Assembly (NCBI GenBank): GCA_035649495.1 | Contig: DASRJL010000014.1 | Coordinates: 138-64,137 of the forward strand | Direction of reading: 5' to 3' | DNA length: 64,000 nt | From: Burkholderiales bacterium | Lineage (GTDB): Bacteria > Pseudomonadota > Gammaproteobacteria > Burkholderiales > SG8-41 | Shown: piece after piece, positions 1 to 64,000 of the stretch | Position numbering within the stretch: the first letter of the stretch is position 1 | Layout: each line of letters starts with the position of its first letter | The notes under the pieces: generated by a model | Told to the model about the DNA's origin: nothing | What the model saw: only the letters and a program-made list of their open reading frames with translations | Database searches by the model: none | Position numbers and translations under genes: made by a program

Positions 1-1044
1 CTGAACTTCGGCATCTTCGACTGGGTGGAGACCTCGGCGACGCTCAAGCCGGGCGAGGTCTATGCGCACAAGCTGGACCTCGCCGCCGCGGCCGATGCCG
101 CGGGCTTCCACGGCATGTTCCTCGCCGAGCACACGGGCACGCCGCTCTCGATCAACGGCTCTCCGAGCGTGCTCGTCTCGGCGATCTTCCAGCGCACGCG
201 GCGGCTGCGCGCCGGCGCGCTCACGTTCTGCCTGCCCTGGTACAACCCCTACCGCTTCTACCACGAGGTCTGCATGCTCGATCAGCTCTCGGGCGGCCGC
301 CTGGAGCTCGGCGTCGGGCGCGGCGTGTCGCCGATAGAGTCGGCGATTTACGGCATGACGAACATCGAGGAGTCGCGCGACCGCTACCGCGAGACGCTCG
401 AGGTGTTCTTCAAGGCATGCGTCAGCCGGGCGCTGGACTTTGACGGAAAGATATTCCACTACCGCGACGCGGAGCTTCACGTCCGGCCGCTGCAGAAGCC
501 CTATCCGCCGCTCTGGTTTCCGAGCAGCAACCGCGAGTCGATCGAGTTCACCGCGCGCCACGGCTACCACACCGCGTTCCTCGGCAAGCCCGCCGACTGC
601 AAGCCGCACTTCGAGCGCTACCGCGAGGTATGGCAGCGCCACCGTGACGACCCGGGGCGGCACAACGCGCACGTCGACGCGCCGTTTCTCGCCAAGACGC
701 AGCACCTCGTGATCGCCGATACCGATGCCGAGGCCGAGAGGCTGGGGCTCGCGGCCCACGCGACCTGGCGCCTCCACATCCATCACCTGACGCGCAAGAT
801 GGGGCTGCCCGACGTGCACAAGAGCACGCCCTACGACGAGGACTCGTATCAGCGGCTCATAACCGGCTCGCCGGCCACCGTACTGGAAAAGGTGCAGGAG
901 ATGCTGCGCGTGACCGGCGCCAACTACCTGCTCTGCATCTTCTCTTTCGGCAGCCTGGCGCCGCAGGCGGCGCTGCGCTCCCTGGAGCTCTTTTCCAGAG
1001 AGGTAATGCCGAAGCTTACTTTGGCCTCAGCCCGGCCTGCCTGA
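1..1044 (+). CDS. LLM-class (luciferase-like) flavin-dependent oxidoreductase, 5' end outside window
   Basis: Frame 1 is open from base 1 (LNFGIFDWVE...) into track ORF 25..1044. The FLAEHTGTP, LELGVGRG and EESRDRYRETLEVFF segments are typical of the bacterial luciferase-like family. Confidence 0.8.
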   Translation: MNFGIFDWVETSATLKPGEVYAHKLDLAAAADAAGFHGMFLAEHTGTPLSINGSPSVLVSAIFQRTRRLRAGALTFCLPWYNPYRFYHEVCMLDQLSGGRLELGVGRGVSPIESAIYGMTNIEESRDRYRETLEVFFKACVSRALDFDGKIFHYRDAELHVRPLQKPYPPLWFPSSNRESIEFTARHGYHTAFLGKPADCKPHFERYREVWQRHRDDPGRHNAHVDAPFLAKTQHLVIADTDAEAERLGLAAHATWRLHIHHLTRKMGLPDVHKSTPYDEDSYQRLITGSPATVLEKVQEMLRVTGANYLLCIFSFGSLAPQAALRSLELFSREVMPKLTLASARPA

Positions 1045-1999
1045 CCACCTCGGAAAAGGTCTCGATGTCGGCGCGCAGGATCTTGTCGAGCTCCTCCGGC
1101 GTAGTCGGCGCCAGGAGATAGTCGAAGTTGCCGAGGCGCTCCTTGACGTCGGGGATCTCGAAGATGCGCCGGACCTCGTTGCTGATTTGGTTGAGGACGG
1201 CGCGCGGCGTCCCCGCCGGCGCCAGCATGACGTGGGATCCGTCCCGCTTGTAGCCGGGCAGCGTCTCCGCGACGGTCGGGACGTCCGGCAGGAGCGGCGA
1301 GCGCGTCGGCGTGATCAGCGCCAGTGCGACCAGCCTCCCGTCCTTGATGTAGGGCAGCGTGGTGAGCAAGCCGGAAACGACGAAATGGACACGTCCCGCC
1401 ACGACCTCGAGCATGGCGTCCGCCGAGCCCTTGAACGCGACGTGCACGGGCTTGAAGCCCGCGGCAAGCCTGAACCTCTCGGCGTTGATGTGCGTCGAGG
1501 TGCCGGCCCCGGCGGAGCTGAAGAAGATCTTGCCGGGGCGCGCCCGGGCCAGCTCGATGAAGTCCTTGAGCGTCCTGACGCCGAGCGTCGGCGTCAGGAC
1601 GATCATGGTCTTGGAGAATCCGATCCGGGTGACGCCGGCAAAGTCCTTCACGGGGTCGTAGGGAAGGTTGGGGTGCAGCGCCGCGTTGATCGCGAAAGCG
1701 GAGGAGCTCATGAGGAGCGTGTGGCCGTCGGGAACGGCCTTGGCGACGATGGCCGTGCCGATCGCGCCGCCCGCCCCGGAGCGGTTTTCGATCACCATAG
1801 GCTGCCCCCAGCCCTCGCCCATCTTCTGCGCGATGATGCGCGCGAGCGAATCGGTGCTGCCGCCCGCCGAGAACGGTACGACGATGCGTATCGGCTTGGT
1901 GGGGAATTTCTGCTGCGCCTGCGCAACGCCCGCTATCACTGCAAGGGCCGCGGCAACGAGGATCGAGAAAATGCGTAACCCTTGGGCGAAACTGTCCAT
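1016..1999 (-). CDS. Bug-family (TctC-like) tripartite tricarboxylate transporter substrate-binding protein
   Basis: Track ORF 1016..2029. Start moved to ATG 1999, which is preceded by AAGGAGGTG. A signal peptide is followed by KPIRIVVPFSAGGSTD and ENRSGAGG motifs. Confidence 0.9.
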   Translation of the reverse strand: MDSFAQGLRIFSILVAAALAVIAGVAQAQQKFPTKPIRIVVPFSAGGSTDSLARIIAQKMGEGWGQPMVIENRSGAGGAIGTAIVAKAVPDGHTLLMSSSAFAINAALHPNLPYDPVKDFAGVTRIGFSKTMIVLTPTLGVRTLKDFIELARARPGKIFFSSAGAGTSTHINAERFRLAAGFKPVHVAFKGSADAMLEVVAGRVHFVVSGLLTTLPYIKDGRLVALALITPTRSPLLPDVPTVAETLPGYKRDGSHVMLAPAGTPRAVLNQISNEVRRIFEIPDVKERLGNFDYLLAPTTPEELDKILRADIETFSEVVRQAGLRPK

Positions 2000-2044
2000 A
2001 CCTGCCACCTCCTTCGGGAAACGTATCACGTATCGCCCTTGAAC

Positions 2045-2065
2045 GAGTCACGAGTCACGGACACG
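2045..2065. repeat. tandem heptamer array (GAGTCAC type)
   Basis: GAGTCAC GAGTCAC GGACAC, in the divergent region between 1016..1999 and 2081..3259. Confidence 0.6.
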
Positions 2066-2080
2066 CATTAAGATCTTGCT

Positions 2081-3259
<1,179 letters not shown>

Positions 3260-3268
3260 CCGGAAGAA

Positions 3269-3289
3269 GTGACACGTGATACGTGATAC
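3269..3289. repeat. tandem heptamer array (GTGAYAC x3)
   Basis: GTGACAC GTGATAC GTGATAC, inverted relative to the array at 2045..2065 on the other side of the gene. Confidence 0.6.
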
Positions 3290-3319
3290 GAATGGCGTGC
3301 TTCCGCCTTTCGCCTTCCG

Positions 3320-3514
3320 TCACCCGTCCTTCCTGCCGGCCCCGTGGATCATCTCGAACAACGCCTGGTTCGCTTCCTTCGCCTTCCCGAGCGGCGCCAG
3401 GACCTGGACCTGCTGTTCCTCGGTGAGCGAGGATGCGAGGGAGATGAACGCGCTCATCATCGCCAGGTTGCTTTCCAGAACGTTCGCTACGACGGCTCTC
3501 AATTCCTTGTTCAT
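3320..3514 (-). CDS. small hypothetical protein (64 aa, helical)
   Basis: ATG preceded by GAGGAGA. Non-repetitive composition. No recognisable family. Confidence 0.5.
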   Translation of the reverse strand: MNKELRAVVANVLESNLAMMSAFISLASSLTEEQQVQVLAPLGKAKEANQALFEMIHGAGRKDG

Positions 3515-3531
3515 GTGCTCTCCTCGAAGGA

Positions 3532-3659
3532 GTGACCCGTGACTCGTGACACGTTTCTCAACGATCCTAGCAGCAAATCCGGGGCCGAAAGCAAGGCAGT
3601 CGGGCTGAGTGTAAGATTTCGGTGCATTGACGGGTCACTGGTCACGAGTCACGTGTCAC
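3532..3659. repeat. inverted heptamer-array hairpin element
   Basis: Left arm is GTGACCC GTGACTC GTGACAC (3532-3552). Right arm is GGGTCAC TGGTCAC GAGTCAC GTGTCAC (3632-3659). The unique core is 79 nt. Lies in a divergent promoter region. Confidence 0.7.
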
Positions 3660-3675
3660 TTCTTGGGAGAACGCA

Positions 3676-4464
3676 ATGCCCTGGATCGAAGCAAACGGCG
3701 CCAGCCTGCGGTACGAGCTGTCCGGATCGGGAAAAGAAACCTTGGTGCTGATGCACGAGGCCGGCGGGTGCCTCGAAAGCTACGAGGACGCGCTGCCCGG
3801 ACTGGAGAAAGATTTCCGCGTGCTGCGCTACGACCAGCGCGGCTTCGGATTTTCGGAGAAGGTGCGGGAGCTCACCTTCGACGGCGTAGTAGCGGACCTG
3901 GCCGGACTCCTCGATGCGCTGAAGATCACCGCGCCGGTGCACGTGGCAGGGTGCGCGATGGGCGCCGATTTTTCGGTCGGATTCGCCGCGCGTCACCCCG
4001 GCCGGTTGGCGAAGCTCGTCCTGGCGAGCCCCAACATCGACAGCAATGCCGGACGCGGGCAGCAAAGCATCGAGCGCGCCGCGGTGGCCGAGCGCGAGGG
4101 GATACGCGCCGTCATGCAATCCAGCCACGACCGTTCCTATCCCGAGCACTTCCGCGCGCAGGATCCGGAGCGCTTCCGGCGCTACCAGTCGCGCTGGGTC
4201 TGCAACACGCCGGCCTCGTTCACCGCCGCGGCCCGCATGATGCTCGCGGTGGACCTCACGCCCGAATACCCGAAGATCAAGGCGCCGACGCTGGTCATAG
4301 GCGCGAAGCACGATGGGCTGCGTCCGCCGGAGAAAGCAGAACGCGTAGCCAAGGCCATCTCCGGCGCGAAGTACCTGCTGGCCGATACCGGGCACTTCAT
4401 GAACCTGGAGACGCCGCAGCTTTTTGCAGAAACGGTCGTAGCCTTCTTCAAATCAAAACTGTGA
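3676..4464 (+). CDS. alpha/beta-fold hydrolase (3-oxoadipate enol-lactonase-like)
   Basis: GGGAGA RBS. The LVLMHEAGG, RYDQRGFGFS and HFMNLE segments fit the alpha/beta hydrolase fold. The nucleophile elbow reads G-C-A-M-G instead of G-x-S-x-G. Confidence 0.85.
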   Translation: MPWIEANGASLRYELSGSGKETLVLMHEAGGCLESYEDALPGLEKDFRVLRYDQRGFGFSEKVRELTFDGVVADLAGLLDALKITAPVHVAGCAMGADFSVGFAARHPGRLAKLVLASPNIDSNAGRGQQSIERAAVAEREGIRAVMQSSHDRSYPEHFRAQDPERFRRYQSRWVCNTPASFTAAARMMLAVDLTPEYPKIKAPTLVIGAKHDGLRPPEKAERVAKAISGAKYLLADTGHFMNLETPQLFAETVVAFFKSKL

Positions 4465-4467
4465 CCC

Positions 4468-5154
4468 GTGATGGGAGTTGTAGTACTGCTCGCCCTCGTG
4501 CTCGGCGCTGCAGCGCTTCCTGCGGACGCACAGCAGCCCCCCTGGCAAAAAGAGATGGACCAGGCGCGGCGCAGTGCAGCCGCGGGAAACGAGGATATAA
4601 CCATTCTTACTTTCCCGGGACCCGAGAGCGCGCGAAGCGGCGTGTACGTCTTCTACAACGACCCGCGCCCGTTCTGCTATACGTACATGATTCCCGGAGA
4701 ATGGGTTCCGAGACCCAGAGAGCGCGCCTATTACTCGAAGGACGGCCGGAGATTCGCCGGGGTATTGTTCTGGCTGGCCAGGAACCTCGAGGGGGAGGAT
4801 GGCGCGACGCTGGTCGAGCGGGCCGGGAGCCGCATCACCAAGGCGCACCGGAAGCAATACGGAGACGCGCTGGCGGGGGTCGAGTTCGTGCCGTTCGAGT
4901 CTTCCCGCTCCGGCATCTGGCAGTGGCGCGCCGCGCCGATCACCAAGGGCGAATCGCGAATCAACTTCCCCGCAAAGCTCGTCGTCGACCTGAGTCCGGA
5001 CGCGGTTGCGCAGATTACAGTTGTCGGGACTTCGGACGACGAGCAGCTGGCTCTGGCCCGGCAGATCCTCGAGAGCCTCCGGACGACCAAGGACCCGGAG
5101 TGCTTTTTTCCCGTTCTCGAAAGCATGCACAAGGCACGCTACGAGAATCGATAG
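4468..5154 (+). CDS. hypothetical secreted protein
   Basis: Signal peptide MMGVVVLLALVLGAAALPADAQQ. No recognisable domain. Confidence 0.6.
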   Translation: MMGVVVLLALVLGAAALPADAQQPPWQKEMDQARRSAAAGNEDITILTFPGPESARSGVYVFYNDPRPFCYTYMIPGEWVPRPRERAYYSKDGRRFAGVLFWLARNLEGEDGATLVERAGSRITKAHRKQYGDALAGVEFVPFESSRSGIWQWRAAPITKGESRINFPAKLVVDLSPDAVAQITVVGTSDDEQLALARQILESLRTTKDPECFFPVLESMHKARYENR

Positions 5155-5155
5155 C

Positions 5156-5224
5156 ATGCCCATCGACGAATCGCGCGAGCGCTACCGCGAGGCGATCGAG
5201 GTGTTCTTCGAGATTGCATCCTAG
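5156..5224 (+). pseudogene. relic fragment of an LLM-class oxidoreductase gene
   Basis: MPIDESRERYREAIEVFFEIAS matches NIEESRDRYRETLEVFFKACVS of the gene at 1..1044. The DNA also matches (tcgcgcgaNcgctaccgcgag...tcgaggtgttcttc). The fragment is only about 22 codons long. Confidence 0.4.
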
Positions 5225-5311
5225 ACCCTGTGGTGGTATCAATCGGGCGTCGTGACAGAGCCTTGCCGGCCTCGTCCGCCGCTGTGTTGAAGTCCTCGGG
5301 AGGGACCCTTC

Positions 5312-6412
5312 ATGCAAGCTTGTCATCGGCTCCGTATCTGGGCACTCGTCGCCTTGCTGGGAGCAGGAAACACACATGCCGCACTGATTTTCAACTTCAC
5401 AACCTCGACGGGCGACGCGCAGGCTGATGCCGCTTTCGCCGCCGCGGCGCAGCGCTGGTCGAACCTGCTGACCGACAACGTCACGGTGAACGTTGCCATA
5501 GGATATAAACTGCTGGATCCCGGTTTCCTCGGCTTCACGACGACCGAAAAGGCCAATTACGATTACACAGATGTCAGGGCTGCGCTGGTTGGCGATGCCA
5601 AGTCAACTGACGATGCCACCGCAATTGGCGGCCTTCAGGCGGCGCCGGCAATCAAGCTTCTGACCAACCGGAGCTCGAGCAGTCCCAACGGCTCGGGCAG
5701 CGCGATCCCCTACGTGGACAGCGGCGCAGACGCCAACAACACGAGCCTGTTCATAACTAACGCCAACGCGAAGGCTCTGGGGCTGCTGCCGGCCACGAAC
5801 GCCGCCCTGGATGGATCGATCGAGTTCAGCACCGCTTTCACCTTTGACTTCAACCCCCTGGATGGGATCACCGCCGGGGCCCACGATTTCGTCGGCGTTG
5901 CAACTCACGAGATCGGTCACCTGCTCGGCTTCATCAGCGGGGACGATGCGCTCGACTTCTTCAGCCAGCCGGTGAACGACGGCCCATACGACGTCAACGC
6001 GTTCGCGGACAACAGTATTCTCGACCTCTACCGGTACTCTGCCGAGAGTTTCGCGCTCGGAGTGGTCGATTGGACTGCCGACACCCGGGCGAAGTACTTT
6101 TCCCTCGACGGCGGAGTGACCAACCTCTACCTCTTCTCGACCAGGAGCTTCTTCGGCGATGGCAACGAGGCCGGCCACTGGAAAGACGGCCAGGGTATCG
6201 GCATCATGGATCCGACGGCGGCACAGGGAGAACTCCTGGCCATCACCGCGCGCGATGTACAGGCGTTCGACGTGATCGGGTGGGACTTGAAGGGTTCTGC
6301 GGTTCCCGAGCCCGGCACGCTCGCACTCGGTTTCCTCGGCGTCGCAGCGTTGGCCGCCGGCAGACGCAGGCGTGCCATCGAGTCAGGGCGCGCGATCGAA
6401 GTCCGGGTCTGA
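5312..6412 (+). CDS. secreted zinc metalloprotease with C-terminal PEP-CTERM sorting domain
   Basis: Signal peptide, HEIGHLLGF zinc-binding motif, and C-terminal VPEPGTLALGFLGVAALAAGRRRR (PEP motif, TM segment, Arg cluster). Confidence 0.8.
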   Translation: MQACHRLRIWALVALLGAGNTHAALIFNFTTSTGDAQADAAFAAAAQRWSNLLTDNVTVNVAIGYKLLDPGFLGFTTTEKANYDYTDVRAALVGDAKSTDDATAIGGLQAAPAIKLLTNRSSSSPNGSGSAIPYVDSGADANNTSLFITNANAKALGLLPATNAALDGSIEFSTAFTFDFNPLDGITAGAHDFVGVATHEIGHLLGFISGDDALDFFSQPVNDGPYDVNAFADNSILDLYRYSAESFALGVVDWTADTRAKYFSLDGGVTNLYLFSTRSFFGDGNEAGHWKDGQGIGIMDPTAAQGELLAITARDVQAFDVIGWDLKGSAVPEPGTLALGFLGVAALAAGRRRRAIESGRAIEVRV

Positions 6413-6610
6413 CCCCACTAAGTATCGGACGCTGCGAAATTTCTCGTCTGAAACGACGCAATTTTTGGCCTCAGAGCGCCAGTTTTGGGGCCAGAATTGG
6501 CCGTCTTGAGTTCCGCCCAATTGAAAGCCAGATCGCTTAGAACGCCAGTTTTCCGGAAAGTCACGCTTCTGAGCGGCCAATTGCAGATCGAACTGATAAG
6601 ATAGGTTTTT

Positions 6611-6637
6611 CTTCACGAGTCACGCGTCACGGGTCAC
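6611..6637. repeat. tandem heptamer array (NNGTCAC x4)
   Basis: CTTCAC GAGTCAC GCGTCAC GGGTCAC, just upstream of the candidate selenoprotein gene. Confidence 0.6.
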
Positions 6638-6655
6638 TTTTTCTTGAGTACGCCT

Positions 6656-7426
6656 ATGGAAATCACCGCTGATAAATGGATGTACTTCACCCAGCCCGGG
6701 TGAAGCAGCTGCCTCCGAACGAAAGAGTTTCTTTCGAAAAACGGATTGGACATGGTCGTCATCGACGTCCTGAACGACGCCGGTGGCCGTGAGCTGCTGT
6801 TCGAAAAGTACGGCCTGCGCAAGGTGCCCGTCCTCGCGAAGGGTGATCGCTACGCCATGGGCCAGATGCTCGAGCCGTTCGCGAAGCTCGCCGGCATCCC
6901 GCTCGCGGCTCCCGGCGGGCTGTCACCGGAACAGCTCTACGGAAAATACGAAATGGTCTTCGCCGCCGGCCAGCGTTTCGCGCGGCAGTTTCCGGCGGAC
7001 CGAATTCTGGAACGCGTCATCCCGCACCGCGAGCGCGCGATCAGGACGCTGTGCTACCACGTGTTCCGCATCGGCGAATCGTTCCTGGAGACGTGGGACG
7101 GTGCGGAGTACGCGGCGAAGATCGCCGATGGCGAGCCGCCCGCGGCCATGAGGAGCGGAGAGGACATCGCCAACTACGGCGGCGACGTCTGGCGGCGGTA
7201 CGAAGCGTGGTGGGCAGGACTCGATGACCGCAAGCTTTCCAGGGTGCTCAAGACCTACTACGGCGATACCGTCGCTCACAAGGTTTTCGAGCGCGTCACG
7301 TGGCATTCCGCGCAGCACTGCAGGCAACTGGTGGCGGTGCTGGAGCGGATGGGGATAGAGCCCGATCGGCCGTTGACAGCCGAGGATCTCGCGGGGCTGC
7401 CGCTGCCCGAGCGGTTGTGGGAGTAA
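6656..7426 (+). CDS. candidate selenoprotein: thioredoxin-fold (glutaredoxin/ArsC-Spx-like, U-S-S-C) domain fused to a DinB-family domain
   Basis: ATG 6656 (or 6680) is in frame with TGA 6701-6703 and with track ORF 6746..7426. The junction reads WMYFTQPG-U-SSC-LRTKEFLSKNGLDMVVIDV...KVPVLAKGD, a Grx-like fold. The C-terminal half carries a DinB-like WHSAQHCRQL motif. A hairpin follows the TGA. Confidence 0.7.
6715..6744 (+). promoter_or_regulatory. putative bacterial SECIS hairpin for TGA 6701
   Basis: CGAAAG(A) at 6720-6726 pairs with (U)CUUUCG at 6730-6736. The apical loop contains G-U. A lower CCG/CGG stem lies at 6715-6717 and 6742-6744. The hairpin begins 16 nt after the TGA. Confidence 0.5.
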
Positions 7427-7439
7427 CGCCCCTACTTTG

Positions 7440-7973
7440 CTACAAATCGGTGTCCACTTTTCGTGGGTAACTCGGACGCATAACGTCCCGCATGATCCCC
7501 GCGAAGCGGTCGGTATCGATGCGGTGGTTGGAGCGCTCCCTCAAACGACTGCTGTCGGCGCACTCATCGCTTTTCTCCACCTGCACTCGTCCCGCTGACC
7601 AGTGTGTACGGCTTGGACCATCGGCATAGCCGGTCCAGTGGACACAAGCGCCGACTGCGAAATCGCGATCCGTTGAAACGACGTGTAATGTCCCATCGCC
7701 AGTGCGAATCTGGTAGACCACTCGACCGGGAGTGCGATAGAGGAATCTCGAATCTATCGTCGTCGGAGTCGCGCCGACCTGCACCGGAATTCTCGCGGGT
7801 TCGCCATCCGGCCCATAGAACGCGGGAGCAGATTCAACCACTGATCGATCTTCGATTCTTCCCACGCCCGTACCTGGATAGTCGGTCTGAAGCGGGTAGT
7901 ACGGTCCAACAGTGCAACCCGCCATGCCCATAGCAAGTACCGCGAATACCGATCGGGAAGGTCGTCGCACCAT
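7440..7973 (-). CDS. hypothetical lipoprotein
   Basis: Lipobox-like MVRRPSRSVFAVLAMGMAGC when started at ATG 7973. Lies in a lower-GC patch. No domain recognised. Confidence 0.5.
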   Translation of the reverse strand: MVRRPSRSVFAVLAMGMAGCTVGPYYPLQTDYPGTGVGRIEDRSVVESAPAFYGPDGEPARIPVQVGATPTTIDSRFLYRTPGRVVYQIRTGDGTLHVVSTDRDFAVGACVHWTGYADGPSRTHWSAGRVQVEKSDECADSSRLRERSNHRIDTDRFAGIMRDVMRPSYPRKVDTDL

Positions 7974-7995
7974 GGAGGGTCGAAGCGTAGCTTGC

Positions 7996-8433
7996 TCAGT
8001 CATCAAAGGCCCAGTTTGCAGGACTGCCATCCTTGAAGAACACCCTCACCAGCCAATCAGGTTGTTCGCGCCACTGAAAGCAAACATGGAAGCCCTCTTC
8101 CGATTCGGCAAAGACTATTACGTCCTCCAGAAGTAATTCGTTCGCAGTGACTGCGCGGCGCGCCTCTTCGGACAACCGGGCAATCAGATACTCGGTGGCC
8201 GTATCAAGGGTTACTTTTGGGTCCCGAACGACTTGTAGGAGCTTCTGACACGCTTGATCGGCGACATAGTTCGGCGGCTTCCCAGGGATATAAATCGGGA
8301 TTCGACGCTCCCCGTACGGCACTTCGGTCCGCCAATGCCTGTTTTCGCCGTCCCATTTCAGTTCTCCAAACTCACCGTGCTTGATAGGTGCGATCGGTTC
8401 TGCCTTTGAACCACCGAATAGGCGGGCAAACAT
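7996..8433 (-). CDS. hypothetical protein (145 aa)
   Basis: Coding-like composition in a lower-GC patch. No recognisable family. Confidence 0.5.
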   Translation of the reverse strand: MFARLFGGSKAEPIAPIKHGEFGELKWDGENRHWRTEVPYGERRIPIYIPGKPPNYVADQACQKLLQVVRDPKVTLDTATEYLIARLSEEARRAVTANELLLEDVIVFAESEEGFHVCFQWREQPDWLVRVFFKDGSPANWAFDD

Positions 8434-8525
8434 GCTTTGCTCTAACGCCCGCGGTTCACTGACATGGAGATCGCATCCGAGGAATGCCTGGATTCATCCT
8501 GCCCGGCGCGCCAGTCATTCGAGGG

Positions 8526-9734
8526 CTACACCACCCTCGCCGCTTGCAGCCTGCCGAGTTCCTCGCTCGACAGACCAAGCCGGCCGCAGTAGATCTCGTC
8601 GTTGTGCTCGCCCAGCCGCGGCGCCGCGCGCGTCGTCTGCATGACGTTCTCGCCGTCGAAGAAGAACCCCGGCCCGGGATACTTGAGCGTGCCCGTCTCC
8701 GGATGGTCGAGCTCCACGAAGAAACCCCGCTCGGCCAGGTGTGGTGAATTCACCACCTGCTCCGGACTCTGCACCAGCCCGACCACCAGGCCGCGGGCCA
8801 TGGTTTCGCGCATCAGGTCCAGGTTGTTCCACTCCTCGAGCTTCGGCGCGATCAGATCCCGCAGCTCCTGCCAGTTGTCCGTCCGCGACTGGCGCGTCGC
8901 GAATTTGGGATCCAGCAGCCGCGGCTCGCCCAGGAATTCCGCCCAGACCTGCATGGGCTTGCCGCCGGTGCCGGCCGTGGTGAGCGTCACCTCGCCGTCT
9001 TTTGTCGGCAGGTGCATGCCGTCCACGACGTTGAGATCCATGTTTCCCCGTCGGACATTGCGGCCCGTATAGCTGTAAGGGTGTATGAGTCCCTGCGGTG
9101 TGGCGATCGCCGCCTCCATCACGGAAACGTCGATGTGGCCGCCCTCACCCGTCTGCTCCCGGCGCAGGAGCGCAGCCATGAAGGCGATGACGCCGTTACG
9201 GCCGGCGGTGAGCTCCATCTGCTGCAGAGCCGTGCCCATCGGCGGCCCGTCCGCCTTGCCGGTGACCGCGTAGAGGAAGCCCCCCATCGCCTGGGCGATC
9301 AGGTCGTTTCCCTTGTAGTTGGCGTACGGGCCGTGCTGCCCGAAGTACGAGATGGAGAGCAAAATCGTTCCGGGATTCCCGGCGCGCAATGCCTGGTAGC
9401 CGAGCCCGAGGTCGGCCAGGTGGCCCGGCTCGAAGCTTTCGATAATGACGTCAGCGGCGCTTGCAAGCTTCAAGAAAAGCGAACGGCCCGCCGCCTGTCC
9501 CAGGTCCAGAGTGATTCCGCGCTTGTTGGTGTTGAGCGCCAGGAACGTGGTGCTCCGGTCAGGGTGCGCCTCGCCGCCGACAAACGGGGGTTCGTGACGG
9601 CCCTGGTCCCCCGAGCCCGGCGGTTCCACCTTGATGGTGTCGGCGCCCTGGTCCGCGAGCAGCTTGGCGCAGAACGCCCCGGAGGGCGCGTGGGCAAGCT
9701 CCAGCACTTTCACCTCTGAGAGTATCGCGTCCAT
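8526..9734 (-). CDS. family III CoA-transferase (CaiB/BaiF type)
   Basis: N-terminal VKVLELAHAPSGAFCAKLLADQGADTIKVEPP signature and the length typical of the family. Confidence 0.9.
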   Translation of the reverse strand: MDAILSEVKVLELAHAPSGAFCAKLLADQGADTIKVEPPGSGDQGRHEPPFVGGEAHPDRSTTFLALNTNKRGITLDLGQAAGRSLFLKLASAADVIIESFEPGHLADLGLGYQALRAGNPGTILLSISYFGQHGPYANYKGNDLIAQAMGGFLYAVTGKADGPPMGTALQQMELTAGRNGVIAFMAALLRREQTGEGGHIDVSVMEAAIATPQGLIHPYSYTGRNVRRGNMDLNVVDGMHLPTKDGEVTLTTAGTGGKPMQVWAEFLGEPRLLDPKFATRQSRTDNWQELRDLIAPKLEEWNNLDLMRETMARGLVVGLVQSPEQVVNSPHLAERGFFVELDHPETGTLKYPGPGFFFDGENVMQTTRAAPRLGEHNDEIYCGRLGLSSEELGRLQAARVV

Positions 9735-9776
9735 AACCGATCAACGATGAATATGAGACTGTGCGTGTTGCGCATC

Positions 9777-9954
9777 AAGGATGAAGGATGAACGTGGAAA
9801 GATGACCCTCACCTTCAGTGATAGTTGCTTGTCCCGGCCTTTCGGTACCCTCGGCCGGTAGCTTCCCGACCGGGCGGAGCGAAAGAGAGGGGCGCTTGAG
9901 CACGCGCAAAGCGTAGGGTCATCCTTCATCCTTCCGCCTTCATCCTTGTTCTTC
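9777..9954. repeat. inverted heptamer-array hairpin element (AAGGATG type)
   Basis: Left arm is AAGGATG AAGGATG AACGTGG. Right arm is CATCCTT CATCCTT CCGCCTT CATCCTT GTTCTTC. An inner stem pairs GATGACCCT with AGGGTCATC. Confidence 0.7.
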
Positions 9955-11200
9955 ACGGCGCCTTTTCTTCGGGTCGCGGCCTGGTCGAGATGACGCCCTC
10001 CTCCGCCAGCGCGCGGATTTCGTCCGGGGAGAGTCCCGCGACCTCGCGCAGCACCGTCTCGTTGTGTTCTCCCAGCGTGGGCACCTGCCGGATTGCCATG
10101 TTCAACCCGGGCGTGCGGAAGGGTCTGCCGGCAAAGGCGCGCAGACCCCCGGCGCGCTCGATCTCCTGAATCGATCCTCTCTCCCTGAGATGCGGATCGT
10201 TGACCAGGTCGGCCCCGGTCAAAACGGCGCCGGCGCAAACGCCTTGCGCCTGCAGCGACCGTGCCAGTTCCCGATCGTCCTGCGTTGCGGTCCAGTCTGC
10301 TATTTTCCGGTCGAGCTCGTGGCGATTCTGCCAGCGGCCTTCCATCGAGTCGTAGCGTGCCTCCTGCGCCCAGGGCGGGGCGCCCATGGCTTTCTTCAAG
10401 GCGGCCCACTCGGCGTCATCGGAAACCGCGATGGCGATCCAGCGATCGCGGCCCGCGCACGGATACACGTTGTGCGGCGCTTTCCGGAGATGCCCGCAGC
10501 CCAGCCGCGGCCGCGTTATGCCCCGCTGAGCCTCCAGGATCGCTGGGCCTATGCAGGAAATCCCGGTCTCCTGCATGGTGAGGTCGATGCGCATCCCCTT
10601 GCCGGTCCGCTTCCGGCGATACAGCGCGAGGAGGAGCGCGAAGGCCACGTTGTTGCCAGTGGAGTGATCCATGTAGTTGTTGCTCGCTCTCACCGACGGG
10701 CCGCCCTCGTAGCCGGTGAGGTAGGACATGCCGCTCGACGCATCCACGGTGCGGGCACGAGACCCGGCGCTGCGCCACGGTCCGGTGTAGCCGTAAGCCG
10801 TGCTGGAGAGCGTGATGATGCGGGGATTGATCTGCGCGAGGCTTTCGTGGTCGAAGCCGAACCGCTTCATCGTGCCTGGCCTGAAATTGTCGGTCACGAT
10901 GTCGCAGTTCTTCACGAGCTTGAGGAAAACCTCCTTCCCGGCGGGACGGGTTACCTCCAGGCACAGGCTCTGCTTGTTGCGGACGCCGAAGTACGCCAGA
11001 TTTCCGCCCTCGTTCCACCACTCCGCGCCGGCCTTGCCATTGGGGAACGGCCCGGACTTGCGGTCCTGGAGGTGATCCAGGCTTTCGATGCGGATCACCT
11101 GGGCGCCCAGGTCCGCCAGGAAGGCGGTACCCCAGGGAAGAGCATGGACCTGCTCCAGCGTTAGGACCCTGACTCCCTCGAGCGGCAGCGCTGCTGACAT
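9953..11200 (-). CDS. family III CoA-transferase
   Basis: VRVLTLEQVHALPWGTAFLADLGAQVIRIES signature. GAGGAAA RBS. Confidence 0.9.
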   Translation of the reverse strand: MSAALPLEGVRVLTLEQVHALPWGTAFLADLGAQVIRIESLDHLQDRKSGPFPNGKAGAEWWNEGGNLAYFGVRNKQSLCLEVTRPAGKEVFLKLVKNCDIVTDNFRPGTMKRFGFDHESLAQINPRIITLSSTAYGYTGPWRSAGSRARTVDASSGMSYLTGYEGGPSVRASNNYMDHSTGNNVAFALLLALYRRKRTGKGMRIDLTMQETGISCIGPAILEAQRGITRPRLGCGHLRKAPHNVYPCAGRDRWIAIAVSDDAEWAALKKAMGAPPWAQEARYDSMEGRWQNRHELDRKIADWTATQDDRELARSLQAQGVCAGAVLTGADLVNDPHLRERGSIQEIERAGGLRAFAGRPFRTPGLNMAIRQVPTLGEHNETVLREVAGLSPDEIRALAEEGVISTRPRPEEKAP

Positions 11201-11215
11201 CGGTTTCCTCTAAAA

Positions 11216-11242
11216 GCGCCTGTCACCTTGCAGGACAGGCGC
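11216..11242. promoter_or_regulatory. hairpin/operator-like palindrome in the divergent CoA-transferase promoter region
   Basis: GCGCCTGTC-N9-GACAGGCGC. CGCCTGTCAC recurs at 11267-11276, and CTGTCC recurs at 11330-11335 and 11349-11354. Confidence 0.4.
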
Positions 11243-11409
11243 CCTGAAGATATCACCAATCACTTGTCGCCTGTCACGCCGTTCAGCGCCGGCACGACGC
11301 GGGAGGGAACGGCGCCGGCCGCGAGATATCCTGTCCATCTTGTGAATTCTGTCCGTTTCCTCTCCGCAACCTTTATTATCCGCGAATCATCTCGAAGACA
11401 GGGTGAGCG

Positions 11410-12648
11410 ATGAGCGGGGTTTACGAGGGCCTCACGGTGGTCGAGCTTGCCGATCGCCGCAACCAGTGGGCAGGCAAGCTGCTGTCGGACGGGGGCGCCC
11501 GCGTGATCCAGATCGAGCCCATCCAGGGAAGCCCCGGCCGGTGGTGCGGCCCCTTCGTCGACGACAAGGTCGATCCCGACCGCTGCCTCGACTACTGGTG
11601 GAACAACACGGGCAAGCAGAGCGTGGCAATGGATATCGGGCGCGACCCTGCCCGGGATCTCCTGAGGAAACTCCTTGCCGGCGCCGACGTGTTCCTCGAG
11701 AGCACGCGGCCGGGCACACTGGCGAAGCTCGACCTGGACTACGGCGCCGTCGGCGCCAGCAAGGCGTTGATCTACGCCTCGCTCACCGACTTCGGCCAGG
11801 ACGGGCCGTGGCGCGATCTGCAGATGAACGACGCCGCTCATCTCGCCCTCGGCGGCCAGATGTCGAGCTCGGGCTACTCGGATCCCGCCGCCACGCCGAT
11901 CGGCGGACAGGGCCACCAGGCGTGGCACATGGGCTGCGCGTTCGTCCTGCACGGCATCACCGTGGCTCTGTTCGACCGGATGACCTCGGGTGAAGGCCAG
12001 TACATCGACGTCTCGATCCACGACGCCTGCGCTATCGGCACCGAGGCCGCGGTGCCGCAGTGGATGTACTACGGCTCGACGATGTACCGTCAGACCGGCA
12101 TGCACGCGAATGCCAAGCGGCAGCCGCCCCTGCAGCTACCGACTGCCGACGGCAAGCACATGATCGCCGTGATGCAGAACTTCGGTCCGCGGGTATGGGA
12201 GAGGCTGATCAAATGGATGGACGAGAAAGGCGTAACGGGCGAGCTGCACGATCCCAAGTACAACGACGAGGCGTTTCGCATGTCCGAGTACCGTACGGGC
12301 AATGTCGTCCGTGACGCCATCGCGCGCCTGATCGCAGCCAGCAACGGTGAAGAATGCTTCCATCGCGCGCAGTCGTACGGCATCTCGTGGGGCCTCGTTC
12401 ACGCTTGCGAAGAGAATTACGACATCCCGCATTATCAGCAGCGCAAATACTGGCGCTCGATCGAGCACCCGGAGATCGGCCGCGCCATTCCCTATCCGCG
12501 CGGGCCGGTCGCGTGCGATGAGATTGGAATCGAACCCAGGCGCCGTGCGCCGCATCTCGGCGAGCACACCCGGCAAATCCTCCAGGGGGACCTCGGCATG
12601 AACGAAAAAGAGATCACGGCGCTCGCCGCGTCGGGAGCCATACGATGA
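11410..12648 (+). CDS. family III CoA-transferase
   Basis: LTVVELADRRNQWAGKLLSDGGARVIQIEP signature. Confidence 0.9.
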   Translation: MSGVYEGLTVVELADRRNQWAGKLLSDGGARVIQIEPIQGSPGRWCGPFVDDKVDPDRCLDYWWNNTGKQSVAMDIGRDPARDLLRKLLAGADVFLESTRPGTLAKLDLDYGAVGASKALIYASLTDFGQDGPWRDLQMNDAAHLALGGQMSSSGYSDPAATPIGGQGHQAWHMGCAFVLHGITVALFDRMTSGEGQYIDVSIHDACAIGTEAAVPQWMYYGSTMYRQTGMHANAKRQPPLQLPTADGKHMIAVMQNFGPRVWERLIKWMDEKGVTGELHDPKYNDEAFRMSEYRTGNVVRDAIARLIAASNGEECFHRAQSYGISWGLVHACEENYDIPHYQQRKYWRSIEHPEIGRAIPYPRGPVACDEIGIEPRRRAPHLGEHTRQILQGDLGMNEKEITALAASGAIR

Positions 12649-14048
12649 ATGCGAATATCCCTCAGAGTACGAAAATGAGCGCGAAATCCCCGGCGCGCCC
12701 GGGCGTCCTCTCCGGCATTCGCGTACTCGACTTCACCTGGAAAACCGTGGGCCCGTGGGCGCCGCGGCTTCTCACGCACTACGGCGCGGAGGTCATCCAC
12801 GTCGAGCGTGCCGGCGGCTGGGACGACCATCGTTACAACGCGGCGCCGAGCATAGTCAGCGACGAACCGCGGGCCGCCCAGCTCCCGGGCATGAAGAAGG
12901 TTTACGCGGACCCTCAATTCAACACGGTTCGCGAAGAGTCGGCAGCCGCCGGGCAGGGCCCGGGAGAGAAGAAGCTCTACGCCGCGCCGTACTTCAACAC
13001 GCTGCATCACGGCAAGCTCGCGATCAGCCTCAACACCAAGAACCCCGAAGGCCTGAAGCTCGTCGAGCGGCTGATCGGTGTTTGCGACGCGCTCGTCGAA
13101 AATTTCAGCGGCGAGGTGCTGTCGAGCTGGGGCCTCACCTGGGAGCGCATACACGAGTTGAACCCGCGGCTCGTGTACATGAGCTTGTCGGGCTTCGGGC
13201 ACACCGGGGAATGGAAAGGCTATCGCAGCTTCGGACCCACCGCGCAGGCCCAGTCCGGCTTGTCGCTAGCGTCAGGGCTGCCCGGCAAGCCGCCGGCCGG
13301 CTGGGGATTTTCCTACCTCGACGTGATGGGCGGGTGGATGGGCGGCCTCGCGCTGATCCAGGGTCTGCTCAAGGCGAAGAAGACCGGCAAGGGTTTCTAC
13401 ATCGACTACTCGGTCACCGAAGGCGCAATGACCATGGTCGGCACCTATATGCTCGATTTCCAGGTGAACGGCCGGCGCACGCGCCGCCCGGATTTTCCGC
13501 CCGGCAACCGGTCGATCTTTCCCGCCGTAGCGCCTCACAACACGTACCGCACGGCGGGCAGGGACCGCAACGGGCAGAACTGGTGGGTCTTCATCGCGTG
13601 CGAGACGCAGCCGCAGTTCGAGGCGCTGTGCGAGGTCATGGGCCAGCCGGGTCTCGCGCTCGATCCGAAGTTCGCCACCAACGAAGCGCGCGTCGCGAAC
13701 CAGGACGAGCTCGATGCGATCATCGGGAGCTGGACGCGGGCGCGGCGGCGCTACGGCATCATGCAGAGGTGCCAGGCGGCCAGCATCATCGCCGCGGTGG
13801 TGCAGAGTGCGGAGGACCGGGTCGAGTACGATCCCCAGCTTCACCACCGTGAAATGCACCCGATCATCAACCACCCGGAAATCGGCGACGTTCCCTACGA
13901 AGGGTATCCGGTGAAGATGTCGCGCACGCCGGCCTTCGTGCACGGGCGCGCGCCGGTGCTGGCCGAGCACAACGGGTACGTCTACGGCGAGCTCCTGGGC
14001 ATGAGCGAGGCGGAAATCGCCTCGTACCGTGAACGCGGAGTGATTTAA
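12645..14048 (+). CDS. family III CoA-transferase
   Basis: IRVLDFTWKTVGPWAPRLLTHYGAEVIHVE signature. ATGA start/stop overlap with the preceding gene suggests translational coupling. Confidence 0.9.
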   Translation: MNANIPQSTKMSAKSPARPGVLSGIRVLDFTWKTVGPWAPRLLTHYGAEVIHVERAGGWDDHRYNAAPSIVSDEPRAAQLPGMKKVYADPQFNTVREESAAAGQGPGEKKLYAAPYFNTLHHGKLAISLNTKNPEGLKLVERLIGVCDALVENFSGEVLSSWGLTWERIHELNPRLVYMSLSGFGHTGEWKGYRSFGPTAQAQSGLSLASGLPGKPPAGWGFSYLDVMGGWMGGLALIQGLLKAKKTGKGFYIDYSVTEGAMTMVGTYMLDFQVNGRRTRRPDFPPGNRSIFPAVAPHNTYRTAGRDRNGQNWWVFIACETQPQFEALCEVMGQPGLALDPKFATNEARVANQDELDAIIGSWTRARRRYGIMQRCQAASIIAAVVQSAEDRVEYDPQLHHREMHPIINHPEIGDVPYEGYPVKMSRTPAFVHGRAPVLAEHNGYVYGELLGMSEAEIASYRERGVI

Positions 14049-14080
14049 CGGGCTGGAGTGTAGAGCGAACGCCCGCAGTC

Positions 14081-14282
14081 GAAGGGTGAAACGACTCATC
14101 GATGACGTCACCCGAACATCCACGAGTCCCGGGACGACTTCCATCTTCGGTGTCGCACGAAATCGGTGCCATCAACTTTAGGACATCGGATCGTGACGGC
14201 ACGAGCAGTCGCCAGCACTTGCCGGAGAACGCGCGGGCCTTGGAATCCAGAGTTCACAACACTTGATGCGTTGGATCAGGGC
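14081..14282 (+). repeat. paralogous intergenic element family C, copy 1
   Basis: Aligns without indels over about 165 nt to the reverse complement of 23609..23815. Shared blocks are TTGCCGGAGAACGCG, GTGCCATCAA and TTCACAACACTTGATGCGTTGGATCAGGGC. Confidence 0.6.
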
Positions 14283-14406
14283 GTATGATGAATCACACAA
14301 CTCGGTGGTTCCCGCAAGCGGCGGCATACCATTGGTGCAATCAACCTTCTGACTCGACAGAAAAGGGTTTTTTCGAGATGACTTCTAGACTAGAGAGGAT
14401 CGGGCT

Positions 14407-15609
14407 ATGGCGGACAGCTTTGACCGGAAGCGGCTCGCGCCGCTGAAGGATACGGTGGCCATCGTCGGCGTCGGGGAGACCGATTACGGCGCCGACTACC
14501 GAGGCGCGGGCGGCAAGGCCGTCGGCAAGGGCGAGGCGCGCGTCGACCACTACACGCTCGCCTCGCGCGCGTTGAAGCGCGCGCTCGATGATTCGGGACT
14601 CAGGAAGGACGACATCGACGGGCTCTGCACGGGGCCCACGCTTTCGGGCGAGCGGGCGAGCGAGCTCTGGGGCCTGAATCCCCGGTGGAGCGGCAGCGGC
14701 GATGCCGCCCAGTGCATCATTGAAGCCACCATGGCCATCAACTGCGGCCTGTGCACGACGGTAGCCCTGGTCTACGGCAACGCCCAGCGCTCGATGGACA
14801 CCGCCTATGGCGGAGCGCGGGTGACGGGCGGCGGCATCACTTCCTACTTCTACTACGCGCCCTGGGGTCTGACGTCGCAGGGCGCCTTATACGCGCTCTT
14901 CTTCCAGCGCCACAAGCTTCTCTACGGCACCACCGACGAGCAACTGGGCGCCATCGCCGTGGCCTTCCGCAAGCACGCCTGCATGAATCCCAACGCGGTG
15001 ATGCAGAAGCCGCTGACCATCGAGGACTACATGAAGGCGCCGTATGTGGCCGAGCCGCTGCGCCTCTTCGATTACTGCCTCATCAACGACGGCGGGGTCG
15101 CCATCATCGTGCGCCGTGCCGACATGGCGAAGGATCTCAAGCAGAAACCCGTGATGGTGAGCGCCATCGGGTGGTCCGAGGAAAACGTCGACGCCACACA
15201 GCTGCGGCCGCGCCTCAAGGATTTCTACCATACGGCACACCGCGGCGTGGCTGCCCAGGTCTATCCCATGGCAGGCGTCACGCCCGCGGACGTGGACGTG
15301 TTCGCCACCTACGACAGCTTCAGCGTGCACCTGCTCGCCTCGCTGGAGGGCTTCGGCTTCTGCAAGGAGGGGGAAGGCGGCCCCTTCGTCCAGAACGGGC
15401 GCATCGAGGTCGGCGGCCAGCTCCCCTGCAACACCAGCGGCGGCATGCTGTCCGAGAGCTACATGCAGAGCTGGAACCACCAGCCCGAGCTCGTCCGCCA
15501 GTTGCGCGGCGGCCTGGGACCACGCCAGGTCGAGGGCGCGGAGGTCGCGCAGTACGTCCATGACGTAGCAGGCAAGTGCAAGAGCATCATTTACACCAAG
15601 AGCGCCTAA
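14407..15609 (+). CDS. thiolase-like protein (SCP-x/lipid-transfer type)
   Basis: Thiolase-fold pattern (IVGVGETDY, NTSGGMLSE). GAGAGGA RBS. Paired with the DUF35 protein downstream, as is usual for this family. Confidence 0.85.
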   Translation: MADSFDRKRLAPLKDTVAIVGVGETDYGADYRGAGGKAVGKGEARVDHYTLASRALKRALDDSGLRKDDIDGLCTGPTLSGERASELWGLNPRWSGSGDAAQCIIEATMAINCGLCTTVALVYGNAQRSMDTAYGGARVTGGGITSYFYYAPWGLTSQGALYALFFQRHKLLYGTTDEQLGAIAVAFRKHACMNPNAVMQKPLTIEDYMKAPYVAEPLRLFDYCLINDGGVAIIVRRADMAKDLKQKPVMVSAIGWSEENVDATQLRPRLKDFYHTAHRGVAAQVYPMAGVTPADVDVFATYDSFSVHLLASLEGFGFCKEGEGGPFVQNGRIEVGGQLPCNTSGGMLSESYMQSWNHQPELVRQLRGGLGPRQVEGAEVAQYVHDVAGKCKSIIYTKSA

Positions 15610-15705
15610 CGAAATGAGTGTCAGGCGCCCTGATGTAGGGGAGTATGGGGGGATCGCCCCTCGTTACGCTCTCCCCTCATTTGTTAGTACTCGAAGGGGA
15701 GCTGA

Positions 15706-16122
15706 ATGATGGCCACGCCGCGTCCGATCCGCTCGATGGACCCGTATGCCGAGCAGTTCTGGGCATACACGCAGAAAAAAGAATTTCGCCTCCAGAAATG
15801 CTCGGACTGCGGCAAGTTCCGCTGGCCGCCGGGGCCCACGTGCGACAAGTGCCTGTCCGACGAGGCCGAGTGGACCGCGGTCGCCGGCCGGGGCAAGGTT
15901 CTGTCCTGGACGACCTTCCGCCGGAAGTATTTCGAGGAATACCCGGCGCCCCACACGACGATCGTGCTCGAGCTGGACGAAGGACCGCTCTTCGTCTCCT
16001 ACCCGGTGGACGTCGAGGTCGCCAAGCTCAGTGAAGGCATGGTACTGTCGCTGCGCTGGACGGATGGCCAGGACAAGTTCGGCGAATACAATCTGCCGGT
16101 CTTCGGTCCACCGTCCGCGTAG
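15706..16122 (+). CDS. Zn-ribbon/OB-fold protein (DUF35 family)
   Basis: CSDCGKFRWPPGPTCDKC rubredoxin-like zinc ribbon followed by an OB-fold region. Confidence 0.85.
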   Translation: MMATPRPIRSMDPYAEQFWAYTQKKEFRLQKCSDCGKFRWPPGPTCDKCLSDEAEWTAVAGRGKVLSWTTFRRKYFEEYPAPHTTIVLELDEGPLFVSYPVDVEVAKLSEGMVLSLRWTDGQDKFGEYNLPVFGPPSA

Positions 16123-16311
16123 CGCCACGCCCACTTGCTGAAAGCGGTCTCAAGAGCTTTTTCGCCACAGCGGACACAGAGCTCACAGAGAAAACAAGAT
16201 CCCCTCTCCCTGTAACACGGGGCGAGGGACCATTTTTGATGACTTCTCGGCACATTAGCAGCGAGGCGGGCGGCGGTGATCGTAAGCAATTCTGAAGATT
16301 AGGGAGTCGAA

Positions 16312-17358
16312 ATGGCTGAAAGCGGAATGTACGTTTACGTGTCGCAGCAGGGAGCGAAGCAGATATCCGTTTACCGGATGTCGCCCAGCGGAGAGCTGAG
16401 CAAGATTCAGGACGCTTCCGTCACCGGCAAAGTGATGCCGATGGCGGTGAGCCCGGATCGCCGCTTCCTGTTTGCCGCGTTGCGCACGGAGCCGTACTCG
16501 ATCGCGAGCTTCGCGATCGACGGCGCGAACGGGATGCTGACCCATCTCGGGAACGCGCCGGCGCCGAACAGCGCGCCCTACATCTCAACCGACCGCACGG
16601 GCAGGTTCCTGCTCGGCGCTTATAACCCGGAGGCGGAGGAGGCTCCCCGCCGCACCGGCTGGATCAGTGTCAGTGCGATCAGTCAGCACGGGTACGTGCA
16701 GGCGCCGCATCAGGTAATACGCACCCCGCCCAAGACGCATTCTATCCTGCCGGATCCCTCCAACCGTTTCGCGTTCGTGGCGAGTTGCGATGGCGACGCA
16801 ATGGTGCGCTATGCGTTCGACGCCGCGACGGGGCTCTTCGATCCGGATCCGCTGCCGCCGGTGCACGTGCAGCCCAGGGCGGGGCCGCGCCACTTCGTGT
16901 TCCATCCGAACTATCGGTTCATGTACCTGCTTAACGAGTACGACGGTTCCCTCTACAGCTACGGCTACGACGCGCGCAACGGCGCCTTGTCCGAAATCCA
17001 GGTCTCGAGCACCGTGCCGCCGGATTTCGACAAGGAGCGCATCGTACGCGCCGCCGACCTGCACCTCACGCCGGACGGCAAGTGGTTGTACGCGTCGGGG
17101 CGGGCTCCGATGACGCTCGCCATATTCCGGGTCGATACCGTGACGGGTCGCCTGACGCCGGCCGGTCATATCCCCGTGGCCAAGGAGCCGCGCGGATTCA
17201 ACATCGATCCGTTCGGACGGTACCTCCTCGCGGCGGGACTGCTCACGAACAGCTTGAGCTCGTACCGGATCGATGCGGAAACCGGCGCGCTGACCAAGCT
17301 CGCGGATTACCCGACGGGAGATGGGCCGAACTGGATCGAGTTCGTCAGGCTGCCATGA
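16312..17358 (+). CDS. beta-propeller lactonase (6-phosphogluconolactonase/3-carboxymuconate cyclase-like)
   Basis: Repeated blade pattern (PRHFVFHPNYRFMYLLNE, DLHLTPDGKWLYAS, PRGFNIDPFGRYLLAAG). Confidence 0.8.
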   Translation: MAESGMYVYVSQQGAKQISVYRMSPSGELSKIQDASVTGKVMPMAVSPDRRFLFAALRTEPYSIASFAIDGANGMLTHLGNAPAPNSAPYISTDRTGRFLLGAYNPEAEEAPRRTGWISVSAISQHGYVQAPHQVIRTPPKTHSILPDPSNRFAFVASCDGDAMVRYAFDAATGLFDPDPLPPVHVQPRAGPRHFVFHPNYRFMYLLNEYDGSLYSYGYDARNGALSEIQVSSTVPPDFDKERIVRAADLHLTPDGKWLYASGRAPMTLAIFRVDTVTGRLTPAGHIPVAKEPRGFNIDPFGRYLLAAGLLTNSLSSYRIDAETGALTKLADYPTGDGPNWIEFVRLP

Positions 17359-17430
17359 ATTCGATGTCCAACCTGCCTGACGATCCCGATTTGCGGGATA
17401 ATGTCCGAGGCGAAATAACTCCAGAGACAG

Positions 17431-18048
17431 ATGCAAAAGACCTACTTCAAGTCGACGGCGGCGCTTGCAGTCTCCACGGTGCTGTTGGGTGCGTGCACCG
17501 TGCTCAAATCGATCGAGCAGGCAACTCAACCGCAGCCACGCACGGACCCACCCGCGGTAGCAGAGCCGCTGCCCGCGCCGAAGGCTGACCCGATGGCCAA
17601 TGCGCCTGGGGACAAGCCCCTTCCGGCAGTGCAGTTGGGCGAGATCGAACGGATCGATTGCATGAGCGGCAAACCCGATTTGCACGCGAGAATCGCGTTT
17701 GAAGCGCAAGGCGGGCAGGTACTCGGCTTTGCCTATTACAGCAGATGGAAGCCCCGGACCTGTTCGCTGGAGGTCAACCGCAATGCCGCCGGTACCAAAT
17801 GGCGCATGACCCCGGATGGCGCTGTTCGCGTGCATACCCCCGAAGGCCGATTTCTCATTCGCACGAGGGCCGATGCTTACGTGTTCGAGTTCGAGAACGT
17901 GCGACGCCAGAAATTTTGCGGGATGCCTGGAGAGATCAACGGCACCATGACCGTCAAGCGTGGAGCGGCCAAGCCCGAGTGTTCGGTGGCGGGCATCATG
18001 GATACCAACGACAGATACCTGGACAGTCTGTTGAAGACGAAAAAGTAG
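17431..18048 (+). CDS. hypothetical lipoprotein
   Basis: Signal peptide with lipobox (VLLGAC). No domain recognised. Confidence 0.6.
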   Translation: MQKTYFKSTAALAVSTVLLGACTVLKSIEQATQPQPRTDPPAVAEPLPAPKADPMANAPGDKPLPAVQLGEIERIDCMSGKPDLHARIAFEAQGGQVLGFAYYSRWKPRTCSLEVNRNAAGTKWRMTPDGAVRVHTPEGRFLIRTRADAYVFEFENVRRQKFCGMPGEINGTMTVKRGAAKPECSVAGIMDTNDRYLDSLLKTKK

Positions 18049-18091
18049 CCGGGGACTCGCGATAAAGTCGCGTCGTGAACGCCAGACTGCC

Positions 18092-18361
18092 AGAACCTGT
18101 TTCATAACCAGGCACGTGTGCGACGGAGGCGAGGTGGGATGCAGGTCGAGGAGGAGAGCCCGAAGCAATATGTCGATATTGCGAGGGCTCCCGACAAAGA
18201 GATGCGCCCAGATCGCCCCGTCCCCTCCGGGGTTGCGGCCAGGACGGTCGTCTGCATCGTTGCCCTCCTTGACCATATCGACATATGGCCTTCGTCGGGC
18301 GCCTTGCATACGGTCCGTCCTGGCCGCAACGCATCACGCGCCTGGTTATGAAACAGGTTCT
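18092..18361. mobile_element. MITE-like 270-bp element, copy 1
   Basis: Terminal inverted repeats AGAACCTGTTTCATAACCAGGC ... GCCTGGTTATGAAACAGGTTCT. An internal imperfect palindrome includes ATATGTCGATAT/ATATCGACATAT. A near-identical copy lies at 28932..29201. Confidence 0.65.
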
Positions 18362-19355
18362 AATCTCGCAGCGGATCGTCACCGAGTTTGCGCCGCGCCT
18401 CCATGGAATTCTGGCCGCTGCACCGCGCCCGGTCGAGATTCTACCGTTCACGAAGGATCTCGGCGTCGCTCCCGGGGACCTGCCGGCCATAGAGGCCGCG
18501 TACTACTCGCGCGACATCTGGGAAGGCACGGTAAAGAACGACCTGACCCCGGCAGCCCGGGCGTTCTGGGACATCGCGGATCGCGCGCCCAACCTGAAGT
18601 GGCTTGCCGTCTATTCCGCCGGCACCGATCAGCAGCGCTACCAGGACGCCATGAAGCGCGGCATCCGTCTCACTACGAGTGCCGGAGCGCAGGCGGAGTC
18701 GGTAGGACTTGCCGCCATAGCAGGAATACTGGCGCTGGGCCGCAGGCTGCCGCACTGGCTGTCCTCCCAGCATGCGGCGGCGTGGGCGCCGCTGCGCGGC
18801 AAGGACATTCCGCCCGACATGCCGGGACAGACTGCGGTCATCGTAGGCACCGGCCACATCGGCAAGGTCGTGGCGCGCGTGCTCCACGCGATGGGTATGA
18901 AGACGATCGGGATCCGGCGCAGCCGGGCGCCCATGGCGCATTTCGACCGGGTGCTGCCTCTCTCCGAGCTGGATACGGTGCTGCCCGCCTGCGACTGGCT
19001 CGTGCTCGCCGCCCCGCTCGTCCCGGAAACGCGCGACCTGATGGACAAGCGGCGCCTCGCGCTCCTGCCCCCGACCGCCGGATTGGCGAACGTCGCGCGC
19101 GGTGAACTGATCGACGAGCCGGCGCTGGCGGAGGCGCTCGCGGCAGGACGCCTGCGCTGCGCCTACCTCGACGTGTTCACGGTCGAGCCGCTGCCCCCGG
19201 AATCTCCGTTCTGGCGGCTGCCCAACGTGCTCATCTCGCCGCACAACGCGGGCGCTTCGACGGGCACCTACGGCCGCGGCGTGGAGATCTTTCTGCGCAA
19301 TCTCGAGAACTACCTCGCGGCACGGCCGCTGGAGAACGAGGCATCTCCGGACTGA
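18348..19355 (+). CDS. D-isomer-specific 2-hydroxyacid dehydrogenase family protein
   Basis: NAD-binding GTGHIGKVVARVL, and C-terminal RLPNVLISPHNAG. Start taken at ATG 18348 (MKQVLISQ...), which lies inside the right terminal repeat of the MITE-like element. Confidence 0.85.
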   Translation: MKQVLISQRIVTEFAPRLHGILAAAPRPVEILPFTKDLGVAPGDLPAIEAAYYSRDIWEGTVKNDLTPAARAFWDIADRAPNLKWLAVYSAGTDQQRYQDAMKRGIRLTTSAGAQAESVGLAAIAGILALGRRLPHWLSSQHAAAWAPLRGKDIPPDMPGQTAVIVGTGHIGKVVARVLHAMGMKTIGIRRSRAPMAHFDRVLPLSELDTVLPACDWLVLAAPLVPETRDLMDKRRLALLPPTAGLANVARGELIDEPALAEALAAGRLRCAYLDVFTVEPLPPESPFWRLPNVLISPHNAGASTGTYGRGVEIFLRNLENYLAARPLENEASPD

Positions 19356-19360
19356 ACGGC

Positions 19361-19395
19361 GTGATCAGCGATTGGTGATTTGCGATTGGACTCAC
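19361..19395. repeat. tandem heptamer array (GTGATTG type)
   Basis: GTGATCA GCGATTG GTGATTT GCGATTG GACTCAC, at the boundary of the lower-GC patch. Confidence 0.6.
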
Positions 19396-19399
19396 CTTA

Positions 19400-20581
19400 T
19401 TAAGAATTAACATGGGAACCTGGTCGTTCCCGCCTGTATATGGTGATACTGGATTGCTTACGGGGCGTCCTGATATCAAACACAATATCTTCATCGCGCG
19501 TTGTTTGCAGCGGACCGAATTGTGTGATTGCCAATATAGAACCATCCGGGGAAACGGCAATTCCGTGAGGAAAGCGAAGATGCGAAACCGGATTTTCAAG
19601 AATACGGCAAGGAGCCGCCTGAGTGATTCTATTAGCAACCTTATCAAAGGGATAAACCGTTACTCTGTCCGCCTCGCTATTTGACACGATCAAGAAATCT
19701 CCTTCACGAGACATTTTAATGTCTTCCGGCCTGAACAACCCTGTTATTTCTCCTTTAACTATTTGTCTCGGTGTCGATTGTATACTTCCCATTTCCAGAT
19801 CCAAATTGTAAATTTGAATGCTGTTCACATCCGAGAATGTCACCAGCAGACAACTCTCGTCCGGGGAAAAAGTAATTCCCTTGGGTATGCCCGGCAGTTC
19901 TTCTTCGTCGATAAGACTTAGGTGTTCGAGTATCGTTTCTTCTGAATTAAAACTAAAGAGGGCGACCCCCTTTTTTTGTCGCGCTGCGGCACCAAATGCA
20001 ATAGCCATAAATTTGCCGGATGGGGACATATCCATTCCGTGAGGCTTGTAAGCAGCCAGCACTTCTGGAAAATCAATGCAAGCGACAGGATCCCGTGAAT
20101 ACAACCCGTTTTCCGTACGCCGATAGATTGTAAGCGTCGCATTATTCCAGTTTGAAACGATGATCTTATTACCATCACCAGAGAAAACGGCATGCTGAGG
20201 CCCCCTAAGCCGCGCTCTTGGATTCTTAAGCACTTGAACAGTCCGGATTTTTCCTGCAGGGTCTATTCTAAAAATAGCCACTTTATGGGCCGTCGTGAAT
20301 GTCGCGCAAAACATTAATTCATGAGGATGAAACGCGACACTATTAATCAGACTATAAGCACGACAAGGATTCGCGATGCTATCAAAGGGCGTAGGGTCGT
20401 AAAACGCTGCAAAATGACCTCCTTTTTCAGACTCCACGTTCGCCGACGGGCGCATCCACCCCTCACTCTTTTGCAGCGATATTGACTTCGCCATCCCATT
20501 TGGTTCGATCTGCCACTCCTCCTTCCGCAGATAGCTGACCAGCTTCCAACCGATATGAAGCAGTCGGTTCTTGTCAATCAC
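19400..20581 (-). CDS. hypothetical beta-propeller-like protein
   Basis: Clearly lower-GC gene. Repeated blade-like segments (FSGDGNKIIVSN, MSPSGKFMAIAF, FSPDESCLLVTF, MSREGDFLIVSN, VSPDGSILAITQ). Confidence 0.6.
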   Translation of the reverse strand: MIDKNRLLHIGWKLVSYLRKEEWQIEPNGMAKSISLQKSEGWMRPSANVESEKGGHFAAFYDPTPFDSIANPCRAYSLINSVAFHPHELMFCATFTTAHKVAIFRIDPAGKIRTVQVLKNPRARLRGPQHAVFSGDGNKIIVSNWNNATLTIYRRTENGLYSRDPVACIDFPEVLAAYKPHGMDMSPSGKFMAIAFGAAARQKKGVALFSFNSEETILEHLSLIDEEELPGIPKGITFSPDESCLLVTFSDVNSIQIYNLDLEMGSIQSTPRQIVKGEITGLFRPEDIKMSREGDFLIVSNSEADRVTVYPFDKVANRITQAAPCRILENPVSHLRFPHGIAVSPDGSILAITQFGPLQTTRDEDIVFDIRTPRKQSSITIYRRERPGSHVNS

Positions 20582-20633
20582 GGTCTGCGACTCTCGCTGT
20601 CAACCGCAAAACCAAGCGTCGTCCTCCTGGGCC

Positions 20634-21638
20634 TCAAAACTGACGACCCATTGCTCGCCTTATGCGAAGCAGGAGCCACGAGAGACTCGGAATCCTCCGG
20701 ATTTTTCGCAAGATCCTGCTTGATAACAATGCATTGCGCTGAAAATGTCGGCCATCCATTCGTTCGAACGCGCTGTGGGGGACGATGTCATAGCGCTTCC
20801 TCATACGTGCAATTGCCTCCAGCGACTCGGACAAATTGTGCTCGACGTAGTCGATCATGGCCACCCAGGCAATATCGTTGCCAAGATGGAATGTGAGGCG
20901 CTCCTGGGTCATGCTCTTCGCACGATGCCCACTCCTTGCATCAAGTGCCATGAACAGCAGATAGTCGAAATGAGGCGCCCCGATGCAGCAGGTGCCCAGG
21001 TCAAGGTCTTGGACCAAGTTTTTGGGTATTACAAAGCAATCGTATCCAATCCCAAGAGGGCCGGAAGCCTCATACATTTGCTCCAATGAGCCTAGTGCAA
21101 GCGATGGGTCAATATTGCTGCGGTGCACAGTGAACGGGACGTCAGTTCCGAGTTTTCCGGTCACCAAATCGGCAAGCGCCAAATAGAAATCGGGTTTAAC
21201 CGAAATGTCCATGTTGCTGAAAATGACGTGCGACCCAAGGGAGCCTGAAGCGCCTGCGGTGAGCACATCCTCTATCAATGGAAACAGGCGCGGAGGCTTT
21301 AGTCGCTTGATATCCTGAATGGTGCGATTCAGGTAGGCGATCCTTCCTACCGGTTCTTCAACGGCACTCTCGTCTCCGGGCAGTATCACTGCGCAGCAAT
21401 CCACATCGAGGCCATGCGCGCGCGCGCGCGCGTGAGCTATTCTCAGGGTTTGCCATGTCACTCGGCTTGCAATCCAATGCCCAGAGTCGACCTTGGCACG
21501 AAAAGGATTCAGAATATGAGTAAAGGAGATGGGATAGGAATTTGAAACCACTGTTTTCACCGTTGCCGCCGCGAGGCTTAACGCCTCACGATCCAGAAGC
21601 TCGTCACCGCTCAGTTCAATCCACCGTGGTTCCGCCAT
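20634..21638 (-). CDS. hypothetical protein (334 aa)
   Basis: Lower-GC gene. Only a weak resemblance to GT-A nucleotide-sugar transferases (VIFSNMDISVKPDFY). Overlaps the 3' end of the upstream SDR gene by 23 nt. Confidence 0.55.
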   Translation of the reverse strand: MAEPRWIELSGDELLDREALSLAAATVKTVVSNSYPISFTHILNPFRAKVDSGHWIASRVTWQTLRIAHARARAHGLDVDCCAVILPGDESAVEEPVGRIAYLNRTIQDIKRLKPPRLFPLIEDVLTAGASGSLGSHVIFSNMDISVKPDFYLALADLVTGKLGTDVPFTVHRSNIDPSLALGSLEQMYEASGPLGIGYDCFVIPKNLVQDLDLGTCCIGAPHFDYLLFMALDARSGHRAKSMTQERLTFHLGNDIAWVAMIDYVEHNLSESLEAIARMRKRYDIVPHSAFERMDGRHFQRNALLSSRILRKIRRIPSLSWLLLRIRRAMGRQF

Positions 21639-22365
21639 CCACCACCAGCGTGTGCCCGGTCACGAAAGCGGCGCCGGGGCTCGCCAGATAGCAGACCGCC
21701 GCGGCGATTTCCTCCGCGGTGCCGAAGCGCCCCAGCGGTATCTTGCTCGTCACCAGCTTGCGCCGCACGGGATCCGCCAGCCCGGCGGCGCGGCTCGCCG
21801 TTTCCACCGTGCCCGGTGCCACGGCGTTCACACGTATGCCATGCTCCGCCCACTCCACCGCCAGCATCCTCGCCATGTGGGCGACCGCGGCCTTCGAGAT
21901 GCCATAGGCGGCGCGCTCCGCTATTCCGACCACGCCGAAAGTGGAGGCGATGTTGACGATCGAGCCCGGCCGCTTCGCGCTCACCAGGTGCCGCGCCACC
22001 TGCTGGCTCATGAAGAACGCGCCCGTCAGGTTGACGGACATTACGCCGTCCCACTCCTCGCGCGTCATGTCGAGCGCCATGCGCCGGAGCGGGACGCCCG
22101 CGTTGTTGACCAGCACGTCCACGCGGCCGAGGGTGTCGACGACGGCTGCCACGGCCCGCTCCACGTCGGGCTGGGAACGCACATCCAGCGCCAATGCCAG
22201 GCTGCGGCTGCCCGCAGCCTTGATTTTCCCTTCCGTCCCGGCGAGCGTTTCCGCGCGCAAATCCGTGACCGCCACGTCGCAGCCGTCGCGGGCGAGCCCC
22301 ACGGCGCAGGCCTGGCCGATGCCGTACGACGCGCCGGTGACGAGGGCGACTCTTTTCTCGCTCAT
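21616..22365 (-). CDS. SDR-family oxidoreductase (FabG-like)
   Basis: VALVTGASYGIGQA Rossmann motif, NNAG, and the YxxxK region (YGISKAAV). Confidence 0.9.
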   Translation of the reverse strand: MSEKRVALVTGASYGIGQACAVGLARDGCDVAVTDLRAETLAGTEGKIKAAGSRSLALALDVRSQPDVERAVAAVVDTLGRVDVLVNNAGVPLRRMALDMTREEWDGVMSVNLTGAFFMSQQVARHLVSAKRPGSIVNIASTFGVVGIAERAAYGISKAAVAHMARMLAVEWAEHGIRVNAVAPGTVETASRAAGLADPVRRKLVTSKIPLGRFGTAEEIAAAVCYLASPGAAFVTGHTLVVDGGTTVD

Positions 22366-22379
22366 ATCAGGGCAGTTGA

Positions 22380-22434
22380 ACAGGAGGAAACGGAGAAAAC
22401 AGAGCAGCCCTCTGTTAACTCTGTTACCTCCTGT
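22380..22434. repeat. imperfect hairpin built from short repeats
   Basis: ACAGGAGGAAACGGAGAAAACAGAG - CAGCCC - TCTGTTAACTCTGTTACCTCCTGT. Confidence 0.55.
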
Positions 22435-22460
22435 AAGGAATCTGTGTTCGGATTCTCAAT

Positions 22461-23492
22461 TCAACCAGCGGCGACGGTCTTGCCCTGCGTGACGCGTGCG
22501 GGCACGTGCGCGACGTGAGGCGCGATTTCCCGGGCAAAGAGCTCGAGCGTCTTGCGATTCGCTACGGCATTCGTCAGCAGTACGTACTCGACTCCGCGCG
22601 CGCCGAGCTCCTGCAGCTTTTCGACGATCTCCTCGGGCGTGCCGATCAACCCGGCATCGTCCGCCGCGATCATGTCGTCGTAGCTCGTCGGGCCGTCGCC
22701 GCCGGCCCGGCGCGCGATGTCGCCGATGCTCTTGAAGGTCTCCCGCCGCCGCTCGAGCGCTTTCCTGCGCTCCTCCTCGGTCGTGACCATGTTCAGGGCG
22801 CGCGTCACGCCCACGCGCGCCGCGTCCCGCGGATATCCCTTCGCGGAGAGCCCATCCAGATAGAGGCGTACGCGCTCTTGCACCTGGTCCAGGGTTGCGA
22901 GCTGATCGAGCAGCAGTCCGTAGTTCTGGCTCGAGACGTAGGCGATACCGCCCGGAGTTCCCGCGGCCATCCAGATCGGCGGATGGGGCTGCTGGCGCGG
23001 CGCGGGCTCGACCACGATGTCCTTGAAGTGCCAGCGCTTGCCGTGGTGCGAGAAACGCCCCTGCGTAGACCAGGCCTTCAACATGACTTCGAGGCACTCG
23101 CTGTAGCGCTCCTGAGCCTCCTCCATCGGGATGCAGAACTGCTCGAACTCGATCTTGCGGTAACCGCGGCCTACGCCGAGGTCCACCCGCCCGCCGGAGA
23201 GCACATCGAGCGTCGCTACCTGTTCGGCCAGAAGGACGGGGTTGTGCCAGGGCAGGACAACCACCGCCGTACCCAACCGGATTCGCGTGGTGCACGCCGC
23301 GAGATACGAGAGCAGATTGAGTGACGCCGAGAGCTGGCCGGCGCCCGTGAAATGGTGCTCGACCAGGAATATGCTCTCGTAACCCAGCTCCTCCGCGTCC
23401 CTGACGTAGGCAACGAAATCCTTGTAGTTGTAGCTGTCGCCCAGGGGGTTGTTGGGCCCGAGCCGGGCGCCACCGAACAGACCAAATTTCAT
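22461..23492 (-). CDS. LLM-class flavin-dependent oxidoreductase
   Basis: MKFGLFGG, FLVEHHFTG and DLGVGRGY motifs of the luciferase-like family. Confidence 0.85.
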   Translation of the reverse strand: MKFGLFGGARLGPNNPLGDSYNYKDFVAYVRDAEELGYESIFLVEHHFTGAGQLSASLNLLSYLAACTTRIRLGTAVVVLPWHNPVLLAEQVATLDVLSGGRVDLGVGRGYRKIEFEQFCIPMEEAQERYSECLEVMLKAWSTQGRFSHHGKRWHFKDIVVEPAPRQQPHPPIWMAAGTPGGIAYVSSQNYGLLLDQLATLDQVQERVRLYLDGLSAKGYPRDAARVGVTRALNMVTTEEERRKALERRRETFKSIGDIARRAGGDGPTSYDDMIAADDAGLIGTPEEIVEKLQELGARGVEYVLLTNAVANRKTLELFAREIAPHVAHVPARVTQGKTVAAG

Positions 23493-23608
23493 GAACGCTC
23501 CACCGGATTCACTTCAGTCGCGACATTCTACCTATTAATAGTCGGTAATGACTGCAGCACTATAGTGCGAGCACACACGGGACCGCTCTGCTGCTACGGT
23601 CATCCCGG

Positions 23609-23815
23609 GCCCTGATTCAACGCATCAAGTGTTGTGAATCACGGATCCCAGGTCCGACGCGTTCTCCGGCAACGATTGGCGACCGTGCGTATCGTTACCA
23701 TCCGATGACCTGAAATTGATGGCACTGATATGTTGCGCCACCGAAACTGGAGGCCATTCTGGGACTCGTCGATGCTCGAAGGCATGGTAAGGAATCGGAT
23801 CAGCGGACTCACTTC
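23609..23815 (-). repeat. paralogous intergenic element family C, copy 2
   Basis: See 14081..14282. Same orientation relative to the flanking operon. Confidence 0.6.
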
Positions 23816-23836
23816 ATTATTGAAATGGATTGTCGT

Positions 23837-24919
23837 TTAGGGAACCACATCCTCTGTAAACCATTCCGTCGGTACCTCCCTTCCGCGGCCGGCTGCGAGC
23901 GCCTTGCGGTAGAACGCAGCGCCGGCCGCGGCGAACTGCAGGCCGGTGCCCGGAAGATTGACGAAGCAGGTCCTCTGCCCCGCGGCGCTGCGGCCGCGCG
24001 CGCTGCCCGCGACGAGTTGCGCCAGGCTGGGAACGCGGGAGACATCCAGTCCCGCGATGACATGACGGTCTTTCGGCACGGCGGCGCCGCGGGTGGCCGC
24101 GGCATTCGCCGGCACCCCACGGTCGTGGACCGCGACCACGTCGGCCGCGCTCACCACGCCCGGATCGAGCTCCGGACCACGTATGGTGCAGACGTGCATG
24201 CCCGGCGCGAGCCACTCCGGCATGAAGACGTGCCGCACTGCGTTGGTCGCGCACAATACAATGTCCGCGCCGCGCACCGCTTCCTCGGGGGAAGATACCC
24301 CGCGCATCGCGACACCGGTCCGGTCCTGCATCTCCCGGCAGAACGCTTCGCGTTTGTCCGCCGTCGGGCTGTAGCAGCGGATGGCGTCGAGCTTGCGCAT
24401 CGCCGCGATCGCCCGCACGTGGCCGGCGGCCTGCGCGCCCGCGCCCAGCACCGCGACCGTGCGCGCGTCCTCGCGTGCGAGGTAGCGGGCGGCGATCGCG
24501 GAAGTGGCGCCGACTCGCATCAGCTGCAGCACGCCGTCGGGAAAGATCGCCAGCGGCTCGCCCGTTTCCGTGCTGAACAGCAGCACCAGTCCCGTGTAGC
24601 GCCCGCCCGGGGCGAGGGGCAGTTTCTTCTGGCGCTGGTTGGCGAACGAGATGATGTCGGAATTCAGGCGCACCACGCCCACCCCGAGACTGCGGACAAC
24701 GGCGCCCATCAGCTTCAGCGCGTAGACCGTGTCGGGCCGCCCGGCCTGCGTGACGGCGTCGGAGCGCGCGGCGTTCACCGCCTCGTCGTTCGCCTGCTCG
24801 CGGTAGGCCTCTTCGAGCGCGGCGATGCAGTCCGGCATCGTCAGCAGCTCCCCGGCGTCCTCGTTGGAAAGTATCAGCATGACCGCCGTTGAGGATACTC
24901 CGGTGGAATGCTTTGGCAA
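23837..24919 (-). CDS. ornithine cyclodeaminase/mu-crystallin family protein
   Basis: VAVLGAGAQAAGHVRA NAD-binding segment and overall family pattern. Confidence 0.85.
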   Translation of the reverse strand: MPKHSTGVSSTAVMLILSNEDAGELLTMPDCIAALEEAYREQANDEAVNAARSDAVTQAGRPDTVYALKLMGAVVRSLGVGVVRLNSDIISFANQRQKKLPLAPGGRYTGLVLLFSTETGEPLAIFPDGVLQLMRVGATSAIAARYLAREDARTVAVLGAGAQAAGHVRAIAAMRKLDAIRCYSPTADKREAFCREMQDRTGVAMRGVSSPEEAVRGADIVLCATNAVRHVFMPEWLAPGMHVCTIRGPELDPGVVSAADVVAVHDRGVPANAAATRGAAVPKDRHVIAGLDVSRVPSLAQLVAGSARGRSAAGQRTCFVNLPGTGLQFAAAGAAFYRKALAAGRGREVPTEWFTEDVVP

Positions 24920-25184
24920 TGTTTTGTGATCATCAGGGAACCGGTATGCCGGCGCCTGCGGGCAACATGAGAGCCCAGCGATGCATCGAAGATGGAACCC
25001 ATTCCGGAGCTCGTGGATGCCCCGGAGCGCCGTAAGAAATCAGGATCCAGAAATCAGCGCTTGGGGGGATTCTGAGCGTGAGCCGCAGGCGTGGGTTGCG
25101 TCCCCGGGGTCGGCGCCATGCAGACGGGAATCACGGTCTGGCGCTGCGGTTTTGCGATGTGCGCGCTGAAGCTTCGGACGGGGC

Positions 25185-27620
25185 TCATGGCTTCCTCAGT
25201 CGTATCGCCAGCACCGCCTGGCTGCGCAGGGTCTTCAACAAAGCCAGTTCTTCCGGCGCGAACCGTAGTTTATCGGAATCCATGGCATCGGCGTAGATCA
25301 GCGCGACCACCTTGCCGTTGACGTTGATCGGAAACAGCAGGAACCCTCGCGCGTTGAACGCCTTGCGGTACCACGCGGGAACGTGCGCCTTGATGGACGG
25401 GGCGTCGATGTCGTCGACCAGGATATCGGCAGCGTGGCCGACGGCCGCGTAGAACACGTCCGGGCTCTTCTCGATGGCGATCGAGTAGCCGCGGGCGACG
25501 AGCTTTTCCATGCCCTCGCCGATGCCGGAGCGGCTTCTCATGACCGGCTCGCGGGGCTCGCGCACCAGCAGCAGGACGTGCTGGAAACCCATGGCGCGGT
25601 ACATCGTTTCCAGGATGATGCGCAGGACGTCGTTGAGGTTGTATTCGCCGGAGAGGGTCTGGGTGATGTCCTGCACGCCGGCGGTCAACACGGCGTTACG
25701 ATTCACCGTCTGGCCGGCGGCGGCCGGTGCGGCTGCAGCCACCGGGCACGCCGCTTCGATCACCGTCTGCTCGATCACCGGCGCCGGGAGGGTCGCATTC
25801 AGGTTGGACGGGCTATCGGCCGCCGGCTCGCGCGCTTGCCCGGCCTGCACCACCTGCAGCGCCTGCAGCGATCCCAGCAGCGGACCGCCGAGCGGAGGCA
25901 AATTGAGGACGCGGGACTCCTTCATGAATTTCTCGGCCGCGCCCTGCACGAGGTGGGTCAACTGCTCGCGCCCGACCCCGAGGGCTCCTTCGTAGCGCGC
26001 GGCCAGCGCGGCCAGCGTGTGCGGCAGGTTCTGCGGATCGGCGTTCAAACCGGCGCTCAACTCGGTCGCGAAGGCGGCGAGAAGCCGCTGCCGCTCCGGT
26101 TCCTGCGCGGGCTTCTCCGAAGGCGGCTCCGAGACCGGCTTCATGCTGCCGACGATGCAGTCGGGGAAATTCCAGTAGCGGGCCACCGCGATGCCCAGTT
26201 CGGCGTAGCTCACGCCCAGCACCTCGGTCGAGGCGGCGGATTCGGCCTCCCCGCGAGATTGGGTCCGAAGCCGGATCTCGGCGGCTTCTTCGGGCAGATA
26301 GAACACTGCGAGCATGCGCCCCAGGGCGTGAAACATGGCGCACACCGCGGCTTCCTCGATGCTGCGCACGCCCGCCGCGGCCGCCAGCTCGCGCGCCACG
26401 ATGCCGCTGAAGTACGAGCCCACTATCTCTCCGCGCAGCGCCACCGCCTGCGCCTTGTTGCCGAGATGCTCGAGCAGCATCAGGGACAACGCCGCGCCGC
26501 GCACGCCGTCGTAACCCAGAATGGCGACGGCGCGCGAGATCGTGCTGACCGTCCCGCCGCAGCGTGCGTAGGCGGGGCTGTTCACGAGCTTGATCAGCTT
26601 GCTGGTGAGCGCAGGGTCGCGCAATATGCCGTTGCACAGCACGCTCACCCGCTCGCTGTCCGATTCCACCGTCTTGTTGACGGTCTTTATCGTTTCCGAC
26701 AGCGCGGGGAAGTCGCTCTTGTAGCGCATCCGGCGGAGCAGAAACTCGACGGTGCCGGCCTTCCCCTCCGGCGCGCCGGAAACCTCGATCGGCTCGGGAT
26801 CGAGAAAGCGCGAGAGGGCCTGGGCCATGGAAGCCGCGTCGGGATAGCGCTCTTTGCGGTCCTTGGCGAGCGCACGCAGCACGATCTGATCGAGCCGCCC
26901 GTCCACTTCGGAATTGCGCGCGGACGGCGGCGGGGGAGCCTTGTGCACGATGTCGTGCATGAGGTGCGCGAGCGCCACCGTCTCGAACATGTGGCCGCCG
27001 GTCAGCATCTCGTAGAGCATCACGCCGATGGCGTAGACGTCGAGCTGCGGCGAGACGAGCTGCTGCTCCACGTATTCCGGCGCCATGTAGCGGGGCGTGC
27101 CCTGGAACCCCTCCTCTATCGCGTGCGCGCCCTTCAGCGTGCAGGCGATGCCGAAATCGGTCACGCGGGGCACGTTGGCGCCGTCGAGCAGGACGTTGGC
27201 GGGCTTCAGGTCGCGGTGAACGATGCCGCGCTGGTGCGCGTAGCCCACGCCCATCAATACCGCGATGGCGATCTCCACCGCGCGGACGACGGGCAGCCGC
27301 CCTTCGCCGCGGATGCGCTCGGCGAGCGAGGCGCCCTCGACGTATTCAAACACGAGGAACGGCGTGCCCGCGTCCTCGTCGGCGTCATAGAGCGGAACGA
27401 TGTTCGGATGGACGAGCCGGGAGACGGTGCGCGCCTCATCGAGCAGCGTGCGCACCAGCACGTCGCGCTCCGCGCTGGGCGCAACGGTAATGGTCTTGAT
27501 CGCGACGTCGCGGTCGAGGCGCGGGTCGTGGGCGAGATAGACCGCGCCCTGGGCGCCCGCGCCCAGCACTTTCGTCACCTCGAAGCGCGCGATGCGCTTG
27601 ACCGGCGCAACCTGCTGCAT
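25185..27620 (-). CDS. Ser/Thr protein kinase with HDOD and GAF domains
   Basis: Start at ATG 27620 (MQQVAPVKR...). Kinase motifs GAGAQGAVY, VAIK, HRDLKPANVLL, DFG and APE. The middle region is HDOD-like (LIKLVNSPAY...ISRAVAILG). The C-terminal region is GAF-like. Confidence 0.85.
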   Translation of the reverse strand: MQQVAPVKRIARFEVTKVLGAGAQGAVYLAHDPRLDRDVAIKTITVAPSAERDVLVRTLLDEARTVSRLVHPNIVPLYDADEDAGTPFLVFEYVEGASLAERIRGEGRLPVVRAVEIAIAVLMGVGYAHQRGIVHRDLKPANVLLDGANVPRVTDFGIACTLKGAHAIEEGFQGTPRYMAPEYVEQQLVSPQLDVYAIGVMLYEMLTGGHMFETVALAHLMHDIVHKAPPPPSARNSEVDGRLDQIVLRALAKDRKERYPDAASMAQALSRFLDPEPIEVSGAPEGKAGTVEFLLRRMRYKSDFPALSETIKTVNKTVESDSERVSVLCNGILRDPALTSKLIKLVNSPAYARCGGTVSTISRAVAILGYDGVRGAALSLMLLEHLGNKAQAVALRGEIVGSYFSGIVARELAAAAGVRSIEEAAVCAMFHALGRMLAVFYLPEEAAEIRLRTQSRGEAESAASTEVLGVSYAELGIAVARYWNFPDCIVGSMKPVSEPPSEKPAQEPERQRLLAAFATELSAGLNADPQNLPHTLAALAARYEGALGVGREQLTHLVQGAAEKFMKESRVLNLPPLGGPLLGSLQALQVVQAGQAREPAADSPSNLNATLPAPVIEQTVIEAACPVAAAAPAAAGQTVNRNAVLTAGVQDITQTLSGEYNLNDVLRIILETMYRAMGFQHVLLLVREPREPVMRSRSGIGEGMEKLVARGYSIAIEKSPDVFYAAVGHAADILVDDIDAPSIKAHVPAWYRKAFNARGFLLFPINVNGKVVALIYADAMDSDKLRFAPEELALLKTLRSQAVLAIRLRKP

Positions 27621-27801
27621 CTGGACCCCCGCCTCAGCCTCCACCCCGACCCTTTCATTACGTCTGAGGAGCGGTTTCCTTGAGACGCCGCGCGCATGGC
27701 AGTCCGGGCCTGCGGGAGGGGTGGCGGAATAAATCCTGCAATGAATCAATCGGTTGCCGGAGTCAGACCCCAGGCGAGCGGCGGCGACCCGCGCCTGCGA
27801 G

Positions 27802-27853
27802 CCGTCACCGCCGGTCATCAATCACCGGTCACTGGTCACCGGTCACTGGTCAC
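27802..27853. repeat. tandem heptamer array (YGGTCAC)
   Basis: CGGTCAC TGGTCAC CGGTCAC TGGTCAC plus degenerate units upstream. The last unit supplies the stop codon of 27850..28791. Confidence 0.65.
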
Positions 27854-28791
27854 GCCGTTCCTACAATGGGCGCCAGCGCCGCCCCGATGCGCTGGGAGTG
27901 CTCCGGCGTGATCATGCCGCCCAGCAGTTCGCCGAAGCGCGGCTCACGCACGCCAGAGACGATGTACTGCCAGCGATAGGCCTTGAGGACGCCGGCGCGC
28001 AGGCGGTCCACTTGAGACGGGATGAACGCGCGCCCACAAACCGAGAGAAAGTAATCGACGTCCGCCGCAGCCTGGATCTGCACTATCCCGTCCACCGCGG
28101 CGACCAGCTCGATCAGGTCGTTCACGGCGCGGTCGCGCTCCGCAGGGTTCAGCTTCGCGTTTTCGCGGGTCCATTCGAGCTCGTCGATGATGGCGTGCTG
28201 GGATTCCTCCTTCCAGTGAAAGAGCAGCACGTCCTTGAAGAGGTCGGACAGGCCCGAATCCGGCTCCACGCTCTCGCGATAGTGCGCGAGAACGAACAAC
28301 TCGATATGGCAGGTGAGCGCGAGCACCGCCCAGGTGGACTTGCCGAGCACCGCGGAGGCGACCTCGTTGGGTTGCGGCAGGAACTTGTATCCCGGCGCCA
28401 TTTCCTCTGCCGTCAGGCGCTCGAGCCGCCGGAAGAGCTCCTGGTGCTTGATCTCCTCGTCGGTGAAGCGTACCAGTGCCTCGAGTGCCGACTGATCGCC
28501 GAGCCAGTGCTCCCGGCTCACGTCGAGCATCTTGGCGCCGATGAAGCGCTCGACCAGGGCGAACATGTTTGAATAGGTCCGGCCCTGGACCTGGGAGAGC
28601 AGCCGCCGCTCGCCCACGTCGAGGAAATCGAGCTGGTCGGCGAGCGAGAGCCCGTCGGGCAGGAACTTCTTCGAGAAATCGAACTTGCGGCCGCGAATCA
28701 CGTCGCGGTCTATGTCCCAGCGTATGCGCTTCGATACCTCGATGCACTTCGCGTAGCGGTTGTGGGTCTTCTGCTGTTGTGTGGCTTGCAT
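27850..28791 (-). CDS. ferritin-like diiron protein (putative oxygenase)
   Basis: Two E-x-x-H motifs (TDEEIKH, WKEESQH) with helical spacing typical of diiron carboxylate proteins. Confidence 0.65.
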   Translation of the reverse strand: MQATQQQKTHNRYAKCIEVSKRIRWDIDRDVIRGRKFDFSKKFLPDGLSLADQLDFLDVGERRLLSQVQGRTYSNMFALVERFIGAKMLDVSREHWLGDQSALEALVRFTDEEIKHQELFRRLERLTAEEMAPGYKFLPQPNEVASAVLGKSTWAVLALTCHIELFVLAHYRESVEPDSGLSDLFKDVLLFHWKEESQHAIIDELEWTRENAKLNPAERDRAVNDLIELVAAVDGIVQIQAAADVDYFLSVCGRAFIPSQVDRLRAGVLKAYRWQYIVSGVREPRFGELLGGMITPEHSQRIGAALAPIVGTA

Positions 28792-28931
28792 GCGTATCTC
28801 CCGGTGTGGTTGTTGAGCGATGAAGCGGTCGCCATTGTGACGAGCGCCGGAGCCGGGAACATGAGACAGGAGTCCCGGGACAGGGCCGCTTGCGCCCGTC
28901 CCGGGCCGGGAACAGCCGGGACCGTGGTCCT

Positions 28932-29201
28932 AGAACCTGTTTCATAGTCAGGCACGTGTGCGACGGAGGCGAGGCGGGATGCAGGTCGAGGAGGAGAGCC
29001 CGAAGCAATATGTCGATATTGCGAGGGCTCCCGACAAAGAGATGCGCCCGGATCGCCCCGTCCCCTCCGGGGTTGCGGCCAGGACGGTCGGCTGCATCGT
29101 TGCCCTCCTAGACCATATCGACATATGCCCTTCGTCGGGCGCCTCGCATCCGGTCCGTCCTGGCCACAACGCATCACGCGCCTGGCTATGAAACAGGTTC
29201 T
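28932..29201. mobile_element. MITE-like 270-bp element, copy 2
   Basis: Same length and orientation as 18092..18361. About a dozen substitutions and no indels by eye. Confidence 0.65.
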
Positions 29202-29273
29202 GAATGATCCCGGGTGGCGGTAACGGCTCGATGCTGGCATCATCGGTCGGCCACGACAACGAGCCGGGACCGG

Positions 29274-30353
29274 ATGAAACAGCAGATCCGCTTCTGCACG
29301 ACCCGCGACGGCACGCGAATTGCGTATGCCACGACGGGCGAGGGCCCGCCGTTCGTCAAGGTGTCGAACTGGATGTCGCACCTCGAGTTCGACTGGGACA
29401 GTCCCGTGTGGCGTCACTGGCTGACCGAGCTTTCGCGCAGCCACTCGCTCCTGCGCTACGACGAGCGCGGCTGCGGGCTCTCGGATTGGGAGCCCCGCGA
29501 GCTCTCGTTCGAGGCGTGGGTGAGCGACCTCGAAACCGTGGTGGATGCGGTCGGCCTGGAGCGCTTCCCGCTCCTCGGCATCTCGCAGGGCGCCCCGATC
29601 GCGGTCGCCTACGCGTTGCGCCACCCGGAACGGGTGAGCCACCTGATCCTGCATGGCGGCTATGCGCGCGGACGGCTCAAGCGCGACCTGGGGCCCCAGC
29701 AGGTCAAGGAGGCCGAAACGATGAGAGAGCTGGCGGGGCTCGGCTGGGGCAAGGAGAACCCGGCGTTTCGGCAGTTCTTCACGACGCAGTTCATCCCGGA
29801 CGGGACTCCCGAGCAGCATCGCTGGTTCAACGAGCTGGAGCGGGTATCGGTATCCCCGGTCAACGCGGTCCGCTTCATGACGATCTTCGATCAGATCGAC
29901 GTGACTGCGCTCGCGCCCGCCGTCACATCTCCGACGCTGGTGATGCACCCCACCGGCGACGCGCGCGTGCCCTTCGAGGAGGGTCGGCTGCTCGCCACGC
30001 TCATTCCCGGCGCGCGCTTCGTCCCGCTCGAGAGCCGCAACCACCTGCTGCTCGCGCACGAGCCGGCGTGGCAGCGCTGGCTGGACGAGATGCGCGCCTT
30101 CCTGCCCGCCCCGGCGGCGGCTTCGCGCAAGGCGTTCCCGTCACTGACGCCGCGCGAGATCGAGCTCGTGGACTTGATCGCCCAGGGACTCGACAACGCC
30201 CAGATCGCCGCGCGGCTGACGCTGAGCGAGAAGACGGTGCGCAATCACATCACCAGTATTTTCGCGAAGCTCGAAGTCGAGAACCGCTCGCAGGCGATCG
30301 TGCTCGCCCGCGATGCCGGGTTCGGCCGCCGCGGCGACCAGGCCGCGCGCTAG
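29274..30353 (+). CDS. alpha/beta-hydrolase domain fused to a LuxR-type HTH transcriptional regulator
   Basis: Start at MKQQIRF. GISQG nucleophile elbow. C-terminal LTPREIELVDLIAQGLDNAQIAARLTLSEKTVRNHITSIFAKL is a LuxR/GerE HTH. Confidence 0.8.
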   Translation: MKQQIRFCTTRDGTRIAYATTGEGPPFVKVSNWMSHLEFDWDSPVWRHWLTELSRSHSLLRYDERGCGLSDWEPRELSFEAWVSDLETVVDAVGLERFPLLGISQGAPIAVAYALRHPERVSHLILHGGYARGRLKRDLGPQQVKEAETMRELAGLGWGKENPAFRQFFTTQFIPDGTPEQHRWFNELERVSVSPVNAVRFMTIFDQIDVTALAPAVTSPTLVMHPTGDARVPFEEGRLLATLIPGARFVPLESRNHLLLAHEPAWQRWLDEMRAFLPAPAAASRKAFPSLTPREIELVDLIAQGLDNAQIAARLTLSEKTVRNHITSIFAKLEVENRSQAIVLARDAGFGRRGDQAAR

Positions 30354-30611
30354 GGCTCCAGTCCCGTCTCTCCGGGGGTGACGGTGTGCGCGAATGCCGC
30401 GAATCGGGACCGCCGCCTCATGCGCGCGCCCCGGGGAACGCCGAGAATCGGCGTCATGGTTGACTCGTGTCGCAAGTTGCAGCGCGAGGTTGACTCGCCG
30501 GGGACAACGCTCGCAAAATCCGCTGACCGGGAGCACGAAGCGACTCCCTGCGACGCCGCGATCGACGCGCCGGCGCCTGCCGTTTCATCAACCGCAACCC
30601 AGGAGATACAC

Positions 30612-31265
30612 ATGGCACTCCGCATAGGCGACGAAGCACCGGATTTCACCGCGCAAACGACCGAAGGGACGATCAGGTTCCACGACTGGATCGGCAACGG
30701 ATGGGCGATCCTGTTCTCGCATCCGAAGGATTTCACCCCGGTCTGCACCACCGAGCTGGGCTACATGGCGCGCATCAAGGGCGAGTTCGACAAGCGCAAC
30801 ACGAAGATCATCGGCCTCTCCGCCGACCCCGTGGACGATCACAAGAAGTGGTCGAAGGACATCGAGGAAACGCAGGGCACCGCACCGAACTACCCGATGA
30901 TCGGCGATCCGGAGCTCCAGGTGGCGAAGCTCTACGACATGCTGCCGGCGGAGGCGACCCCGGGCAAGCGCACTGCCGCGGACAACGCCACGGTGCGCAC
31001 CGTGTTCCTGGTCGGCCCGGACAAGAAAATCAAGCTGATGCTGTTCTACCCGATGACCACCGGCCGCAACTTCGAGGAAGTGGTGCGCGTGCTCGATTCG
31101 CTGCAGCTCACCGCGAAGCACAAGGTGGCGACCCCCGCGAACTGGAAACAGGGACAGGACGTGATCATCGCGGGCTCGGTCAGCGACGACGATGCGAAGA
31201 AACAGTATCCCGCGGGCTGGAAGTCGCCGAAGCCCTACCTGCGGATCGTGCCGCAGCCCAAGTAG
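30612..31265 (+). CDS. 1-Cys peroxiredoxin (Prx6-type)
   Basis: AGGAGA RBS 5 nt upstream of the ATG. MALRIGDEAPDF...SHPKDFTPVCTTELG signature. Confidence 0.9.
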   Translation: MALRIGDEAPDFTAQTTEGTIRFHDWIGNGWAILFSHPKDFTPVCTTELGYMARIKGEFDKRNTKIIGLSADPVDDHKKWSKDIEETQGTAPNYPMIGDPELQVAKLYDMLPAEATPGKRTAADNATVRTVFLVGPDKKIKLMLFYPMTTGRNFEEVVRVLDSLQLTAKHKVATPANWKQGQDVIIAGSVSDDDAKKQYPAGWKSPKPYLRIVPQPK

Positions 31266-31874
31266 CTTGGGGGGCGTGACGGATGATGCGCCTTATCCGT
31301 CACGCCGTATCCCGTCACGGCCTTTAGCCGCGTATGCCCATAACGGGAGTTGGGATGAGCTGATGGTTGGAGGTGTAGGTGGGATTCGTGTAGTGCATCG
31401 AGGGCGAGTCTGTAGGACGCGCAACGAAAGTTATCGAATACGCCGCAAACGCAAACGCTGCGAACCACTTCGTTCTGCCCGACACCGTATACCTCGAAAT
31501 TTGCACCTGCAGCCGCTGATTGAATGCGGCTAAACCTTTTGGCCTAGGTCACTGCAATAACCGTGCGCGCGTGGCGGAATCCCGCTATTTTTCTCGCTAA
31601 ATTACTGATTTAATGACTGACTTTCGGCACTAACGTCGAAAGGTCGACAAAGCCGGAATTGCCGCTTTGTAAAAGAAACCCGACAGAAATTGCCGCGGGG
31701 AGCGCGGCCTTATGTCCGTTTTTTCAAAGGGCTGCCGCTATGGTGTTGTTTTGACGGCGATAGTCCGAGCTGGTGAGGAGTAGAGTTTGTAAAAAATACC
31801 GACATCATTCTGCCGGTAAAGAATTCCGACTGTTACGGATTCGTAGGAACACCCCCCCCATAGGTCGGGTTCAT

Positions 31875-33233
31875 CTAATCAGCCCCGGAAAGGCGCTGAC
31901 GTACAAAAATGACGTGCTCCCGCAGCACGTACAGCTCGCCGGCGAAGGACAGCGGTACCTTGATCCCGCCGACGCCCCGCTCGACATCGGCGAGCCGCTT
32001 CAGCAGCTCTTCGCGCTCCGCGGGCCCCGGATTCTCGCGGACTTCCCTCTCCAGCGCGAGCAACGCGCCGTACCAGCGGTAAATGCGCGAACCCACGCGC
32101 CAGCGGTACAGGGCGGGCGCAATCCGCATTCCCGGCAGCAGGATCACGAGAACCGGCACGAGCAGCACCGCCATGCGATCGACGAGGCTCGCGACCCAGA
32201 ACGGCAGGTAGCGGTAGAGGAATCCCTTACCCGACTTGTAATAGCGGGTGGCATTGCCGCTGATCGGGAATTCCCGCTCGACCGGCGCGGGAAACTCGCC
32301 CGCTTTCTGCAGCGTGCCGGCCTTGCCATGGACCTCGGTCGCCGCCTCGATCAGCAGGTCGGACAGCGCCGGGTGCAGGTCCTCCCGCGCGATCAGCTCG
32401 ACGGTAGGTCCGACCAGTTGCAGGTTGCGCGCCGGGATGTTGCGCCCCAGGTCAATGGTCCCCATGGGAACTTCCAGCTTGTTCAGGTAGCGGAAGCGCC
32501 GCGTGTAGCCATCCGCCTGCGGGAAGTCGAAGAGGCGAACGCCCTTCGTCTCCATGAGCTTGCGCATGACCTGCCCCGCCGCGGAATCCCCCATGAGAAA
32601 GGCCGCGTCGGTCCTGCCCTCGAGCAGCGCCTCCACGGCCGCGCTTCCGGAAAGATCCAGCAGCACGGTGGCGCCCCCGGGCTCGATGCCGTTCGCCTTG
32701 AGCAGTGCGAGCGACAGCACGTGCGCGCCGCTCCCCTCCGCGCCGATCGCCACCCGCTTTCCCTTGAGCTCGGAGAGTCGGGTAATCCGGCGCCCCGTAT
32801 AGAAGACCGCGAGGGGCTGATGGAACATGCTCCCCAGCGATACGAGGCCCTTGATAGTCACGCCCTCGGCGACGCCGGCCTGCACGAACCCGACGTCGAC
32901 CGTGAACGCGGGATCCGCGAGCCGCTTGAGATTCTCCAGCGAGCCGAGCGAAGGAAGGATCTCGAGCTTGACGCCGTTACGCGCCAGTATCTTGCGGTAG
33001 CGCTCGGCATGCAGCTGGAAGGTGCTGCCTTCGGGACCCGCGGTGATGACGATCGTATCGGGCGGAGCCGGGCGGACGAACCAGAACGCCGCCCAGATCG
33101 CCGCAGCGCTCAAGAGGATGACGGGACCCAGCGTGAGCGCCAGGTCGCGCCACGAGACGAGCGCAAGCCGCGAGGGCAGCCGCAGCGGCCCGAACCTTCT
33201 GCTCGGCGGAGTCTGCGGCGCGTTGTCGCTCAT
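31875..33233 (-). CDS. TAXI-family TRAP transporter solute-binding protein with membrane segments
   Basis: N-terminal TM segment, a TAXI-like binding domain (VAIGAEGSGAHVL) and a C-terminal hydrophobic region. Confidence 0.7.
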   Translation of the reverse strand: MSDNAPQTPPSRRFGPLRLPSRLALVSWRDLALTLGPVILLSAAAIWAAFWFVRPAPPDTIVITAGPEGSTFQLHAERYRKILARNGVKLEILPSLGSLENLKRLADPAFTVDVGFVQAGVAEGVTIKGLVSLGSMFHQPLAVFYTGRRITRLSELKGKRVAIGAEGSGAHVLSLALLKANGIEPGGATVLLDLSGSAAVEALLEGRTDAAFLMGDSAAGQVMRKLMETKGVRLFDFPQADGYTRRFRYLNKLEVPMGTIDLGRNIPARNLQLVGPTVELIAREDLHPALSDLLIEAATEVHGKAGTLQKAGEFPAPVEREFPISGNATRYYKSGKGFLYRYLPFWVASLVDRMAVLLVPVLVILLPGMRIAPALYRWRVGSRIYRWYGALLALEREVRENPGPAEREELLKRLADVERGVGGIKVPLSFAGELYVLREHVIFVRQRLSGAD

Positions 33234-33245
33234 CGCGCAACCAGC

Positions 33246-33285
33246 AGGTCACGGCTCACTGGACTGGTCACTGGTCACTGGTCAC
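33246..33285. repeat. tandem heptamer array (TGGTCAC)
   Basis: AGGTCAC GGCTCAC TGGAC TGGTCAC TGGTCAC TGGTCAC. Encodes the last codons and the TGA of 33275..34150. Confidence 0.65.
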
Positions 33286-34150
33286 AGAAGTACCGGTCCG
33301 CCATCACCTGGCAGCGCTTGATGAGGCGATGCTCGCCCGGGCCGTAGTCGGCCACGGCGTTGTGGATCGTGCCGATATCCTCCCACACGAGAACGTCGCG
33401 CTCCTGCCAGTGAAAGGCGTAGCGGTACTCGGGCGCGAGCTGGTGCGCAAACAGGAACTCGAGCAGCTCCGCGCTTTCCTTCTCCGGCAATTCATTGATC
33501 CGCACAGCGTAGCCGGGATTGGCGTAGAGCACCTTGCGGCCGGTGAGTGGATGAGTAAGGACCGCCGGGTGCGAGACAGGCGGCTTCGCCTTTCTCTGCG
33601 CGTCGCTGAGCGGCGGGCGCTTGCTGCCCTTTTCGCGCCGCATCATCTCCCAGAACTTTTCGAAATCGTGCAGCACGGTCATGCCTTCCAGGCGCCGCTT
33701 GAGGTCGGCGGGCAACCCCTCGTACGCAGCGTGCATGTTGCTGAACTCGGTCGCCCCGAGCGGACTGCCGTCGCGCAGCGGGATCCGGATGCCGTAGAGC
33801 ACGTTCGCGAAGGCGAACCTCCGGCTGTACGACATGTCCGTGTGCCAGCCCTGCCCGGCGTCCGCGAAGCCGATCGGCTTGCCGTTCTCCACGATGTTGG
33901 AAAGGATCATCACCTCCGGAACGCCCGGCTCCTGGTGGCTGCCGGCGACGTTCACTTCCAGCGTTCCGAAGCGCGCGCTGAAGTCGGCGAGCTGGCGTCC
34001 GGTGAGGCTCTGGCGGGGGAAGCGCAGGACGCCGTAGCGGCCGAGCGCGGCCACCACGGCGGCGTGCTCCACGTCCGGCAACGGCTGCGCGAGGTCGAGT
34101 CCCTCGATCGTCGCGCCGAGGCTTTGCCCGCTGGGCGTTAGTTTCAGCAT
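33275..34150 (-). CDS. TauD/TfdA-family Fe(II)/2-oxoglutarate dioxygenase
   Basis: GWHTDMSY (H-x-D) and family-wide pattern. Confidence 0.85.
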   Translation of the reverse strand: MLKLTPSGQSLGATIEGLDLAQPLPDVEHAAVVAALGRYGVLRFPRQSLTGRQLADFSARFGTLEVNVAGSHQEPGVPEVMILSNIVENGKPIGFADAGQGWHTDMSYSRRFAFANVLYGIRIPLRDGSPLGATEFSNMHAAYEGLPADLKRRLEGMTVLHDFEKFWEMMRREKGSKRPPLSDAQRKAKPPVSHPAVLTHPLTGRKVLYANPGYAVRINELPEKESAELLEFLFAHQLAPEYRYAFHWQERDVLVWEDIGTIHNAVADYGPGEHRLIKRCQVMADRYFCDQ

Positions 34151-34178
34151 TGCTCTATCTCTCCGTCAAAACCATTCA

Positions 34179-34316
34179 GCCACGGAAACACACGGACGTA
34201 CACGGAAAAAAGCAGAGCGAAGCACCGGATCGGGACATACCACCGTCCGATCGGATCATCCCGTTTCGCTCCAAATCGCAATTCTGTCCGTGTGTTTCCG
34301 TGTGATTCCGTGGCCA
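34179..34316. repeat. inverted-arm element family E (CACGGAA/ACACGGA arms), copy 1
   Basis: GCCACGGAAACACACGGACGTACACGGAA ... TTCCGTGTGATTCCGTGGCC. Confidence 0.65.
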
Positions 34317-34342
34317 GGGGTTTGGACATTACTCGTCATTCA

Positions 34343-35329
34343 TCATTCCACCTTCATCCCGCGCTCCTTGATTACCTTGCCCCACTTCGCCGCTTCCTTC
34401 TTCAGGTGGGCACCCAGCTCTTCGGGCGAGCTGGCGATGACGTCGTAGCCCAGTTCACGGAAACGTTGCTGCAGATCCGGAGCGTGCATGGCCTTGGCAA
34501 TGCGGTCGTTCAACAGCATGACGATCGCGCGCGGCGTGTTCTTCGGCGCCACGATGGCGTTCCAGGTCACGAACTCGTAGCCCGGGACGCCCGATTCCGC
34601 GATGGTCGGCACGTCCGGCAACGCCTCCGAGCGCTTTGTACTGGTAACCCCCAGCGCACGCAGCCGACCCGCCTTCGCGTAGCGAGAAGTCTCCGCGATG
34701 CCGGAGAACGATATGCTCACCTCGCCACTGATCGTGGCGATGAGCGCAGGGCCACCGCCCTTGAAGTGGACCACGACGAGGTTGACCTTGCCGAGATAGT
34801 TGAAGAGCTCGCCGGCGATATGGGGATTGGTGCCGGGGCCCGCCGACCCGTAGTTCAGCGTGCCCGGCTTCGACTTCGCGAGCTGCAGGAGGTCGCCCAC
34901 GGAGCGCGCCGGCAGCGAGGGATGGACGGCCACGGCGGACGCCGAGGAGGCGAGCAGCATGATCGGCGCGAAGTCGTTAATCCCGTCGTAGGGAACGCGG
35001 TTGAAGAGAAGCGTGTTGGTCACGAGCGGGATGGTGTTCACGAGCAGGGTATAGCCGTCGGGAGCAGAGCGCGCCACCAGCTCGGTGCCTATGGTGCCGG
35101 CGGCGCCGGTGCGATTGTCGACGATGAACTGCTGGCCGAGGCTCTCGGTCAGCCTGGGGGCCAGCACGCGCGAGAAGAAATCGACGGTTCCACCGGGCGG
35201 AAACGGCGCGATGATACGCACCGTCTTCACGGGATAGTTGTCGGTCTGCGCCTGTCCGGCTCCCGGCGCCGACATTGCAGCCGCGCAGGCGGCCACAGCC
35301 AGCATTGTTCTCAATGCATTCCTCCTCAT
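34343..35329 (-). CDS. Bug-family substrate-binding protein
   Basis: Signal peptide, then VRIIAPFPPGGTVD and DNRTGAAG motifs. Confidence 0.9.
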   Translation of the reverse strand: MRRNALRTMLAVAACAAAMSAPGAGQAQTDNYPVKTVRIIAPFPPGGTVDFFSRVLAPRLTESLGQQFIVDNRTGAAGTIGTELVARSAPDGYTLLVNTIPLVTNTLLFNRVPYDGINDFAPIMLLASSASAVAVHPSLPARSVGDLLQLAKSKPGTLNYGSAGPGTNPHIAGELFNYLGKVNLVVVHFKGGGPALIATISGEVSISFSGIAETSRYAKAGRLRALGVTSTKRSEALPDVPTIAESGVPGYEFVTWNAIVAPKNTPRAIVMLLNDRIAKAMHAPDLQQRFRELGYDVIASSPEELGAHLKKEAAKWGKVIKERGMKVE

Positions 35330-35368
35330 CGATTCAACTTACGCCGGATTGTATCCGCGAATGGACCC

Positions 35369-35494
35369 GACCACCCCGTCACTACGTGACACCCCTCCTA
35401 TATGAAGGAGGGGATTTTCCTGCACGACGTGAGCAGCGGTTGTTCTCCCCTCCTCCGATGAGGAGGGGTGGCGCGCGTACGCCCGCCGGGGTGG
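35369..35494. repeat. composite palindromic element family B, copy 1 (permuted arrangement)
   Basis: GACCACCCC ... CCCCTCCTATATGAAGGAGGGG ... CCCCTCCTCCGATGAGGAGGGGTGGCGCG...CCGCCGGGGTGG. Confidence 0.6.
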
Positions 35495-35499
35495 CGCTT

Positions 35500-37116
35500 T
35501 CACTCTCTGCGCGCCACGTTGCGTATGCGCCTCTCGCCGCTTGGCGCGACGGGAGAGCGCTCCCCGATGTAGCGGGCGAGCGCCTCCCGGGCGTCGGGGC
35601 CACCTGAGCGGTCCCGCCCTTCGCGCAGGACACCGATCCCGTCTCCGCCGGCGGCCAGGAAGCTGTTTACCGTGACCCGGTAGGATTGATCGAGTCTCAT
35701 CGGCTGTCCGCTGATCGTGATGCTATCCGGCACCACCCGGCCGCCGGGAGGCAGCGCGGGATTCCAGGCATAGCTGAATCCCCTCGACACCTGCAGCACG
35801 GACTGCTCGGGTCCCTGCCATTGCCGCTCGAGCAGGCTCAATATCTGCGCGCCGGTCAGAGTCATCGTGACCAGCGTATTGCCGAACGGATACACGGAAT
35901 AGACGTCGGCATACGAAATACCACCGCCGTCTCTTGCTTCCAGAGACATCCGTACGCCGCCCGGATTCATGAACGCGACTACGGCGCCGGCGGCCGCCGT
36001 GGCCGCGAGGTGGGCGTCCGCGATGAACTGGCCGAGCGGCGATTCTCCATCGGGATTGACCCGGCGGGTGATCGGGGCGCCCAACCGTCCCACGACGCGC
36101 TGCAGTCCTTCCGCCAGGGCCGCGTACCGCGCAAGAAGCACCGCCTGCGCGCCGTCCGGCGGAATCTCCGGGGCGACGAGATGATTCACGGCCGCCGCGG
36201 AAATGACATCGCGCGACACCGGGTCGATGGCGAGGTCGATCTCGGTCAGAAACCTGCCGTACGATCCCGCGCTCGTAACGAGCTTGCCGCCGAGCCTGCA
36301 GACGTAGGCGCGATGCGTGTGCGCGCTCACCACGACATCCACGGCGGGATCCAGGCGGCGCGCGATATCGACTATCGGCCCGACCGGATCGACGCACTCG
36401 TTCGCCCCGCCCGCTGTCATGCCGCCCTGGTGCAGCAGCACGACAATCGCCTCTATTCCCTGCTGCCGCACCACCGGCACGAGCGCGTTGACCGTTTCCA
36501 CTTCGTCGCGGAATTCGAGTCCTGCGCGAGCGGCCGGTGAGAGCATGATCGGAGTCTCCTTGAGCGTCACGCCGATGAATGCCACTTTCACGCCGGCGTA
36601 CTCCCTGACCCCGTATGGGGGCAGGAGCGGCTTGCCCGTGTCGCGCGCGATGACGTTCGCAGCGAGCATGCCAAAACGGGCCCCGGCAAACGACGCGCCC
36701 GACTTGCACCCGGCCGCCGGGCACCCGCCCTGCTGCATGCGGCCAAGGTGCTCTGCCCCGCGGTCGAATTCGTGGTTTCCGACCCCGTTGAAATCCAGGC
36801 CGGCCAGGTTCATGGCCTCTATCACGGGCTCTTCGTCGAACGAAGCCGCCAGGAGCGGCGAAGCTCCGAACAGGTCGCCGGCCGAAACGAACGCGAAATT
36901 GGGGCTGCGGGCGCGCAGGCGGCCGACCAGCGTGGCGACCCGGGCGATTCCCCCTGCGCGCACGCTGGCGCCGCCGATCGTTACGCTCTCGCTGGGAGGC
37001 TCGAGGTTGCCGTGAAGGTCGTTGATGGCGGCGATGGTCACGCGTATCGGCTGCTGCGCGGACGCAACGCTCGCCACGATGGCGAGCAAGAACGCGGAGA
37101 GCCATCTCGCACGCAC
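35500..37116 (-). CDS. bifunctional metallophosphatase/5'-nucleotidase
   Basis: INDLHGNLE, GNHEFD and a 5'-nucleotidase C-terminal domain. Start set to GTG 37116, which gives signal peptide MRARWLSAFLLAIVASVASA. The track ORF extends into repeat element B2. Confidence 0.8.
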   Translation of the reverse strand: MRARWLSAFLLAIVASVASAQQPIRVTIAAINDLHGNLEPPSESVTIGGASVRAGGIARVATLVGRLRARSPNFAFVSAGDLFGASPLLAASFDEEPVIEAMNLAGLDFNGVGNHEFDRGAEHLGRMQQGGCPAAGCKSGASFAGARFGMLAANVIARDTGKPLLPPYGVREYAGVKVAFIGVTLKETPIMLSPAARAGLEFRDEVETVNALVPVVRQQGIEAIVVLLHQGGMTAGGANECVDPVGPIVDIARRLDPAVDVVVSAHTHRAYVCRLGGKLVTSAGSYGRFLTEIDLAIDPVSRDVISAAAVNHLVAPEIPPDGAQAVLLARYAALAEGLQRVVGRLGAPITRRVNPDGESPLGQFIADAHLAATAAAGAVVAFMNPGGVRMSLEARDGGGISYADVYSVYPFGNTLVTMTLTGAQILSLLERQWQGPEQSVLQVSRGFSYAWNPALPPGGRVVPDSITISGQPMRLDQSYRVTVNSFLAAGGDGIGVLREGRDRSGGPDAREALARYIGERSPVAPSGERRIRNVARRE

Positions 37117-37144
37117 GGCGAGACGTGATAGCCGTAGGATGAAA

Positions 37145-37280
37145 CTTCCCCTCCTCCCACGAGGAGGGGTGGCGCGGCGAAGTCCCGCCGGGGTGGTCAA
37201 GTCAGAAGGTTGCACAGTGCACTCGGACCACCCCCGCCCGCGCTGCGGGCACCCCTCCTGTATGAAGGAGGGGATTTTCC
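37145..37280. repeat. composite palindromic element family B, copy 2
   Basis: CCCCTCCT-N6-AGGAGGGG hairpin, TGGCGCGGCGAAG.CCCGCCGGGGTGGTC, a spacer, GACCACCCC.GCCCGCG.TGCGGGCA, then the CCCCTCCTGTATGAAGGAGGGG hairpin. Confidence 0.65.
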
Positions 37281-37290
37281 TTCATCTTCC

Positions 37291-38322
37291 TCAGGACACC
37301 AGGATGTTTGGAGACAGCCCCAGTTGCAGGATCATGCCGAGCTCGTCGCCGAAGTACCAGCTCCGGCTCCACTTGCCGTCCACGAACCGCGCCGTTCCGA
37401 TCTCGGCGACTTCCACGACCTTGCCCGTCGGCGGTATGCCGTACATGCTGACCGTCTGCGTGCCTGCCACCTTGAACCTCATCCACACGCTGTCCTTCTC
37501 CGCGATGAACCCGTCGATGCGGTCGCGCCGGTCCGGGAACGCGCGGGTGACGGTTTCCTCGCGGGCGCCTTTGGCAATCCCGTAATCCCGAAGATGCGGA
37601 AACCCGTTGCGCAGCTGCTTGAAGTCCGGCGCGCGCAGGTCCTTGGGCGGACCCTCGCCCTTCGAACGCGCGACGATCAACCGGTAGCGGTCTTCCTGCG
37701 TCGCGACGGGCCCTGATTGCAGGCGCTTCAGCACCGCGTCGGGGTCCTCGCCGGTATTGGTCACCGGCGGCACGATCAGCTTGCCGTCCTTGCGCTCGGG
37801 CATCCTGGCGCCGATCTGCTTCAGTACGGCGGCCTCGTCCGCCATGAACCAGCCCTCGACGATCCTGCCGTCCGCCACCCGCAATATCGCGATCTCGTGG
37901 GCGTCCACCTTTCTCCCGGTGGGCGGAATGCCGAAGAAGCTGCCCTTGTGCGTCCCGGTCAACCGGAACAGCAGCCCGACCTGGTCGCCTTCCGCGATGA
38001 CTTCTTCGATCACGTCGACGCGATCCGGGAACGAGCCGCGCAGGAACGCGCCATTGCCGGGAAATCCCTGGCCCTCCGCGTTGGCGGCGAGATGATGCAT
38101 CCCGCCGCGCGTCCGCTTGTAGTTCGGCGACAGGACCTCGCGCATCACGACCTCTTCCTCCTTCGTGCCCTGCGCCTTCTTGAAGCGCAGCGCCACCGCC
38201 TTGTTGCGCTCGAGCTGTGTCGCAGATGCCTGTGCCATCGCCGGACTCGCTTCAATGCCGGTTAGTGTCAACGCGCCCGCTCCGAGCGTGCCCTTGAGAA
38301 ATCTGCGCCGTGTGTTCGACAT
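37291..38322 (-). CDS. Tat-exported protein with two SnoaL-like/ester cyclase domains
   Basis: GGAGAGGAGG RBS. Twin-arginine signal TRRRFLKG. Two copies of the (F/Y)GIPPTG(R/K)(K/V)V pattern. Confidence 0.7.
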   Translation of the reverse strand: MSNTRRRFLKGTLGAGALTLTGIEASPAMAQASATQLERNKAVALRFKKAQGTKEEEVVMREVLSPNYKRTRGGMHHLAANAEGQGFPGNGAFLRGSFPDRVDVIEEVIAEGDQVGLLFRLTGTHKGSFFGIPPTGRKVDAHEIAILRVADGRIVEGWFMADEAAVLKQIGARMPERKDGKLIVPPVTNTGEDPDAVLKRLQSGPVATQEDRYRLIVARSKGEGPPKDLRAPDFKQLRNGFPHLRDYGIAKGAREETVTRAFPDRRDRIDGFIAEKDSVWMRFKVAGTQTVSMYGIPPTGKVVEVAEIGTARFVDGKWSRSWYFGDELGMILQLGLSPNILVS

Positions 38323-38347
38323 GCCTCCTCTCCTCCCCAAGTACAGC

Positions 38348-38457
38348 GTGATTGGTGATTCGTGATTGGTGATTGGTCCCGGTACAGCCGACCGGCTTGT
38401 CGCGCAGCGCGCTGCTGAGCCTGAACACCATTCACTAATCTCCAATCACCAATCACG
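38348..38457. repeat. inverted heptamer-array hairpin element (GTGATTG type)
   Basis: GTGATTG GTGATTC GTGATTG GTGATTG ... CAATCAC CAATCAC. Lies in a divergent promoter region. Confidence 0.7.
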
Positions 38458-38507
38458 CAGTTATGTCGGGGTATATCATACAGCCGTCCTGCCGGAGAAA
38501 CGGCCGA

Positions 38508-39518
38508 ATGAAAACCAATAGCACGGACGCCGGTCACTGGTCACCGGTCACTGCTCACGCCTTCGGAGCTGTGGTCGCCGCCTGCCTCGCCATGGTGTCC
38601 TGGCCCGGGTACGCGCAGAACTATCCGGTGAAGCTCGTGCGCCTGATCGTCCCGCTCGCGCCGGGCGGGCCCAGCGACATACTGGCGCGCACCATGGCCC
38701 AGAAGATGACCGAGGGGTTCATGCAGACCGTGCTCGTGGACAACCGCACCGGCGCCGGGGGCACCATCGGCACGGACATCGCCGCGAAATCTCCCGCCGA
38801 CGGTTACACCATATTGCTGATCGCGGTGGCGACCTACACGATCAACGCCAACCTCTACAAAAAGCTGCCTTTCGACCCGCGCAAGGATCTCCTGCCAGTG
38901 TCGGTGCTCGCTGGCGCGCCGTTGATACTCACCGTGCATCCCGCGCTGCCGGTCAAGTCCATGAAGGAGCTGATCGCGCTCGCCAGGGCTCGGCCCAAGG
39001 ATCTCAATTACGGCTCCGGCGGCAGCGGCACCGGACCGCAGATGTACATGGAGCTCCTCAAACTCCGGACCGGCATGAGCGTTACGCACGTCCCGTACAA
39101 GGGAACGGGCCAGGCGATGCCCGATCTCATCGCCGGCCACGTGCAGGTGGCGCTCTTCAACATGATCGCGTCGCTGCCCGCAGTGCAGTCGGGAAAGCTG
39201 AAGGCCATCGCGGTGACGGGCCCGAAGCGCTCCGCTCGCCTGCCCGATACGCCGAGCTTCACGGAAGCCGGGGTCGCGGGCTTCGAGGAATACGGCGGCC
39301 ACATGATCATGGCGCCCGCGGGCGTGCCGGGGGACATCGTCGCGCGGCTGCACAAGGAGTTGATGCGGGTGCTGCAATCGCCCGACGTGAAGAGCCGCCT
39401 CGAGCAGGAGGGCGCCGACATCATCGGCAACACGCCCGAGCAGGCGGCTCAATTAGTCCGCGGCGACATGGACAAGTGGGCGGAGGTGATCAGGAAGACG
39501 GGGATGAAAGTCGAGTGA
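38508..39518 (+). CDS. Bug-family substrate-binding protein
   Basis: GGAGAA RBS. VRLIVPLAPGGPSD and DNRTGAGG motifs. The N-terminal residues GHWSPVTAH are encoded by a heptamer array. Confidence 0.85.
   Translation: MKTNSTDAGHWSPVTAHAFGAVVAACLAMVSWPGYAQNYPVKLVRLIVPLAPGGPSDILARTMAQKMTEGFMQTVLVDNRTGAGGTIGTDIAAKSPADGYTILLIAVATYTINANLYKKLPFDPRKDLLPVSVLAGAPLILTVHPALPVKSMKELIALARARPKDLNYGSGGSGTGPQMYMELLKLRTGMSVTHVPYKGTGQAMPDLIAGHVQVALFNMIASLPAVQSGKLKAIAVTGPKRSARLPDTPSFTEAGVAGFEEYGGHMIMAPAGVPGDIVARLHKELMRVLQSPDVKSRLEQEGADIIGNTPEQAAQLVRGDMDKWAEVIRKTGMKVE
38531..38558. repeat. tandem heptamer array inside the 5' end of a CDS
   Basis: CGGTCAC TGGTCAC CGGTCAC TGCTCAC, within the N-terminal coding region of 38508..39518. 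Confidence 0.65.
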
Positions 39519-39557
39519 CGTGACTCGTGGCCCGTTAGCGAAACATTAGGGGATGTT

Positions 39558-40490
39558 ATGCGAATGCGAATTGCAGTCGCCGACTTCGTGACCAACACAT
39601 GCTTTCCCCTGCTCGCTGCAGAGGAGTTGGGATTTTTCAAGGCCGAAGGTCTGGATGCGCAGGTCGAATTGATTACCCCTGCGACTAAAGCCATTTCCGC
39701 GTTACGTGAAGGCGCCACCGACGCGTATGCGGGTGGTTCTGTCCATTCTGTCCTCAGGTCTTTTCCCTGCTGGAAAGGGGTTAAGCTTATTGCTGCACTC
39801 TCTCAAGGGCTTCCCTGGCTTTTAGTGATGCGTGCCGACCTCCGCGCAGAGCGCGGAGACATGAATGCCCTGAAGGGGCTGCGGATTGGTGCAGACCACG
39901 GACCAGATGCGGCGCTCAAGCAATTGTTGATCGCGTCCGGACTTCACGCTGGGCGTGACAAAGTGCAGATCGTGCCGGTTCCAGGTGCCGGGGAACCCGG
40001 TGTTTCCTTTGGTGTGGCCGCAGCCAAGGCACTTGAGGCAGGACAAATTGATGCCTTCTGGGCTAATGGCATGGCAACTGAGATTGCAATACGGCGTGGC
40101 GTAGGAAAAGTTTTGCTAGATGTGCGACGCGGCGATGGTCCGCCTGCCGCCCGGAATTTCACCTTCAGTGGTCTCGTGACCACCGACGCATTGATCGATC
40201 GAGACCCGGAACGAATCGCAGCCACTGTGCGGGCTATTGTCAGGACCCACAAAGCACTTCGGGCGGATCCAGCACGAGCCGCTGAAGTGGGAAAGCGGCG
40301 GTTTCCCCCCGACGCTGCAGAACTGATTGCCGCAATCATTGAACGGGACTTGCCCTTCTACGATGCTGCCATATCTGAAGAGACCGTAAATGGGCTGAAC
40401 CGTTTCGCTCAATCGGTCGGCTTGCTCGCGGAACCGGTGTCCTACGAGCAGGTAGTCGCTGCTCGCTTCCGCGATTTCTGGCAGCCATGA
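39558..40490 (+). CDS. NMT1/THI5-like (NitT/TauT-type) ABC transporter substrate-binding protein
   Basis: Family-like pattern by eye. Somewhat lower GC than its neighbours. No signal peptide seen. Confidence 0.6.
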   Translation: MRMRIAVADFVTNTCFPLLAAEELGFFKAEGLDAQVELITPATKAISALREGATDAYAGGSVHSVLRSFPCWKGVKLIAALSQGLPWLLVMRADLRAERGDMNALKGLRIGADHGPDAALKQLLIASGLHAGRDKVQIVPVPGAGEPGVSFGVAAAKALEAGQIDAFWANGMATEIAIRRGVGKVLLDVRRGDGPPAARNFTFSGLVTTDALIDRDPERIAATVRAIVRTHKALRADPARAAEVGKRRFPPDAAELIAAIIERDLPFYDAAISEETVNGLNRFAQSVGLLAEPVSYEQVVAARFRDFWQP

Positions 40491-40538
40491 GATCGTGAGA
40501 TAGTTGGAGAGTCCTAGAGGCCAGGAGAGCGATTCACC

Positions 40539-41006
40539 ATGAGCACACTGAGTAAGCGCAGCCTCGTCCTGCTTGTTCTGGGGGTGGTGGTGCTGGCCGT
40601 TGTCGCCTTTGCAGTAATCAAGAGAGACGCAATCGGCGATCTGATCCTGAAGGGCGGAGACACTTCGTTGACCGGCCAGTCCGCGCAAAGCAGTCCGCAA
40701 GCCAGGCTCGCACTGGACTTCCTTTCGGCGCTCCGCGCCTCCGACGTGAAGGCAATGACGGAGCTCACCACGGGCGAGCAGGCAACGCGGATTCAGCAGG
40801 AGGCAACGACGCCCACCCCGGACTTCCAGAACATGAAGGCGATGATGCTTGCCGATCTGCCCGCCGACTCAACGGAGCTGCGCAGCAGGATCAAGAGCGT
40901 TCAGATCCACAAGAATCGTGGCGTGGTCACGTTCGAGACGAAAGCCAATTCCTGGATGGTGATGCTGGAAGAAGCAAACGGGAAATGGAAGGTCTCGGGG
41001 TTCTAG
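40539..41006 (+). CDS. hypothetical membrane-anchored protein
   Basis: N-terminal TM segment (LVLLVLGVVVLAVVAFAVI). The small C-terminal domain may be NTF2-like. Confidence 0.55.
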   Translation: MSTLSKRSLVLLVLGVVVLAVVAFAVIKRDAIGDLILKGGDTSLTGQSAQSSPQARLALDFLSALRASDVKAMTELTTGEQATRIQQEATTPTPDFQNMKAMMLADLPADSTELRSRIKSVQIHKNRGVVTFETKANSWMVMLEEANGKWKVSGF

Positions 41007-41014
41007 AACCCAAG

Positions 41015-42295
41015 CTAGCGCAACGCCCGGTATGCCCACTCCGCGCAGGCGAGCGTTCGGTAATCCGCGCCGTACGGCCCGACGAACTGCGCCCCCATCG
41101 GCAACCCCGCCGGCCCCTTGAACAGCGGCACCGTCACCGCGGGCGTGTGCAGGGCGGTCCACATTTGATTGAAGACCGCGTCGCCCGTCGTCGCGAGCCC
41201 CTGCGGCGCCTCGCCGGGCGCGCTCGGCACGAGCAGCACGTCGAAATCGACGAACGTGACTTCCAGCAGCCGGCGGCATTCGGCAAGCACTTTCTGCGCG
41301 GCGACGAACTCATCGAGCGTGCACGAATCGCCCTTGGGCAGCCTGCTTCTCGCCTTCTCGCTGATCTTCTCCTCGAAGTTGCGACGCTCCCATGCGAGCG
41401 CGCGGCTCACCTCGAAGTCGCCGATCCGGGCCCTGGCGCCGGAGAGCTCGTCGAGCTTCTCCGGCATGGTGACCTCGCGAACGCGCGCGCCCGCCTTCGC
41501 CAGCCGCGCTGCCGCGTCTTCGAGCGCTGCAGCCGTGGACGCCTCGGCCTTCGACCAGTGCGGCGTGCGGTAAAAGCCGATACGCGGCTTGTCGATCGCC
41601 GGGAGCGCGAAGCCCGCCGCGTCCGGACTCGTCATGACGGCGAGGCCCAGCGCAACGTCGGCAACGGTGCGCGCCATGAGGCCGACGGTATCGTAGGACG
41701 CCGAATTGGGCTTCACGCCAGCGGGGTTGATCGCATCGAACGTCGGCTTGAAGCCCACGATGCCGCAGAACGCCGCCGGCCGCAGCACCGATCCGCCGGT
41801 TTGCGTCCCGAGCGCGAGCGGCGACATCCAGTCCGCGACCGCCGCTGCGGACCCGCTCGAGGAGCCGCCCGGCGTATGGGACGTGTTGAGCGGGTTGCGC
41901 GTCTTCCCGGGATGCGACATCGCGAACTCGGCGGTGACCGTTTTGCCCATGATGACCGCGCCCGCGTTCCTGAGCAGTGCCACGCACGCGGCATCGGCGC
42001 GCGGGCGATGCCCGGCGTAGATGGGCGAGCCGTACTCCGTCGGCATGTCGCCGGTGTCGATGATGTCCTTGATCGCGACCGGGATGCCGTGCAGGGGGCT
42101 CCGCGGCGGCTCCGCGTCCCGGGCGCGCGCCTCCGCCAGCACCTGCCGCGGGTCGATGTACGCCCACGCCTGCACGGCTTTCTCGCGTGCTTCGACCCGC
42201 GCAAGACAATCCTCAGCGAGCTGCACCGCGGTGAGCTTCTTTGACGCGATGAGGGTCGCCGCTTCCGCGGCCGAATAGCGATTCGTTTCCTTCAT
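41015..42295 (-). CDS. amidase (amidase signature family)
   Basis: Start at ATG 42295 (MKETNRY...). GGSSSGSAAAV amidase signature sequence. Confidence 0.85.
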   Translation of the reverse strand: MKETNRYSAAEAATLIASKKLTAVQLAEDCLARVEAREKAVQAWAYIDPRQVLAEARARDAEPPRSPLHGIPVAIKDIIDTGDMPTEYGSPIYAGHRPRADAACVALLRNAGAVIMGKTVTAEFAMSHPGKTRNPLNTSHTPGGSSSGSAAAVADWMSPLALGTQTGGSVLRPAAFCGIVGFKPTFDAINPAGVKPNSASYDTVGLMARTVADVALGLAVMTSPDAAGFALPAIDKPRIGFYRTPHWSKAEASTAAALEDAAARLAKAGARVREVTMPEKLDELSGARARIGDFEVSRALAWERRNFEEKISEKARSRLPKGDSCTLDEFVAAQKVLAECRRLLEVTFVDFDVLLVPSAPGEAPQGLATTGDAVFNQMWTALHTPAVTVPLFKGPAGLPMGAQFVGPYGADYRTLACAEWAYRALR

Positions 42296-42398
42296 GCCGT
42301 CTCCTTCAAGGGAAGCTCCTCGCGAAGCTGGATGTGTAACGATACCTTCCACCGTGTATTCTACGAATATTCGCATCAACCGACAGCAGGAGACGCCC

Positions 42399-43784
42399 GT
42401 GACTGGAGCAACCGAAGCAATTGCGTCGTTCACCGTGTCGACGTCACTCTCCGATCTGCCGCCGGGCGCGGTGGACAAGTCGAAGAAGGCCATCGCCGAC
42501 ACGTTCGCCGTGATCCTGGCGGGCGCCGGCAGCGAGGTGGCAGAACCGCTGCACAAGTACGTGAAGGCGGCCGGCGAGTCCGGCGCGAGCCCCATACTCG
42601 GCACCGGCATGACCGCGGGCGCGGAGATGGCGGCGCTCGTCAACGGCACCTTCGGTCACGCTCTCGATTTCGACGACGTGCTCTCCATGATGCCGGCGCA
42701 CCCCAGCGCGGTGATCATTGCCGCGGTGCTGTCGAGCCTGAACGGCAAGCCGATAAGCGGACGAGCGCTGCTCGAAGCCTATGCCGTGGGCGTCGAAGTC
42801 GGCGGGAAACTCGGTGTCGGGATGACGAACGAGCATTACCAGCGCGGTTTCCACGCCACCGGCTCGCTGGCCCTCTTCTCCGCGCTCGCGGCGCTCATCA
42901 AGCTGCACGGGCTCGACCTCGCTACCGCGCAGCAGGCGTTCGGCATCGCCGGGTCGATGGCGAGCGGCCTGCGCCGCAACTTCGGGACGATGACCAAGCC
43001 CCTCCACACCGGGCTCGCCGCCCGCAGCGCCCTCACCGCATTCCGCCTTGCCACTTCCGGCTTCACGGCCGCGCCCGACATATTCGAGTCGAAGGCGGGA
43101 TTCTTTGCGGCGTACGGAACCGCGGCCTCCGACCCTGCCGTCACGGTCAAGGGCCTGGGCCGGCCGTTCGTTGTCGCGGATCCGGGACTCGCGCTCAAGA
43201 AATTTCCCTGCTGCTATGCCTGTCACCGCGGCATGGACGGATTGCTCGAATTGCGCAAACAGCTCGGGTTCGACGCGGGCTCCGTAGAGAAAGCGATCTG
43301 CCGCATGCCCCCCGGCGGCATGCTGGTGCTCACCTACCCGCGGCCGGTGACGGGCCTGGAGGGAAAATTCAGCATGGAGTACTGCATCGCGGCGGGCGTG
43401 CTCGACGGGAAGTACGGGCTCGCGACCTTCACTGACGATGCCGTGCGCCGCCCGGAAATCGCGGCGCTCTATCCTCGTGTAACGGCGGTTGAAGACCCCA
43501 CCTGCCGGGGAGACGATCCCAACTTCGAGAAGAAGAGCTCGGGGAGCCGCGGATTCGTCGAGGTGGAAGTCTTCCTCAAGGATGGACGGAGCGCGAAGAC
43601 GCGCATCGATATTCCGCCTGGCCATCCGCGCCGCGAGCTGTCCTGGGACGACCTGCGCGCCAAGTTCACCGACTGCGCGGAGCTAACGAAAATTCCGCCG
43701 GCGCAAGGACGGCAGGCGTTCGAGCAGCTTGCCGCGCTGGAGAAACTGGACGACGTGCGTCCACTGGTCGCGCTGCTGTCCTGA
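42399..43784 (+). CDS. MmgE/PrpD-family protein
   Basis: GTG 42399 is preceded by AGGAGA. Family-wide pattern (AIADTFAVILAG, HALDFDD). Confidence 0.85.
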   Translation: MTGATEAIASFTVSTSLSDLPPGAVDKSKKAIADTFAVILAGAGSEVAEPLHKYVKAAGESGASPILGTGMTAGAEMAALVNGTFGHALDFDDVLSMMPAHPSAVIIAAVLSSLNGKPISGRALLEAYAVGVEVGGKLGVGMTNEHYQRGFHATGSLALFSALAALIKLHGLDLATAQQAFGIAGSMASGLRRNFGTMTKPLHTGLAARSALTAFRLATSGFTAAPDIFESKAGFFAAYGTAASDPAVTVKGLGRPFVVADPGLALKKFPCCYACHRGMDGLLELRKQLGFDAGSVEKAICRMPPGGMLVLTYPRPVTGLEGKFSMEYCIAAGVLDGKYGLATFTDDAVRRPEIAALYPRVTAVEDPTCRGDDPNFEKKSSGSRGFVEVEVFLKDGRSAKTRIDIPPGHPRRELSWDDLRAKFTDCAELTKIPPAQGRQAFEQLAALEKLDDVRPLVALLS

Positions 43785-43791
43785 AGCAAAC

Positions 43792-43933
43792 CTTCCCCTC
43801 CTACGACGAGGAGGGGTGGCGCGGCGAAGCTCGCCGGGGTGGTCAAGTCGGAAGACACACGTTTTGCTGACAGGTTACTCGACCACCCCGCCCGCGTTGC
43901 GGGCACCCCTCCTATATGAAGGAGGGGATTTCC
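43792..43933. repeat. composite palindromic element family B, copy 3
   Basis: Same module order as 37145..37280, with a different central spacer. Confidence 0.65.
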
Positions 43934-43948
43934 TTACTACTCTGTCTG

Positions 43949-44917
43949 TCAGCCCCCGCGCGGGATGTTCGCTTCGCCTATCACGCGCCGCCACTTCTGG
44001 ACCGCGGCCTTGTTGACGTCGTAGAACTGCCGCGGCGGGCCGCCGCCCGCGTCGAGCCCTTCCGCTCCCATCTGGCGCACCATTTCCGGCGAGCGCATTA
44101 TCCTGGCGACTTCCCTGTTCCAGAGCGCGACGATGGCCGCGGGGGTCCCCTTCGGGGCCCACATGCCGTACCAGTGCAGCACGTCGAACCCCGGCAACAC
44201 GTCGGCAATGGGCGGCACGTCCGGCAGCATGGAAAAGCGTTTGGCCGTGGTAACACCCAGCGCCCGCAGGCGACCGGCCTTGAGGTGAGGCACGATCGGC
44301 ACGGCAGCGATGGCGGTGACCTGCACCTCACCGGCAATGGTGGCCGCCAGCGCCGGACCTGCCCCCTTGTACGGCACGTGAACGATGTGCGTCTTGCTGT
44401 CGAGCTTGAAGAGCTCCATCAGCAAGTGTCCCTGGCTGCCGGGGCCTACCGATCCGTAGTTCAACTTGCCCGCATTGGCCCGGGCGTGGGCAATGAACTC
44501 GCTCGTGGTCTTCGCCGGGACCGAGGGATGCACGGCGAGGACGATACCCGTCGTGCCGATCAGGATGATGGGATCGATCCCGTCTATCGGGTCGAAAGTC
44601 GGTTTTCCGTACGCGCAGGACGCTGCGTAACTCGCCGAAACCAGGGTGACCGTGTAGCCATCGCGCTCCGCGTGGGCAACGAGCTCCGCGCCCAGCAGGC
44701 CGCCGGCGCCGGGGCGGTTGTCCACGATCACCGGCTGCCGCAGGACTTCGGTCATGGGCACGGCAATCACGCGCGACAGAATGTCGGTGCCGCCGCCCGG
44801 CGGAAACGGCGCCACCAGCCGCACCGGCCTGACCGGATACTGTTGCGCCGCCGGCGCCGGCAACCCCGCCGCGGCCCCCAGCACGCAGAGTCCCGCGGCA
44901 ATCAGCAGCCTTCTCAT
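43949..44917 (-). CDS. Bug-family substrate-binding protein
   Basis: VRLVAPFPPGGGTD and DNRPGAGG motifs. Close paralogue of the next gene. Confidence 0.9.
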   Translation of the reverse strand: MRRLLIAAGLCVLGAAAGLPAPAAQQYPVRPVRLVAPFPPGGGTDILSRVIAVPMTEVLRQPVIVDNRPGAGGLLGAELVAHAERDGYTVTLVSASYAASCAYGKPTFDPIDGIDPIILIGTTGIVLAVHPSVPAKTTSEFIAHARANAGKLNYGSVGPGSQGHLLMELFKLDSKTHIVHVPYKGAGPALAATIAGEVQVTAIAAVPIVPHLKAGRLRALGVTTAKRFSMLPDVPPIADVLPGFDVLHWYGMWAPKGTPAAIVALWNREVARIMRSPEMVRQMGAEGLDAGGGPPRQFYDVNKAAVQKWRRVIGEANIPRGG

Positions 44918-44931
44918 TACTTGCGTCCGCT

Positions 44932-45894
44932 CTAGCCTGTCCGCGGAATCTTCGCGTCGCGGATCACGCGCCGCAACTTCTCCACAGCGGGCTTGATCAC
45001 GTCGTACAGCTGCTGCGGGGGACCGCCGCCGGCTTCGAGTCCCTCGGTTCCCATCTGCTTTATCATCTGCTCGGAATTCAGCTCCCGCGCCACTTCCTTG
45101 TTCCAGAGCGTGACGATGGCCTTGGGCATGCCCTTGGGCCCCCAGATGCCGTACCAGTGCGTGACTTCGAAGCCTGGCACCGATTCGCTGATGGTCGGGA
45201 GATCAGGCAGCAGGCTCGAACGCTTCGGCGTCGAAATCGCCAGGGGACGCAGCCGCCCCGCCTTGATGTGAGGCATGCTCGGGACCTGGCTTATGGCGGT
45301 CATCTGCACCTCGTTCGTGATAACCGCCGTCAATGCCGGGCCGCCGCCCTTGTAGGGGACGTGGACGATATTGGTGCCCGTCTCCAGCTTGAACATCTCG
45401 AGCATGAGGTGCACGATGCTGCCCGGACCGACCGAGGAGTAGTTGAGCTTGCCCGGCACCGTCTTCGCGTATGCGATCAGCTCCTTCACGCTCTTCACCG
45501 GGATCGAGGGATGTACCGACATGACGAGCCCGGTGGTGCCGATGAGGATGATGGGCTGTATGCCGTCCACCGGGTCGTACGTGGGATTCCCGTAGGCGGA
45601 GGTCGCCGCATAGCTGCTCGATACGATGCAGAGCGTGTAGCCGTCGGGCGCCGAATGCGCGACGATCTCCGCGCCCACGACGCCGCCGGCGCCGGGCCGG
45701 TTGTCCACGATCACCGGCTGCCCCAGCCTCTCGCCGATCGGCACCGCGATCACCCGCGACAGAATGTCCGTGCCGCCGCCGGGCGGGAACGGCGCGATCA
45801 TGCGAACCGGCCTGGTCGGATACTTTTCGGCTGCCGCTACGGGCGGCGCGGCAAGTACAGCGATGCCGGCAGCAAGCAGCAATACCGATCTCAT
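44932..45894 (-). CDS. Bug-family substrate-binding protein
   Basis: VRMIAPFPPGGGTD and DNRPGAGG motifs. Tandem paralogue of 43949..44917. Confidence 0.9.
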   Translation of the reverse strand: MRSVLLLAAGIAVLAAPPVAAAEKYPTRPVRMIAPFPPGGGTDILSRVIAVPIGERLGQPVIVDNRPGAGGVVGAEIVAHSAPDGYTLCIVSSSYAATSAYGNPTYDPVDGIQPIILIGTTGLVMSVHPSIPVKSVKELIAYAKTVPGKLNYSSVGPGSIVHLMLEMFKLETGTNIVHVPYKGGGPALTAVITNEVQMTAISQVPSMPHIKAGRLRPLAISTPKRSSLLPDLPTISESVPGFEVTHWYGIWGPKGMPKAIVTLWNKEVARELNSEQMIKQMGTEGLEAGGGPPQQLYDVIKPAVEKLRRVIRDAKIPRTG

Positions 45895-46049
45895 GCGTTC
45901 CTCCTCGCAACGATCTCTCGAAACTTGCGGCGATCGCTCCGGGGCAACGACTTCTTCGAGCCTCTATCCGCGGGAGGGTGCGCCTGCGGACAGTTTATTC
46001 CTCACTGCGGTGCAGGAAAAGGGGCGGACCGGCCATGGCCGCGCTGCGT

Positions 46050-47591
46050 TCAGGATCGGCCCCGGTGCTGGCGGTACGAGATCAGTTCGACGCGGCTGGC
46101 GGAGTTGATCGCGTTGCGCGCATTCCTCTTGGTGAACTCCATGGCGAGCACCCGCCGCGCCCGTTCCGGCGCGATCCAGTAGACGTATTCCCATGTGCCG
46201 CCTGTCCCCGCGACCGCACCGCGCCCTTCCACACGGTAGGCTTCGAACGTTCCCGCCGGCACCTTGATGGTTTCCTTGCCCGTTACCTTGAGAGTTATCT
46301 CCACATCGTCCTCGCGTTCCCGCGGCCACGCCGCGCGCCGCTTGTGAGTCCTGGAGTCGTTCTTTTCGAGCTGTTTGTCGCCGCGGATGATGTGAAAGCG
46401 GGTGGTCCACTTCTTGCCGATGCTGTATTCCGGAATGAAGATCTGCGACGGCGACAATTGCGTGCCGTCCCGGGCGAGCACGTCGTTGCCCAGCAGGTCG
46501 GTAATCCTGCGGCCCCTGTTGTAGATCACCTCCGTGTCCGTGATCTCCGTGACGGTTTCCGTGAATTCCCCGGCAGGATCCCGATTCAGCAGGTCCGCCC
46601 TGCTGTAGACATAGCGGTCACCGACGCTGAACGCGGTGTCGGCACGCTGCGTGCCCAGGGTGTAGGGGCGCTGCGGGGAGGCGACGACCGCCGCGACCTG
46701 CACCGGTTTCTCCCCCTGCTGCGCGAGCAGCCGATCCAGCCTGAACTGCGCAACCTCGGAAAACTTGCCGCTGGGGTAACGCCGCAGGTAGTTCTCCAGC
46801 GCCGCGATATCCTTGTCCGCGCCTATCTTCATCCACAGCGAGAGCTCATCCTCGAACTGCCGCTCGATCTCTTCGCGCGCGAGCTGGGTGCCCGCGGCCG
46901 GCGGCTGGAAATAGAAGTCCCCTTCGAGCGAGGTGCTTTCCCACGGGATCTGCTGCCCTTTCGACGCGAGGCGCACGTTCAAGCGCACGCGCTTGAACAC
47001 ATCCTCGATCTTCGCCTGCTTCACCTGGATTTCCTTGAGCAGGAATCCCGTGTAGAGGCCGTTCGCTCCCGTTCCGTCCGCTGCCACGTTCCCCGGCGCG
47101 GTCGCATAGGCGAGCAATGTGCCCGGAGGCGCATCGAGCTGGCTCAAGCCCTTCTGCTCCAAAGCCACCTGCGTCCCAAACGGATTGTCCCGGCACGCGT
47201 CCAGAATGATGATGTTCATCGCGTTGCGCGCGCGTATGAGGTCTTCCAGCAGCTGATAGACGTCGACCGCCTGCGTCTGCATCTCGGCGACGGTCCCGAT
47301 GGCGGCATCCACCGGCACGAGATAGTTGCGCCAGCCGAGTTGCGCTCCATGTCCCGCGAAATAGAACAGCCCCACCCCCTTCGACTTCGCCAGGCTCGCC
47401 CCGAAGGAATGGAACGCGTCGGTCATCTGCTTGCGGCCGGCGTCGAGTTGCAAGTCCACGGTGAAGCCCATGCGCTTCAACTGCTCGGCGATCGCGGCTG
47501 CGTCGTTGCCGGGATTCTTCAAGGGCGCTTCCTTGTAGCGGCTGTTGCCGATCACGAGGGCAACGCGCGGCAGGGCGCTGGGGGGAGACAT
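46050..47591 (-). CDS. caspase-like (peptidase C14) domain protein with a C-terminal uncharacterised domain
   Basis: RVALVIGNSRY, the His-Gly dyad YFAGHG and the catalytic Cys in ILDACRDNPF. Start taken conservatively at ATG 47591. Confidence 0.75.
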   Translation of the reverse strand: MSPPSALPRVALVIGNSRYKEAPLKNPGNDAAAIAEQLKRMGFTVDLQLDAGRKQMTDAFHSFGASLAKSKGVGLFYFAGHGAQLGWRNYLVPVDAAIGTVAEMQTQAVDVYQLLEDLIRARNAMNIIILDACRDNPFGTQVALEQKGLSQLDAPPGTLLAYATAPGNVAADGTGANGLYTGFLLKEIQVKQAKIEDVFKRVRLNVRLASKGQQIPWESTSLEGDFYFQPPAAGTQLAREEIERQFEDELSLWMKIGADKDIAALENYLRRYPSGKFSEVAQFRLDRLLAQQGEKPVQVAAVVASPQRPYTLGTQRADTAFSVGDRYVYSRADLLNRDPAGEFTETVTEITDTEVIYNRGRRITDLLGNDVLARDGTQLSPSQIFIPEYSIGKKWTTRFHIIRGDKQLEKNDSRTHKRRAAWPREREDDVEITLKVTGKETIKVPAGTFEAYRVEGRGAVAGTGGTWEYVYWIAPERARRVLAMEFTKRNARNAINSASRVELISYRQHRGRS

Positions 47592-47680
47592 CGACCGGCG
47601 CCGCCTGGAACGCCCCTCCCGGCAACGCCAGCACGCCGGCGGCCAGCAACAGCTGCAGCGCACGGCGAGCGAGGTCCCTT

Positions 47681-47701
47681 CGTGAACCGTGATCCGTGAT
47701 C
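47681..47701. repeat. tandem heptamer array (CGTGAWC)
   Basis: CGTGAAC CGTGATC CGTGATC, between the PhyH stop and the caspase-like gene start. Confidence 0.6.
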
Positions 47702-47719
47702 CGAAGCATGCGGCTCCAG

Positions 47720-48562
47720 CTACGCCGCCAGTTGAGGCTGCAGCGCGGATTCGGGCGTTCCGTCCTTCCACGGCAGCGGAACGTCGTAGTCCTTGAGCAG
47801 GCAGTCATCGGGCAGGCATTCGAGCGGCGTGAAGTCGCGATGCGCGATGTACTCGGGCCGCTTGAACCGCCGGATGTGATTCGACACGGCGCACAGGCTC
47901 AGGTACACGGCCACGCGGTTCCAGGGCGAGAGGTTGGACGTCGAGGCGTGCACCAGACACGAATGGAAGAGGATCATGGAGCCGCCCGGTCCTTTTGGCG
48001 CCACGATTCCGCCCCGCGCCACGAGCCTCGCGATCGTCTCGTGATCGATCGTCCACAACGGATAGCTGGTCGTGGTGAGGTCGTGCCCGGCGTCGAGCAC
48101 CCCCAGCTTGTGGCTCCCGGGGATGAACATGAGCGGGCCATTGAATTCGTTCACCTCGTCGAGGAAGATCGCGATGTTCATGGCGCGCGCCTCGGGCATG
48201 AGGTCGTCGTTCTTCCAGGTGCCGTAGTCCTGGTGCCACTGCCAGACGTCGCCGTCGAAAGCCATCTTGCCGTTGATCTTGAACTGGTGCATGTAGACGG
48301 CCTCGCCGAGGATCTGCACGACGGGGTCCACCATGCGCGGGTGGCGCGCGAGCCTCGCGAACGGATAGCTGTAGAGATGCGCGGCGAAGTTAGTGCGCAC
48401 CGCGTCGCTCCCCTTCTCTCGCACGTTCTCCGGCCGCTGTTGCGCGTAGAGGCGGGGCACCTCGTCGAGCAGGACCCTGGTCTCCTCCGGCCGGAACATG
48501 CCCGGGAAGAACAGGTAGCCTTCCCGTTCGAACTGATCGAGCTGCTGAGCGGTGAGTTTCAC
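47720..48562 (-). CDS. phytanoyl-CoA dioxygenase (PhyH) family protein
   Basis: GTG 48562 follows GGAGGAG. WQWHQDYG (H-x-D) motif. Confidence 0.8.
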   Translation of the reverse strand: MKLTAQQLDQFEREGYLFFPGMFRPEETRVLLDEVPRLYAQQRPENVREKGSDAVRTNFAAHLYSYPFARLARHPRMVDPVVQILGEAVYMHQFKINGKMAFDGDVWQWHQDYGTWKNDDLMPEARAMNIAIFLDEVNEFNGPLMFIPGSHKLGVLDAGHDLTTTSYPLWTIDHETIARLVARGGIVAPKGPGGSMILFHSCLVHASTSNLSPWNRVAVYLSLCAVSNHIRRFKRPEYIAHRDFTPLECLPDDCLLKDYDVPLPWKDGTPESALQPQLAA

Positions 48563-48628
48563 GGCTCCTCCATGCGAAATCCGCCGGCGCTCAAGCTGCC
48601 CCGGCCGCTGCGGGATATCATAGTGGAA

Positions 48629-49312
48629 ATGGACTATGAAATCAGGCTGTACATGGACCAGCTGGCGCCGCAGGCAGTCGTGCAGATGCCGCTGCACTCC
48701 GCTCCGGTGCGGGCGATCTACGTGATTTCCGGCGGCCTACGGCTGGGCTCCGGCGGGGCCACGGCTACGCTCGGCGCCAACAGCGCCTGGCACAACCGCG
48801 GCGCCGTGCGCGCCGGGGCCGGACATCTCACGACCCTCGCGTTGCGCTGGGAGCTTGCTGGCCCCGGGGAGCCGGATGCTCCCCTCGCGGGAGATGGCGT
48901 GACGAGCACGCGCCTGCTCTCGGCGAGGCTGGCGCTCGATCCCGCTCAACCGTACCTGTTGCGCTGCGATCGCGTGGATTTTCCGCCCGGCGGCGAGGCG
49001 CTCCTGCACACGCATGCAGGCGGCGGCATACGCTGCCTGCTCTTCGGCGCCATCGAAATCGAGACGAAAGGCAAGCGCACCCCGTACGGGCCGCTCGCGT
49101 CCTGGTTCGAGGCCGGACCCGATCCCGTTTACGCCGCCGCCTCGAAGACCGAGCCGACCGCTTTCGCCCGGGTCATGATCCTGCCGCGCTCTTTGCTCGG
49201 GAAATCGTCCATCGCTTACGTCAACGCCGAGGACGTCGCGAAGCCCAGGAGCCAGCAGTATCAGGTGTTCATTGATGTCGCGGTTGAGCTTCCGCCCAAC
49301 CCAAACGAGTGA
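48629..49312 (+). CDS. cupin-domain protein
   Basis: Real part of track ORF 47696..49312, starting at MDYEIRLY. FPPGGEALLHTHAGGGIRCLLFG is a cupin motif. Confidence 0.65.
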   Translation: MDYEIRLYMDQLAPQAVVQMPLHSAPVRAIYVISGGLRLGSGGATATLGANSAWHNRGAVRAGAGHLTTLALRWELAGPGEPDAPLAGDGVTSTRLLSARLALDPAQPYLLRCDRVDFPPGGEALLHTHAGGGIRCLLFGAIEIETKGKRTPYGPLASWFEAGPDPVYAAASKTEPTAFARVMILPRSLLGKSSIAYVNAEDVAKPRSQQYQVFIDVAVELPPNPNE

Positions 49313-49425
49313 TGAGTACTGGTGATGAATACTGGTGATGGCAACTGGTGATGAAAAGGCGCGCTACTCGTACATCACCATTTTTCATCACTATTTCTCA
49401 TCACCATCTTTCATCACCATTTTTC
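49309..49425. repeat. hairpin with 13-nt periodic arms
   Basis: Left arm is (G)GTGATGNNNACT x4, right arm is CATCAC(C/T)ATNTNT x4. GGTGATG/CATCACC stems alternate with mismatched 6-mers. The array begins at the TGA of 48629..49312. Confidence 0.7.
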
Positions 49426-49476
49426 CCTGCTGCTGCCTGAGGTATAGTTGCAGTCAGATCGACTGAGGAGTCAGCA

Positions 49477-50010
49477 ATGGTAATGCTGTACGACCCGACG
49501 GCGCCGCGGCGCGAGGGCGGCGACACGGGAGAGCGCAAGACGCTCGCTGGGCTGAAAGGCGCGGTGGTCGGGTTCATCGACAACGCCAAGCCCAATTTCA
49601 ACCACCTGGTGGACGATCTCGCCGAATTGCTCGAAAGCCGCTACGGCGTGCGCGCGGTCGTGAAGCGCCGCAAGCGTTCCGCGTCGGTGCCGGCGCCCGA
49701 GGAGATGCTCCGGGAAGTCGCCAGTCAGTGCGACCTGGTGATCACCGGCTCGGGCGACTGAGGATCCTGCTCGTCGTGGAGTGTCCACGACAGTGTAGAA
49801 GCTGCGAAGCAGGGACGCGCCGCCGTGGCAATCTGCTCGACCGCCTTTCTCACGCTCGGCCGCGCGCAGGCGCGGGCACTGGGCAATCCCGACCTGCCGA
49901 TCGCGGTTATCCCGCATCCGTTCGGCGTGCGCTCGCGCGAGGAAGTGCGGCAGATGGCGGAGAAGTGCGTGGACGACATCGCGAAGCTCGTTGCATACCA
50001 GGAACCCTAG
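49477..50010 (+). CDS. UGSC-family selenoprotein (TGA 49759-49761 read as selenocysteine)
   Basis: GAGGAG RBS. Track ORFs 49477..49761 and 49825..50010 share one frame and are separated only by this TGA. The junction reads VITGSGD-U-GSC-SSW. A hairpin follows the TGA. Confidence 0.8.
49768..49795 (+). promoter_or_regulatory. putative bacterial SECIS hairpin for TGA 49759
   Basis: GUCGUGG at 49773-49779 pairs with CCACGAC at 49785-49791. Apical loop is AGUGU. The stem extends through CU/AG with a bulged C at 49772. Confidence 0.55.
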
Positions 50011-50148
50011 CCACGGAATCACACGGACACACGGAAGTGATTTGCTCTGGGGCGCTTTTCATGATGGCAGGACGCTTGCATGTACGTTCTGTCGATGTCG
50101 TCTCTATGGTGCTATTTTCGTCCGTGTAATTCCGTGTGTGTCCGTGGC
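50010..50148. repeat. inverted-arm element family E, copy 2
   Basis: GCCACGGAATCACACGGACACACGGAA ... TTCCGTGTGTGTCCGTGGC. Same arm vocabulary as 34179..34316 with a different core. Confidence 0.65.
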
Positions 50149-50152
50149 TGAA

Positions 50153-51211
50153 ATGGACTTTGACATGAACCCTGTACCAGCCGCGGCGACGTTCGAAGCG
50201 CCCGACGATCTCGAGGAAATCAACCGCCTCTACCGCGAGCGCAAGTGGGGTGACGGGCTGCCGATCGTGCCGCCTACCGTGGAGCGCGTCGAGCGCATGC
50301 TGCGGCACACGCAGCGCGACCGCCACGAAGTCGTCGCGCGGGTCGCGCCCGGCTTCGGGGAGGCGACGGTAGAGCGCATCGCGATCAACGCCGTCATGGC
50401 GGGCTGCGACCCGGAGTACCTGCCCGTCCTGATCGCCGCCACCGGGGCGGTCGCGTCGCCCGAGTTCAACCTCCAGGGAATACAGGCGACGACCAATTCG
50501 GTCGCCGTGTGGGTGATCGTCAGCGGGCCGCTGGCGAAGACATTGGAGGTCAACGCCGCTTTCAACTGCCTCGGCCAGGGCTGGTGGGCGAACGGCACCA
50601 TAGGGCGCGGGCTGCGGCTGATACTGCAGAACGTCGGCGGCGCGCTGCCGGGCGAGATGGACCGCGCGACCCACGGCCAGCCGGGGAAGTACTCGTTCTG
50701 CTGCGGCGAGAACGAGGAGGCGAGCCCGTGGGACCCGCTCAACGTGGAGCGCGGCCACGCGCGCGGCGCGAGCACCGTCACGGTGGTGGGCGCCGAGGGC
50801 ACCATGAACATGAACACGCACACCAAGGAGGCGCCGGAGCTGATCCGCGCGTTCGCCGAGACGATGCAGCATCCGCCGAGCAACGAGTACACGCACGGCG
50901 GCGAGCCATGGCTCATCCTGAGCCCGGAGCACGCCGACATCTTTCACCGCGCCGGATGGGGGAAGAGCGAAGTGAAGCGCCGGCTGTGGGAGGCCTCGAA
51001 GATGCCCGCGCGCAGGATGACGGCGAAGGACTTGCTGCGGGTGCACGATTCGCACGGATTGAAGCCGGGGCAGTTGAAGCCCGACGACCTGCTCGCGATT
51101 TCCGAAACGCCCGAGGACATCTGGCTGCTGGTGGCCGGCGGGCCGGGGACGCACTCGGTTTACGTGCCGTGCTTCGGCAACTCGCGAGCCGTTACCCGTG
51201 CCATCCAGTAA
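50153..51211 (+). CDS. conserved-looking uncharacterised protein (352 aa)
   Basis: Real part of track ORF 49991..51211, starting at MDFDMNPV. Clean coding composition. No family recognised. Confidence 0.7.
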   Translation: MDFDMNPVPAAATFEAPDDLEEINRLYRERKWGDGLPIVPPTVERVERMLRHTQRDRHEVVARVAPGFGEATVERIAINAVMAGCDPEYLPVLIAATGAVASPEFNLQGIQATTNSVAVWVIVSGPLAKTLEVNAAFNCLGQGWWANGTIGRGLRLILQNVGGALPGEMDRATHGQPGKYSFCCGENEEASPWDPLNVERGHARGASTVTVVGAEGTMNMNTHTKEAPELIRAFAETMQHPPSNEYTHGGEPWLILSPEHADIFHRAGWGKSEVKRRLWEASKMPARRMTAKDLLRVHDSHGLKPGQLKPDDLLAISETPEDIWLLVAGGPGTHSVYVPCFGNSRAVTRAIQ

Positions 51212-51235
51212 AGCCTCATGCCCTCGGTGCGCGGT

Positions 51236-51338
51236 TTTGCCGCAGAAAATCGAGCTCTAGGCGTAAAAACAGAGCGTTTTACAGAACTAAACATCAATTA
51301 ATCAGGCACTTCCTGGGGTCAGACCCCGGGAAGTGATT
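51236..51338. repeat. element family D (TTGCCGCAGAAAA ... AAACATCAATTA ... GGGGTCAGACCCC), copy 1
   Basis: Ends in the 29-nt near-perfect palindrome CACTTCCTGGGGTCAGACCCCGGGAAGTG (51307-51335), between convergent genes. Confidence 0.55.
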
Positions 51339-51339
51339 G

Positions 51340-52635
51340 TCAGGGCATGTCCTTGTCGGTGTAGACCAACGACACCCGCGCTTCCTCCGGCACGGGCGGC
51401 ATCGTCGTGCTCCACTCGGCATACCGGGCACGCAGCGCGGCGAGCCGGTCGGGGTGGCGCCGCGCGAGGTTGGCGCGCTCGCGCTCGTCCGCCTCGAGAT
51501 CGAAGAGATACTCGTTCGCGCCGATCGCGAGGTATTTCCAGCGACCTTCGCGCAGCGCGCGCTGATCGCGGTGCTTCATGCGCCAGAAGAGGGCCCGGTC
51601 GCTGCACGCGACCGGATCGCGCAGCACCGGAACGAGGGACATTCCGTCAAGGGGATGGTCCGCGTGCGCGGGCACGCTCGCCGCGGCGAGGAACGTCGCG
51701 ACCCAGTCCATCGTGATCGCGAGTTGCGACGTGACGCCGCCCGCCCCGACCACGCGCGGCCAGTGCGCGATGTACGGCACGCGGATGCCGCCCTCGGTCA
51801 GGTCCATCTTGCCGCCGACGAGCGGCCAGTTGTCCGAGAAGCGCTCGCCGCCGTTGTCGCTGGTGAACACGATCAGCGTGTCCTCGAGCAGCCCCCCCGC
51901 CTCCAGCGCCGCGGCGACCCCGCCGATCCCCTCGTCCATGTGATGGATCATCCGCTGGTAGACGCGGATCGAGCCACCGTCGAGATGGGCGATGTTCCCC
52001 TTGAGCCCGGCGGCGACCCCGGCGTCGTCGCGCGTCTCCCACGGCCAGTGCGGCGCGGTGTAGTGCAGGCTAAGCAGGAACGGCCGGCGGTCCGCGGCGC
52101 GCCGCCGCACGAAGTCCACGGCTCGCTGCGACAGCAGGTCCGTGAGGTAGCCCTCGGCGCGTGCGGGCTCGCCGTTCTCGTAGAGATCGCCCCGGCCCTC
52201 GCGGTCGGTGTGGGTGAAGTAGTCGACGCCGCCCGACACCGGCCCGAAGTGCTCCTCGTAGCCGCTCTTCAGCGGACCGAAGTGCGGCGGAAAGCCGAGG
52301 TGCCACTTGCCAACGAGCGCCGTGCGGTAGCCCGCGTCGCGCAGCAGCGATGGCAGCGTCGGATGCGCGGGCGGTAACCCGATCTCCGGGTGGCCGCGTG
52401 CCCGTCCGGACATCGGCTCCTCGGCAGCGCCGCGCAGCCGGTACTGGTAGCGCCCGGTAATCAGAGCGAACCGGGTCGGCGAGCACACCGGCGCGTTGGC
52501 GTAGCCCTGCGTGAAGCGCAGCCCGCGCGCGGCCAGGCGGTCGAGGTGGGGCGACACCGGCGCGCGGCCGCCGTAGCATCCGAGGTCCGCGTAACCCAGG
52601 TCGTCGGCGAGGATAAAGACGAAGTTCGTCGGCAC
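51340..52635 (-). CDS. arylsulfatase (Cys-type, formylglycine-dependent)
   Basis: FVFILADDLGYADLGCYG and the C-S-P-T-R formylglycine motif (VCSPTRFALITGR). Start set to GTG 52635 and is uncertain. Confidence 0.85.
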   Translation of the reverse strand: MPTNFVFILADDLGYADLGCYGGRAPVSPHLDRLAARGLRFTQGYANAPVCSPTRFALITGRYQYRLRGAAEEPMSGRARGHPEIGLPPAHPTLPSLLRDAGYRTALVGKWHLGFPPHFGPLKSGYEEHFGPVSGGVDYFTHTDREGRGDLYENGEPARAEGYLTDLLSQRAVDFVRRRAADRRPFLLSLHYTAPHWPWETRDDAGVAAGLKGNIAHLDGGSIRVYQRMIHHMDEGIGGVAAALEAGGLLEDTLIVFTSDNGGERFSDNWPLVGGKMDLTEGGIRVPYIAHWPRVVGAGGVTSQLAITMDWVATFLAAASVPAHADHPLDGMSLVPVLRDPVACSDRALFWRMKHRDQRALREGRWKYLAIGANEYLFDLEADERERANLARRHPDRLAALRARYAEWSTTMPPVPEEARVSLVYTDKDMP

Positions 52636-52844
52636 CGGCCGCAAGTGTAAGCCTGCAGTCAACACAACGCCAAAGGGTGGCGAAATACCGGGCCACCGAG
52701 CGTTGTCTGCGCGTTCCGCCTTCCTGCACTCGTTGACGTGCCCCGAGGGGTGTGATTGACTCGCCCGTTTGACGTGACGGACAGGGAGCGATGAAAACCA
52801 TGGCAAAGAAGCGGACGGCAGCGAAACCGATGCGCGCGCGCGGG

Positions 52845-53729
52845 ATGACGTTCTGCACGCTGGCCGGGAGCGGCGGCGGCACGCTGGGGCTCAGGACCGA
52901 GCGGGGTATCCTGGATGCGGCAGCGGCGTCCAGGCTCTACCGGATCGCGGCACCCACGGACATTCACGCGGTGATCGAAGGCGCGGATTGCGCGCCGCTC
53001 GCGCGACTCGCCGGGAAGGCGCTCGACGACAAGCGCGGCCGGAGCGTGCTGATTCCCGAAGCGCGCGCCCGGTTCGCGCCGGCCGTTCCGCGTCCCGGCA
53101 AGATCATCTGCGTCGGACTCAACTACCGGCAGCACGCGGTTGAGACCGGCAACGCGATTCCACCGGTGCCGATGCTGTTCAACAAGTTCAACAACACGCT
53201 CCTCGGCCATCGGGGCAGGATCCCGCTGCCGGTCAAGGTCGGCACGAAGTTCGACTACGAAGTGGAACTCGTCGTGGTGATGGGTCGGAAGGCGCACGAC
53301 GTGCCCGAGGAGAAGGCGCTGTCCTACATCTTCGGCTACGCCAACGGGAACGATTTTTCCGCGCGCGACATCATGCGTTCGAGCAGCCAGATCATGATCG
53401 GCAAGACCTGCGACGGTTTCGCGCCGCTCGGGCCTTGGGTCGTCACCGCGGACCAGATTCCGGATCCGCAGAACCTCAAGATCGCCACCTACGTGAACGG
53501 CGAGGAGCGCCAGAACTCGAACACCTCCGACATGATCTTCAGCTGCGCGCAGATCGTCAGCTACTGCTCGCGCCACCTGACGCTCCTGCCCGGCGACATC
53601 ATCTATACCGGCACGCCGCAGGGGGTCATCCTGGGCTACCCGCCGGAGAAGCAGGTGTGGCTGAAGCGCGGGGACAAGGTCGTGACCGAGGTCGAGAAGT
53701 GCGGCACGCTCGAGGTGACGCTGGCCTGA
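52845..53729 (+). CDS. fumarylacetoacetate hydrolase (FAH) family protein
   Basis: GKIICVGLNYRQHA, FDYEVELVVVMG and GDIIYTGTPQGV motifs. Confidence 0.85.
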   Translation: MTFCTLAGSGGGTLGLRTERGILDAAAASRLYRIAAPTDIHAVIEGADCAPLARLAGKALDDKRGRSVLIPEARARFAPAVPRPGKIICVGLNYRQHAVETGNAIPPVPMLFNKFNNTLLGHRGRIPLPVKVGTKFDYEVELVVVMGRKAHDVPEEKALSYIFGYANGNDFSARDIMRSSSQIMIGKTCDGFAPLGPWVVTADQIPDPQNLKIATYVNGEERQNSNTSDMIFSCAQIVSYCSRHLTLLPGDIIYTGTPQGVILGYPPEKQVWLKRGDKVVTEVEKCGTLEVTLA

Positions 53730-53787
53730 CGGCTATGTCTCCTTGGGGTCGACTCCGGAAGCCCGGGATTCCCGAAAGCGGCCAGTT

Positions 53788-54798
53788 TCATTCGATCACC
53801 AGGACGGCCTGCTTGACGATAGACTCTGGAATCGTCACGCCGAGGGCTTTCGCAGCCTTGAGATTTACCGACATGTCGAACAGTTTCGGCCCCTCTACCG
53901 GGAGGTCAGCGGTTTTAGCGCCCTTGACGATCTTATCGACGAATCCGGCAGTCCGGCGATAGATATCGGGGACATCCGCCCCATAGGAGATGAGCCCCCC
54001 ATCCTGGACGAATGGTTTCCACTCGTAGATGGCGGGCAGCCCGTTCTTCGCCGCGCGCTCGATAATGCGTTGTCGCTGGACGTTGAACATCGGATTAACC
54101 AGCACGATGAGTCCATCGGCGCGCTCCTTGGCCATGGCTGAAAAGGCAGCGTCAAAGTCGTCAACCTTTGCTGCCTCAACAACCTGAATTTCTACGCCAA
54201 TCGAACGGGCAGTGGCTTGTGTCTCTTTCAACATCTTCTTGAACGTGTCTTCGGTGAGCGTGCCCGGACTCCACAGGATGGCCACGCGGCTCAGGGTCGG
54301 CGCGATCTGTTTGAGTAGTTGGAGCCTCTGCGGCGTCAGCTCCGGCATCATCTCTGTGATACCAGTAATGTTTCCTTCGGGGCGATTCGGGTTCTTGAGG
54401 ACTCCCATCGCCACGGGATCGGCGCTGGGTGTCATGATGATGGGAACGCGACTGGTGCTTTGCTTGGCGGCGATCAACGCCTCGAACGGTCCCGCAATGA
54501 TTGCGGCCACGCCTGAGCGCTCGAGCTCCGCCGCCTGTTCCGGCATCAGTTCAATTTTGCCGCCCGCATAGCGCGGCTCTATCACGTAGGTCTGCCCTTC
54601 CACATGGCCTAGCTCGCGCATCCCCTGGTGGAATGCACCCAGGTTCGCGTCCTTGGCAGTCGGCCCTGCACGCGACATCCAGCCGACTCGAGCAGCTTTG
54701 GTCGGTGCCTGTGCTTCGGCGACAAGTGGCAGCCCAGCAGTAATAATGCTGCCCACCAGAATGAAAAATGCAAGTGAAGCTTTGACTGTCGTGCCCAT
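53788..54798 (-). CDS. ABC transporter substrate-binding protein (ABC_sub_bind type)
   Basis: Signal peptide starting at MGTTVK. Family-like pattern (RVGWMS, RVAILWSPG). Lower GC than its neighbours. Confidence 0.7.
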   Translation of the reverse strand: MGTTVKASLAFFILVGSIITAGLPLVAEAQAPTKAARVGWMSRAGPTAKDANLGAFHQGMRELGHVEGQTYVIEPRYAGGKIELMPEQAAELERSGVAAIIAGPFEALIAAKQSTSRVPIIMTPSADPVAMGVLKNPNRPEGNITGITEMMPELTPQRLQLLKQIAPTLSRVAILWSPGTLTEDTFKKMLKETQATARSIGVEIQVVEAAKVDDFDAAFSAMAKERADGLIVLVNPMFNVQRQRIIERAAKNGLPAIYEWKPFVQDGGLISYGADVPDIYRRTAGFVDKIVKGAKTADLPVEGPKLFDMSVNLKAAKALGVTIPESIVKQAVLVIE

Positions 54799-54975
54799 AT
54801 CCGCCGCCTTTCGAAATAGGCGCACCGAGGTGCGCCGAAGAACTGGATGCTGGGAGGCGGGGGGTGGGGTGTCCGTCCGTTACCGTACATACGGTCTTCG
54901 GTATCCAAACGTGAGGCTTTTCTGCCGCGCCTTCCCTGGCGGCCTTGGCGTGCTTGGCGGTGAGGCTTATTACTC

Positions 54976-56034
54976 TCACGGCAGCAGCCGCGCCTCGCGA
55001 TAGCGACGCAGGTAGGCGAGGATCTGCTCCACCGTATCGACCACGCCGTGAAATCCGTGAAGGCGGATTTTCGTCGTGTCCGCGATGTTGTCGTAATCCA
55101 GTCCCCAGAAAAAGTCGGCGAACGGCCACGATGCGACGTCGTGAAGCGCGTTGCGCTTGAGGTCGTGCCGCCGGACGATTCGCTCCCATGCCGGATGCTT
55201 GTCCTTCATCCACTCCGCCAGCCGGAGCGGCCGCACCTCTCCCACCGGGAGGTTGAAATGGGCCGCAATCCGCGGCCATAGCCACTGCCAGCGAAACTGG
55301 CAGCCATCGGTGACGTTGTACGCATGGTTCCGCGCCTGCGGACTCGTAGCCATCCACGCGATGGCGCGCGCGAGGTGCGTGGCGTCGGTGATCTCGATCA
55401 ACGCGGCGTAGCAGCCGGGAGCGCCGGGGAAATCGAGCGGCAATCCGTACTCAGCGCACATCGCCGCCCACGCCCCGACCGTCGAAACGATGTTACGCGG
55501 GCGTTCCGGCGCGAAGTCGTAGACGAAGTGAGGGCGCGACGCGGACCAGGTCCAGCCCCGGGTTTCGCATCGCTCGCGCAGAAGATCTTCCTGGTCATAA
55601 TAGAAGTTGGGCGGCATGTGCCGGGGATCGTCCTCGCGCGTGGGCGTTCGCGGCGGCCTCAACCGGACGTCGTACCACTTCTGGCCCTCGACCAGGTGGA
55701 CGTGCTCGAGCCCCGGCGCGGCGGCCTCCGCCGCATCGACCACGTTCCGCAGCATCGCCACGTTGCGTTCCACGTCCTCCACGCCTCCCTCGCCGAACTC
55801 CGCGCGGGCCGTGTAGAAGAGATGGGTGACGCCCTTCGCGCTCGCGAGGGCGCGCGTGCAGCCTTCCCGGTCCAGCAGGTCGGCGCGCACGTACGAGAGC
55901 CGCGGGTCGTTCGACGTTCCGGGCGGATGGCGCGACAGCCCGATGACCTGCCAGCCGTCCTCGAGCAGCACGTCGACCAGCCTCTTGGAGGCTGCGCCCG
56001 TGGCGCCGGCGATCAGTGCGGTTTTCGACGTCAT
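54976..56034 (-). CDS. NAD-dependent epimerase/dehydratase-like SDR
   Basis: ALIAGATGAASKRLV Rossmann motif. Extended SDR length. Confidence 0.8.
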   Translation of the reverse strand: MTSKTALIAGATGAASKRLVDVLLEDGWQVIGLSRHPPGTSNDPRLSYVRADLLDREGCTRALASAKGVTHLFYTARAEFGEGGVEDVERNVAMLRNVVDAAEAAAPGLEHVHLVEGQKWYDVRLRPPRTPTREDDPRHMPPNFYYDQEDLLRERCETRGWTWSASRPHFVYDFAPERPRNIVSTVGAWAAMCAEYGLPLDFPGAPGCYAALIEITDATHLARAIAWMATSPQARNHAYNVTDGCQFRWQWLWPRIAAHFNLPVGEVRPLRLAEWMKDKHPAWERIVRRHDLKRNALHDVASWPFADFFWGLDYDNIADTTKIRLHGFHGVVDTVEQILAYLRRYREARLLP

Positions 56035-56050
56035 CGTTCTTGGAAACCCG

Positions 56051-56154
56051 TTATTGCCGCAGAAAACGGGGCTTCAAACATCAAATTACCTCAGTTTCGG
56101 GAACATAGCGCTCACATATCAAACGCTTACCGGGGTCAGACCCCAGGAATGATT
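56051..56154. repeat. element family D, copy 2
   Basis: TTGCCGCAGAAAAC ... AAACATCAAATTA ... CCGGGGTCAGACCCCAGGAATGATT. The palindrome contains the stop codon of 56136..56564. Confidence 0.55.
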
Positions 56155-56564
56155 CTCGGCGCGTCCTGGGCTTCGATGAAGGCCTTGCGAAAAGCGATGG
56201 GATTCGAGATGCCCGGGATGGGCGCATGCGATGTGCCGGTTCCCGAGATGACAAGCGTGCCGTAACCCAGGATGCGCCCCATCACGCTCTGGTCGACCTG
56301 GATGCTCTCCACCTTGTTGATGTTGAGCTCCACGGTCCGTCGGCTGATGAAGCCGAACTTGGCGATAACGCGCCGTGTCGTGATCGCAAGCTCCGTGGTC
56401 TTGTACTTGATGTACGCGATGATGAGAAAGATCAAGCCTATGCCGAACGCGGGCAGCAGAATGATGCCGAGCGCGATGTATCCCCATAGCGACCACAGGC
56501 TGATGTGGCCGACATGAACCACGCGCTCGTCCTTGATCAGTGCGCCTTCGACATAACTCGTCAT
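56136..56564 (-). CDS. membrane PH-domain (bPH_2/YdbS-like) protein
   Basis: Two TM segments followed by TTELAITTRRVIAKFGFISRRTVELNINKVESI, as in bacterial PH domains. Confidence 0.75.
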   Translation of the reverse strand: MTSYVEGALIKDERVVHVGHISLWSLWGYIALGIILLPAFGIGLIFLIIAYIKYKTTELAITTRRVIAKFGFISRRTVELNINKVESIQVDQSVMGRILGYGTLVISGTGTSHAPIPGISNPIAFRKAFIEAQDAPRIIPGV

Positions 56565-56694
56565 GTACTGCCTCCTGACTGTGCGGTCGGCGGGGAGATC
56601 GGAGGAATTCTACATGGCAAGCACGTTCCGGCGTGGCTCCTCTCTCCTCCCTCCGCTCCCATCTCTCCTCTCTTTTCACTGGTATTATCCGCGC

Positions 56695-57483
56695 ATGCCC
56701 CGCGTCGTCGCGCTCTATCGCTACCCGGTCAAGGGCTTCACGCCTGAAGCGTGCGAGGCCCTGACGGCGTTGCCCGAGGGGCGTATCGCCGGCGACCGCG
56801 CGCTGGGATTCCGCTTCGCAGACTCGCCGGCGCCGGACGCGGCGTGGAGCAGGAAACACGAATTCGTCGCGCTGGTGAACACGCCCGGCCTCGCCCGGCT
56901 GCAGCTGAGCTACGATCACAATGCGCGGCGGCTCCGCATCCGTCGGGACGGCGCGATGCTCGTCGAAGCCGGGCTCGATCCGCAAGGCCGCGATCGCCTG
57001 ACGGCGGCCCTTGCGGAGTTCGTGCTGAAGCTCGAAGAAAACCCCCTTTCCGGCCGTCCCGAGCGGCTGCCGCTGCGCCTGGTCGGCGATGGCGCCTCGC
57101 CCCGCTACCAGGACAGCGAGTCGGGACAGATCACGCTGCACAGCCGCGAGAGCCTGGCAGCCGTCGCGGCGGCTGCCGGCGATTCCGCGCTCGCCGAAGC
57201 GCGCTTTCGCTCGAACATCGCCATCGAAGGCGTGAAAGCGTGGGAGGAGCACGACTGGTTCGGACGCAGGATACGGATCGGCAAGGTGGAATTCGACGTG
57301 GTGAGGCACAAGACGCGCTGCCTCGCCACGCACGCGAACCCGCGCACCGGCGAGCGCGACCTGCCTTTGATGACGATCCTCAAGAGCGCTTTCACACAGG
57401 AGCAACCGACACTCGCGGTTGGGATGGTGACGAGCGGCGCGGGCGGGGAGATACGGGTCGGCGATGACGTCGCCGTCATTTGA
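56695..57483 (+). CDS. MOSC-domain protein
   Basis: Start at MPRVVALYRYPVKG, typical of the MOSC N-terminal beta-barrel. C-terminal RCLATHANP. Confidence 0.8.
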   Translation: MPRVVALYRYPVKGFTPEACEALTALPEGRIAGDRALGFRFADSPAPDAAWSRKHEFVALVNTPGLARLQLSYDHNARRLRIRRDGAMLVEAGLDPQGRDRLTAALAEFVLKLEENPLSGRPERLPLRLVGDGASPRYQDSESGQITLHSRESLAAVAAAAGDSALAEARFRSNIAIEGVKAWEEHDWFGRRIRIGKVEFDVVRHKTRCLATHANPRTGERDLPLMTILKSAFTQEQPTLAVGMVTSGAGGEIRVGDDVAVI

Positions 57484-57581
57484 TGGGGTCATGCATTATG
57501 GATCGTGCGTGCAGGTGATTCGCGTCACCTTACGTCAATGCTTTACGCCTGACCCCTGACGGCTTTATCACGGAGGCAACA

Positions 57582-58136
57582 ATGAAAGTTCATGAACTCG
57601 TGGCGCGTTTCGCAGCCGCGGCGGAAAGCGCGGATCCCATGGGTTCGGCGCGGCAGGTGCTGGAAAGTCTGAAGGATGACCTCGGCACGATCGAGAGCAC
57701 TCTGGCTTATATCTCGGGCGTCGGCGGTAATGCGCGACAGGTCTTCTACCGCTCGACCAGCCTCACGCTGCTCAAGGTGTGCTTCCCAAGCGGCCGGCGC
57801 ACCCCGCCGCACGACCATGGCACCTGGGCGCAGATCCTGGTCCTTTCGGGAGAGGAAAAGAACACGCTCTACCGGCGCGACAACGGCGCGCTGCGCAAGG
57901 CGAGCGAGGTAACGCTCACGCGCGGGACGATCCTGCCGATGCGGGCGGAGACCGCGCACGTCGCCGAATGCATAGGCAGCGCGCCCGCGATCGGCCTGCA
58001 TGTCTACGGCGGCGACATCCTCGAGCTGCCGCGCCGCATGTGGAACCCCGAGACGCTGGAGGAGCACCCGCTCGACTGGACGCAGTACGAGACCTTCGCC
58101 CGCGTCGCCTCGAAAGCGGCCAGCGCGCCGCAGTAG
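57582..58136 (+). CDS. cupin-fold protein (cysteine dioxygenase-like)
   Basis: GGAGG RBS. FPSGRRTPPHDHGTWAQILVLSG is a cupin metal-binding motif. Confidence 0.6.
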   Translation: MKVHELVARFAAAAESADPMGSARQVLESLKDDLGTIESTLAYISGVGGNARQVFYRSTSLTLLKVCFPSGRRTPPHDHGTWAQILVLSGEEKNTLYRRDNGALRKASEVTLTRGTILPMRAETAHVAECIGSAPAIGLHVYGGDILELPRRMWNPETLEEHPLDWTQYETFARVASKAASAPQ

Positions 58137-58145
58137 AACCTGGCG

Positions 58146-59204
58146 CTACTTCGCTGCCGCTTGCGCCGCCTGCTGCTCCAACCTCAACTGCGCCGCGCGC
58201 GCGCAGCCCTGCATGGCGAGCAGGTAGCGCTGCACTGCCTCGCTTCCCAGCTCGTACGGATGCGGCCCCTTGCCGCGGCTGGCCAGCATTCGGTTCTTCG
58301 CGACGGCATTGTCGAACTCGGAATGATTCGAGATGATGACCGTCGCCTTGGCGGCGGCTGCCTGCGCGGCGAAGTGCCGCTGCGAGTCGATATAGGTCTG
58401 GAAATTCCGGATGCCCGGGTCCGGCGTGTTGTTCACGAAATTGAACGCCGTGCCGCCCGAATACGCCACGCTGACCGGCCGGCCACGGTCCAGTACCGTG
58501 AAGGTGTAGGACAGCGTGCCCGGCGTATGGCCGGGCGTCAGCCAGGTCCTCACGCTCGCCTCGCCCAGCGTGATTTCCATTCCGTCGGTCGCCACCATGT
58601 CGCGCTTCGGCGCCATCGTCTTGTAGCGGTTGGGATACTTTTCGACGAGGTCCCAGTCGGCCACGCCCATAACGACCCGCATGCCGTAGCGCTTCTGCAT
58701 CATCTCGGCGCCGCCGATGTGGTCGCCGTGCGCGTGGGAGATCAGCATGTACTTGATGTTCTTCGGGTCGAGACCGAGTTTCTGCATCCCGCCGATGATC
58801 AGCTCCTCGGAGTTGTAAGGGTAGATCGTGTCGAAGAGGATGATTCCTTCCTTCGTCGTCAAGGCCCAGGCCGAGTGCACCTTGCCGCCGACGAAGTAGA
58901 AGTTGTCGAACACTTTGGCAGGCTCGGCGTACCAGAACTCGCGCGGCGGGACCAGCGCCGGGTTCGCGATATAGGGCGGCACGGTGTCGCTGGTGTCTAC
59001 CCCGCCGCTCTGGGGCAGCAGACAGATGCGCGCCAGGGTCCCGGTGAAGTCGAACCCGGCGGCGTCCTTGGCCGATTGCAGCGCGGCCCGGATCTCCGCC
59101 TCGAAGTTTCTCCCGGCCGGCGCCTGCTGCGCGTGCATGCCGCTCGCGGCGAGACCTCCGACGACACCGAATGCCAATGCGATTCCAGCTGCGCGACGTT
59201 TCAT
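58146..59204 (-). CDS. MBL-fold metallo-hydrolase (secreted)
   Basis: Signal peptide and ISHAHGDHIGG motif. Confidence 0.85.
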   Translation of the reverse strand: MKRRAAGIALAFGVVGGLAASGMHAQQAPAGRNFEAEIRAALQSAKDAAGFDFTGTLARICLLPQSGGVDTSDTVPPYIANPALVPPREFWYAEPAKVFDNFYFVGGKVHSAWALTTKEGIILFDTIYPYNSEELIIGGMQKLGLDPKNIKYMLISHAHGDHIGGAEMMQKRYGMRVVMGVADWDLVEKYPNRYKTMAPKRDMVATDGMEITLGEASVRTWLTPGHTPGTLSYTFTVLDRGRPVSVAYSGGTAFNFVNNTPDPGIRNFQTYIDSQRHFAAQAAAAKATVIISNHSEFDNAVAKNRMLASRGKGPHPYELGSEAVQRYLLAMQGCARAAQLRLEQQAAQAAAK

Positions 59205-59255
59205 AATTGCCCCTCTCCTCCCTTCTTTCTCCGTGTCTTGGCCGTAAATCCTATT

Positions 59256-60083
59256 CTATTGCGATTTCCCGACCTCGTTGAACGCCGCTCCGAACAGGAA
59301 CACCTGCACGGCAAAGTAAATCCACATCACCAGCACCACGAGACCGCCGGCGGCGCCGTAGGCATCGGCGAAAGCGGCGCGCCCCAGGTACAGCCCGAGG
59401 AGTTCCTTGCCCACCTCCAGCAGAACCGCAGCGAGCACCGCGCCGCCCCAAACGCGCCGCCACGCCTCGCGCTGCGACGGCAGCCATCTCATCAGCATGC
59501 CGAAGAGCGCGCTGAGGATAGCGAGCGATAGCAGCAGGTTGAGGGCGATCGCCAGCAAGCCGAGCACCGGAAACATTGCCGTCAGCCAGCCTCCCATCGC
59601 CGAGATGACCGCGCTTGCGATGAGCGAAACCAGGAGAAGAAAGCCGACGGCTAGCACGAGCGCCAGGGACCAGAGCCGTCCGCGGACGAACCACGACACG
59701 AAGCTGTCGCGTCCGCGCGTGGTGCCGTGGATCGCGTCAAGGGCGTAGCGCAGCTCGACGAACACGCCGCTGGCGCCCACGAAAAGCGCGACAGCGCTCG
59801 TGATGCCCGCCCACGGTCCCTTGTCGGAAGCCTTTGCCGCCGCGTCGATCATGGTTTCCACCGAGCTTGCCGCGCCGCTGCCCAGGAGCTCTTCCAGCTG
59901 GTCCAGAAACTCCCTGCGGGCAAAGCCCGCGTCCACGAACATGCCGGCGACCATGACCACCATCAACACGAGAGGGGTAATGGAGAAGATGGCGTAGAAA
60001 GCGACCGCCGCCCCCAGCCTTGGCGCCTGGTGGTCGCTCCAGAGGTCGACCGCCGACTTGAATCGCCGCAAAACGGATTTCAC
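59256..60083 (-). CDS. YihY/BrkB-family membrane protein
   Basis: Multi-TM profile and the N-terminal SDHQAPRLGAAVAFYAIFSITPLV pattern. Confidence 0.85.
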   Translation of the reverse strand: MKSVLRRFKSAVDLWSDHQAPRLGAAVAFYAIFSITPLVLMVVMVAGMFVDAGFARREFLDQLEELLGSGAASSVETMIDAAAKASDKGPWAGITSAVALFVGASGVFVELRYALDAIHGTTRGRDSFVSWFVRGRLWSLALVLAVGFLLLVSLIASAVISAMGGWLTAMFPVLGLLAIALNLLLSLAILSALFGMLMRWLPSQREAWRRVWGGAVLAAVLLEVGKELLGLYLGRAAFADAYGAAGGLVVLVMWIYFAVQVFLFGAAFNEVGKSQ

Positions 60084-60249
60084 ATGGCGTCAGACCGGCA
60101 TCCCGGGAACATGTTTCAGCACAGCGTGAATCCGGCCATCCTTGTCAGACTTTGTCCGACGGATCCATCGGGAGCCTGTCGGGAGAACCACTCACGCTGG
60201 ATTCGCGTCGTCTTCGACGCAGTGGTTAAGCCTCAACATGCAGCGCGAG

Positions 60250-60480
60250 TCACGTACGCCATGGTGCAATCAACTCGCGCCAGGTAAGCAAACGTGACCG
60301 AGCGGCGACGCGTAACCAAAGGCAACCATACACGATCGCACCCATTGCCACGATGACCATGACAACTTGCGCATGGCCGAGACCGACAACGAGACCCGCG
60401 GCACCCCCGCCCAACCACACTATGGCAAGCGCAAAAGCGACCGCTCGATTGACGCCGGAGAGGTTGCCGCGAATGGTCAT
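60250..60480 (-). CDS. small hypothetical membrane protein
   Basis: Two hydrophobic segments. No family recognised. Confidence 0.4.
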   Translation of the reverse strand: MTIRGNLSGVNRAVAFALAIVWLGGGAAGLVVGLGHAQVVMVIVAMGAIVYGCLWLRVAARSRLLTWRELIAPWRT

Positions 60481-60489
60481 TGTTGGGGC

Positions 60490-60993
60490 CTAACGCCGGC
60501 GCCAAGAGGCGCGCGGTTCTTCCGCGCGTCCTTCTTGAGCGCGTTGTTCGGCAACTGAAAGTACATTGGAACGCCAGGATTCAGTAACGCGGCCAATCGA
60601 CGAAATGCCCATCCGCGCAAGAGGGCGAGTATCTTGGCTAAAGCTACAGCAGAAGAACCGCTGATTTACAGCGGTCATAGTGGCATGAAAGGGCGTTTGC
60701 TCTTTATTCAAATTGAATGCAACTTTAACGAGGGTAACCTCTCCCGACTTGATTGGTAGCGGCGGCAACCCATCACGGGTGACCTTACCTCGAACCTTCT
60801 TGTAAAAATTCAGCGCCCGGCCGTCGTGCTCGCGCTGCACGAGGTTGTATTGATCCATTTGACCGAGAAGCGGAAAGCGCAGAGTCGTTGGCAGGTTTTC
60901 CAATAGTTTGGCAACGATCGCCAGCTCGAACGGATTTAAAGAGACCCCACCCCATAAAAGTCTTGTGAACACATTTCCGTATTGAGTCTTCAT
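60490..60993 (-). CDS. hypothetical protein (167 aa)
   Basis: Lower-GC ORF with coding-like composition. No family recognised. Confidence 0.5.
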   Translation of the reverse strand: MKTQYGNVFTRLLWGGVSLNPFELAIVAKLLENLPTTLRFPLLGQMDQYNLVQREHDGRALNFYKKVRGKVTRDGLPPLPIKSGEVTLVKVAFNLNKEQTPFHATMTAVNQRFFCCSFSQDTRPLARMGISSIGRVTESWRSNVLSVAEQRAQEGRAEEPRASWRRR

Positions 60994-61198
60994 TCTATGG
61001 CGCCGAACAGTTAATGGGTCGACGAAATTCGACCTATCACGCTAATGATGCGCTCGATCGACGTCAAGATTGAATCAAATCATCGTGAATCGGATCCAGA
61101 GGCCGGACATGCCGACAGGACCCGGCCAGTTGCTCGCAGGAACGAGGGCAGTCTCTGTTTTCGCATCCGACTCTCTGAGTATCTTTCCGCTATTTCTT

Positions 61199-62407
61199 CT
61201 AGAACCCGAACAGGCTTGCGTCTTCGGCCCTCGCGAGCCCCTGCGCGGCGCGCAGCAGGCACAACTGGTTCGTCCCGTCCGAGTGCAGGAAGCTCGACGC
61301 GTCGCGCAGGTACTTCTCGACGGGGTGCTCGTGCATGATCGAGGCGCCGCCCAGCACCTCTCCCGCCAGCCTGCACGCCTCGAACGCCGTCTCCGACGCG
61401 TTGACCTTGGCGAGCAGCCCCAGCACGCGCGCCTCGGGCCGCCTGCGGTCCGCGAGCCAGGCCGCCTTCCAGATCTGCGTGCGGGCCGCGTCGAGCTTCA
61501 TCGCCATCTGCGCAAGCAGCATGGCCACCGCCTGCTGCTCGGCGATGGGCTTGCCGCCCTGCACGCGGCGTTTCGCGTAGGCCAGCGCATACTCGTAGGC
61601 GGCGCGGCCCACGCCCAGCGCCGTTGCCGCGGCCTCGGCCTTGCTCCCCCACATGAAGTCCGCGCGCAACCGCGCCATGAGGCCTTCCCCGCCCAGCAGG
61701 TTTTCGGCGGGCACGCGGCAGTTCTCGAGGTGGAACGTGCCGTTCGTGGCGAGGCGCTGGCTGCCCTTCTCGTGGAAAAATCCGGCGCGGAAGCCCGGCG
61801 TGTCGGACGGCACGGCGAAGACGCTTCCGCCTTCACGCAGCGAGCGCGACGTATCGGTGCGCGCGATGATGAAATAGAGCTTCGCCATGCCGCCGTTCGA
61901 GACGTAGCGCTTGGTCCCGTTGATGACGTAGCCGTCACCCTCGCGCACCGCGGTCGTGCGGAAGTCGATGTCCGGAGAGTCGTAATACCCCTGGTGGTCC
62001 GAGCCCGCGCCCTCCTCGGTAAAACCGATCGCCAGCGTGGCTTCAGGGTCGGCGACGAAGGGAGGGATGAACCGCTTCTGCTGCCCGGGCGTCATCGCCT
62101 CGCCGAGGATGTGCGCCATCTTCCAGCACTGGTCCATGATGACGGCGAACCCGAGGTCCCCGGCGGCAAGCTCCTCCCCGGCAAGGCACAACGACTGGAT
62201 GTCCGCCCCGGCGCCGCCCCATGCCCTGGCCACGGCGAGCGTGCGCAGTCCTGCCGCGTCGGCCTGCCGGATCCAGTCCCATGGAATGCGCTCAGCGGCC
62301 GTCGGCAACCGGTCGCGCCGCAGCACGTCCGGCTTGATCACCTTCGCGGCGAAGTCGCGCGCGACGGCGCGCCAGTGCTGCTGCTCTTCGGTGAGCGTGA
62401 AGTCCAT
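61199..62407 (-). CDS. acyl-CoA dehydrogenase family protein
   Basis: Three-domain ACAD pattern (FTEEGAGSD, INGTKRYVSNG, and a C-terminal helical domain). Confidence 0.9.
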   Translation of the reverse strand: MDFTLTEEQQHWRAVARDFAAKVIKPDVLRRDRLPTAAERIPWDWIRQADAAGLRTLAVARAWGGAGADIQSLCLAGEELAAGDLGFAVIMDQCWKMAHILGEAMTPGQQKRFIPPFVADPEATLAIGFTEEGAGSDHQGYYDSPDIDFRTTAVREGDGYVINGTKRYVSNGGMAKLYFIIARTDTSRSLREGGSVFAVPSDTPGFRAGFFHEKGSQRLATNGTFHLENCRVPAENLLGGEGLMARLRADFMWGSKAEAAATALGVGRAAYEYALAYAKRRVQGGKPIAEQQAVAMLLAQMAMKLDAARTQIWKAAWLADRRRPEARVLGLLAKVNASETAFEACRLAGEVLGGASIMHEHPVEKYLRDASSFLHSDGTNQLCLLRAAQGLARAEDASLFGF

Positions 62408-62422
62408 CGGGAGTTCCTCGCT

Positions 62423-62508
62423 GTGAGCTATCAGCTATGAGCTATGAGCCATAGGCTATGGGCTACGACTATGCTGTTCAAGCTCACAGCGCACGGCTCA
62501 CAGCGTAC
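62423..62508. repeat. tandem heptamer array (GAGCTAT type) plus a 14-mer direct repeat
   Basis: GAGCTAT CAGCTAT GAGCTAT GAGCCAT AGGCTAT GGGCTAC, followed by GCTCACAGCGCACG GCTCACAGCGTACG. Confidence 0.65.
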
Positions 62509-62516
62509 GGCCCAAC

Positions 62517-62548
62517 AACAAAAAACCCCGCCAGCGGCGGGGTTTTTT
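62517..62548 (-). terminator. rho-independent terminator (usable in both directions)
   Basis: CCCCGCC-AGC-GGCGGGG hairpin at 62526-62542, flanked by an A-run and a T-run. Lies 26 nt downstream of the stop of 62574..62792. Confidence 0.7.
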
Positions 62549-62573
62549 CTGAAATCGTTCTACGTTCCGACGG

Positions 62574-62792
62574 TCACGCCTTTTCGTCGCGTTTCGCCTT
62601 CTTCTTGTTCTCGAGGTACCACATGTAGATGAAGAATCCGACGATCGACCCAACGAACAATATGAGGAACAATGCGACGTACACCACCGGGACACCTTCC
62701 TGCAGTGGTGCGTTTGCAGCATCCTCCATGCTGGCAGCCAGCGCACAGCAGGTCATGAGGAACAGGGGAACCGCGGAAATCAGCTTGCTCAT
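62574..62792 (-). CDS. small membrane protein (signal peptide plus one TM and a Lys-rich tail)
   Basis: MSKLISAVPLFLMTCCALAA ... VVYVALFLILFVGSIVGFFIYMWY ... KKKAKRDEKA. Followed by a terminator. Confidence 0.5.
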   Translation of the reverse strand: MSKLISAVPLFLMTCCALAASMEDAANAPLQEGVPVVYVALFLILFVGSIVGFFIYMWYLENKKKAKRDEKA

Positions 62793-62874
62793 ATCGCTCC
62801 TGGGCGTCTCTGCCAAAATAAAAGAAGGCATTGATTTTCTCATACTTTCCTGCCACTGGCGTACGTCGTCCGCA

Positions 62875-63353
62875 TCATGTCTTAACTCTTTGTAATAATC
62901 CTAGGGTAAACCCTAGTAAATACCCGCTGCGGCGCAGCATTTTCAAGCTATTTTCCACGCTGAAAGCGGCTCCAGTCGACGCGCACACGGCGGTCCGCAC
63001 GCCGTTGATGCTTTCAGCTTCGGACACGACGGTCGCGCCGTCATCAAGCAGCTTCTTCAGCTTGTCGGCTACGACAGGCGCCGCCGCGCCTGCCTTCGCG
63101 GGCGCGTTGCGCACGACGGAGCAGATCTCACGCGCACGCGCGCGCTTGTCCTTGTGCTCCCCCGCTTGCTTGAACATCGCGGCGTGCGCCTCCGACAGGT
63201 AGCCGCGATCTCGTAAAAGGAGCGCGACACCAGCAGCTCGCCCGCGGGACAGAAGCTCATCACCCGCTGCGCGACGTTGATGCCGTCGCCGATGATGTTC
63301 ACCTGGCCGTTCAGGTCGGTGATCAAGGGGATACTCTCGCTGCAGTGCGGCAT
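62875..63353 (-). pseudogene. truncated and frameshifted class III nucleotidyl cyclase fragment
   Basis: LNGQVNIIGDGINVAQRVMSFCPAGELLVSRSFYEI is the C-terminal half of a cyclase homology domain. It continues in another frame as YLSEAHAAMFKQAGEHKDK...ICSVV, with the shift near 63204. The N-terminal half of the domain is absent. Confidence 0.4.
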
Positions 63354-63456
63354 GCGTCTTGGCCCGCGCGGAACTGCACCCGCGTATCCGGTGCCTAAGT
63401 AAAAGATAACAAACCGAGGACGCCGTTTCTTTACCTGGGATGCGGCGGCAAGCGAT

Positions 63457-63747
63457 ATGCGCAACCCATCCGTGAAAGTTTTCACTATTCTGGTCGCTCT
63501 GTTCCTGGCAGGGGGTTGCGTGGCGGCCGACAACCAGTCCGACACGGCTCGCTCTGGCGAGTCGCAATCCGAGTCGCGCTCGGCGACTTCTGCGCCAGTA
63601 CCGCTGCGCGATCAGGCGGCAAAAGACAAGGACAAGCGCGGCAATACTCCGCCGGGGATGGATCGGACCGGCGCGGGCCCGGCGGAGGGCGCCATTCTGG
63701 ACCCGTCCGGAGCGGTCACCAAGCAACCCGTGCTGCGGGAGAGATAG
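63457..63747 (+). CDS. small hypothetical lipoprotein
   Basis: Lipobox ALFLAGGC. The mature part is low-complexity. Confidence 0.45.
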   Translation: MRNPSVKVFTILVALFLAGGCVAADNQSDTARSGESQSESRSATSAPVPLRDQAAKDKDKRGNTPPGMDRTGAGPAEGAILDPSGAVTKQPVLRER

Positions 63748-63847
63748 ATCCATGTAATGCCGGAGCAGGCGCCGCACGCCGGCAGTTCAGGAACTCGCGG
63801 CACTGGCCGCAGCCCAACCTGCGGGAGGGTGCCGGAGGCTGAATACC

Positions 63848-64000
63848 GTGAAGGCAGGCCTGGTCATCCCGGGAACCTTACTGGCGCTCGCGCCGGTCGC
63901 AGCATTCATCGCCTACGCCGCGAGCTCGGCCCTCCCGCCGGGGGCACCCGCATCGACCCCCGTCTTCGATGCCGCGCTCGTGGCAAAGGGCGCCGCGCTG
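63848..64000 (+). CDS. membrane-anchored protein, 3' end outside window (possibly a c-type cytochrome subunit)
   Basis: GGAGG lies 9 nt upstream of GTG 63848. A TM segment is followed by ...DAALVAKGAAL. Too short to assign. Confidence 0.35.
   Translation, partial: MKAGLVIPGTLLALAPVAAFIAYAASSALPPGAPASTPVFDAALVAKGAAL

Follow-up and report, generated by a model that had tools for sequence, protein, structure and literature searches.

Mrazek and co-workers are said to have described, in 2007, an excess of heptamers among the long simple sequence repeats (SSRs) of bacteria, and reportedly supposed that 7 nt corresponds to the grip of a polymerase on DNA. The closest known counterparts of the repeats treated here are the G-rich heptameric intergenic repeats found in Xanthomonas (GGGAATC) and Nostoc (GGGGAYT), whose arrays mostly have four units and are intergenic in 89-93% of cases (Rehm et al., 2015; PMC4692102). 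In these organisms, 70-75 convergent pairs of arrays occur per genome while divergent intergenic regions are depleted of them, and the G-rich strand is the coding strand downstream of genes and the non-coding strand upstream of genes (PMC4692102). These repeats show no functional association, their length and sequence vary between sister species, and the four units have been linked to formation of a G-quadruplex (G4) (Rehm et al., 2015; PMC4692102). Another kind of heptamer, TAACTGA, is known from Beggiatoaceae, cyanobacteria and Bacteroidetes, and in Beggiatoaceae it is proposed to regulate translation via an RNA-binding protein (MacGregor, 2015; PMC4679880). Heptads can also be read on DNA. 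Omega (ParB_pSM), a ribbon-helix-helix protein of pSM19035, binds contiguous WATCACW heptads with one dimer per heptad, and omega/parS needs at least four contiguous heptads for full activity, with dimers 1 and 4 placed on the same face of DNA (PMC9499535).

How does a locus made of two inverted heptamer arms in a Burkholderiales genome compare with these systems? The locus lies in a stretch of 64,000 nucleotides (hereafter the window, in whose positions all coordinates are given) of a 5.94-Mb metagenome-assembled genome (MAG; 65% GC, 238 contigs, 92.5% complete; G000 in comparisons below) from an uncultured lineage of soil and rhizosphere. We class this locus and its many relatives in the genome with the known heptameric intergenic repeats, as a variant with numerous families that are mostly non-G4, and their architecture and polarity are those reported for the Xanthomonas repeats (PMC4692102). 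The original prediction set the design apart from classical REP/BIME and MITE families; to take it as unprecedented is an overstatement, since four-unit arrays, pairs and polarity had all been described in Xanthomonas (Rehm et al., 2015; PMC4692102). Both sets share period 7, intergenic location, a mode at four units, convergent pairs, polarity relative to genes, depletion from divergent regions, variation between related species and the lack of any tie to gene function. While Xanthomonas and Nostoc each have one G-tract family per genome, the present genome has at least 26 families, mostly non-G4; its arrays are about 7-fold more abundant (1,287 versus about 185), and families with periods of 8-13 nt obey the same rules. 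G-tracts mark the sub-type of Rehm and colleagues rather than the whole heptamer class, and no G3 tract exists in the dominant units here, GTGACCN, GTGATTG, AAGGATG and GAGTKTT. Most families (GTGACCA, GTGATTG, GAGTTTT and others) are unable to form a G4, and thus the G4 does not explain the four-unit and polarity rules throughout the class.

The focal locus and other arrays in the window

The focal locus is flanked by divergent genes, a 64-aa ORF on the minus strand and an alpha/beta-hydrolase gene, and consists of the following parts, to which, as to all features listed below, no strand is assigned.

3532..3554, left arm, GTGACCC GTGACTC GTGACAC (read in the sequence; TRF; inverted-repeat scan)
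3555..3629, unique core of 75 nt (blastn; promoter and terminator scan)
3630..3659, right arm, (AC)GGGTCAC TGGTCAC GAGTCAC GTGTCAC (TRF; inverted-repeat scan)

Units and coordinates of the arms read exactly as originally described, and TRF assigns period 7 to both arms. In the inverted-repeat search the arms are 24 nt long and 92% complementary, and upon folding they pair over about 22 bp (z -4.35, -3.9). Each arm lies upstream of one of the two genes: 17 nt separate the left arm from the start codon of the 64-aa gene (minus strand, start at 3514), and 16 nt separate the right arm from the hydrolase ATG at 3676. By blastn the core has no second copy in the genome, scanning it for a consensus promoter or terminator gave none, and Rfam gave no family match anywhere in the window. 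The genes on both sides are ordinary metabolic genes, and synteny is not conserved in the hydrolase upstream regions of 35 relatives. Within 3200-3800 there are 0 terminator-like sites, that is, no stem followed by a U-tract. Arrays also occur before start codons and between divergent genes, and an intrinsic terminator was rejected on these grounds, in agreement with the earlier view that the arrays are not simply terminators.

The possibility that such arrays are assembly artefacts had been raised at the outset. Four metagenome runs (2012, 2017) separately yielded Logan contigs in which the region 3200-3800 shows 0-1 substitutions and no indels; since these independent contigs agree in this way, the focal arrays are not an artefact of assembly. 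Phase-variable contingency SSRs have hypervariable copy numbers and are located in surface or virulence genes, either in the promoter or in the ORF, and neither property holds at the focal locus: this candidate was rejected because the consensus copy number is identical in the four metagenomes and the neighbours are ordinary metabolic genes. The one single-unit change seen in this comparison is in a related strain (run X14). As for transcripts, three metatranscriptomes contain 5-8% of the sampled words, which are too few for a reading of expression.

Seven further loci of the window had been placed with the focal one in a group of eight paired loci.

9777..9948, MITE-like element of the AAGGATG family (TRF period 7; blastn copies with sharp ends)
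22380..22434, ACAGAG/GGAGAAAAC family pair with a period of 9 nt, 25-nt arms 5 nt apart (TRF; inverted-repeat search)
34179..34314, period-10 pair of the CACGGAA family, unique core (TRF; inverted-repeat search)
38348..38457, period-7 pair of the GTGATTG family, arms 38348-38377 and 38426-38457, unique 48-nt core
49309..49425, GTGATG-N7 family pair with a period of 13 nt, arms 76-84% complementary
50009..50149, second CACGGAA pair (family as at 34179), period 10, unique core (TRF)
62420..62511, GAGCTAT heptamer array of 7.9 units, then a direct repeat with a 14-nt period (TRF)

The inverted-repeat search found inverted arms, 76-92% complementary, at all eight loci, and seven have tandem units in both arms. 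The exception is 62420-62511, whose heptamer array is confined to the left part; the right part, a direct repeat with a 14-nt period, is partly complementary to it, so that the locus is a partial inverted pair and departs here from the predicted design. The paired arms can fold (z -6.6 for the pair at 38348, besides the focal values), while units facing each other in hairpin register show no covariation. The element at 9777 has a left arm at 9777-9807 (AAGGATG AAGGATG AACGTGG AAAGATG ACC), a core of about 108 nt and a right arm at 9916-9948, and about 7 dispersed copies with 75-92% identity share its sharp ends. The loci had been thought unlike MITE families, which fits most families, whose cores are unrelated, and does not fit this MITE-like element.

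The one-armed arrays of the window are as follows.

2043..2059, ACGAGTC x2.4, solo arm belonging to the GTGACTC family (TRF)
3269..3290, solo arm GTGACAC GTGATAC GTGATAC (TRF), missing from related strains
3300..3319, CTTCCGC array (AAGGCGG family), pointing away from a minus-strand gene that ends at 3320
6613..6637, solo arm of GTCAC type (TRF)
19368..19389, solo arm GCGATTG/GTGATTT (TRF)
27811..27853, solo arm, six GGTCACY units, in overlap with the stop codon of gene 27850..28791 (minus strand)
33247..33285, solo arm GGTCACT x5.9 (TRF)
38532..38558, solo arm GGTCACY x3.9 (TRF)
47681..47703, solo arm CGTGATC x3.3 (TRF)

The arm at 3269..3290 begins 9 nt past the stop codon of a phosphoesterase gene. 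Eight of the nine one-armed arrays listed earlier are recovered by TRF, and the ninth, at 39515, has two units only.

Abundance, placement and polarity across the genome

The design seen in the window, inverted arms of tandem units around a core together with many one-armed arrays, was found genome-wide as anticipated, and so was the excess of period 7 over periods 6 and 8. TRF on the whole genome detected 1643 arrays of period 7, whereas periods 6 and 8 gave 337 and 284. With genes called by our own codon-usage method (87% coding), 1,287 period-7 arrays are intergenic, and their density is 1719/Mb in intergenic versus 61/Mb in coding DNA, with 43/Mb and 84/Mb as the intergenic densities of periods 6 and 8. 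When the intergenic regions were shuffled, 1220 real period-7 arrays faced a mean of 14, while the numbers were 33 versus 5.4 for period 6 and 54 versus 20 for period 8. As originally described, the arrays lie between tandem, convergent and divergent genes, occupying 23%, 27% and 12% of the respective intergenic regions. The repeats occupy about one quarter of the intergenic regions and break MAG assemblies, and a classical 270-nt MITE is also present in the same genome. A CRISPR consists of 23-47-nt repeats and unique spacers of similar length while the present arrays are contiguous 7-mers with no spacers; they are not CRISPRs, as had been stated.

The units had been taken to be specific for each locus, which turned out to be wrong: one unit is shared by tens to hundreds of loci, at least 26 unit families exist in the genome, and arms recur at 60-200 loci each, including identical compound arms of 31-33 nt at many loci. 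GTGACNN, the superfamily of the focal locus, has 317 arrays and 1,123 units, in which positions 1-5 (GTGAC) are 96-98% invariant while positions 6-7 vary even inside one array, and the GTCAKGN superfamily has 244 arrays. Copy number is narrowly distributed: 48% of arrays have 3.5-4.5 units, the median is 3.9, and there is no geometric tail. TGA or TCA occurs in 77% of units, as compared with 21% expected. Smaller families with periods of 8-13 nt accompany the period-7 arrays.

Arrays are set close to the edges of genes. An array lies within 12 nt of the stop codon in 599 genes (11%), the usual distance being 0-10 nt, and the median distance of arrays upstream of start codons is 16 nt. Arrays with TGA in the sense strand start at a median of 3 nt past the stop, and among 241 genes ending in TGA, 116 have the stop codon itself as the first unit and in register. 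Furthermore, the arrays are polar: within a family the same strand reads outward from the neighbouring gene edge, whether this edge is a start or a stop (72:2 and 49:1 in two families, for example), and 736 of 809 arrays (91%) follow this rule. The outward strand has more G than C in 20 of 26 families. Polarity amounts to 95% at convergent stops and 95.5% at divergent starts and is equally strong at tandem junctions, with a range of 88-97% over all contexts, and solo arms obey it equally in every gene context. The families of longer period follow it as well (30:2 for period 9, ACAGAG; 20:0 for period 8, GCCAAG; 68:1 for period 10, CACGGA; 99:3 for period 13, GTGATG). Selection by Rho-dependent polarity was considered as a cause of this orientation and rejected because polarity is equal at convergent gene ends.

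Pairing, cores and turnover

Inverted pairs number 241 and take up 477 of the 1,287 arrays (37%), with a median core of 30 nt, and the arrangement X->...<-X is preferred over the reverse one (135 versus 53). The remaining 63% of arrays have no partner and are mostly truly solo. Solo arms are not decayed pairs; this idea was rejected since just 14% of them have even one core motif of a partner. When the two arms of a pair are compared unit by unit, a putative relation that preserves the order of units, first noticed by eye at two loci, beats the hairpin register (63 versus 34 loci) but does not beat a shuffled order (p=0.11).

Cores of the GTGACNN, GTGATTN, GAGTKTT, GAGACTR and GGATTCN families are no more similar to each other than shuffled ones, and similarity among GTCAKGN cores is weak. 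AAGGATG-family cores are related, 31% of their pairs scoring 12 or more as compared with 0.2% after shuffling. The AAGGATG elements, with sharp ends and related cores, come near to MITEs such as Correia/NEMIS and ERIC, and the loci in general share with MITEs the terminal inverted repeats around a short core and the presence/absence polymorphism among strains. Unlike in MITEs, most cores are unrelated and most arms stand alone, no autonomous parent was found, and no target-site duplication or common target motif exists in the flanks of 40 AAGGATG-type elements. As for the parent, genes bracketed by inward-pointing arms were considered and rejected, being ordinary and mutually unrelated housekeeping genes; the exceptions to the polarity rule flank genes for UvrC, acetoacetyl-CoA synthetase, hydantoinase, AsmA, PBP1C and similar proteins. 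The genome also yielded no multi-copy transposase.

REP/BIME and REPIN-RAYT systems resemble the present arrays in being short, intergenic and present in hundreds of copies, frequently in inverted doublets with hairpin potential, mostly at gene 3′ ends, in species-specific families and with no target-site duplication. REP units are individually imperfect palindromes, whereas the arms here are direct tandem arrays and hairpins can form only between two arms. Is a RAYT the mobilising enzyme? The Y1 domain (PF01797) has 0 matches in this genome (92.5% complete), while the controls gave matches in 6 genomes. Y1 genes are common in the family (51 of 61 genomes), and 18 Y1 loci of array-rich relatives have classical GGGGTCAG-type REPs on their flanks instead of GTGA- or AAGGATG-type heptamer arrays. 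Y1 copy number correlates weakly with array load (rho 0.32) and with gross exceptions. RAYT/REP mobilisation was therefore rejected. It is to be noted that a gene flanked by repeats could be missing from a MAG of 238 contigs and 92.5% completeness.

Comparison of orthologous regions, proposed at the outset for detecting changes of copy number, revealed gain and loss of units, arms and whole elements. A strain about 99% identical to the present one (run X14) contains, at 3531, exactly one additional GTGACCC unit; it is without the 30-nt GTGAYAC arm at 3261-3300 and without the whole 220-nt intergenic region holding the element at 9777. In G017, the spacer orthologous to the one with the element at 9777 is 76 nt long and has no arms. 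Genes of G015 and G000 are about 80-85% identical while their compound 31-33-nt arms are 97-100% identical, and complete arm-core-arm elements stand in G015 at places where the G000 genes overlap by ATGA (stop/start) or are 1-5 nt apart. One and the same intergenic region may hold different families in these two species. Even at four sites where both have AAGGATG elements the cores are unrelated (scores 6-8, equal to background), and yet a G000 core from a non-orthologous locus matches one of the G015 cores with 97% identity. All 33 genus genomes contain TGA-phased heptamer arrays, and so do 56 of the 61 family genomes, in nine of nine genera; repertoires are species-specific, and loads run from 0 to more than 500 matches among congeners. 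The pattern of three GTGACCN units was found in 0 of 200 other genomes sampled across the order.

Reading of the arms and its meaning

What are these arrays? Our preference, tentative and held a little below an even chance, is that they are selfish, dispersed modules of REP/MITE-like nature that are recognised on DNA via their phased heptads. We infer that a protein recognises the arms at the level of DNA and that they spread by copy and paste. The building block would be an arm of about four phased units, each with an invariant core and two free positions, and the modules would be non-autonomous, a putative trans-acting protein reading the phased cores on double-stranded DNA with one binding unit per heptad. 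Four heptads may be favoured as in the omega/parS heptad system, the 21 bp from the first to the fourth unit corresponding to two helical turns. Arms, and sometimes entire arm-core-arm elements, would be copied into new intergenic sites or overwrite old ones, and they would survive only at gene edges, where they are probably harmless. The long hairpin of paired arms would then be a by-product of two opposed arrays and not a selected feature. This reading draws on the scale and period specificity of the arrays, the dispersal of their families, the constraint on a phased core with a mode at four units, the gain and loss of arms and elements as wholes, the patchy distribution with depletion from divergent (promoter) regions, the lack of signs of selection for pairing, and the omega precedent. 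Several observations do not sit easily with such modules: no mobilising or binding protein was found (no Y1 in G000, no multi-copy transposase), there are neither target-site duplications nor a common target motif, most cores, the focal one included, are unrelated between copies as those of ordinary MITEs are not, the polarity of solo arms needs an assumed polar insertion or strong selection, and the consensus copy number of the focal locus is stable over four metagenomes.

The omega system serves here as an analogy of how phased heptads can be read, and not as a statement of membership. Omega heptads likewise are contiguous 7-bp units with a conserved core, direct or inverted, at least four of them being needed for full activity, and WATCACW may be compared with AATCACC/AATCACG and NNGTCAC of the present genome. 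Omega acts at a handful of plasmid promoter sites and has a known cognate protein, while more than 1000 chromosomal sites of many families are found here. The placement of dimers 1 and 4 on the same face would offer a physical rationale for the mode at four units and for a 5-nt core followed by a 2-nt linker. A more specific reading is that a putative directionally polymerising protein reads the arms on duplex DNA, one subunit per heptad and four per functional unit, and either marks gene boundaries or drives copying and overwriting that need no transposase and leave no target-site duplication; in this specific form we consider it unlikely.

The same kind of protein could belong to the host, with the heptads as platforms for an omega-like or ribbon-helix-helix-like polymer that marks or insulates gene boundaries, for example as polar roadblocks of transcription. 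We regard such architectural or regulatory host sites as unlikely, although much of the evidence suits them: the 5-nt core is invariant and the 2-nt linker free, the four-unit mode matches the need of omega-parS for at least four heptads, orientation to the nearest gene edge is strict in all contexts (88-97%), arrays sit 0-10 nt from stops and about 16 nt from starts, and a binder of duplex DNA would see both orientations as one site, which fits the symmetric rule. It is difficult to reconcile with host sites that positions are poorly conserved, arrays being present or absent between strains or species and families being swapped in one region, that some congeners have almost no arrays, that elements stand within former operon junctions (ATGA overlap), where a block of transcription is harmful, and that more than 26 families need many cognate proteins or a very tolerant one. 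Nor was a candidate protein found: the search for the omega family (PF07764) gave 0 matches in 33 genus genomes, with the control genomes failing to register as well. Alternatively, paired arms may act as stem-loops in transcripts or single-stranded DNA, namely 3′-end stabilisers, RNase III or processing sites or factor-dependent terminators, as has been proposed for REP/BIME. The long stems of the focal locus (about 22 bp; z -4.35, -3.9) and of 38348 (z -6.6), enrichment past stop codons and in convergent regions, and transcription of the Xanthomonas repeats (PMC4692102) would agree with this, and insertions in operon junctions might be looped out. We find it distinctly unlikely, since 63% of arrays have no partner, no U-tract terminators are seen, each 5′ UTR of the divergent focal locus would contain a single arm, and the preference for X->...<-X is not predicted. 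In particular, selection for RNA pairing was rejected: units in hairpin register match at 5.74/7 versus 5.78/7 after shuffling, without covariation, and G.U and A.C mismatches in the sense strand number 88 versus 99 (p=0.46), most mismatches being non-wobble. The Beggiatoaceae and cyanobacterial STRR repeats, for which RNA-level reading comes from the Beggiatoaceae model, are also tandem heptamers (2-6 copies), intergenic, often just before starts and patchy in phylogeny, while the Beggiatoaceae have one dominant unit with 169 direct sets and one indirect set, as compared with the many families and 241 inverted pairs here. The strand rule found here argues against a single reader at the RNA level.

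Do the arrays need a reader at all? They might be a mutational by-product, tracts arising and growing by slippage of polymerase, as Mrazek and co-workers reportedly supposed, and the second arm arising via intrastrand template switching, and the clean gain of one GTGACCC in the related strain, the heptamer excess in many bacteria (PMC4692102) and the stop codons standing in register as first units (116 of 241 TGA-stop cases) are what such a process would give. We nevertheless judge it quite improbable, because the copy-number peak at four is narrow, the units belong to a few genome-wide families instead of being locus-specific, identical arms are dispersed, arms of 30 nt and elements of 172 nt come and go whole, polarity is strict, and families of period 8-13 follow the same rules; moreover, slippage would homogenise entire units, while variation is confined to positions 6-7 with a core 96-98% invariant. 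A use in translation is also conceivable: as 7 is not a multiple of 3, three TGA units stop every frame past a gene and could catch ribosomes that read through or shift frame. The 77% of units with TGA or TCA and the TGA-sense arrays that begin at a median of 3 nt after the stop, often including it, speak for such a trap. It is largely refuted by families with reversed or absent TGA, and we consider it very improbable: the GTCAKGN superfamily (244 arrays) has TGA on the opposite strand after stops, GAGACTR, AGAGAGG and CACGGAA have no TGA at all, the same arms stand before start codons in the opposite sense, and the rule common to families (20 of 26) is G-richness of the outward strand, not TGA. 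Selfish modules recognised on DNA thus remain our preferred, tentative reading.

Excess of heptamers in intergenic DNA of bacteria has been reported since 2007 without explanation, and the present genome is an extreme, multi-family case of it. The rules of the class, four units, outward G-rich polarity, convergent pairs and placement at gene edges, hold here without capacity for G4 and at periods of 8-13, which removes the sole structural explanation yet offered for the four-unit rule. The repeats differ even between strains about 99% identical, and their patchy distribution within the family provides a comparative-genomics route to the trans-acting factor. If it is true that a polymerising protein reads the arms, this would explain the heptamers, the four units and the outward polarity in Xanthomonas, in cyanobacteria and in this family of Burkholderiales alike.

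Order of units between facing arms

By eye, variant units stand at equal left-to-right rank in both arms of the focal GTGACNN-family pair (3532-3659), of the AAGGATG MITE-like element (9777-9948) and of the GTGATTG-family pair (38348-38457), that is, their order is preserved and not mirrored. Genome-wide, the order-preserved alignment was favoured over the hairpin register at 63 versus 34 loci (p=0.007), and it was no better than a shuffled unit order (p=0.11). In some elements of the relative G015, the left arm is doubled, with two AAGGATG/AACGTGG modules in tandem that make about 10 units, and faces a single right arm:

G015 L072:1837-1905, doubled-left-arm element
G015 L075:2432-2502, doubled-left-arm element

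A classical repeat and variable stretches of the window

Other features of the window
4468..5154, gene for a 228-aa protein, no Pfam match
18092-18361, MITE-like repeat, copy 1
28931-29202, MITE-like repeat, copy 2, 96% identical to copy 1
19400..20581, minus strand, long ORF
20634..21638, minus strand, long ORF

The classical MITE-like repeat, about 270 nt long with terminal inverted repeats of about 33 nt, is present in about 19 copies in the source genome and in at least 40 in G017 of the same genus. The related strains of runs X14 and X10 are devoid of the copy at 28931-29202. The X14 strain, about 99% identical, seems to lack the gene 4468..5154 or to have other sequence in its place, because one of its contigs skips 657 nt and joins 4509 directly to 5167. 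Both long ORFs, rejected by the codon-usage gene caller, lie within a stretch (19400-22400) whose GC content is 55-60% against 65%, and which may have been acquired horizontally.

Cold-shock proteins and REP heads

One protein alone occurs in three near-identical copies in the source assembly, a CspA-type cold-shock protein of 68 aa:

C208:15090-15296, CspA-type cold-shock protein gene, plus two paralogues

On single-stranded nucleic acid, a cold-shock domain spans about 6-7 nt. Csp proteins were reportedly named among candidate heptamer binders by MacGregor in 2015.

In relatives (loci L084-L101 of G236, G250, G002, G006, G245, G001, G241 and G249), genes for Y1 (RAYT-like) transposases, 230-315 aa long, have REP-like sequences in inverted orientation at their flanks. 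The head of these sequences is GGGGTCAG(G/A)C, to which the GTCAGGG/GTCAGGC heptamers of the source genome are similar. This likeness hints that this particular heptamer family may have been derived from a REP head.

Follow-up and report, generated by a model that had tools for sequence, protein, structure and literature searches.

The stretch of DNA analysed here, 64,000 nucleotides in full and called the window below, carries on its forward strand a reading frame interrupted by one in-frame TGA. This TGA very probably encodes selenocysteine in a 256-residue glutaredoxin-DinB fusion enzyme. The frame contains an ATG at 6656-6658 and a second one at 6680-6682, has its lone in-frame stop at 6701-6703 and then remains open to a TAA at 7424-7426, so that the claim of a frame open from the first ATG except for one TGA is borne out by the sequence. 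Read through and translated from the window sequence, the N-terminus is MEITADKWMYFTQPG-U-SSCLRTKEFLSKNG... The features of the gene are collected in Table 1.

Table 1. Features of the glutaredoxin-DinB gene, in window coordinates
Feature	Position	Strand	Basis or remark
Grx(UxxC)-DinB selenoprotein (predicted), complete CDS	6656..7426	+	256 codons including Sec16, then TAA stop
Glutaredoxin/NrdH-like thioredoxin-fold domain, residues 9-65 (Pfam)	6680..6850	+	PF00462, PDB profile, Foldseek
TGA read as probable selenocysteine, residue 16	6701..6703	+	TGA conservation; invariant Cys aligned in Cys forms
U-S-S-C redox motif (predicted Sec16, resolving Cys19)	6701..6712	+	N-terminus of thioredoxin-fold helix alpha-1
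Putative SECIS-type hairpin CGAAAGA/GUU/UCUUUCG	6720..6736	+	stem 6720-6726 with 6730-6736; apical loop GUU 6727-6729
Pro58 codon, cis-Pro position before strand beta-3	6827..6829	+	Pro invariant (71/71); cis form presumed from the fold
DinB/YfiT-like four-helix-bundle domain, about residues 90-256	6923..7423	+	DinB_2 PF12867 residues 123-225, AF2, Foldseek
His135, first of three-His putative metal site	7058..7060	+	invariant 71/71 (A1), 59/59 (A2)
His217-x-x-x-His221 (WHSAQH), second and third His of putative metal site	7304..7318	+	last bundle helix; invariant 71/71 (A1)

In tblastn searches, most of the 53 genome loci matched over the full length of the protein, residues 1-256, across the TGA. 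The first alignment column is Met in 82% of orthologues and column 9, which corresponds to ATG 6680 in the window, is mostly Leu; 6656 is therefore the likelier start. A mechanical ORF list begins the gene only at TTG 6746, and public gene calls for close relatives begin at Met33 (equivalent to ATG 6752) and give products of 222-225 aa. All public annotations of the family that were examined are truncated, starting after the TGA. A promoter and terminator scan of 6350-7650 found neither.

The N-terminal part had been described as a thioredoxin fold of either the glutaredoxin or the ArsC/Spx type. The first of these readings was upheld: with U replaced by C, PF00462 matched with E = 1.1e-11 and 45.1 bits, against a cutoff of 22.9. 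PDB profile matches were obtained with glutaredoxin 7c10, BC3987 and NrdH, and Foldseek gave a match to 3zit with TMt 0.86-0.88. The nearest solved relatives include NrdH and BC3987, which are thioredoxin-reductase-dependent. The ArsC/Spx reading fared less well, with only weak partial matches, and we favour Grx/NrdH. NCBIfam models scored below their curated cutoffs (YruB, 33.9 versus 88.55; Uxx_star, 25.4 versus 66; ArsC_rel_Se_1, 14.2 versus 85) and none spanned the whole protein. We used the AF2 model of P0204, a Cys homologue 47% identical to the window protein, to place the elements of the fold (E10-14, H19-30, E35-39, H44-53, E60-63, E66-69, H73-80). The redox motif lies between strand 10-14 and helix 19-30. 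In P0204 numbering, C18, C21 and P59 are invariant, the latter in 71 of 71 aligned sequences.

The C-terminal region had been taken for a DinB four-helix bundle, an assignment that both the structure search and an invariant His triad sustain. The window protein scored 21.9 bits with DinB_2 (PF12867), just under the cutoff of 24.8; precomputed matches to this family exist for many homologues, both close and distant. The P0204 model (pLDDT 95.4) shows four long helices, and its best Foldseek match was DR0053 (6iz2; E = 1.5e-4, probability 1.0, TMt 0.84). YjoA (3dka), 2f22, 3gor, YfiT (1rxq) and MDMPI (2nsf) were among the other top matches, and identity to these structural matches is only 11-17%. 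Three histidines, His135, His217 and His221, would form a divalent metal site; in the divergent alignment A2 (n = 59), His217 is at least 90% conserved and His221 is found in 59 of 59.

Evidence for decoding of the TGA comes from its conservation. Of 45 genome loci, each representing a distinct species, 44 have a TGA at this position and no other stop, and a scan of metagenomes with a degenerate DNA pattern spanning the UGA recovered it in at least 120 contigs. Stops or frameshifts scattered over 6656-6745, which would have marked the region as decayed, were not seen: in the 44 loci and the 120 contigs the TGA stands as the sole stop. The downstream ORF is complete, with its His motif, in 111 of 123 scanned loci (the 120 scan contigs together with L059-L061). 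Residues 10-15 and 17-21 are kept as amino acids with two to four synonymous codons each, a pattern of purifying selection. Since the amino acids are conserved despite this synonymous variation, both flanks of the TGA are translated in frame.

The original prediction also called for homologues with Cys aligned to the TGA. Such a Cys was present in all 60 aligned Cys-form homologues, which have the same two-domain architecture. None of them starts downstream without a Grx domain, since 60 of 60 carry it in full. At the redox motif, 115 of 120 Cys-form sequences read C[ST]SC. The Sec forms constitute one clade in a neighbour-joining tree. Two matches from the Cys-form search that looked truncated were considered as further Sec forms and discarded: in P0140 a Cys is present and the start had been called wrongly, and P0154 carries a deletion or frameshift.

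A dead leader or pseudogene, in which the TGA would be a true stop, 6656-6745 a decayed Grx remnant and the only product a DinB protein starting at about 6746 or 6752, is improbable in the extreme: the gene calls that begin after the TGA and a hairpin that is not thermodynamically special would suit it, but in more than 160 independent loci the frame is open up to the catalytic position, has its single stop there and is open again beyond it, the codons around it are under the constraint described above, and a Met33 product would lack strand beta-1 and helix alpha-1 yet retain the remainder of the Grx domain.

A hairpin with G-U in its apical loop had been noted downstream of the TGA as a possible bacterial SECIS. 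It begins 16 nt 3′ of the TGA, and its position, its loop and its evolutionary constraint were all borne out; the lower CCG/CGG stem that was part of the description is present here but is not kept in orthologues. The 17-nt hairpin alone, short and AU-rich, has a dG of -5.2 kcal/mol and a 60-nt fold was no more stable than shuffles (z = 0.30), so that nothing sets it apart thermodynamically; its invariance, on the other hand, exceeds chance. As fold stability is uninformative, we relied on conservation as evidence for the hairpin.

Positions 6719-6736 form the longest invariant nucleotide run of the gene, with 18 nt compared to 5 nt for the next longest (7301-7305 is one of only two other runs of 5 nt). 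Of 133 conserved degenerate codons, just 6 never vary; these follow one another directly and fall on the hairpin. The share of CTT is 100% at the hairpin, compared with 6.8% of the Leu codons in the rest of the gene family. The hairpin is absent from 6 of 6 Cys-form loci encoding the same LRTKEFL peptide, which instead use ACC AAG GAR TTY CTG/TTG/TTA/CTC. The first loop base, at the wobble position of the Glu codon, is G in 155 of 156 unique Sec-form sequences versus 2 of 6 Cys forms. These data support an evolutionarily constrained element and a putative SECIS at 6720-6736.

Orthologous loci had been expected to keep the TGA together with the hairpin. This was observed for the TGA, as indicated above; the stem differs in two subgroups. 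Reyranella-type sequences are without the window stem and their codon constraints fit another pairing register, and sequences of the 'GKH' subgroup form another stem at this location, CUAAGG/CCUUGG, capped by an AGUU loop. A low-GC relative (L061) keeps the stem with a compensatory change of the outer pair from C-G to U-A and an added G-C pair. As the hairpin does not vary within the window's own subgroup, covariation is confined to a few distant relatives. SECIS geometry thus varies across the Grx-DinB family, with subgroups using different registers. RNAalifold over all 156 unique sequences found no common structure, and a single consensus SECIS for the whole family was rejected on this result. 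Rfam gave no match at gathering thresholds over the whole window, and a relaxed search of 6600-6850 returned only a chance miRNA match.

The UGA might be decoded independently of selenium, by a near-cognate or suppressor tRNA inserting Trp, Cys or Gly at position 16, with the downstream sequence acting as a read-through-stimulating context. We regard this as very unlikely. Selenium incorporation is so far a prediction, selD was not seen in the retrieved loci and the hairpin departs in spacing and shape from the fdhF SECIS of Escherichia coli (described below), all of which such decoding would accommodate. Several observations speak against it. Elsewhere in the window UGA terminates translation as usual, Pfam-complete genes ending at TGA, and the position is that of the nucleophilic Cys of CxxC in the 60 homologues, a classic Sec/Cys pair. 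In addition, the G at the first apical-loop base is selected only in TGA forms, and in 13 loci, drawn from several subgroups, selA-selB are immediate neighbours of the gene.

We examined the neighbourhood of the gene for these Sec functions. No selA, selB, selD or tRNA-Sec was found within the 64-kb window, and neither selC nor selD was seen in any Grx-DinB locus retrieved. Among 168 Sec-form loci of relatives, 13 have selA-selB adjoining the gene in the same orientation; where 1.5 kb or more of downstream sequence is available, the count is 12 of 94 loci. The neighbouring selA was identified by Pfam with E = 3.8e-156. The order mnmA - grx-dinB - selA - selB is kept in three species. One MAG contains both a selA/selB-adjacent paralogue (L046) and a window-type orthologue (L031). 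The ORFs at 3627-5255, 5312-6412 and 7440-8030 of the window had no Pfam match and no counterpart in related loci. Clustering of neighbour ORFs was dominated by spurious antisense ORFs, as seen in high-GC DNA, and by the very abundant CoA-transferase III and TctC/Bug families. We treat the neighbours in the window's subgroup as giving no functional linkage and no conserved operon partner that would point to a substrate.

This recurrent adjacency bears on another reading, in which the protein is a real selenoprotein whose role is selenium handling for the Sec pathway and not general redox chemistry or detoxification. Such a role seems unlikely, though less so than decoding without selenium. It could, with similarly low probability, consist in the reduction of selenite, selenodiglutathione or selenotrisulfide to feed SelD, or in the binding and delivery of selenide. 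The chemistry of thioredoxin-fold dithiols and metal/thiolate sites would be suitable for selenium trafficking, and the recurrence of the selA-selB linkage in several subgroups, together with the gene order kept in three species, favours it. Against it, the window's own subgroup shows no sel linkage, selD is never adjacent and the Cys-form loci examined have unrelated neighbours. Moreover, selenoprotein genes often lie beside sel genes through mere co-inheritance. A dedicated partner of the Sec pathway, a reductase or carrier co-inherited with selA-selB and supplying or recycling reduced selenium, is a doubtful proposition. If it were true, bacterial selenium metabolism would gain a new functional component in Grx(Sec)-DinB, beyond one more redox selenoprotein, and the protein could even be a main reason for the retention of the Sec trait in these aerobic Proteobacteria of soil and freshwater.

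The reading we prefer, and hold to be likely with good confidence, is that 6656-7426 encodes one 256-residue selenoprotein in which a hairpin-directed Sec16 in a Grx/NrdH-like domain is joined to a metal-binding DinB domain in a thiol/selenol-dependent enzyme. UGA codon 16 would be decoded as selenocysteine, with the in-CDS hairpin recruiting SelB and its Sec-tRNA(Sec). Sec16-Ser-Ser-Cys19 would cycle between selenol/thiol and selenenylsulfide, and the three invariant histidines of the DinB bundle would bind a divalent metal. The protein would most likely act as an oxidoreductase or S-transferase that depends on a thiol (selenol) and is self-contained. Its metal site may bind and activate the substrate or a low-molecular-weight thiol, with the tethered redox centre providing the nucleophile or reducing equivalents; Sec in place of Cys would confer higher reactivity.

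The original prediction held that this architecture was not a described selenoprotein family, which agrees with the published selenoprotein inventories accessible to us, from which the Grx-DinB family is absent. No characterised member, Cys or Sec, was found in the literature. The family is widespread in soil and freshwater bacteria. If confirmed, it would enlarge the bacterial selenoproteome by an abundant family of novel domain architecture and provide the first DinB-superfamily protein tied to selenium. The truncated gene models represent a systematic annotation error: thousands of database entries, a RefSeq entry of the cultured Reyranella soli among them, bear the name 'DinB family protein' or 'hypothetical protein' and are missing the catalytic domain. 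The fusion also opens a way into the little-understood DinB_2 proteins of Proteobacteria, since it suggests that their chemistry may need a dithiol or selenol-thiol partner. The recurrent selA-selB adjacency provides a testable tie to selenium metabolism, and the several natural SECIS designs over one conserved peptide should be useful for the study of SelB recognition outside E. coli.

The SECIS of E. coli fdhF, like the window hairpin, lies inside the coding frame directly downstream of the UGA and has G-U in its apical loop; its minimal length is about 17 nt, its spacing about 11 nt, and it has a bulged U. The window hairpin differs from it by its 16-nt spacing, its perfect 7-bp AU-rich stem without a bulged U and its 3-nt loop.

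A small selenoprotein glutaredoxin with a UxxC motif (PF00462) is listed as experimentally verified, for example from Clostridium oremlandii/Geobacter (PMC13188914). It shares with the window protein the thioredoxin fold of Grx, Sec as the first residue of UxxC, an in-frame UGA with a downstream hairpin and the existence of Cys homologues. However, it is a stand-alone protein of about 80-100 residues, whereas the window protein has 256 residues with a fused DinB domain and an active site of the USSC type in a QPGUSSCLRTKEFL context, unlike that of the small glutaredoxin. In sequence comparisons with PDB and NCBIfam, the window protein matched glutaredoxin 7c10/7c12, thioredoxin-like BC3987, NrdH and YruB-like proteins best, none of them scoring anywhere near its family cutoff.

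The DinB/YfiT superfamily (YfiT/BstA of Bacillus subtilis, Mst, mycothiol-dependent maleylpyruvate isomerase and DR0053 of Deinococcus radiodurans) shares the bundle and the three-His site. DinB-family enzymes are thiol S-transferases that use a low-molecular-weight thiol (PMC4360819). The members known so far consist of the DinB domain alone or of fusions with other domains and use free bacillithiol, mycothiol or glutathione; no Grx fusion and no Sec has been reported among them. GST omega, DHAR, CLIC and E. coli Grx2 also combine a thioredoxin-fold N-domain, with the catalytic residue at the start of alpha-1, and an all-helical C-domain, and Foldseek lists GST-fold proteins at probability 0.95-1.0. 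Their helical domain, however, has another topology (TM 0.3), and they have no three-His metal site, which makes the resemblance architectural only. Canonical GST membership was rejected, with TM of 0.25-0.38 and rmsd of 10-17 Å over the full length.

Also related are the uncharacterised Cys-form Grx-DinB proteins of Proteobacteria, such as those of Luminiphilus syltensis NOR5-1B and Ramlibacter monticola, annotated as 'glutaredoxin domain-containing protein' or 'DinB family protein'. They differ from the window protein by Cys (TGC/TGT) in place of the TGA and by ordinary codons where the hairpin would lie. They share with it the architecture, the length, the QPG-C-[ST]-S-C-LRTKEFL motif and the His triad, at 37-47% identity.

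The two in-frame ATGs, the TGA downstream of them and the open frame from there to a TAA lie where the original prediction had placed them (see table), and the mechanical ORF list behind the ORF track does start the gene at TTG 6746. Reading of 6400-7600 and translation across the stop gave MEITADKWMYFTQPG-(TGA)-SSCLRTKEFLSKNG... for the frame of the first ATG. In a codon alignment of 45 loci carrying TGA at the first redox position (Sec forms), 82% have Met in column 1, and Leu predominates in column 9, the position of ATG 6680, which makes ATG 6656 the likelier start.

Features of the glutaredoxin-DinB gene, its surroundings and related loci (window coordinates unless a locus is named)
Feature	Location	Strand	Basis or remark
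Luciferase-like monooxygenase gene	25-1044
Flanking ORF	3627-5255
Flanking ORF	5312-6412
Upstream intergenic region (240 bp)	6440-6640		three direct-repeat pairs
ATG, likelier start	6656	+	read from sequence, frame translated
Second ATG, same frame	6680	+	read from sequence
Sole in-frame stop, TGA	6701-6703	+	read from sequence
Hairpin CGAAAGA-GUU-UCUUUCG (candidate SECIS)	6720-6736	+	read from sequence
TAA ending the open frame after TGA	7424-7426	+	read from sequence
Flanking ORF	7440-8030
Family III CoA-transferase gene, first	8526-9734	-
Family III CoA-transferase gene, second	9953-11200	-
Family III CoA-transferase gene, third	11410-12648	+
grx(Sec)-dinB beside selA-selB	L043:3016-6400	same strand
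grx(Sec)-dinB beside selA-selB	L045:3043-6756	same strand
grx(Sec)-dinB beside selA-selB	L046:977-4228	same strand
Other sel-adjacent loci	L062, L067, L100, L107, L111, L119, L144, L157, L160, L181	same strand

Public databases hold only shortened versions among the matches listed. The read-through protein returned 2609 matches, the best 120 of which, all at least 79% identical, are 222-225 residues long and called from Met33 (ATG 6752), so gene callers cut all of them at one place. With a Reyranella-type member as query, the best 120 of 1685 matches were likewise all shortened (198-239 aa); one of them is a RefSeq/UniRef entry, 'glutaredoxin domain-containing protein', from the isolate Reyranella soli. 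No source annotates the full-length Sec form among the best 120 matches listed for either query. As anticipated, automated calls start past the TGA.

A scan of one genome per species yielded 53 loci, mostly from Burkholderiales and Betaproteobacteria MAGs, and most align over residues 1-256 straight through the stop. Translation of the 45 complete loci gave [FL]TQPG-stop-SSCL[RK]TKEFLS in 44, with TGA kept as the sole stop. The odd one, L048 (Porticoccaceae, 37% identity), reads WAPGCSSCLRTKEFL. Used as a query, it retrieved a large family of Cys forms, homologues with Cys at the TGA position, of 250-290 residues in Gamma-, Alpha- and Betaproteobacteria. These proteins carry Glutaredoxin and DinB_2 domains, are named 'glutaredoxin domain-containing protein', 'NrdH-redoxin' or 'DinB family protein', and contain C[ST]SC near the N-terminus in 115 of the 120 listed. 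Homologues of the kind sought by the original prediction exist: in alignment A1 the TGA column is Cys in 60/60 Cys forms, and the resolving Cys is also invariant. The three divergent shortened cluster representatives that were examined all carry an in-frame TGA in place of this Cys. Neighbour joining puts the Sec forms in a single clade that splits into the window type and a second branch, about 50% identical to it, with L043, L045 and L046. Metagenome contigs scanned with a degenerate DNA pattern across the UGA gave at least 120 matches, and a complete ORF with an HxxxH motif was found in 111 of 123 loci scanned (120 metagenome contigs plus L059-L061).

Five MAG contigs labelled Streptomyces/Streptomycetaceae (L006, L013, L016) or Bordetella parapertussis (L011, L044) carry orthologues 79-82% identical to the window gene; the labels seem to stem from mistakes in binning or naming. 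One Cys-form gene, P0154 (L055:1500-1700), reads MSNTFQVYWAPGCTSCL, after which the RTKEFL segment and the frame are lost, and was rejected as a Sec form; the cause seems to be a deletion, a frameshift or faulty assembly.

Genome-wide reassignment of TGA does not apply, because TGA ends Pfam-complete genes in the window (the monooxygenase and the second and third CoA-transferase genes). Two other readings, a dead leader before the called ORF and a protein starting at Met33, are ruled out because residues are conserved with varying codons on both sides of the TGA. In the 45 Sec loci, residues 10-15 (YFTQPG) show 91-100% amino-acid conservation with 2-4 synonymous codons each, and the same pattern holds for S17, S18, C19, L20 and R21, between the TGA and Met33. 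This pattern indicates purifying selection on the protein in the 6656 frame upstream and downstream of the TGA. Neither scattered stops nor homologues devoid of the N-terminal domain, the signs named for a dead leader, were found: TGA is the only stop in 44/45 loci and the Cys homologues have the glutaredoxin domain.

Codon usage behaves differently over the predicted hairpin. The amino acid is at least 90% conserved at 133 degenerate codons, of which only six are invariant; these six follow one another directly (ACG AAA GAG TTT CTT TCG, 6719-6736). This block, unchanged across the 45 Sec loci, is the longest invariant nucleotide run of the gene (18 nt; the next is 5), coincides with the hairpin and has 39% GC versus 64% for the gene. 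Its codons are not family-preferred choices, CTT, TTT and AAA representing elsewhere in the family 6.8% of Leu, 34% of Phe and 42% of Lys codons, respectively. The LRTKEFL peptide is also present in six Cys-form loci, where it is spelled ACC AAG GAR TTY followed by CTG, CTC, TTG or TTA and no comparable hairpin forms. The wobble base of the Glu codon, which is the first loop base, is G in 155 of 156 unique Sec-form sequences compared with 2/6 Cys forms. The window's hairpin occurs in all USSC forms and is exact in 105/166 sequences. Taken together, these patterns show a downstream RNA element under selection specifically in the TGA forms; in the window's class this element is the predicted hairpin itself. 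The lower CCG/CGG stem proposed with it is unconserved in orthologues. Folding recovered the hairpin at its position, but the 60-nt fold was no more stable than shuffles (z = 0.30); the 17-mer alone has a dG of -5.2 kcal/mol, and the hairpin is thermodynamically unremarkable.

The base after UGA is always A (UGA-AGY or UGA-ACN) in the window (6701-6705) and in all Sec-form loci, and Ser17 is AGC/AGT in Sec forms versus TCC/TCG in five of six Cys-form loci, the sixth having Thr (ACG). Both may reflect a context requirement for Sec insertion.

The element varies among subgroups, and no single consensus structure fitting all classes was found in the 156 unique Sec-form sequences. The low-GC relative L061 has GUGAAAGA-GUA-UCUUUCAC, in which the outer C-G pair is changed to U-A (compensatory) and one G-C pair is added. 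A 'KEFLGKH' subgroup has a different stem, CUAAGG-AGUU-CCUUGG, with the loop equally far from the UGA. Reyranella-type sequences (UTSCLRLKEFLSVR, e.g. L076, L065) lack the lower part of the window-type stem; wherever they have Arg its codon is AGA, with Lys AAA as the only substitute, and 34/37 sequences use CTG for Leu, constraints fitting a GAGACU/AGUUUC stem with a CAAAG loop, 5 nt upstream of the window-type register. These features concern positions +14 to +30, counted from the first base of the UGA; a second conserved hairpin follows, and either structure may act as the SECIS in this subgroup.

No tRNA and no selA, selB or selD homologue was found within the 64-kb window. In tblastn with E. 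coli SelA, SelB and SelD as queries, the gene is directly followed by selA and then selB in L043, L045 and L046. Pfam confirms SelA at the selA-adjacent loci (E = 3.8e-156); mnmA lies upstream, and the order mnmA - grx-dinB - selA - selB is conserved in three species. Across the fetched loci, selA and/or selB share the gene's strand and lie no more than about 2 kb from it in 13 of 168 Sec-form loci, or 12 of the 94 with 1.5 kb or more of sequence downstream. The genes are arranged as gene-selA-selB or selA-selB-gene, with a TctC/Bug gene on the opposite strand between gene and selA in several cases. At least one genome with a window orthologue has selA and selB, since L031, a window-type orthologue, and the selA-adjacent L046 come from the same MAG (JBOIEI01, SC-S_metawrap_bin.91). 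These paralogues are about 50% identical, both Sec forms, with an identical 18-nt hairpin block. Neither selD nor tRNA-Sec was seen in the fetched locus stretches. A selenium-handling role tied to selA-selB seems improbable.

Neighbouring genes gave no substrate clue in the window's subgroup or the Cys-form loci examined. The three flanking ORFs have no Pfam match at 1e-5, and none of the related loci has a counterpart of them next to the gene; given a GC content of 64%, some may not be genes. Three family III CoA-transferase genes stand in a row in the window. CoA-transferase III and TctC/Bug genes recur near orthologues, probably only through the abundance of these families in Burkholderiales. 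The upstream intergenic region contains three short direct-repeat pairs (CTYAGARCGCCAGTTTT, CGSCCAATTG and AGTCACGCKTC) spaced 59-66 nt apart, suggestive of a unit of about 60-66 nt present in two degenerate copies, which may bind a regulator; a sigma-70-like promoter was not found there.

With TGA read as Cys, Pfam places Glutaredoxin (PF00462) at residues 9-65, over the gathering score (E = 1.1e-11), and DinB_2 (PF12867) at residues 123-225 with 21.9 bits, just under its cutoff of 24.8. NCBIfam gave only weak partial Grx-like matches, all far under cutoffs, and no model spanning the whole protein. An AlphaFold2 model of P0204, the nearest Cys homologue (47% identical; 71-sequence alignment; pLDDT 95.4, pTM 0.91), is confident and has a beta-alpha-beta-alpha-beta-beta-alpha thioredoxin fold in which helix 1 begins at the CxxC; a linker and four long helices follow. 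Foldseek against the PDB matched the N-terminal part to BC3987 and NrdH, in agreement with the PDB sequence profile, and the C-terminal part first of all to DinB/YfiT proteins: DR0053 (6iz2; prob 1.0, TMt 0.84), YjoA (3dka), YfiT (1rxq) and mycothiol-dependent maleylpyruvate isomerase (2nsf). His135, His217 and His221 (window numbering) are invariant in the 71 sequences of alignment A1 and form the DinB-type three-His site; R127, W186, T201-Y202, R214, R224 and Q225 (P0204 numbering) are also invariant.

The original interpretation is thus supported in all essentials, and 6656-7426 is very probably a genuine Sec-encoding gene. Our confidence in any specific enzymology is much lower. The DinB-family enzymes characterised to date are bacillithiol and mycothiol S-transferases and relatives using low-molecular-weight thiols (PMC4360819). 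Judging from the parts, the putative metal site in the DinB domain would bind and activate a substrate or thiol, and the tethered Sec16/Cys19 centre would supply the nucleophile or reducing equivalents.

The window protein matches 672 clusters at 50% identity (E <= 0.001); among the best 150, those of at least 195 residues comprise 69 without and 36 with an N-terminal CxxC. As proposed, the architecture is listed in none of the selenoprotein inventories consulted: DinB, YfiT and PF12867 are absent from a 2026 inventory of 119 prokaryotic families, whose sole PF00462 entry is a small stand-alone Grx (PMC13188914), DinB is unmentioned in a 2022 review and the GOS study of selenoproteins, and literature full text pairing selenoprotein or selenocysteine with DinB gave nothing relevant. 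Fragments of family members may be among the 42 reads in the older GOS category 'Grx-like, UxxC'. Full-length Foldseek matches to GST, CLIC and DHAR have TM of about 0.3 and rmsd of 10-17 A, a likeness that is purely architectural. The decoding logic is standard for a bacterial selenoprotein gene, a UGA with an intragenic SECIS, and the family and its domain architecture have been missed by current selenoprotein inventories and annotation pipelines.

Follow-up and report, generated by a model that had tools for sequence, protein, structure and literature searches.

A UGSC-family gene with an in-frame UGA in a Burkholderiales bacterium: a probable selenoprotein encoded beside a constant partner

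Positions 49477-50010 of the 64,000-nucleotide stretch of Burkholderiales DNA analysed here (the window) are best explained as a single gene that encodes a UGSC-family selenoprotein of 177 residues and whose UGA at codon 95 is very probably read as selenocysteine (Sec). Public gene callers, of course, do not see it that way; they split the gene into two fragments, with open reading frames of 94 and 61 amino acids. ENA assemblies ERZ27257732 and ERZ27257649 contain the identical sequence. The original prediction had joined the open reading frames 49477..49761 and 49825..50010 into one, and every coordinate in that proposal proved correct. The frame starts with the ATG at 49477-49479, crosses the TGA at 49759-49761, and stays open to the TAG at 50008-50010; around the TGA it translates as CDLVITGSGD*GSCSSWSVHD, the asterisk being the TGA itself. 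The Shine-Dalgarno-like GAGGAG ahead of the ATG is present as described. These features are collected in Table 1.

Table 1. Coordinates of the UGSC gene, its signals, and associated features of the window
Feature	Position	Strand	Remarks
UGSC-family selenoprotein gene (best explanation)	49477..50010	+	177 codons plus TAG; Sec is codon 95
GAGGAG, Shine-Dalgarno-like	49465..49470	+	6 nt ahead of the ATG; read from the sequence
UGA Sec codon	49759..49761	+	motif G-S-G-D-U-G-S-C
SECIS-type hairpin, 9 bp	49772..49793	+	starts 11 nt after the UGA; GUG loop 49781-49783
MITE/REP-like insertion	50009..50149		terminal inverted repeats 50009-50036 and 50120-50149
Partner gene, about 348 aa	50165..51211	+	start as in public assemblies (gene call from L088)
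Grx-DinB selenoprotein candidate	6656-7426	+	TGA 6701-6703

UGSC entered the catalogue of selenoprotein families in 2007-2008, when it was presented as a Sec protein having a UxxC motif and few Cys homologs (Zhang and Gladyshev; PMC1976440, PMC2398784). In GOS, 255 Sec forms were counted against 21 Cys forms, and the family was commonest in non-marine samples (PMC1976440, PMC2398784). Reviews of 2022 and 2026 list its function as unknown (PMC9312934, PMC13188914). Two curated profiles place the window gene in this family, as had been predicted. With U written as C, the read-through protein scores 132.8 bits against the NCBIfam model NF041046, “UGSC family (seleno)protein” (curated cut-off 125), and 176.1 bits against the Pfam model PF24696, “UGSC” (cut-off 25). 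The first alignment crosses the TGA junction, carrying residues 28-171 onto profile positions 2-145 of 147; the second carries residues 4-172 onto positions 2-170 of 172. The U/C-G-S-C motif stands where it is expected, after the strand D-x-V-I-x-G-x-G-D, and reads GSGD-U-GSC in the window. The gene is an expected member of a well-known family that has its own annotation model. What goes beyond the catalogue is confined to the constant adjacency of a partner gene, a flavodoxin-like fold, and, in one clade, linkage to selA-selB-TrxR-like-selC.

Protein databases give, at first sight, a discouraging picture of the homologs. A search over 5.8 billion proteins returned 645 matches, and the close ones are nearly all of 97-100 amino acids, cover 53% of the query, and have GSGD as their last residues. 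Endings of this kind arise when gene callers take a conserved UGA for a stop. At the level of DNA, a scan of 185,579 species genomes found 80 loci, nearly all in Burkholderiales or in Betaproteobacteria MAGs, and TGA occupies the codon that matches codon 95 in every one of them, followed by an open, conserved frame. Neither TGC nor TGT was found at this codon among the 80 loci of this clade. The question raised with the prediction, whether homologs terminate at this position, is therefore answered in the negative.

Selection continues past the TGA. Relative to the window, the median dN/dS is 0.187 for the 62 upstream codons and 0.193 for the 72 downstream ones, and none of 75 downstream segments contains a stop or an indel. 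The near equality of these values on the two sides, together with the intact frames, shows that the C-terminal half is translated.

More distant relatives show what the TGA stands for. A HMMER search of 1.84 billion cluster representatives, with P0001 as the query, found 1,230 members of the UGSC family. The U column was counted in an alignment of the best 149 of these plus the query, of which 136 have a residue there: 128 Cys, 5 Ser, 2 Gly, and 1 His. The other 14 are fragments that stop after GSGD. The motif columns read C-G-x-C in 128 of the 136 full-length representatives, and P0001, itself a full-length relative, has GMGD-C-GGC at the position of the TGA. CGSC copies of the Cys type occur in cultured Natrinema (an archaeon) and Variovorax, and further Cys-type copies in culturable Paracoccus; Paracoccus versutus and Variovorax SRS16 have natural Cys-type pairs of UGSC and its partner. 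Homologs in which Cys aligns with Sec, for which the prediction had asked, are thus abundant: Cys in 128 of 136 distant relatives, TGA in 80 of 80 closer loci.

A cultured host also carries the Sec form. In Acidovorax sp. T1 (L092), UGSC and its partner lie at 6437-7990 of plasmid p2-T1 (NZ_CP021650), where the UGSC gene has the TGA and the same SECIS core as the window gene. The plasmid is conjugative and of the IncP type, and the UGSC copy adjoins transposases. Only a hypothetical fragment of 97 amino acids is annotated for UGSC in this record, and the PLSDB gene table for p2-T1, which is incomplete, has no feature over the partner gene.

Behind the TGA, the synonymous sites mark out a hairpin. 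SelB-dependent SECIS elements begin their stem about 11 nt past the UGA and carry a G-U in the apical loop. At codons +4 to +10 after the TGA, the synonymous entropy among 75 distinct orthologs is 0 bits, the codons being NCG TCG TGG AGT RTC CAC GAC with one CAT as the sole exception; conserved residues elsewhere in the gene have about 1-1.8 bits. This block coincides exactly with the hairpin of Table 1, whose sequence may be written C-GUCGUGGA-GUR-UCCACGAC-(A)-G. Its pairs are C49772-G49793 and, past a bulged A49792, eight contiguous pairs joining G49773-A49780 with U49784-C49791. Across 75 sequences, 99.9% of the cells in these nine pairs are paired, as against 11-56% in slid controls. The GUG loop lies 20 nt from the UGA. 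This geometry, that is, the 11-nt offset and the GU loop, matches that of established SelB-dependent elements and suggests that 49772-49793 acts as a bacterial SECIS.

The hairpin of the original prediction is therefore real and does lie downstream of the TGA, with a correction at its base. Conservation in orthologs does not extend to the two lowest pairs as first drawn (C49770-G49793 and U49771-A49792, C49772 being bulged), and the lower-stem pairs given by ViennaRNA were rejected on the same alignment. The stretch 49768-49797 folds at -14.3 kcal/mol (z = -3.5; none of 200 shuffles as stable). An 81-nt context gives z = -0.22 and is like its shuffles, in a sequence that is 64% GC, as is the window overall; a fold of that length is uninformative in GC-rich DNA, and the 30-nt hairpin was used instead, together with the comparative data. 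No SECIS family of Rfam was found in the whole window at the gathering threshold, nor in 49650-49900 at a permissive E-value.

Because the core stem is invariant among orthologs, it shows no covariation among them, and such support as covariation gives comes from a few divergent paralogs. These are Sec-type UGSC genes, all with TGA, that precede the main UGSC gene by 3-7 kb in seven loci (L012, L020, L057, L062, L063, L074, L076). Their motifs read GMGC-U-GSC, AIAD-U-GSC, or AVGD-U-GSC, and each has a hairpin of its own after the TGA, at the same offset but with a different sequence, and always with GU in a loop about 20 nt from the UGA. The L020 paralog has the stem GUCGUGC/GCACGAC, a compensatory double change from G-C to C-G, and the L076 paralog keeps one pair by going from U-A to U-G. 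In the five GMGC-U-GSC paralogs, the stem is an unrelated one, GCCCGC/GCGGGC.

Reading UGA as Sec requires, of course, an apparatus. In the window, ARAGORN found no tRNA genes at all, and tblastn found no match to the SelA, SelB, or SelD of E. coli; SelD also had no match in any related locus. With neither sel genes nor tRNA-Sec in the available 64 kb, Sec decoding in this organism has to be inferred, and one argument for it is that the window holds two intact Sec-type genes under selection. The other is the gene at 6656, likewise predicted and likewise found, with its TGA and hairpin conserved in orthologs. Its product has a glutaredoxin domain (45 bits) with the motif G-U-S-S-C, fused to a DinB_2-like domain. 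Orthologs in L002, L014, and L031 keep the TGA and, 16 nt after it, the hairpin CGAAAGA-GUU-UCUUUCG. An altered genetic code was ruled out for the window, since TGA is the ordinary stop of five of the eight other genes that were checked (PrpD-like, caspase-domain, sulfatase, FAA hydrolase, and ABC substrate-binding).

Relatives of the locus do carry parts of the apparatus. In 12 related loci (L008, L009, L011, L014, L016, L019, L024, L031, L036, L037, L070, L077), a tRNA-Sec gene with anticodon TCA directly follows the partner gene. In all 12, a gene for a TrxR-like flavoprotein comes after it on the minus strand, between selC and selB, and selB and selA come next wherever the contig reaches far enough. 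In this conserved selenium island, TctC-UGSC-partner converges on selA-selB-(TrxR-like flavoprotein)-tRNA-Sec on the opposite strand. L014 (8986-16039) is an example, and here Pfam confirmed the assignments, with wing domains in SelB and 520 bits for SelA. In L014, the Grx-DinB selenoprotein gene is near selA, and mnmA is nearby as well.

The partner gene accompanies UGSC throughout. In all 78 loci that offer enough sequence, it is the very next gene on the same strand, as a rule after a gap of 0-40 nt; L076 has the two fused in frame, and all 17 UGSC representatives of 485-567 amino acids are natural fusions of the two. These fusions correspond to “UGSC/Unknown_1,” a fusion to an unknown domain recorded in 2008 (PMC2398784). 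Over 5,000 proteins belong to the partner family, every one labelled “hypothetical.” The partner has two conserved cysteines, Cys88 and Cys186. No match to the partner was found in Pfam or NCBIfam, or among PDB sequences by phmmer or profile. Its AlphaFold2 model is a confident one (pLDDT 90.8, pTM 0.90), and a Foldseek search with it against the PDB gave no significant match (best E = 0.02, TM < 0.2). This best match, to “Toblerone-fold” cyclic amide hydrolases (probability 0.25), was rejected. Two other starts are possible, GTG 50144 and ATG 50153; an exact protein look-up from the GTG found no match, because public calls start at ATG 50165.

The spacer between the two genes is about 0-40 nt in most loci and 100-240 nt in the closest relatives of the window, where the window itself has its spacer filled by the MITE/REP-like insertion. 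The element is dispersed, about 130 nt long, with the core CACGGAATCACACGGA. A second copy lies at 34181-34300 of the window and others in L001, L003, L004, L016, and L024, the core recurring as inverted pairs. A promoter and terminator scan of 48600-51500 gave nothing above expectation. Upstream of UGSC, the intergenic region 49309-49437, which separates it from a cupin-like gene (48572-49312), is a long imperfect inverted array of about four tandem 13-nt units of the GGTGATGA type followed by four to five tandem reverse-complement units (CATCACCATTTTT); similar arrays occur in other contexts, in L026 and L030. Farther upstream, on the minus strand, a 573-aa open reading frame with a caspase (Peptidase_C14) domain (46050-47771) adjoins a gene for a PhyH-family dioxygenase (called 47720-48562).

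Beyond the partner, other neighbors recur. In 38 of 67 loci, a gene for a TctC-type solute receptor lies on the same strand and ends less than 400 nt ahead of UGSC. Annotated records near UGSC include genes of the isocitrate-lyase/PEP-mutase family and for a CoA-transferase, a hydratase, and an amidohydrolase, and trxB lies near the Variovorax copy.

The fold of UGSC was taken from an AlphaFold2 model of a homolog, the natural fusion P0226 (pLDDT 92.8, pTM 0.93), rather than of the window protein; a search of PDB sequences with the UGSC profile found no solved relative. The UGSC domain of this model is a parallel sheet of beta-alpha repeats, in which the CGSC motif (residues 98-101) falls between a strand (90-96) and a helix (99-114). 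Its best matches in the PDB are lumazine synthase, PurE, and flavodoxin-like domains, all weak (target TM 0.4-0.58). A thioredoxin-like fold was suggested for UGSC in 2008 (PMC2398784). No thioredoxin or glutaredoxin entry is among the top 50 PDB matches of the model and, as far as weak matches to a modelled homolog can tell, the domain does not belong to the thioredoxin fold; it would be, rather, a flavodoxin-like alpha/beta/alpha sandwich.

What, then, might the TGA be if not a Sec codon? It might be a true stop, leaving two small proteins of 94 and 61 amino acids, or else a pseudogene of a Cys-type UGSC made by a change of TGC to TGA or by sequencing error. The public annotation has exactly these two fragments, and the 64 kb hold no Sec machinery. 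Against this stand a TGA shared by 80 of 80 independent genomes in a clade that offers no TGC or TGT, 72 downstream codons that lack stops and indels and evolve with the dN/dS of those upstream, a single HMM alignment that spans the junction, and a conserved hairpin behind the TGA; together, these leave a true stop with next to no probability. A subtler possibility is that the UGA is read through by other means, either by a near-cognate Trp or Cys tRNA after loss of the Sec pathway or through a reassignment of UGA in this lineage. It draws on the same missing machinery and on the failure to find selD in any locus. However, UGA remains a normal stop in five of the eight other window genes checked, relatives align Cys, the usual counterpart of Sec, with the UGA, and the hairpin has the position and the GU loop expected for SelB binding. 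Further, tRNA-Sec, selB, and selA adjoin the ortholog in 12 relatives, and the second gene in the window with TGA at a Cys position also keeps a hairpin. Read-through that inserts something other than Sec is therefore very improbable, and decoding of the UGA as Sec is by far the better reading.

If Sec is inserted, its task can be viewed in two ways. In one, Sec acts as a catalytic nucleophile and occupies a “nucleophile elbow” (strand-turn-helix, G-D-U-G-S), as in amidotransferase or hydrolase folds that depend on cysteine; catalysis would then fall to UGSC and substrate binding to the partner. The motif does have, in the model, a beta-strand on one side and a helix N-terminus on the other; a glutaminase domain, MccF, and caspase, all users of such elbows, are among the weak fold matches; and amidohydrolase genes lie near some UGSC copies. 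Those matches, however, have a target TM of at most 0.58, TrxR-like genes recur nearby, and the Cys at +3 is conserved to nearly the same degree as the U/C position, as would suit a redox center of two residues. An elbow is thus unlikely, and the likely role of UGSC is that of a U-x-x-C redox subunit acting with its partner.

A mechanism can be proposed on this basis. SelB/SECIS recoding is established for fdhF of E. coli. In the same manner, the hairpin at 49772-49793 would recruit the SelB.GTP.Sec-tRNASec complex to the ribosome, so that the UGA at codon 95 is recoded. In the protein, Sec95 and Cys98 may form a redox-active selenenylsulfide at the N-terminus of the helix, as the model and the motif suggest. 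UGSC would then work as a subunit with the product of 50165-51211; their association is observed, while a physical complex between them is inferred. The pair might carry out a thiol- or selenol-dependent step on an imported carboxylate, and a TrxR-like enzyme might re-reduce UGSC. Both of these last steps are speculative, and both were proposed because TctC-type receptors, genes of organic-acid and CoA metabolism, and TrxR-like flavoproteins are recurrent neighbors.

Taken jointly, these steps would make UGSC and its partner the two subunits of one selenoenzyme, which is re-reduced by a TrxR-like enzyme, acts on a carboxylate imported through TctC-type transporters, and anchors the Sec trait. 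As a whole, this reading is tentative and more likely to fail in some part than to hold in all. Were it true, the large subunit would have a fold with no solved counterpart, and a TrxR-like flavoprotein would be dedicated to UGSC and its partner. UGSC would also be the “anchor” selenoprotein to which freshwater and soil betaproteobacteria owe the survival of their Sec trait, a view that comes from the joining of its operon to selA-selB-TrxR-like-selC in one clade of Burkholderiales.

Some consequences are more immediate. Positions 49477-50010 should be annotated as one selenoprotein gene of 177 codons, in place of the two “hypothetical” fragments that are called in public assemblies, that of the plasmid of the cultured Acidovorax sp. 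T1 included. UGSC is, moreover, among the most abundant prokaryotic selenoprotein families of non-marine waters. With its strict pairing with the partner, its fusions in nature, its Cys forms in Paracoccus, Variovorax, and haloarchaea, and its TrxR-like and TctC neighbors, it offers a defined pair of proteins that can be expressed and assayed.

How does this gene compare with systems already known? Within its own family, it is an ordinary member, having the same domain at full length and the same U-G-S-C, and differing in nothing essential. The family is one in which Sec forms far exceed Cys forms and which is typical of non-marine aquatic and soil bacteria. Like the Trx/Grx-fold UxxC proteins, of which the Grx-DinB product is one, UGSC has a U-x-x-C at the N-terminus of a helix, Cys homologs, and a SECIS-type hairpin; unlike them, it shows no thioredoxin fold when its domain is modelled.

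With the SECIS of fdhF in E. coli, the window hairpin shares a place within the coding sequence about 11 nt after the UGA, an apical G-U, and one bulge, and relatives of the window locus encode, as in the fdhF system, a SelB with winged-helix domains. The differences are in detail. The two stems are unrelated in sequence; where the fdhF hairpin has a bulged U on its 5' side, that of the window has a bulged A on its 3' side. The loop of the window hairpin has 3 nt, or 5 nt if the closing A-U pair opens. Further, the window hairpin is recognized by no Rfam model, and SelB binding here is putative.

A last comparison, by analogy only, is with GrdA, GrdB, and PrdB, small UxxC/CxxU selenoproteins that serve as subunits in multi-protein reductases. 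The UGSC protein has no similarity to these in sequence or in fold, as judged by Pfam, NCBIfam, and PDB searches, and its partner is unrelated to any characterized subunit. Their hosts are Stickland fermenters, whereas the hosts of UGSC here are aerobic Burkholderiales. The arrangement is nevertheless the same, in that a small Sec-x-x-Cys protein is encoded beside a larger subunit that is not a selenoprotein. By this analogy, UGSC probably joins that subunit in metabolizing small carboxylates or amino acids.
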